Assembly (NCBI GenBank): GCA_000004985.1
Contig: GG739241.1
Length of the DNA stretch: 2,878 bases
Reading direction: 5' to 3' (one strand)
Source of the DNA: Naegleria gruberi
Taxonomy: Eukaryota
In this document: in pieces, positions 1 to 2,878 of the stretch
Layout of the letters: each line of letters starts with the position of its first letter
Position numbering within the stretch: position 1 is the stretch's first letter
The notes under the pieces: model-generated
The model's database searches: none
What the model was told of the DNA's origin: nothing
The model's input: the letters and a program-made list of their open reading frames with translations, nothing else
Program-made: the position numbers and the translations under genes

Positions 1-96
1 ACTCTCATTTCCAATAAAACAAATATTCAAATCAGTCAAGTGTTTCATTTCGCTAACGTGTTTAGCTCCTTCACTTCCACCAATATCAAGCAGAAC
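1..96 (-). pseudogene. Diverged LRR-homologous coding fragment (32 codons open to the window edge). Either a relic unit or the 5' end of a tandem paralog that needs a tiny intron or is pseudogenised.
   Basis: Minus-strand translation of 96..1 is VLLDIGGSEGAKHVSEMKHLTDLNICFIGNES. This matches the repeat consensus (LDISGNRIGDEGAKSISEMKQLTSLNIS) but with different codons (gct aaa cac gtt agc), so it is an older copy. The frame is open to position 1. An in-frame ATG lies at 166-168 (ATGagtttcctctaccaatctcgag…), but TGA codons at 106-108 and 97-99 interrupt it. Confidence 0.35.
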
Positions 97-224
97 TCAT
101 TTCACTCAAATATTTAACTCCTTATAGATCAGCCTGCAAAGACCTCGAGATTGGTAGAGGAAACTCATATTAAATTATGGAATATAAAAGTATATTATGT
201 TAGTATTACTAGATATGAGAGAGA

Positions 225-2003
225 TTAAATATAGAATTCATTAAGTGATGTTAATAATTTTGCTTCATCACTAATTCGATTGGCATAAACATCGAGTGAT
301 GTTAATTGTTTCATTTCACTTATGAATTTGGCTCCTGCATCACCAATTTCATTCTTAGAAATATCAAGTGATGTTAATTGTTTCATTTCACTTATGAATT
401 TGGCTCCTTCAACACCTATTTGATTGCCAGAAATATTAAGTGATGTTAATTGTTTCATTTCACTTATTGATTTGACTCCTTCATCATAAATTAGATTGCC
501 AGAAATGTCAAGTGATGTTAATTGTTTCATTTCACTTATGAATTTGGCTCCTTCACCACCAATTACATTCGTAGAAATATCAAGTGATATTAATTGTTCC
601 ATTTCACTTATAGATTTGACTCCTTCATCACCAATTCGATTGTTAGAAATATCAAGTGATGTTAATTGTTTCATTTCACTTATAGATTTGACTCCTTCAT
701 CACCAATTCCATTCTTATAAATAGTAAGTGATGTTAATTGTTTCATTCCACTTATGAATTTGGCTCCTTCACCATCAATTTCATTCTTGGAAATATTAAG
801 TGATGTTAATTGTTTGATCTCACTTATGAATTTGACTCCTTCACCACCAATTCGATTGTTAGAAATAGTAAGTGATGTTAATTGTTTCATTCCACTTATA
901 GATTTGGCTCCTTCATCATAAATTAGATTGTTAGAAATATCAAATGATGTTAATTGTTTCATTTCACTTATAGATTTGACTCCTTCATCACCAATTCGAT
1001 TGTTATAAATATCAAGTGATGTTAATTGTTTCATTTCACTTATCAATTTGGCTCCTTCATCACCAATTAGATTGCCAGAAATATTAAGTGATGTTAATTG
1101 TTTCATTCCACTTATAGATTTGACTCCTTCTACACCAATTAGATTGCCAGAAATATTAAGTGATGTTAATTGTTTCATTTCACTTATTAATTTGGATCCT
1201 TCTACATCAATTTCATTCGTAGAAATATTAAGTGATGTTAATTGTTTCATTTCACTTATTAACTTGGCTCCTTCACCACCAATTCGATTGTAAAATATGT
1301 CAAGTGATGTCAATTGTTTCATTTCACTTATGAATTTGGCTCCTTCACCACCAATTACATTCGTAGAAATATCAAGTGATATTAATTGTTCCATTTCACT
1401 TATAGATTTGACTCCTTCATCACCAATTCGATTGCCAGAAATATCAAGTGATGTTAAATGTTTCATTCCACTTATAGATTTGGCTCCTTCAACACCAATT
1501 ATATTGTTAGAAATATTAAGTGATGTTAATTGTTTCATTTCACTTATTGATTTGGCTCCTTCTATACCAATTCGATTGCCAGAAATATCAACTGATGTCA
1601 ATTGTTTCATTCCACTTATGAATTTGGGTTGTTCAAATGCATCAAGCGTCCAACTAGAAAATTTAACATTAACAATACAATTCATAAATTGACTCTTCCT
1701 GAATAATTCAATTCTCTTCAATGCAAATTTTTTTTTAAATTGAATAACAAGTTTTGAACGTTCCTTGATCACAGAAAGGAATTGTTTTGAAATCAAGGAA
1801 CAATTATTCAAAATAAACCACGAATCATCAATCATGCAAATTATTTCAAAACAAACATCATCCGAAAATATTTCTTGATCGAGTTTCACAATTTTTTTTG
1901 CTTTCTCTTCCAAATTATTATTATTATTATTATTATTAGTGAATATCTCCTCCGAATTAATGAATTGATGATTTTCAAAATCTTGTCTGTTTCGTTTGCT
2001 CAT
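225..2003 (-). CDS. F-box-like / leucine-rich repeat protein: N-terminal ~125-aa domain with poly-Asn tract and F-box-like motif, then ~19.5 tandem 24-aa RI/CC-type LRRs. Complete ORF, ATG at 2001-2003, TAA at 225-227.
   Basis: Seen in sequence: the longest ORF in the window (592 aa), ATG in an A-rich context (aaaaaaATG), TAA stop. The translation shows 19 consecutive 24-aa units fitting LxxLxLxxNxIGxEGAKxISEMKQ, the RI-like/LRR_6-type consensus. Residues ~41-86 (IFSDDVCFEIICMIDDSWFILNNCSLISKQFLSVIKE) align by eye to the F-box consensus LPdEIlleIfsyLdpkdLlrlrlVcKrWrslv. Residues 23-30 are N8. Product assignment is inferred from motif recognition, not from a database search. Confidence 0.85.
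   Translation of the reverse strand: MSKRNRQDFENHQFINSEEIFTNNNNNNNNLEEKAKKIVKLDQEIFSDDVCFEIICMIDDSWFILNNCSLISKQFLSVIKERSKLVIQFKKKFALKRIELFRKSQFMNCIVNVKFSSWTLDAFEQPKFISGMKQLTSVDISGNRIGIEGAKSISEMKQLTSLNISNNIIGVEGAKSISGMKHLTSLDISGNRIGDEGVKSISEMEQLISLDISTNVIGGEGAKFISEMKQLTSLDIFYNRIGGEGAKLISEMKQLTSLNISTNEIDVEGSKLISEMKQLTSLNISGNLIGVEGVKSISGMKQLTSLNISGNLIGDEGAKLISEMKQLTSLDIYNNRIGDEGVKSISEMKQLTSFDISNNLIYDEGAKSISGMKQLTSLTISNNRIGGEGVKFISEIKQLTSLNISKNEIDGEGAKFISGMKQLTSLTIYKNGIGDEGVKSISEMKQLTSLDISNNRIGDEGVKSISEMEQLISLDISTNVIGGEGAKFISEMKQLTSLDISGNLIYDEGVKSISEMKQLTSLNISGNQIGVEGAKFISEMKQLTSLDISKNEIGDAGAKFISEMKQLTSLDVYANRISDEAKLLTSLNEFYI
505..660. repeat. Higher-order near-identical duplicate block, ~2 LRR units, copy 1 (partner at 1297..1452)
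   Basis: Manual alignment of 505-660 with 1297-1452 gives ~155 bp with 3 mismatches (gttaat/gtcaat, gttaga/gccaga). The offset is 792 bp, exactly 11 x 72. Sequence flanking the block diverges at ordinary inter-unit levels. This is also reflected in the identical N-terminal 46 aa of the antisense ORFs 496..720 and 1297..1692. Confidence 0.8.
1297..1452. repeat. Higher-order near-identical duplicate block, copy 2 (partner at 505..660)
   Basis: Same alignment as above. In protein terms LRR units 3-4 (…SGNRIGDEGVKSISEMEQLISLDISTNVIGGEGAKFISEMKQLTSLDI…) are identical to units 14-15, differing only at one G/N position. Confidence 0.8.
1914..1937 (-). repeat. (ATT)8 / (AAT)8 trinucleotide microsatellite encoding N8 (residues 23-30) inside the CDS
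   Basis: 'attattattattattattattatt' read directly. On the coding strand it is eight consecutive AAT codons (TNNNNNNNNL). Confidence 0.9.
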
Positions 2004-2057
2004 TTTTTTAAAACAATTTTAAAAATCTGAGCGATAAAGTTTACATTTGTTCAAATG
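2004..2057 (-). promoter_or_regulatory. Immediate 5' flank of the LRR gene with A-rich translation start context (…gattttaaaattgttttaaaaaaATG). No Shine-Dalgarno motif.
   Basis: Minus-strand sequence upstream of the ATG is A/T-only for ~25 nt with an A6 run abutting the ATG. This is typical of AT-rich eukaryotes such as dictyostelids. No GGAGG-like motif occurs within 20 nt of the start. The promoter role is inferred from position only. Confidence 0.3.
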
Positions 2058-2109
2058 TTTCATCATCACAAGCTTGTCTAATTGGTGATTGCTGCTTGTG
2101 ATGATGAAA
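2058..2109. repeat. Perfect 16-bp inverted repeat (tttcatcatcacaagc … gcttgtgatgatgaaa) with a 20-nt spacer. Potential stem-loop or palindromic protein-binding site 55-106 nt upstream of the gene start.
   Basis: Left arm 2058-2073 and right arm 2094-2109 are exact reverse complements. The spacer 2074-2093 is ttgtctaattggtgattgct. The inner end of the left arm is itself palindromic (acaagcttgt, 2069-2078). Confidence 0.8.
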
Positions 2110-2700
2110 AACTGCATGAACAACAATTTTTCTATTAAATACTTTAGAAAATATCACTAATAAGTCAAGAGGATATCAGTATAAGGAATCTATTATTCAT
2201 TGGTGTCTTTTGGAAAATATTGAAAGGAAATGGCTCAGCTTTGAATTCTCAAACAGCCCTTGATAATGAAATATAAAGAAGAAATTGTTCCTTCCCAAAT
2301 TTTAAAATTTTTGAAAATATTAAAAATTGCTAGAGAGAATACAAAATACTTAGATATAGAGACAACTTACTTGGAAATTGGTATAGGTATTGTACCTTTC
2401 ATATAGGAGGTGAATATTCATTGTTTGCTCCATTATTTTACTGATGGTTCAGCTTAATTCAAACAATTTTCAAACAGGAGGTATTATTCTGCAAATTTTG
2501 AAAAGAAAATGCAACAAACAAGAAAGGGAAACTACTACAGTGAAGTTCAATCACCATTAGATGTTGTTTTTTGTCCAACTTTCAATTGAAAAATAGCAAC
2601 AACAACAAAAAACTAAAAAGAATAAGAAATTTGAATTATCAGGTGGACTTTTGTTAGAATAAGTGAAAAAAAATGACAGAACCATGTTAAGCAAGTATCT

Positions 2701-2714
2701 TTATATATAAATAG
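2701..2714 (+). promoter_or_regulatory. TATA-like element (ttatatataaatag); possibly a core promoter for a plus-strand gene beyond the right window edge
   Basis: Motif only. Many A/T runs in this flank could be picked instead. No ORF lies downstream within the window. Confidence 0.12.
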
Positions 2715-2878
2715 TTTGTTGTTTCGAACCAATACTAATTTTCAAAGTATCCGATAGTTCTCCACAAACTAATATTTTGAAAATTGTTAAAATTATTAGA
2801 ATTTTCACAACAAAAAATTCATCAATCAAAATTTATCTAATTACGACACGTCTCGTTTTCCAGACAAGTGATGTTTCA

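Follow-up and report, generated by a model that had tools for sequence, protein, structure and literature searches.

GALA-type LRRs are built on a 24-residue unit with Ile5, Gly6, Asp7, Gly/Ala9 and Ala10 and with apolar residues at positions 13, 19, 22 and 24 (PMC2244805), and Kajava et al. (2008, PMC2244805) place them in the CC-LRR subfamily. In the GALA/RipG proteins of Ralstonia solanacearum, which are secreted bacterial type III effectors, an N-terminal F-box(-like) part is followed by a C-terminal LRR part. Arrays of similar repeats have also been described in the lgr genes of Protochlamydia amoebophila, which hold concatenated, similar LRRs (Eugster et al. 2007, PMC2216083), and in a study of protein repeats that were homogenised or have duplicated recently (Persi, Wolf and Koonin 2016, PMC5120217). 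In both of these reports repeat arrays are read as having been built by duplication of adjacent units. Persi et al. (PMC5120217) take most detectable repeat homogenisation to reflect recent duplication and not other drives. Both reports, unlike the present analysis, rest on orthologue comparisons, and the lgr repeats differ further from those described here in being 28-mers of bacterial origin.

The window considered here (the whole stretch of DNA analysed, 2,878 nucleotides of contig GG739241.1 from the Naegleria gruberi assembly GCA_000004985.1; 29% G+C) carries an intact ORF of 592 aa on its minus strand, at 225..2003, comprising an N-terminal domain, nineteen LRR units and, at the C-terminus, a short tail. 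The 72-bp tandem array named in a preliminary description of this DNA is real, and it encodes nineteen 24-residue LRRs with the consensus EMKQLTSLDISNNRIGDEGAKFIS (LRR_6 / GALA-type). Tandem Repeats Finder (TRF) returns a single array at 263-1627 (period 72, 19.0 copies, 85% matches, score 1811), and the "perfect register" claimed for the 19 units is exact, each unit being 72 bp long with 0% indels. In codon register the units of 24 codons occupy 246..1613 and are read on the minus strand, from window position 1613 to 246, so that the range of 241-1650 first given for the array includes ~37 nt of a non-repeat N-terminal cap at one end and a truncated twentieth unit with the C-terminal tail at the other. 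The array closes on the minus strand at 225..317 with a degenerate terminal unit (unit 18, 76% identical to the consensus), the truncated unit AKLLTSLNEFYI and the stop codon. Upstream, in the region encoding the N-terminus, a microsatellite (AAT)8 at 1914..1938 (minus strand) yields an Asn8 tract of which the paralogues have a shorter or interrupted version. A separate LRR-like coding fragment, LDIGGSEGAKHVSEMKHLTDLNI..., lies downstream of the ORF stop at 1..90 on the minus strand; it is in another frame than the ORF, with stop codons preceding it, and served as an internal control for synonymous drift. Plus-strand ORFs of 55-131 aa inside the array were dismissed as stop-free shadow frames of the repeat and not genes. 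Scans of the window for tRNAs and Rfam families gave no match above threshold, a CopA-like Rfam match (26 bits, where the gathering score is 60) being put down to chance.

By hallmark residues and by structural similarity alike, the array units are GALA-LRRs. Pfam LRR_6 (PF13516) matches the protein in 16 stretches and scores 276.9 bits, the curated cut-off being 23.4 (E=3.9e-86), and L5, L8, I10, N13 and I15 show little or no variation across 18 units. GALA positions 5, 6, 7, 9, 10, 13, 19, 22 and 24 correspond to unit positions 15, 16, 17, 19, 20, 23, 5, 8 and 10, respectively. In the 18 units the first five of these are occupied by I (18), G (14), D (8, also V/G), G (18) and A or V (10 and 7), and the remaining four by I (18), L (18), L (16) and I (18). 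An AlphaFold2 model of the repeats (pLDDT 96-97) places a strand at unit positions 7-9 and a helix at 16-24, and the array is thus predicted to form an alpha/beta solenoid to which each 24-residue repeat contributes a strand and a helix. When this model was compared with the PDB by Foldseek, the top fold matches were all LRR domains, the first of them being 9j7j, the LRR domain of RipG4/GALA4 (E=2e-20 over 348 columns; target-normalised TM-score 0.86, rmsd 2.2 A, 30% identity).

The likeness to the GALA/RipG effectors includes 24-residue repeats with an Ile-Gly-Asp plus Gly-Ala signature and a putative N-terminal F-box(-like) part ahead of a C-terminal LRR part. It extends to two of the positions that vary in the window, 14 and 1 (GALA 4 and 15), which have been flagged as positively selected in the effectors (PMC2244805). 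The differences are these: the window gene is eukaryotic, its helix motif is GAKxIS as opposed to GAxALA, its putative F-box is too divergent for Pfam, its repeats differ far less at synonymous sites, and its variation takes in strand-end and ascending-loop positions as well and is not mainly on the convex face. With eukaryotic FBXL or CC-LRR F-box proteins (e.g., Skp2), which are substrate receptors of SCF ubiquitin ligases, the protein has in common the order of domains and a related LRR subfamily, but its repeats are 24 residues long as against ~26 and are without the conserved Cys.

The N-terminal domain can be called F-box-like by family membership only. Its start, MSKRNRQDFENHQFINSEEIFTNN, is the same as that of the N. 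gruberi protein P0121, the first 24 residues being those of P0121, and the N-terminus as a whole is 68-82% identical to those of P0121-P0124 and P0127. The putative motif, IFSDDVCFEIICMIDDSWFILNNCSLISKQFLSVIKE (1749..1874, minus strand; residues ~44-85), is conserved across the Naegleria family. In the N-terminal 130 residues of the window protein itself, Pfam F-box models (PF00646 / PF12937) find nothing at E<=10; among the aligned N-termini of the family, 9 of 13 match F-box-like and 8 of 13 match F-box, with a best E of 4.3e-7, and the more distant members match Pfam F-box at E values of 1.7e-4 to 9e-3, under the curated cut-offs. The family profile is also matched by P0125, an F-box protein by its UniRef name (E 2.4e-12). 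Against the PDB, the N-terminal profile finds only the F-box of FBXW11 (E=1.2). Examined for the three-helix F-box fold, a model of the N-terminal fragment (pLDDT 78) shows a short helix followed by one long helix, and a PDB fold search with it gave no significant match. Of 1.84 billion proteins, no more than 84 cluster representatives are recovered by the profile, and a profile search with the N-terminal alignment gained only two further proteins.

The closest relatives lie within N. gruberi, among models named "predicted protein" or LRR_RI that begin with MSKRNRQDFENH... (P0121-P0124 and P0127) and, at a greater distance, P0001, P0002, P0011 and P0014. These have the same F-box-like motif and the same 24-residue unit, EMKQLTSL...IG.EG.K.IS. 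The five closest models, however, are only 215-263 aa long and end inside their LRR arrays, whereas the window ORF continues through 19 units to a stop codon. No identical or orthologous-looking protein was found in the databases, the top match being 82% over the N-terminus, and neither the window ORF nor N. gruberi P0007, P0010 and P0001 had a record under exact-protein look-up. At the DNA level, a 29-mer core of the repeat had no match among metagenome contigs, and a degenerate 21-mer gave nothing beyond single chance matches in metagenome, viral and bacterial/archaeal collections, the loci of which showed no homology by blastn and tblastn. Our literature search found no paper on a described Naegleria F-box/LRR family. 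By analogy with FBXL and Ralstonia GALA/RipG proteins, the most likely role of the window protein would be to recruit substrates as an adaptor of an SCF-type ubiquitin ligase. Its F-box-like part would dock on Skp1 and its LRR horseshoe would bind the target.

How homogeneous is the array? Mean pairwise DNA identity over all 19 units is 84.7% (range 64-100%), or 86.3% without the degenerate last unit, and 18 of the 19 unit sequences are distinct, units 3 and 14 being identical. At ~85%, identity is high but not extreme, and the earlier wording "extremely homogeneous" overstates it. The repeated core was correctly noted: the 29-mer has 9 exact copies and 18 with <=2 mismatches, always spaced by 72 nt, and it had no match in any of 200 dinucleotide-preserving shuffles. 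As a sign of homogeneity it is weaker, since much of it encodes the invariant ISEMKQLTSL framework. A contrast with "most LRR proteins" was likewise drawn, and here it is weak, for three of four comparison genes also have 72-bp arrays with 82-85% matches, these being other 24-residue LRR genes chosen by their similarity to a homogeneous query. The exception is L023, a related gene with the same framework but no TRF-detectable repeat. At the protein level, the units are barely more alike within the array (identity 0.74) than they are to paralogue units from six N. gruberi proteins (0.66-0.73), and the framework EMKQLTSL-I--N-IG-EG-K-IS is common to units of other N. gruberi genes. A higher-order period was considered and rejected, as TRF gives a period of 72 only and no lag is prominent except for a single 11-unit patch.

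The differences between units are mainly amino-acid-changing and are concentrated at nine positions (1, 9, 11, 12, 14, 16, 17, 20 and 22), which are exposed or semi-exposed and span the end of the beta-strand, the ascending loop and the helix. This, the most telling feature of the array, is absent from the preliminary description. With these positions varying on a fixed framework, each turn of the solenoid would show a different surface. Largely the same positions vary among paralogue units (rho 0.59 for per-position variability, P=0.003). The Nei-Gojobori dN/dS between units is 1.15 overall, which resembles the high within-protein values, ~1 overall, of homogenised or recently duplicated repeats (PMC5120217). 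At the 15 framework codons it is 0.41, and at the nine variable codons 1.96, although a value of ~2 at codons picked after the fact because they vary is no formal test of positive selection, and a likelihood site model would be biased by recombination.

Much of the case for recent common descent of the units comes from their codons. Where two units agree in an amino acid, they also share its codon in 94.4% of comparisons, as against 50% in the drifted relative L023 and 67% in the flanking LRR fragment. Codon choice is fixed by unit position: serine is encoded by TCA, TCT and AGT at positions 7, 11 and 24, respectively; leucine by TTA at 5 and CTT at 8; isoleucine by ATT at both 10 and 15 but by ATA at 23; and glycine by GGT at 16 and GGA at 19. 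Between units, dS is 0.065 at framework codons and 0.235 at variable ones, and third codon positions are more alike (0.888) than first and second positions together (0.851). One might suppose instead that the array is old, and that its DNA similarity reflects strong purifying selection on the LRR framework combined with codon bias in an AT-rich genome. The low G+C of the window would suit this explanation, as would the sharing of framework residues with other N. gruberi genes at nearly equal amino-acid identity. It is contradicted by the position-specific codons, since the non-repeat, N-terminal part of the same ORF uses mixed codons for Ser, Leu, Ile and Gly. It is contradicted, too, by the greater conservation of third positions, which in L024, L026 and L023 are instead less conserved than first and second positions, and L023 has the same framework and yet shares only half of its codons. 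We therefore hold an old array to be highly unlikely: position-specific codons, a framework dS of 0.065 and third positions that are the most alike indicate similarity by descent, which protein constraint or codon bias does not explain.

The reading that we prefer, with a probability of about 0.6, is that the array is the LRR solenoid of an F-box-like/LRR protein that has been homogenised by recent, probably recurrent intragenic exchange, with nine positions diversifying. The protein would begin with ~130 N-terminal residues that carry a lineage-specific F-box-like motif and continue with nineteen 24-residue repeats of GALA type (CC-LRR subfamily). Units would be duplicated and deleted by unequal recombination, or short tracts passed between them by gene conversion, or both; such exchange would keep synonymous sites near-identical while amino-acid differences persist or build up at the nine positions. 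Sequence exchange between non-adjacent units is seen in a 123-bp exact patch, present on the minus strand at 520..642 (the whole of unit 14 together with the end of unit 15 and half of unit 13) and again at 1312..1434 (units 4, 3 and 2). The copies are 792 bp, or 11 units, apart, their ends fall inside units, and their flanks are ordinarily diverged; the longest run in 1000 column shuffles was 76, so that none reached the observed length. Exchange of this kind is further indicated by 96 of 190 informative site pairs that are incompatible with one tree and by the uniformity of identity with distance, a check proposed in the preliminary description (adjacent units 0.860, non-adjacent 0.868; Mantel not significant). 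In a PHI-type test incompatibility was independent of distance (P=0.74), and the reticulation could thus have arisen without recombination, through homoplasy where selection acted repeatedly on a small number of sites.

A single recent burst of amplification, by slippage or one unequal exchange, followed by point mutation under relaxed or positive selection and no continuing homogenisation, is a rather unlikely alternative. Uniform, distance-independent identity is what a star-like expansion would leave, the low framework dS and the non-significant PHI result fit it too, and the conclusion of Persi et al. (PMC5120217) favours recent duplication. The 123-bp patch would then be one later duplication or conversion, which still means that distant units have exchanged sequence at least once. 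Nor does a single burst predict a dS of 0.235 at variable against 0.065 at framework codons, and divergence is greatest in the terminal units (76% and 86% identical to the consensus), as expected if continuing exchange spares the edges of an array. It is very doubtful that the array is in part an artefact of assembly, its length or unit order arising from collapse, expansion or mis-joining of near-identical units. An exact repeat of 123 bp could mislead short-read assemblers, and the truncation of the five closest N. gruberi models inside their arrays would be consistent with breaks in assembly or annotation; on the other hand, all but one of the units are distinct in sequence, the frame is intact over 1.4 kb with 0 indels, and every other exact repeat at a whole-unit lag is <60 nt. 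What was first said of recent amplification or homogenisation thus stands in its core, recent amplification or intragenic exchange being supported by the codon, distance, tree-incompatibility, patch and terminal-unit results; the contrast with most LRR proteins does not hold up as well for this LRR class.

The locus is a clear but ordinary case of a repeat protein whose units have recently been amplified or homogenised, and it reveals no new kind of system or mechanism. It does flag a small family restricted to Naegleria-like amoebae, the repertoire of which is probably under-annotated, given that its reference models seem truncated inside their arrays. We think it improbable that the gene belongs to a rapidly diversifying Naegleria LRR recognition repertoire, in which the solenoids of F-box-like adaptors would be continually reshuffled intragenically, and perhaps intergenically, under selection for diversity at exposed sites. 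Were that so, it would be an amoebal counterpart of the diversification of plant NLRs or lamprey VLRs, and intracellular bacteria with similar GALA-like LRR effectors would be among its possible targets. If intragenic exchange has homogenised the array as we propose, the gene would offer a compact example of a repeat protein with a rigid scaffold and a varied surface, its synonymous sites almost frozen while nine residues per turn differ.

The 72-bp tandem array is real. Tandem Repeats Finder (TRF) returns a single array at 263–1627 (period 72, 19.0 copies, 85% matches, free of indels), and in codon register the 19 LRR units run from 1613 down to 246 on the minus strand, enclosed by an intact 592-aa ORF on that strand (225–2003). 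The unit consensus is EMKQLTSLDISNNRIGDEGAKFIS. A 29-mer core occurs nine times exactly and 18 times with two or fewer mismatches, always at a spacing of 72 nt, and matches to it were found in none of 200 shuffles of the sequence. With a 72-nt period and no indels, the preliminary description of 19 units in perfect register is correct; its "extremely homogeneous" is somewhat generous wording for an identity that is nonetheless high, averaging 84.7% at the DNA level over all unit pairs (86.3% without the degenerate last unit), with 18 distinct sequences among the 19 units (unit 3 equals unit 14). On the plus strand, four stop-free ORFs of 55–131 aa (e.g. SSDVNCFISLMNLAPSPPI...) run antisense through the array within 496–1692; as independent genes these are rejected, being shadow frames made by the repeat.

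Codon bias combined with purifying selection on the protein does not account for this DNA similarity, as position-specific codons and third-position identity show. The same amino acid takes a different fixed codon according to its place in the unit: serine is TCA at position 7 (18/18), TCT at position 11 (14/15) and AGT at position 24 (18/18); for leucine, the codons at positions 5 and 8 are TTA and CTT, respectively; for isoleucine, ATT is used at both 10 and 15 but ATA at 23; and for glycine, positions 16 and 19 have GGT and GGA, respectively. In the N-terminal region of the ORF, codons for Ser, Leu and Ile are mixed. Identity between units is greater at third codon positions (0.888) than at first and second positions (0.851), the opposite of the pattern in three comparison LRR_6 genes (L023, L024 and L026). 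Given the same amino acid, two array units share the codon in 94.4% of comparisons, the highest value among the arrays compared; the other homogeneous 24-residue LRR genes reach 92% (L025), 83% (L024) and 74% (L026), and L023, which has the same N-terminal motif, drifted repeats and an array no longer detected by TRF, reaches 50%. At the 15 framework codons, dS is 0.065 and dN 0.027 (Nei-Gojobori). Taken together, these observations establish that the units share recent ancestry or were homogenised. An LRR-like coding fragment (LDIGGSEGAKHVSEMKHLTDLNICFIGNES) lies 3' of the ORF stop at 1–90 on the minus strand (context to ~170), in another frame than the ORF, preceded by stop codons and running off the window edge; only 12 of its 18 synonymous codons (67%) agree with those of the array. 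It could be a decayed former array end, the next member of the family or an exon.

The ORF protein matches Pfam LRR_6 over 16 stretches (E=3.9e-86). An AlphaFold2 model, for which the protein was aligned with 12 relatives, reaches pLDDT 96–97 over the repeats and predicts one short strand (positions 7–9) and one helix (16–24) per unit. Among solved structures, the model is best matched by the Ralstonia RipG4 (GALA4) LRR domain (9j7j; target-normalised TM-score 0.86, rmsd 2.2 Å, 30% identity), followed by the LRR of Chlorobium Roco and by ribonuclease inhibitor. The 24-residue GALA-LRR is defined by Ile5, Gly6, Asp7, Gly9, Ala10 and apolar residues at 13, 19, 22 and 24 (Kajava et al., PMC2244805), and both the defining residues and the apolar positions are present in the array unit.

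Between units, dN/dS is 1.15 overall, and high values between repeats within a protein are the general rule (Persi et al., PMC5120217). Most of the variation sits at nine codons (1, 9, 11, 12, 14, 16, 17, 20 and 22), where dN is 0.46 and dS 0.235, a ratio of ~2 that is descriptive and carries no test, these codons having been picked for being variable. On the model, position 9 is the last strand residue; 11, 12 and 14 lie in the ascending loop around an invariant Asn; 16 and 17 start the helix, 20 and 22 lie within it, and position 1 is in the loop that follows. Positions 14 and 1 correspond to Ralstonia GALA positions 4 and 15, flagged there as positively selected. Units of the paralogues vary at much the same places (Spearman 0.59, P=0.003). 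Within the array, units have an amino-acid identity of 0.74, barely above the 0.66–0.73 they show against units from six N. gruberi proteins, and the protein framework is thus family-wide.

The preliminary description took decay of unit identity with distance as a mark of stepwise duplication and uniformity as a mark of conversion. Identity is in fact uniform, at 0.860 for adjacent and 0.868 for non-adjacent units, with no significant decay over units 1–17 (Mantel r=+0.13). A 123-bp exact repeat at 520–642 and 1312–1434, 11 units apart, has both ends inside units and ordinary divergence on its flanks; the longest run in 1000 column shuffles was 76, and the repeat arose either by transposed duplication of 1.7 units or as a conversion tract. 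Divergence is greatest in the units at the ends of the array (76% and 86% identical to the consensus, vs 86–97% internally), as would be expected if exchange spares array edges. Among informative site pairs, 96 of 190 are incompatible with a single tree; closer sites were not found to be less often incompatible (P=0.74), so recurrent selected substitutions could give the same reticulation. On balance, we prefer recurrent exchange within the gene; a single burst of unit amplification is less likely. The preliminary interpretation is supported in part: its broader proposal of recent amplification or continued homogenisation holds up on shared codons, low dS, the lack of distance decay and the 123-bp repeat.

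The best full-length matches are N. gruberi LRR_RI proteins (43% over full length), two of which, P0007 and P0010, match the repeats at 71–72% identity; exact look-up found no protein on record identical to the ORF product. The non-repetitive N-terminus is 68–82% identical to that of the N. gruberi paralogues P0121–P0124, with residues 1–24 identical to P0121, and profile search added P0127 at 71%. These matches place the window in N. gruberi itself, as a gene lacking annotation, or in a near relative. All five paralogue gene models (215–263 aa) end within their LRR arrays, which suggests that the reference assembly or annotation may break inside such arrays, consistent with the preliminary concern over assembly of this one. 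A search of 1.84 billion proteins with the N-terminal profile yields just 84 cluster representatives. The family is lineage-restricted; it is undescribed but unsurprising.

The N-terminal motif IFSDDVCFEIICMIDDSWFILNNCSLISKQFLSVIKE is conserved across the family. Pfam finds no F-box in the window protein; 9 of 13 aligned family members match F-box-like and 8 of 13 F-box (best E 4e-7), more distant members give weak F-box matches, and P0125, named F-box protein in UniRef, fits the family profile at 2.4e-12. Among PDB sequences, a profile search returned only the FBXW11 F-box (E=1.2), and comparing the modelled N-terminus with known folds gave no significant match. By family membership, we call the domain F-box-like, a putative assignment for this protein. 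An (ATT)8 microsatellite at 1914–1938, which reads (AAT)8 in coding orientation, gives the N-terminal region an Asn8 tract, probably length-variable because its paralogue counterparts are shorter or interrupted (NNFNNNN, NNTN). Some 55–105 bp upstream of the ATG lies a perfect 16-bp inverted repeat (TTTCATCATCACAAGC / GCTTGTGATGATGAAA; arms 2058–2073 and 2094–2109, 20-nt spacer), overlapped by a CopA-like Rfam match of 26 bits, far under the threshold of 60.

Three of the four further LRR_6 genes read also have 72-bp arrays with 82–85% matches, though the rate is not an unbiased one, since these genes were retrieved for their resemblance to a homogeneous query. Two of these homogeneous genes are bacterial-type, L025 (1–2813, 6266–7362) adjoining a MobA/TraI-like relaxase and an rve integrase, and L026 (308–2353, 3963–4229) adjoining a resolvase and transposase fragments; such neighbours suggest that LRR genes of this kind travel on mobile DNA. 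Concatenated LRRs have been known from an amoeba symbiont since 2007 (PMC2216083), and significant homogenisation is seen in ~30% of repeat proteins (Persi et al., PMC5120217). The homogeneity of the Naegleria array is not very unusual; the array is a well-marked case.

Follow-up and report, generated by a model that had tools for sequence, protein, structure and literature searches.

An F-box-like/leucine-rich repeat protein of Naegleria gruberi with homogenised repeat DNA and high amino-acid diversity at a few repeat positions

The window, i.e. the whole stretch of 2,878 nt analyzed here (Naegleria gruberi, assembly GCA_000004985.1, contig GG739241.1), has a G+C content of 29% and carries a single long open reading frame on the minus strand. 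The encoded protein of 592 aa consists of a poly-Asn head, a divergent F-box-like region and a leucine-rich repeat (LRR) solenoid, in this order. The following parts were distinguished:

225..2003, minus strand: complete CDS, 592 aa, ATG at 2003, stop codon at 225-227
1914..1938, minus strand: (AAT)8 run encoding poly-Asn N23-N30, disordered N-terminus (TRF period 3, 8.3 copies)
1752..1874, minus strand: divergent F-box-like three-helix region, aa 44-84, FSDDVCFEIICMIDDSWFILNNCSLISKQFLSVIKERSKL
1602..1751, minus strand: linker and degenerate capping LRR turns (AlphaFold model), aa 85-134, C-terminal ...KFISGMKQ
306..1601, minus strand: 18 full 72-nt (24-aa) LRR units, aa 135-566, consensus LTSLDISNNRIGDEGAKSISEMKQ
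225..305, minus strand: degenerate unit 19 (LTSLDVYANRISDE-AKL), beginning of a 20th unit (LTSLNEFYI) and stop codon
5..123, minus strand: decayed remainder of the LRR array, frame-shifted and lying 3′ of the stop codon (local alignment to the 72-nt consensus)

TRF found a period of 72 with 19.0 copies, 85% matches and 0% indels at 263..1627; the 72-nt period, free of indels across 18 units, corresponds to a repeat length of 24 residues. An earlier note on this DNA had placed the array at 241-1650, which describes the span roughly correctly (18 full units plus the degenerate 19th); the gene lies on the minus strand. We numbered the units such that the codon of position p in unit k ends at window base 1601-72(k-1)-3(p-1). 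Unit 19 (305..234) contains an internal deletion and is separated from each of the other units by 25-33 differences in 72 nt. The remnant at 5..123 requires three indels to align with the 72-nt consensus, and its translated pieces read GVKYLSEMSSA and VLLDIGGSEGAKHVSEMKHLTDLNI. Plus-strand ORFs of 55-131 aa over the array were dismissed as antisense products of the repeat, and Rfam and tRNA scans over the window gave no matches.

The Pfam profile LRR_6 matched the 592-aa protein in 16 stretches with an E-value of 3.9e-86. Other Pfam matches (DHU1_N, DUF4347) were weak and lay within the repeat array, and none of them had a stretch that passed alone. NB-ARC, NACHT, a signal peptide, LRRNT/LRRCT caps and inter-repeat Ig domains were absent from the protein as judged by Pfam and by sequence. 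The N-terminus is hydrophilic and carries the poly-Asn tract, for which the AlphaFold model gives a pLDDT < 50. The turns ahead of the regular array at aa 85-134 were modeled as E85-89, H95-102, E110-115 and H125-130.

The N-terminus of the window protein gave no Pfam match even at E up to 10, and the LP motif is replaced by FS in its F-box-like region. Although this F-box thus falls below the Pfam threshold, 8 of the 12 aligned family members match the F-box profile, and among 71 remote homologues of the family profile 24 match as well. Matches of the family profile in the PDB were limited to the F-boxes of FBXO42 and FBXO44 and were weak (E ∼1). The protein is probably a divergent F-box protein with GALA-like (CC-type) LRRs and a probable ubiquitin-ligase adaptor, which would dock to Skp1, assemble into an SCF complex and recruit substrates.

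A per-position table of the 18 full units agreed with the earlier note in its near-invariant scaffold residues and its list of variable positions. L1, S3, I6, N9, I11, G15, K17, I19 and S20 are invariant and T2, L4, E14, M22, K23 and Q24 nearly so; L1, L4, I6, N9 and I11, which make up the LxxLxLxxN/CxL pattern, are each kept in 16-18 of 18 units. The nine variable positions showed the following residue counts and entropies:

Position 5: D10 N6 T2, 1.35 bits
Position 7: S15 Y2 F1, 0.80 bits
Position 8: G6 N5 T3 K3 Y1, 2.13 bits
Position 10: R6 L4 E3 V2 I G Q, 2.49 bits
Position 12: G14 D2 Y2, 0.99 bits
Position 13: D8 G5 V4 I1, 1.75 bits
Position 16: A10 V7 S1, 1.23 bits
Position 18: S9 F6 L3, 1.46 bits
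Position 21: E14 G4, 0.76 bits

Variation is strongest at positions 5, 8, 10, 13, 16 and 18. The residue sets listed before were recovered as well, except that ‘A’ at position 8 and ‘S’ at position 12 stem solely from degenerate unit 19.

At the nucleotide level the units are homogenised, as the earlier note had proposed: any two units share on average 86.4% of their nucleotides, and 4-fold sites hardly vary (mean pi 0.13 at 4-fold third positions, with 7 of 11 invariant). The same amino acid uses different codons depending on its position: Gly is always encoded by GGC at position 8, by GGT at 12 and by GGA at 15, and Ser by TCA at 3, TCT at 7 and AGT at 20. Since codons are position-specific, the identity at silent sites reflects descent, and codon-usage bias can be ruled out as its source. 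One block of two units within the array is identical at 142 of 144 nt. All four gametes were present in 90 of 190 informative column pairs, which shows that the units are mosaics of one another. A mechanism similar to diversity-generating retroelements was rejected for two reasons: variation is not specific to adenine, with all four bases involved in columns 13, 22-24, 28-29, 38, 47 and 53, and the host is eukaryotic.

In order to locate the variable positions in the fold we used an AlphaFold model, in which pLDDT exceeds 90 over most of the array. DSSP assigned positions 3-5 to a strand and positions 13-19 to a helix in 18 of 18 units, and Foldseek searches with the model matched LRR structures down to 1e-19; together with the LRR_6 match this agrees with the LRR fold assumed in the earlier note. 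Side-chain exposure was deduced from the DSSP assignment per position and the published GALA-LRR model rather than from coordinates. The earlier note had assigned positions 5, 7, 8 and 10 to the concave face. Position 5 does lie on the concave sheet, but 7, 8 and 10 are found in the strand-to-helix loop together with position 12; position 10 comes after the Asn ladder and thus belongs to the ascending loop, not to the sheet. Position 13 begins the helix. Variation is also not confined to exposed strand and loop positions, as had been claimed: 13, 16 and 18 are located within the helix in all 18 units, 21 lies just past it, and helix positions 16, 18 and 21 hold ∼22% of the total entropy. Position 16 is a hydrophobic-core position in GALA/CC-type LRRs, so that the variable set does in part reach into the core or the helix packing, which counts in part against the earlier reading. 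Helix periodicity and Kajava's GALA model, rather than coordinates, suggest that positions 18 and 21 lie on the convex back. The canonical concave-face positions T2 and S3, overlooked in the earlier note, are without variation (0.5 bit at position 2 and 0 bit at position 3).

The note had suggested that the variable positions are under selection for target binding. We found the variable codons to be more diverse than synonymous sites, so that this suggestion withstood the check on rates named in the note. Nonsynonymous diversity (pN) reaches 0.34 across the nine variable codons, compared to 0.027 for the remaining fifteen, a clustering that is far from chance. Synonymous diversity (pS) amounts to 0.12 overall and 0.063 in the conserved codons, so that nonsynonymous diversity in the variable codons is ∼2.7-fold the overall synonymous value and ∼5-fold that of conserved codons; at first and second positions of the six codons 5, 8, 10, 13, 16 and 18, pi reaches 0.42. 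A comparison of codon models M1a and M2a yielded 2dl = 26.7 (F3x4) and 31.0 (F1x4), with an omega2 of 6.3-7.9 on 22-25% of sites. The posterior for omega > 1 was at least 0.96 at positions 8, 10, 13, 16 and 18; position 5 reached 0.99, but only under F1x4. Single-tree M2a tests are prone to false positives under recombination, and the units studied here are mosaics. Concerted evolution was also simulated with whole-unit replacement, 24-nt tracts or star-like divergence, with neutrality (omega = 1) set at 9 or 13 codons. The observed pN/pS (1.12 for all codons, 2.75 for the top nine) exceeded almost every replicate of these neutral-plus-constraint simulations; in one simulation set the observed value was reached by 0 of 1974, 0 of 1545 and 0 of 645 retained replicates. 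Codon models and simulations were run with custom code on a tiny alignment of 18 × 24 codons.

Counted as minimal codon changes, the variation comprises 32 nonsynonymous and 10 synonymous events, near the 3.7:1 ratio of sites and by itself of neutral appearance; for the nine variable codons the counts are 25 and 6, with an event-based omega of ∼1.4. Since these counts are near neutral, the signal lies in how widely amino-acid variants have spread among the units, not in how many have arisen. Each synonymous variant is restricted to at most two units, but ten of the nonsynonymous ones are shared by 3-7 units. This contrast in variant frequency is borderline in a Mann-Whitney test (p = 0.058; p = 0.007 by column pi). 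The much wider spread of amino-acid changes compared with silent ones is a real but familiar sign of selection for diversity. With these caveats, the data support selection for diversity at the variable codons.

Relaxed constraint could in principle produce a similar picture: positions of the LRR that are structurally tolerant (‘x’ positions) would undergo neutral drift alongside a conserved scaffold and homogenised DNA, with no selection for diversity or targets. We consider this unlikely. Besides the minimal substitution counts, the M0 omega of 0.70-1.0 fits such drift, as do the correlations of the per-position entropies with those in Naegleria paralogues (Spearman 0.68) and in distant LRR matches (0.56). 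In most Ralstonia GALA proteins, 50-70% of LRR positions are conserved and the rest are neutral (Kajava et al., PMC2244805). However, among 322 units of non-Naegleria matches, variability at positions 14, 17, 21, 23 and 24 equals that at 8 and 10 (2.9-3.5 bits), and yet 14, 17, 23 and 24 are nearly fixed in the window array; more generally, the equally tolerant surface positions 2, 3, 14, 17, 23 and 24, with 2.4-3.2 bits in the wider family, hardly vary here. In the paralogous N. gruberi proteins the variable positions coincide with those of the window array, and the residue sets are similar. The several-fold excess over synonymous diversity, the simulations and the restriction of synonymous variants to at most two units likewise speak against drift alone.

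The diversity could also be structural, with positions 13, 16, 18 and perhaps 5 serving helix packing, curvature or folding of a long solenoid and having no bearing on targets, which we regard as distinctly unlikely. Position 16 matches Kajava position 10, a conserved and apolar position of the core at which small residues permit tight helix packing, and in the window array it is limited to A, V and S; the residue sets at 5 (D/N/T) and 13 (D/G/V/I) are narrow, too. V16 pairs with S18 and A/S16 with F/L18 (Fisher p = 0.05), and along the array a unit with V tends to be followed by one without and vice versa (12 switches, 8.6 expected, p = 0.066). The 16-18 coupling is weak, though, and missing in the paralogues (VKY, AKY, SKF), and positions 5, 8, 13 and 18 show no periodic pattern along the array. 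Packing also leaves unexplained the most variable positions, 8 and 10, which flank the Asn ladder in the exposed loop and hold chemically unrelated residues. That the array is an assembly artefact, a mosaic of reads from paralogous genes with the same 72-nt module in which the variation is one between genes, appears hardly credible. Many N. gruberi proteins do carry an almost identical unit, the annotated proteins P0121-P0124 end after 3-4 units as if their arrays were unassembled, and the exact window protein was absent from the protein and contig collections searched. On the other hand, the ORF is intact over 1776 nt, the 18 units are indel-free and the flanks are unique. Residues E, H and Y, which paralogues carry at positions 8 and 18, are absent from these positions of the full units, with the exception of a single Y at 8; and even in a chimeric array the position-specific pattern would stay a property of the family.

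We therefore favor, as reasonably probable, a cytosolic F-box-like/LRR protein whose homogenised array is under selection that keeps the units different for ligand binding. The protein would belong to a Naegleria-specific F-box-like/LRR family, its divergent F-box docking to Skp1 of an SCF ubiquitin ligase and its solenoid of ∼21 turns of 24-residue GALA-like (CC-subfamily) LRRs acting as the substrate-binding part. The 18 regular units appear to be recent copies of one 72-nt module that unequal crossing-over or gene conversion would keep alike; recent origin and homogenisation follow from the 86% identity, the lack of indels, the position-specific synonymous codons and the 142/144 block. Within these same 72 nt, codons 5, 8, 10, 13, 16 and 18 have an amino-acid diversity close to saturation, several-fold above the synonymous level, while the surface positions 2, 3, 14, 17, 23 and 24, free to vary in the wider family, are fixed. 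Selection that keeps the units different from one another is the most likely cause. The differences would turn the solenoid into a non-periodic surface and hence into a specific ligand-binding surface, and we infer that the diversity serves target binding. Its main stripe would start at the C-terminal edge of the concave sheet (5), cross the strand-to-helix loops (8, 10) and end where the helix begins (13); this stripe corresponds to the rim by which ribonuclease inhibitor (RI) reportedly grips its ligands. For positions 16 (core under the helix) and 18 (outer helix face), a role in adjusting the packing or in a second, convex surface is more probable.

A conserved scaffold with variable exposed positions is a textbook pattern, and the current understanding of LRR proteins is unchanged by this locus. 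If the signal holds, the window presents a compact natural LRR array in which DNA is homogenised and a few surface codons are yet kept diverse, and the residues at positions 8, 10, 13 and 5 would be a guide to substrates of an apparently expanded Naegleria adaptor family. A bolder view, which we treat as a long shot, is that this family constitutes a diversified intracellular recognition repertoire of ubiquitin-ligase adaptors, in which the hypervariable loop residues are under selection for binding proteins of intracellular bacteria (Legionella, chlamydiae) or of giant viruses; a parallel proposal exists for nematode and plant F-box families that have expanded under positive selection (PMC8120010). 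Were this true, bacterial GALA/RipG and Legionella LegL-type effectors would derive from amoebal, not plant, genes. The origin of these effectors is also touched upon, as this protein of a free-living amoeba is the closest eukaryotic relative of Ralstonia GALA and Legionella LRR effectors found here.

The best database matches of the window protein are uncharacterized N. gruberi proteins with low best full-length identity; the N-terminus is 68-80% identical to four of the N. gruberi proteins. ‘Predicted proteins’ of this species (P0121-P0124, P0007, P0010 and others) likewise carry the LTSLDISxNxIGxEGxKxISEMKQ unit, but in P0007 and P0010 the shared repeats are joined to a kinase and an ABC transporter, not to an F-box. 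Contig records encoding P0121, P0007 or P0122 were not found in the collections searched, and metagenome contigs gave no matches either in a scan guided by the protein or in one for exact 24-nt identity. A literature search returned neither a description of this Naegleria F-box/LRR family, functional or otherwise, nor a published paper on the RipG4 structure.

The nearest solved structure is the LRR domain of Ralstonia RipG4 (9j7j; phmmer 1.7e-57, Foldseek 1.3e-19), which aligns with the window protein in a gap-free 24-residue register, and a Ralstonia GALA protein ranks among the top database matches (3.8e-86). The GALA proteins (RipG/GALA), type III effectors with an F-box from Ralstonia solanacearum (Kajava et al. 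2008, PMC2244805), resemble the window protein in an N-terminal F-box or F-box-like region followed by 24-residue LRRs, in the strand/loop motif LTxLD/NxSxNxIGDxGA, in the ladder Asn and in the IGD motif. GALA repeats are marked by the ladder Asn, the Ile-Gly-Asp motif behind it and, at the helix start, Gly/Ala and then Ala (Kajava positions 3, 5-7, 9 and 10); at the corresponding places the 18 units contain N9 in 18, I11 in 18, G12 in 14, D13 in 8, G15 in 18 and A16 in 10 cases (V in 7). The helix differs: the GAxALA motif is replaced by GAKSIS, giving GAKSIS-EMKQ instead of GAxALA-xNxx. Met occupies position 22 (Kajava position 16) in 17 of 18 units, where RipG4 has Asn and GALA repeats have no conserved apolar residue (PMC2244805). 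Moreover, the window protein is eukaryotic whereas GALA proteins are secreted bacterial effectors, and it has 19 repeats that are far more alike, compared to ∼12 in GALA. The same codon analysis with units as paralogues was applied to GALA and placed positive selection for the most part on the convex side (Kajava et al. 2008, PMC2244805). For GALA2 and GALA7, sites under selection fall mainly on the convex helix face (14, 17, 21 and 23 in our numbering) and on position 10; in the window array 14, 17 and 23 are fixed and the signal lies at 5, 8, 10, 13, 16 and 18.

Ribonuclease inhibitor forms an alpha/beta horseshoe as well, and the window protein reaches TM-scores of 0.7-0.75 to RI chains. 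It reportedly grips its ligands largely via strand-to-helix loops, and the hypervariable positions 8 and 10 are located in the corresponding loops of the window protein. RI repeats, however, comprise 28-29 residues of alternating A and B types, in contrast to the single 24-residue type found here. An RI-type class was excluded by this repeat length and by the warning that naming GALA-type repeats RI-LRR is an annotation error (Kajava et al., PMC2244805).

The parallel to VLRs, plant NLRs and internalins drawn in the earlier note holds for the conserved core, the variable exposed residues and the diversity-enhancing selection, but is an analogy only, as the accessory modules are absent. Lamprey VLRs, plant NLR/RLP LRRs and internalins carry their diversity on strand positions 2, 3, 5, 7 and 8. 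In the window array, positions 2 and 3 are fixed as Thr-Ser and only 5 and 8 of this set are strongly variable; there is no somatic assembly, and the effector module would be the divergent F-box.

GALA-type repeats were placed in the CC-LRR subfamily together with FBXL (Kajava et al., PMC2244805). As in the SCF receptors of this type (Skp2, FBXL2/3/5/17, KDM2A/B, TIR1, COI1), the F-box-like region of the window protein directly precedes an alpha/beta LRR solenoid. FBXL repeats typically have 26 residues and a ladder Cys and are individually divergent, whereas the window units have 24 residues, a ladder Asn and are nearly identical; the F-box of the window protein lies below the Pfam threshold, and its Skp1 binding is a prediction. 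Given the divergent F-box, the right comparison class for this protein is that of F-box/LRR ubiquitin-ligase adaptors.

At a G+C content of 29% the 2878-nt window carries a single long ORF, whose 592 codons can hardly be due to chance in DNA so AT-rich; plus-strand ORFs of 55–131 aa across the repeat region were rejected as antisense readings of the repeat. Tandem Repeats Finder reported a period of 72 nt with 19.0 copies, 85% matches and 0 indels (263..1627). The gene and its array are laid out as follows, with units in the protein register:

2003 (ATG) to 225 (stop), minus strand: sole long ORF, 592 aa
1914-1938, minus strand: (AAT)8 run encoding the poly-Asn tract N23-N30 of the disordered N-terminal head
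1601..306, minus strand: 18 full 24-residue units, aa 135-566
305..234, minus strand: unit 19, degenerate and shortened by an internal deletion
directly ahead of the stop, minus strand: start of a twentieth unit, nine residues
about 5..123, minus strand: decayed, frame-shifted continuation of the array, 3′ of the stop codon (225-227)

Aligned with the 72-nt consensus, the remnant at 5..123 requires three indels, and its translated pieces read GVKYLSEMSSA and VLLDIGGSEGAKHVSEMKHLTDLNI. This remnant and the deletion inside unit 19 together suggest that the LRR array was formerly longer and that the present stop is secondary. The poly-Asn tract is shorter and interrupted in the N. gruberi paralogues. 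A perfect 16-nt inverted repeat (TTTCATCATCACAAGC / GCTTGTGATGATGAAA, at 2058-2073 and 2094-2109 with a 20-nt spacer) precedes the ATG by 55–105 nt, in a region presumed to be the promoter or 5′ UTR. Rfam and tRNA scans of the window gave no match.

Pfam assigned LRR families only, led by LRR_6 (3.9e-86), with a few weak others within the array. Database searches placed Naegleria gruberi proteins first and a Ralstonia GALA protein next. Over its N-terminal 143 residues the protein shares 68–80% identity with four short N. gruberi ‘predicted proteins’ (P0121-P0124), and the exact 592-aa protein had no record in the protein and contig collections searched. N. gruberi or a close relative is therefore the source, and the gene is an unannotated or strain-specific paralogue. 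These four relatives have 215–236 aa and end within their LRR arrays. Unassembled or unannotated repeats have probably cut these gene models short, so that the true repeat numbers of the Naegleria family are likely under-reported. A near-identical 24-residue module (...GAKYISEMKQLTSL...) is joined to a protein kinase in the database match P0007 and to an ABC transporter in P0010, which indicates that the module has been shuffled among unrelated gene architectures in the N. gruberi genome. A Pfam scan of the ORF's own N-terminus found no match. F-box-like or F-box domains were detected in 8 of 12 aligned family members (best 1.9e-6 and 4.9e-7). An N-terminal profile matched 91 cluster representatives; a scan of 71 of them detected F-box-like in 24, F-box in 18 and no other non-LRR domain. 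The sole PDB sequence matches of this profile were the F-boxes of FBXO42 and FBXO44 (E about 1). A separate N-terminal model contains three confident helices immediately before the first LRR turns; a Foldseek search returned nothing significant. Because of the family matches, the profile matches and the three-helix model we interpret the protein as an adaptor made of a divergent F-box and LRRs, and we infer Skp1 binding.

In order to locate the variation within the repeat, a per-position residue table was built on the 18 full units. L1, S3, I6, N9, I11, G15, K17, I19 and S20 are invariant, and one or two units deviate at each of T2, L4, E14, M22, K23 and Q24; the fixed T2 and S3 had gone unremarked in the earlier note. 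Variation is strongest at positions 5, 8, 10, 13, 16 and 18 (1.2–2.5 bits) and weaker at 7, 12 and 21 (0.8–1.0 bit). This reproduces the list of variable positions proposed before, except that the degenerate last unit is the only source of the ‘A’ listed at 8 and of the ‘S’ at 12. Nonsynonymous diversity between units (Nei-Gojobori) is 0.340 in the nine variable codons versus 0.027 in the other fifteen, so the clustering is not due to chance. The pattern of variation is real and statistically solid.

This variation sits in strongly homogenised DNA, with a mean identity between units of 86.4%. Units 3-4 (1457-1314) and 14-15 (665-522) differ at 2 of 144 nt, units 4 and 15 being identical, a mark of recent duplication of the block, or of recent gene conversion, within the array; unit-by-unit comparison revealed no further higher-order periodicity. 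Third positions of 4-fold codons have a mean pi of 0.13 and are invariant in 7 of 11 cases; for the six hypervariable codons, mean pi at the first two positions is 0.42. Codon bias as the source of the silent-site identity is excluded by position-specific codons: glycine is always GGC at 8, GGT at 12 and GGA at 15, and serine is TCA at 3, TCT at 7 and AGT at 20. The silent-site identity is by descent.

The variable positions were placed on an AlphaFold model built from 40 homologues (mean pLDDT 84, >90 over most of the array). DSSP assigned a strand to positions 3-5 and a helix to 13-19 in 18/18 units; the helix extends to position 12 in 8 units and to 20 in 7, with coil elsewhere. Side-chain orientation was taken from the GALA-LRR model of Kajava et al. 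(PMC2244805); subtracting six from our position numbers gives its numbering. The hydrophobic core of that model (5, 10, 13, 19, 22, 24) corresponds to our 11, 16, 19, 1, 4 and 6, its convex outer-helix positions (8, 11, 15, 17) to our 14, 17, 21 and 23, and its position 4, in the exposed strand-to-helix loop, to our 10. On this basis position 5 is predicted to lie on the concave sheet, 7, 8, 10 and 12 in the ascending loop around the Asn ladder, and 13 at the first residue of the helix. Position 16, where only A, V or S occur, would be a core or helix-packing site, 18 should face outward, judging from its helical periodicity with 14 and 21, and 21 should lie on the convex side directly after the helix. 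Positions 5, 7 and 8 hold ∼28% of the entropy, 10, 12 and 13 ∼34%, and 16, 18 and 21 ∼22%, the remainder being scattered; positions 2-3, at the centre of the concave sheet, are uniform. The structural claim of the earlier note is half right. Variation does fall at strand and loop positions (5, 7, 8, 10, 12), but given the share at 16, 18 and 21 it is overstated to call it confined to them; of the supposed concave-face residues 5, 7, 8 and 10, the model puts 5 on the sheet and the others in the ascending loop. V16 is weakly coupled with S18, and A/S16 with F/L18 (Fisher p = 0.05; units in 306-1601), and V and non-V tend to alternate at position 16 along the array (p = 0.066). Both may reflect helix-packing compensation between neighbouring repeats.

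The diversified surface had been taken to suggest selection on target binding, and per-site dN/dS with units treated as paralogues had been proposed as a check. Over all codons, Nei-Gojobori estimates were pN 0.139 and pS 0.124, with pS 0.063 in the fifteen less variable codons. Goldman-Yang codon models (own code), fitted on a neighbour-joining tree of the units, gave an M0 omega of 0.70 (F3x4) or 1.0 (F1x4). M2a was favoured over M1a (2dl = 26.7 and 31.0, p about 1e-6), with omega2 6.3–7.9 on 22–25% of sites and posteriors >0.95 at 8, 10, 13, 16 and 18; position 5 joins them under F1x4 only. All four gametes occur in 90 of 190 informative column pairs, some 1–7 nt apart; since the units are mosaics, a test on a single tree is fragile here, which is why concerted evolution was also simulated without any tree. 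These simulations treated nine codons (thirteen in one run) as neutral and set omega to 0.1 for the remaining ones. Units were homogenised by replacing them whole or by tracts averaging 24 or 8 nt in length, or were left unhomogenised, and replicates were retained at pS 0.08–0.17. The observed pN/pS is 1.12 for all codons, 2.75 for the nine most variable and 3.38 for the top six. In the large runs with nine neutral codons 1.12 or 2.75 was never reached (0/1974, 0/1545, 0/645), with thirteen neutral codons 2.75 was reached in 1/185 replicates, and 3.38 was reached in 0–2 replicates.

As a counterweight, the minimal codon changes linking the observed states (32 nonsynonymous versus 10 synonymous) stand at the neutral ratio; in the variable codons they number 25 versus 6. 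The excess therefore lies in how broadly amino-acid variants have spread: ten of them occur in 3–7 units each, synonymous variants in ≤2. Such spread is a signature of maintained diversity or recurrent change, not of many unique hits. Plain relaxation is further argued against by positions 14, 17, 23 and 24, nearly fixed here: in 322 units from non-Naegleria matches 14, 17, 21, 23 and 24 vary as much as 8 and 10. The data support selection for diversity without proving it, since they come from the mosaic units of a single small array in one gene.

Among solved structures the closest match is to the LRR domain of the GALA effector RipG4 from Ralstonia (phmmer 1.7e-57, aligned without gaps in the 24-residue register; Foldseek 1.3e-19). 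Next come ribonuclease inhibitor and the Chlorobium Roco LRR. Like GALA-LRRs, the units have 24 residues, an Asn ladder, an IGD motif and G-A opening the helix; unlike them, they have no GAxALA helix motif, and Met takes the place of the GALA Asn. They are thus GALA-like CC-LRR members rather than strict GALA-LRRs. The RI-type class was rejected on Kajava et al. (PMC2244805). The same authors had analysed GALA units as paralogues in the same way and found selected sites mainly on the convex helix face (our 14, 17, 21 and 23) and at loop position 10; the overlap with the present array is position 10 only. The likeness drawn earlier to VLRs, NLRs and internalins amounts to no more than an analogy in principle, as their accessory domains are absent and positions 2-3 are invariant. 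The object is of an ordinary kind, a new, uncharacterised F-box/LRR adaptor from an amoeba; the evolutionary signature of its array is clean, and its kinship to bacterial effectors is suggestive. Nematodes and plants are already known to have expanded F-box families whose substrate-binding domains are under positive selection (PMC8120010). The best characterised relatives are bacterial, among them Ralstonia GALA/RipG effectors, Legionella LegL1 and an F-box + LRR protein labelled Solimicrobium (database matches P0003, P0006, P0055 and P0086; PDB 9j7j and 4xa9). These relationships fit gene transfer between amoebae and their bacteria; for GALA, a plant origin was proposed by Kajava et al. (PMC2244805).

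Follow-up and report, generated by a model that had tools for sequence, protein, structure and literature searches.

Among the described F-box proteins, the FBXL receptors Skp2, FBXL2, FBXL17 and TIR1 carry Cys-containing LRRs of 26 residues. The F-box consensus usually shows Leu or Met at position 8 and Pro at position 9 (PMC2699434), and this L/M-P pair contributes to the binding of Skp1/ASK1; VirF requires its L/M, P and L positions in order to bind ASK1 (PMC4653730). Skp1 itself ranks among the best-conserved components in eukaryotes (PMC6759080). GALA proteins also contain an F-box, the domain enabling the interaction with SKP1 in SCF ligases, and the GALA-LRR, a 24-residue member of the CC-LRR class, is the LRR type associated with F-boxes and SCF recruitment; plants have been proposed as the donor of the bacterial GALA proteins (PMC2244805).

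The protein described here is encoded in a stretch of 2,878 nucleotides from Naegleria gruberi, analysed as a whole and called the window in what follows. With the type III effectors GALA/RipG of Ralstonia solanacearum it shares the two-domain logic of F-box and GALA-LRRs, the likeness in sequence and structure being that of the LRR part, where both have a 24-residue unit with Asn3, Ile5-Gly6-Asp7, Gly9, Ala10 and apolar residues at positions 13, 19, 22 and 24 (PMC2244805). However, GALA/RipG are secreted bacterial effectors, whereas the window holds a eukaryotic nuclear gene, with repeats far more uniform than theirs (85% DNA identity) and with a conserved Met at position 16, a trait of GALA-like (GL) LRRs, where GALA-LRRs have no conserved apolar residue. 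Compared with the FBXL receptors, the F-box of the window is below the Pfam thresholds, replaces the Leu of position 8 and the Trp by Phe and the Pro of position 9 by Ser, carries an insertion of 1-2 residues between helices H1 and H2, and contains Cys68 and Gln74, which are invariant in the Naegleria family and absent from the canonical consensus; its repeats are 24 residues long with the motif N-x-I-G-D-E-G-A, and orthology to the named FBXLs was not detectable. RI, NLRP3 and NOD2 resemble the array through LRR_6, its best model, and through Foldseek TM-scores of 0.68-0.71, but RI/NLR-type repeats have 28-29 residues, are not joined to an F-box and rank below GALA by sequence, none of them appearing in the listed top 60 of the PDB sequence search. 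In Legionella AnkB/LegU1, the F-box is coupled to ankyrin repeats rather than to LRRs.

Gene organization and coding frame

The only long ORF of the window encodes 592 amino acids on the minus strand, so that residue n corresponds to window positions 2003-3n+1 to 2003-3(n-1) (Table 1). The N-terminus, MSKRNRQDFENHQF, agrees with the annotated starts of the N. gruberi proteins P0001 and P0002. The leader is kept in these two proteins, while P0018 carries a similar MSKRAREDF; its coding region includes an (ATT)x8.3 tract at 1914-1938, and the Pfam scan gave no family match for it. Scans of the window with Rfam and for tRNAs, bacterial promoters and terminators returned nothing above chance.

Table 1. 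Features of the F-box/LRR gene in the window.
Feature	Residues	Window positions	Strand	Basis and remarks
Complete CDS of F-box/LRR protein	1-592	225..2003	-	stop codon 225-227, ATG 2001-2003; uninterrupted ORF in DNA of ~29% GC
N-terminal leader	1-40	1884..2003	-	basic patch MSKRNRQ, poly-Asn run and charged stretch preceding the F-box
Divergent F-box	41-86	1746..1883	-	profiles, paralogues, fold models; core F46-R82, ~1758-1868
Linker	87-131	1611..1745	-	two irregular strand-helix units between F-box and regular LRR solenoid
18 complete GALA-type LRR units of 24 residues	132-563	315..1610	-	consensus MKQLTSLDISGNRIGDEGAKSISE; LRR_6, 72-bp period, unit table
Truncated 19th unit and C-terminal tail	564-592	228..314	-	MKQLTSLDVYANRISDEAKLLTSLNEFYI; unit table

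In the structure models, whose numbering was converted to protein residues by adding 35, the linker is predicted to contain strands at 85-89 and 110-115, a helix at 95-102 and a last helix at about 117-123 (short model) or 124-130 (long model). Skp2 and the FBXL proteins likewise pass from the F-box into the LRR solenoid through an irregular strand-helix linker.

The F-box segment and its Naegleria paralogues

A previous sequence-only reading had placed an F-box-like motif at residues 41-86. Its coordinates agree with the ORF, and the peptide that it quoted, LDQEIFSDDVCFEIICMIDDSWFILNNCSLISKQFLSVIKERSKLV, is exact with respect to the translation. At E<=10, none of the Pfam F-box models matches the window copy, which is therefore below the curated gathering thresholds of both PF00646 and PF12937; whether scanned in full or as residues 1-130 or 31-100, the protein gave LRR families and no F-box in Pfam. 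The membership of the segment thus rests on transitive homology and on profile-profile comparison.

A phmmer search with residues 31-127 retrieved 17 representatives (E from 2.5e-33 to 4.2e-4), the two closest being 82% and 77% identical to the window protein in the N-terminal domain, and all the named relatives are N. gruberi proteins. A word-indexed protein search recovered one close relative when the query was the single sequence and four when it was the profile. For an HMM limited to the F-box columns, 16 distant paralogues were used, leaving out the window copy and its two close relatives. The 46-residue segment scored 73.6 bits against this HMM, whereas shuffling its residues 5,000 times gave at most 16.7; the motif is thus above chance. 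Within the family, PF00646 is matched by 13 of the 19 members and PF12937 by 12. The P0012 segment scores 25.6 (cut-off 20.5) and 26.9 (cut-off 24.3), P0005 24.7 (cut-off 24.3) and P0018 20.6 (cut-off 20.5), and the family consensus reaches 21.5 against PF00646 (threshold 20.5). Furthermore, hhalign aligned the family with canonical F-boxes (93.5%, E=2.3e-7, 35 columns in register) and reproduced the proposed pairing of SLISKQF with LVCKRW, in which F replaces W. Searches of the PDB were less informative: the profile search (alignment A1) gave as its sole match the F-box of FBXO42 (E=0.45), suggestive but not significant, and single-sequence phmmer of the N-terminus returned noise (ZMYND8, NusG; E ~0.1). 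Taken at the level of sequence, the comparisons show the segment to be homologous to bona fide F-box domains.

The consensus (positions as in PMC2699434) maps onto the segment with F46 at position 8, S47 at position 9, I54 at position 16, I58 at position 20, S72 at position 32 and F75 at the Trp position. F46 stands where Leu or Met is expected, and Phe is found there in 16/19 family members. The Pro of position 9 is replaced by S47, the family having Pro in 6/19, Ser in 9/19 and other residues in 4/19. I54 conforms to the Ile/Val of position 16 (Ile 18/19, Val 1/19) and is aligned to an Ile of Skp2, while at position 20, a Leu/Met site, I58 is a conservative change (Leu 11/19, Ile 5/19 in the family). 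S72, at the Ser/Cys of position 32, is present in all 19 members and K73 in 16 of them; at the Trp of K-x-W, the family has Trp in 14, Phe in 4 and Val in 1 (n=19). C68 and Q74 are invariant. The Phe at position 8, a conservative hydrophobic change, is also seen in members above the Pfam thresholds. When S47P and F75W were introduced in silico, neither rescued a Pfam match singly and both together did so weakly (E=0.057), which points to an overall drift rather than to those two residues alone.

From a structural perspective, the models predict helices at residues 48-57 (H1), 61-68 (H2) and 73-82 (H3), in agreement with an F-box, which is expected to have three helices in about 40-50 residues and to precede the substrate-binding domain. 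This fold is predicted to lie packed against the first LRRs, in the manner of TIR1, Skp2 and FBXL17; Foldseek with the small N-terminal model gave no significant match. The sequence-only reading was to be given up if an F-box HMM hit and a structural match were both lacking: for the window copy no F-box HMM matches, but a structural match is present.

The window, P0001 and P0002 form a subgroup in which Ser replaces the Pro and Phe replaces the Trp. In this subgroup the F-box (37/43 and 38/43 identities) is better conserved than the linker (28/39 and 23/39), which argues for a continued constraint on it. With respect to the distant paralogues, identity is 52% in the F-box and 21% in the linker and, judged from these alignments, conservation in this small, Naegleria-restricted family is shown to be highest in the F-box. 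The members of the family now carry the labels 'predicted protein', 'LRR_RI domain-containing' or 'leucine rich repeat protein-like', and literature searches found no description of this Naegleria family. Exact-protein look-ups for the window protein, P0001 and P0002 led to no contig with homologous DNA.

The LRR array

The best-scoring Pfam model for the protein is LRR_6 (E=3.9e-86, 18 stretches), and at the DNA level the array appears as 19 copies of a 72-bp unit at 263..1627, with 85% matches and no indels; the LRR array of the earlier reading is confirmed. Its description as 'RI/CC-type' can be sharpened to the GALA type within the CC-LRR class. In fact, the 72-bp period keeps 18 units in register at the GALA length of 24 residues. 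Taking unit residue N12 as position 3 of the GALA numbering, the characteristic residues are found in the 18 units as follows: Asn 18, I14 18, G15 14, D16 8, G18 18, A19 10 (Val 7), I22 18, L4 18, L7 16 and I9 18. GALA-LRRs are distinguished from GALA-like ones by having no conserved Leu at position 16; here this position is Met in 17/18 units, a conserved apolar residue other than Leu, so that the array is intermediate between GALA and GL-LRR. The closest relatives in both sequence and structure are GALA proteins: the best PDB sequence match by phmmer is the GALA protein RipG4 (9j7j, E=1.1e-46, 163 bits), RipG4 also gives the best Foldseek E-value (5.7e-11), and the Legionella GALA-LRR protein LegL1 matches at E=3.5e-22 in the PDB sequence search.

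The hydrophobic scaffold is invariant among the repeats, and variation falls mainly at unit positions 8, 11, 13 and 16, corresponding to the x residues of LxxLxLxxNxI and to the loop that follows. The inter-repeat pN/pS is 1.12 overall, a value that is no valid test of selection: the repeats are paralogues that gene conversion may have homogenised, and the variable positions had been picked after the fact. It is not taken as evidence of positive selection.

Putative role, alternative explanations and significance

We consider it probable that the window carries an intact gene for an FBXL-type adaptor, composed of a leader, a divergent three-helix F-box at about residues 44-86, a linker and 18 full plus one truncated GALA-LRRs, with a putative SCF role. 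Most likely, the protein would be one of the ordinary subunits with which SCF ubiquitin ligases select substrates; its F-box would dock on Skp1, Skp1 would bridge to Cul1-Rbx1, and the LRR solenoid would bind a substrate that would then be ubiquitinated. The earlier reading of the protein as an F-box/LRR substrate receptor is supported to this extent. With the consensus Pro exchanged for Ser and the consensus Trp for Phe, the Skp1 affinity of the window copy and its two closest relatives may be altered. A loss of Skp1 binding in the whole subgroup, with the fold kept in a non-SCF LRR scaffold or as helices capping the solenoid, is unlikely, although it would account for the two replacements shared by the window, P0001 and P0002, for the lack of a Pfam match at E<=1 for the window and P0002 segments and for the modest effect of the double repair, and would be in line with the residues needed in VirF (PMC4653730). 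It has to be set against the conservation of the subgroup F-box above that of the linker, the conservative hydrophobic nature of the F for L/W and I for L changes, and the fact that Pro is present in a minority of the family, yet members without it match Pfam models. A chance resemblance of an uncharacterised N-terminal helical domain unrelated to F-boxes, the alternative named in the earlier reading, is strongly disfavoured: the missing direct Pfam match, the noise of the single-sequence PDB search and the non-significant Foldseek result would fit it, and the score of the segment against its distant paralogues is above chance.

The source of the gene had been left between amoebae, giant viruses and intracellular bacteria. 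It proved to be a nuclear gene of a Naegleria-like amoeboflagellate, a member of the Heterolobosea and not Dictyostelium-like. The occurrence of GALA-type LRRs in Ralstonia RipG and Legionella LegL1 (PMC2244805) and the AT-rich DNA would agree with a giant-virus or intracellular-bacterium gene (Legionella, chlamydia, Ralstonia-like) encoding an effector that mimics host SCF adaptors. This is nevertheless highly improbable, as the closest relatives and all other named members belong to N. gruberi, where they are nuclear-encoded on scaffolds of 0.35-1.6 Mb, and the N-terminal F-box sequence has no relatives in viral, prokaryotic (genomes included) or metagenome collections. With five LRR units as query, four distant bacterial MAG loci (29-37% identity) and no viral ones were retrieved; two of the bacterial loci were inspected, and their LRRs are irregular or of the CC type, with no obvious F-box. 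Moreover, bacterial promoter-like sites number 17 against 19.1 expected, intrinsic terminators are absent, and about 875 bp upstream of the gene contain no ORF. Finally, a recently duplicated copy of a fast-evolving LRR gene family, decaying or non-expressed and devoid of current function, could explain the LRR-coding remnants that lie in two frames past the stop codon at window positions 1-130, the truncated last repeat, the inter-repeat pN/pS near 1 and the exact-protein look-up, which found no identical record. We regard it as very improbable, because the scaffold residues are intact in all 18 repeats and a frame of 1,779 nt remains open in DNA of 29% GC, where chance stop codons are frequent, which is strong evidence of maintenance.

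A more far-reaching reading takes all the elements jointly, as a lineage-specific, unannotated Naegleria family of F-box and pure GALA-LRR proteins with a RipG/Legionella-like design, in one subgroup of which the F-box lacks Pro and Trp yet is constrained; that every part of it holds is rather doubtful. If it were true, the F-box of the window's subgroup could be a natural variant with an altered use of Skp1 and, should phylogeny also place the bacterial GALA proteins beside the Naegleria family, soil amoebae would be a likelier source of the effectors than the plants proposed in PMC2244805. A eukaryotic F-box and GALA-LRR family in a bacterivorous amoeba of soil and freshwater bears on the origin of the GALA/RipG and Legionella GALA-LRR effectors. 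Since F-box/LRR adaptors are already a well-known class, the main value of the putative adaptor is annotational. It offers an example of an F-box that has drifted below HMM thresholds, with Pro and Trp lost, and is recognisable through its paralogues and predicted fold. The Naegleria family can receive the annotation of putative SCF receptors of the F-box/GALA-LRR type, and the ubiquitin-ligase repertoire of the lineage, to which the pathogen N. fowleri also belongs, would grow accordingly.

F-box identity and predicted fold

The F-box-like motif proposed in the sequence-only reading lies exactly where it had been placed, with its peptide and coordinates in agreement. Its comparison with Pfam was negative: the whole protein, residues 1-130 and residues 31-100 matched no F-box model (PF00646, PF12937 and others) at E ≤ 10, and a single-sequence phmmer search of the PDB returned only noise. 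Taken alone, the direct Pfam result would lead to the rejection of the F-box. The F-box being short and variable, a single sequence has little power to detect it; for this reason, intermediates were sought via the family. When residues 31-127 were compared by phmmer with all of 1.84 billion representative proteins, 17 were found (E from 2.5e-33 to 4.2e-4), and the closest relative by word-indexed search is an N. gruberi 'predicted protein' with 82% identity. The N-terminal segments of the window protein and of 18 related proteins (P0001 and P0002, the closest relatives, and 16 distant paralogues) were aligned (alignment A1). The consensus of these 19 segments, F-x-D-D-x-C-F-E-I-x-S-F-L-D-…-F-I-L-x-N-C-x-L-I-S-K-Q-W-x-N-V-I, resembles the canonical F-box, judged by its sequence, far more than the window copy does.

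When the segments were scanned singly, PF00646 was matched by 13 of the 19 and PF12937 by 12, while no other family recurred. The segment of P0012 lies above both curated thresholds (25.6 vs 20.5 and 26.9 vs 24.3 bits), that of P0005 above the F-box-like threshold (24.7 vs 24.3) and that of P0018 above the F-box threshold (20.6 vs 20.5); the remaining individually shown segments score 12.9-23.7 bits on PF00646/PF12937, and the register is constant among those individually shown, from profile positions 3-6 through 33-41. The family consensus sequence also clears PF00646 (21.5 vs 20.5). Moreover, an HMM restricted to the 16 distant paralogues and their F-box columns gave 73.6 bits to the 46-residue segment of the window protein; when these residues were shuffled 5,000 times, the top score was 16.7. 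An hhalign comparison of A1 with eight canonical F-boxes (Skp2, FBXW7, beta-TrCP, Cdc4, TIR1, FBXL2, FBXL5 and cyclin F), reached 93.5% probability (E=2.3e-7, 35 columns), serving as supporting evidence only, and recovered the register first proposed from the sequence (F46=Leu, S47=Pro, I54=Ile, I58=Leu, S72=Cys/Ser, F75=Trp).

With A1 as the alignment, AlphaFold2 modelled residues 36-127 (mean pLDDT 76.7) as three helices, at 48-57, 61-68 and 73-82, with strand-helix units after them; the same elements are found in a longer model of residues 36-300 (pLDDT 90.9, pTM 0.88, F-box block 88-91). Foldseek matches of the small model in the PDB were all at E>1, none being significant; those of low rmsd are F-box proteins, such as Skp1-FBG3 (1.3 A over 34 columns). 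Two 41-residue chains from Skp1-Skp2 and SCF-Skp2 entries, taken as F-box fragments because of their length, superpose at 1.7 A over 39 residues and 2.1 A over 40. LRRs dominate the matches of the long model, whose top query-normalised TM-score, 0.73, belongs to FBXL17 solved with SKP1 (FBXL2-SKP1, 0.69). Since families of this kind are part of what AlphaFold learns, the fold evidence as a whole depends in part on the sequence evidence.

LRR array, leader and flanking DNA

From its second quarter to the C-terminus the protein is a very regular LRR array, with a Pfam LRR_6 match at E=3.9e-86 in 18 stretches, the strength of which simply reflects the breadth of that model. Tandem Repeats Finder reports a 72-bp unit in 19 copies (85% matches, no indels); from M132, 18 complete units with the consensus MKQLTSLDISGNRIGDEGAKSISE precede a truncated 19th. 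Unit positions L4, S6, I9, N12, I14, G18, K20, I22 and S23 never vary, and variation is found mostly at 8, 11, 13 and 16 and less at 19 and 21, including the x positions of LxxLxLxxNxI and the following loop. This pattern fits the variable, putative recognition surface on a fixed scaffold suggested earlier. GALA-LRRs, linked to F-boxes and SCF recruitment, have been placed in the CC-LRR subfamily (Kajava et al. 2008, PMC2244805). In the numbering of that work, the unit has 24 residues with Asn3, Ile5-Gly6-Asp7, Gly9, Ala10 and apolar residues at 13, 19, 22 and 24, which is the pattern of GALA-LRRs, and differs in a conserved Met at position 16, where GALA-LRRs are without a conserved apolar residue. 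The best PDB sequence match of the array is 9j7j, 'GALA protein' (RipG4 LRR domain, E=1.1e-46), above all plant LRR receptor kinases; RipG4 also has the top Foldseek E-value (5.7e-11). A further sequence match, at E=3.5e-22, is LegL1 of Legionella, whose deposited name is 'Gala protein type 1, 3 or 4'. Thus, of the initial 'RI/CC-type' assignment, the LRR array and its CC class stand, and GALA-type CC-LRR is the better label, given the unit pattern and the RipG4 matches.

At the DNA level, units 9 and 14 are 98% identical against an array average of ~86%, and units 4 and 15 are even closer (see the table); near-identical units point to recent internal segmental duplication or gene conversion in the array. 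Across the 18 units, mean pairwise identity is 0.897, 0.807 and 0.888 at first, second and third codon positions, the second being the most variable, which is unusual for coding DNA. Nei-Gojobori pN/pS between units is 1.12 overall, 1.65 at positions 8, 11, 13, 16, 19 and 21 and 0.73 elsewhere. These values are no valid selection test: the comparison is between paralogous repeats that gene conversion may have affected, and the variable positions were picked post hoc.

The window is AT-rich (GC content 26-31%). The poly-Asn run of the leader differs in length and composition in P0001 and P0002, and is therefore a microsatellite-like variable tract. The basic N-terminal motif, similar to MSKRAREDF of the distant paralogue P0018, could be a nuclear-localisation-like or regulatory patch before the F-box. 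The ~875 bp 5' of the ATG hold no ORF >51 aa, and Rfam, tRNA and bacterial promoter/terminator scans of the window were all at chance level. The inverted repeat in this region (chance expectation for the 16-mer, 0.01 occurrences) folds as RNA at -22.8 kcal/mol (z=-5.3), equalled by 0 of 200 shuffles; its sole Rfam match, CopA, is at chance level (26 bits, the gathering score being 60). The repeat may be an element of the promoter or of the 5'-UTR. Past the stop codon, the LRR-like coding may represent a decayed array tail, an exon lying downstream or the beginning of another LRR gene next to this one.

Features of the window and their coordinates
Feature	Residues	Position	Details
Single long ORF		2003 to 225	minus strand, 592 aa
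Basic motif MSKRNRQDF	1-9	1977-2003	common to window protein, P0001, P0002
Poly-Asn run	23-30	1914-1938	(ATT)x8.3, plus strand
F-box	41-86	1746..1883	LDQEIFSDDVCFEIICMIDDSWFILNNCSLISKQFLSVIKERSKLV
C68, Q74		1788-1802 and 1780-1782	
18 LRR units		315-1610	
LRR units 4 and 15		1323-1394, 531-602	72-bp DNA 100% identical
Perfect 16-bp inverted repeat		2058-2109	TTTCATCATCACAAGC / GCTTGTGATGATGAAA, 20-nt spacer, 55-106 nt upstream of ATG
LRR-like peptides in two frames		1-130	minus strand, past stop codon 225-227; 'GVKYLSEMSSA' and 'LLDIGGSEGAKHVSEMKHLTDLNICFIGNES', the latter continuing past the left edge

Origin of the family

The gene is amoeboflagellate (Heterolobosea). Every named family member is a nuclear protein of N. 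gruberi encoded on a scaffold of 0.35-1.6 Mb, and the rest lie on environmental (ENA) contigs; one of these, P0006, has a ~250-residue extension ahead of the F-box and may be a fused gene model. No protein identical to the window protein is on record, the nearest NEG-M relatives being 82% and 77% identical; its source is accordingly a different strain or species of Naegleria, or a paralogue that has escaped annotation. No family member carries an F-box annotation; NCBI and UniRef list the N. gruberi relatives as 'predicted protein', 'LRR_RI domain-containing' or 'leucine rich repeat protein-like'. With the F-box domain as query, pattern-plus-tblastn searches of IMG/VR viral contigs, of 185,579 prokaryotic genomes and of JGI metagenome contigs all came back without a relative. 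For the LRR units, no viral relatives were found and the bacterial matches were only four MAG loci (29-37% identity), two of which, on inspection, have CC-type or irregular repeats and no obvious F-box. A giant-virus, bacterial-effector or Dictyostelium-like source, among which the sequence-only reading had left the choice open, was rejected.

F-box divergence and the proposed SCF receptor role

In the published F-box consensus, position 8 is L/M, 9 is P, 16 is I/V, 20 is L/M and 32 is S/C (PMC2699434); the window protein has F46, S47, I54, I58 and S72 at these positions and F75 at that of Trp. Phe at position 8 is a family-wide trait (16/19 members), Pro is found in 6/19 and Trp in 14/19, and the subgroup of the window protein, P0001 and P0002 is without both. 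The window and P0002 segments have no Pfam match at E ≤ 1. In-silico repair by S47P or F75W singly gave no Pfam match, and by both only E=0.057 and 0.16; since the double repair rescues weakly, the sub-threshold score is ascribed to general drift, not to S47 and F75 alone. This drift comprises IICMI for ILSFL and a two-residue insertion ahead of H2.

Beyond the domain identity, architecture, predicted fold, conservation pattern and LRR class documented for the window protein, established knowledge of SCF ligases suggests that the F-box would dock onto Skp1, that Skp1 would bridge to Cul1-Rbx1, and that the LRR solenoid would bring in the substrate to be ubiquitinated. Few eukaryotic components are as highly conserved as Skp1 (PMC6759080). 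Considering all the analyses, the window protein is probably a working SCF receptor. A derived F-box that has lost Skp1 binding, as might be imagined from VirF, which no longer binds Skp1/ASK1 once its L/M, P and L positions are all changed to alanine (PMC4653730), is unlikely: identity to the 16 distant paralogues is 52% in the F-box and 21% in the linker, and within the subgroup 37/43 and 38/43 in the F-box and 28/39 and 23/39 in the linker, so that the F-box is the best conserved part of the N-terminal region, which counts against decay. C68, S72 and Q74 are invariant across the family (19/19 in A1); C68 and Q74 fall outside the canonical consensus, flank the S-K-x-W motif and, going by the alignment, are family-specific signature residues. 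The small remainder of probability is shared by a chance resemblance, a non-eukaryotic origin and a non-functional copy.

The F-box plus LRR combination is a textbook architecture. F-boxes with GALA or GL-type LRRs are known from bacteria, plants, animals and protists (PMC2244805), and the window protein is a previously unlabelled F-box/LRR protein of this already known architecture. Because the Naegleria family joins a eukaryotic F-box to a pure GALA-type array, amoebae may be considered a candidate source, if a rather improbable one, of the GALA/RipG and Legionella GALA-LRR effectors of bacteria, in addition to plants, the origin proposed before.
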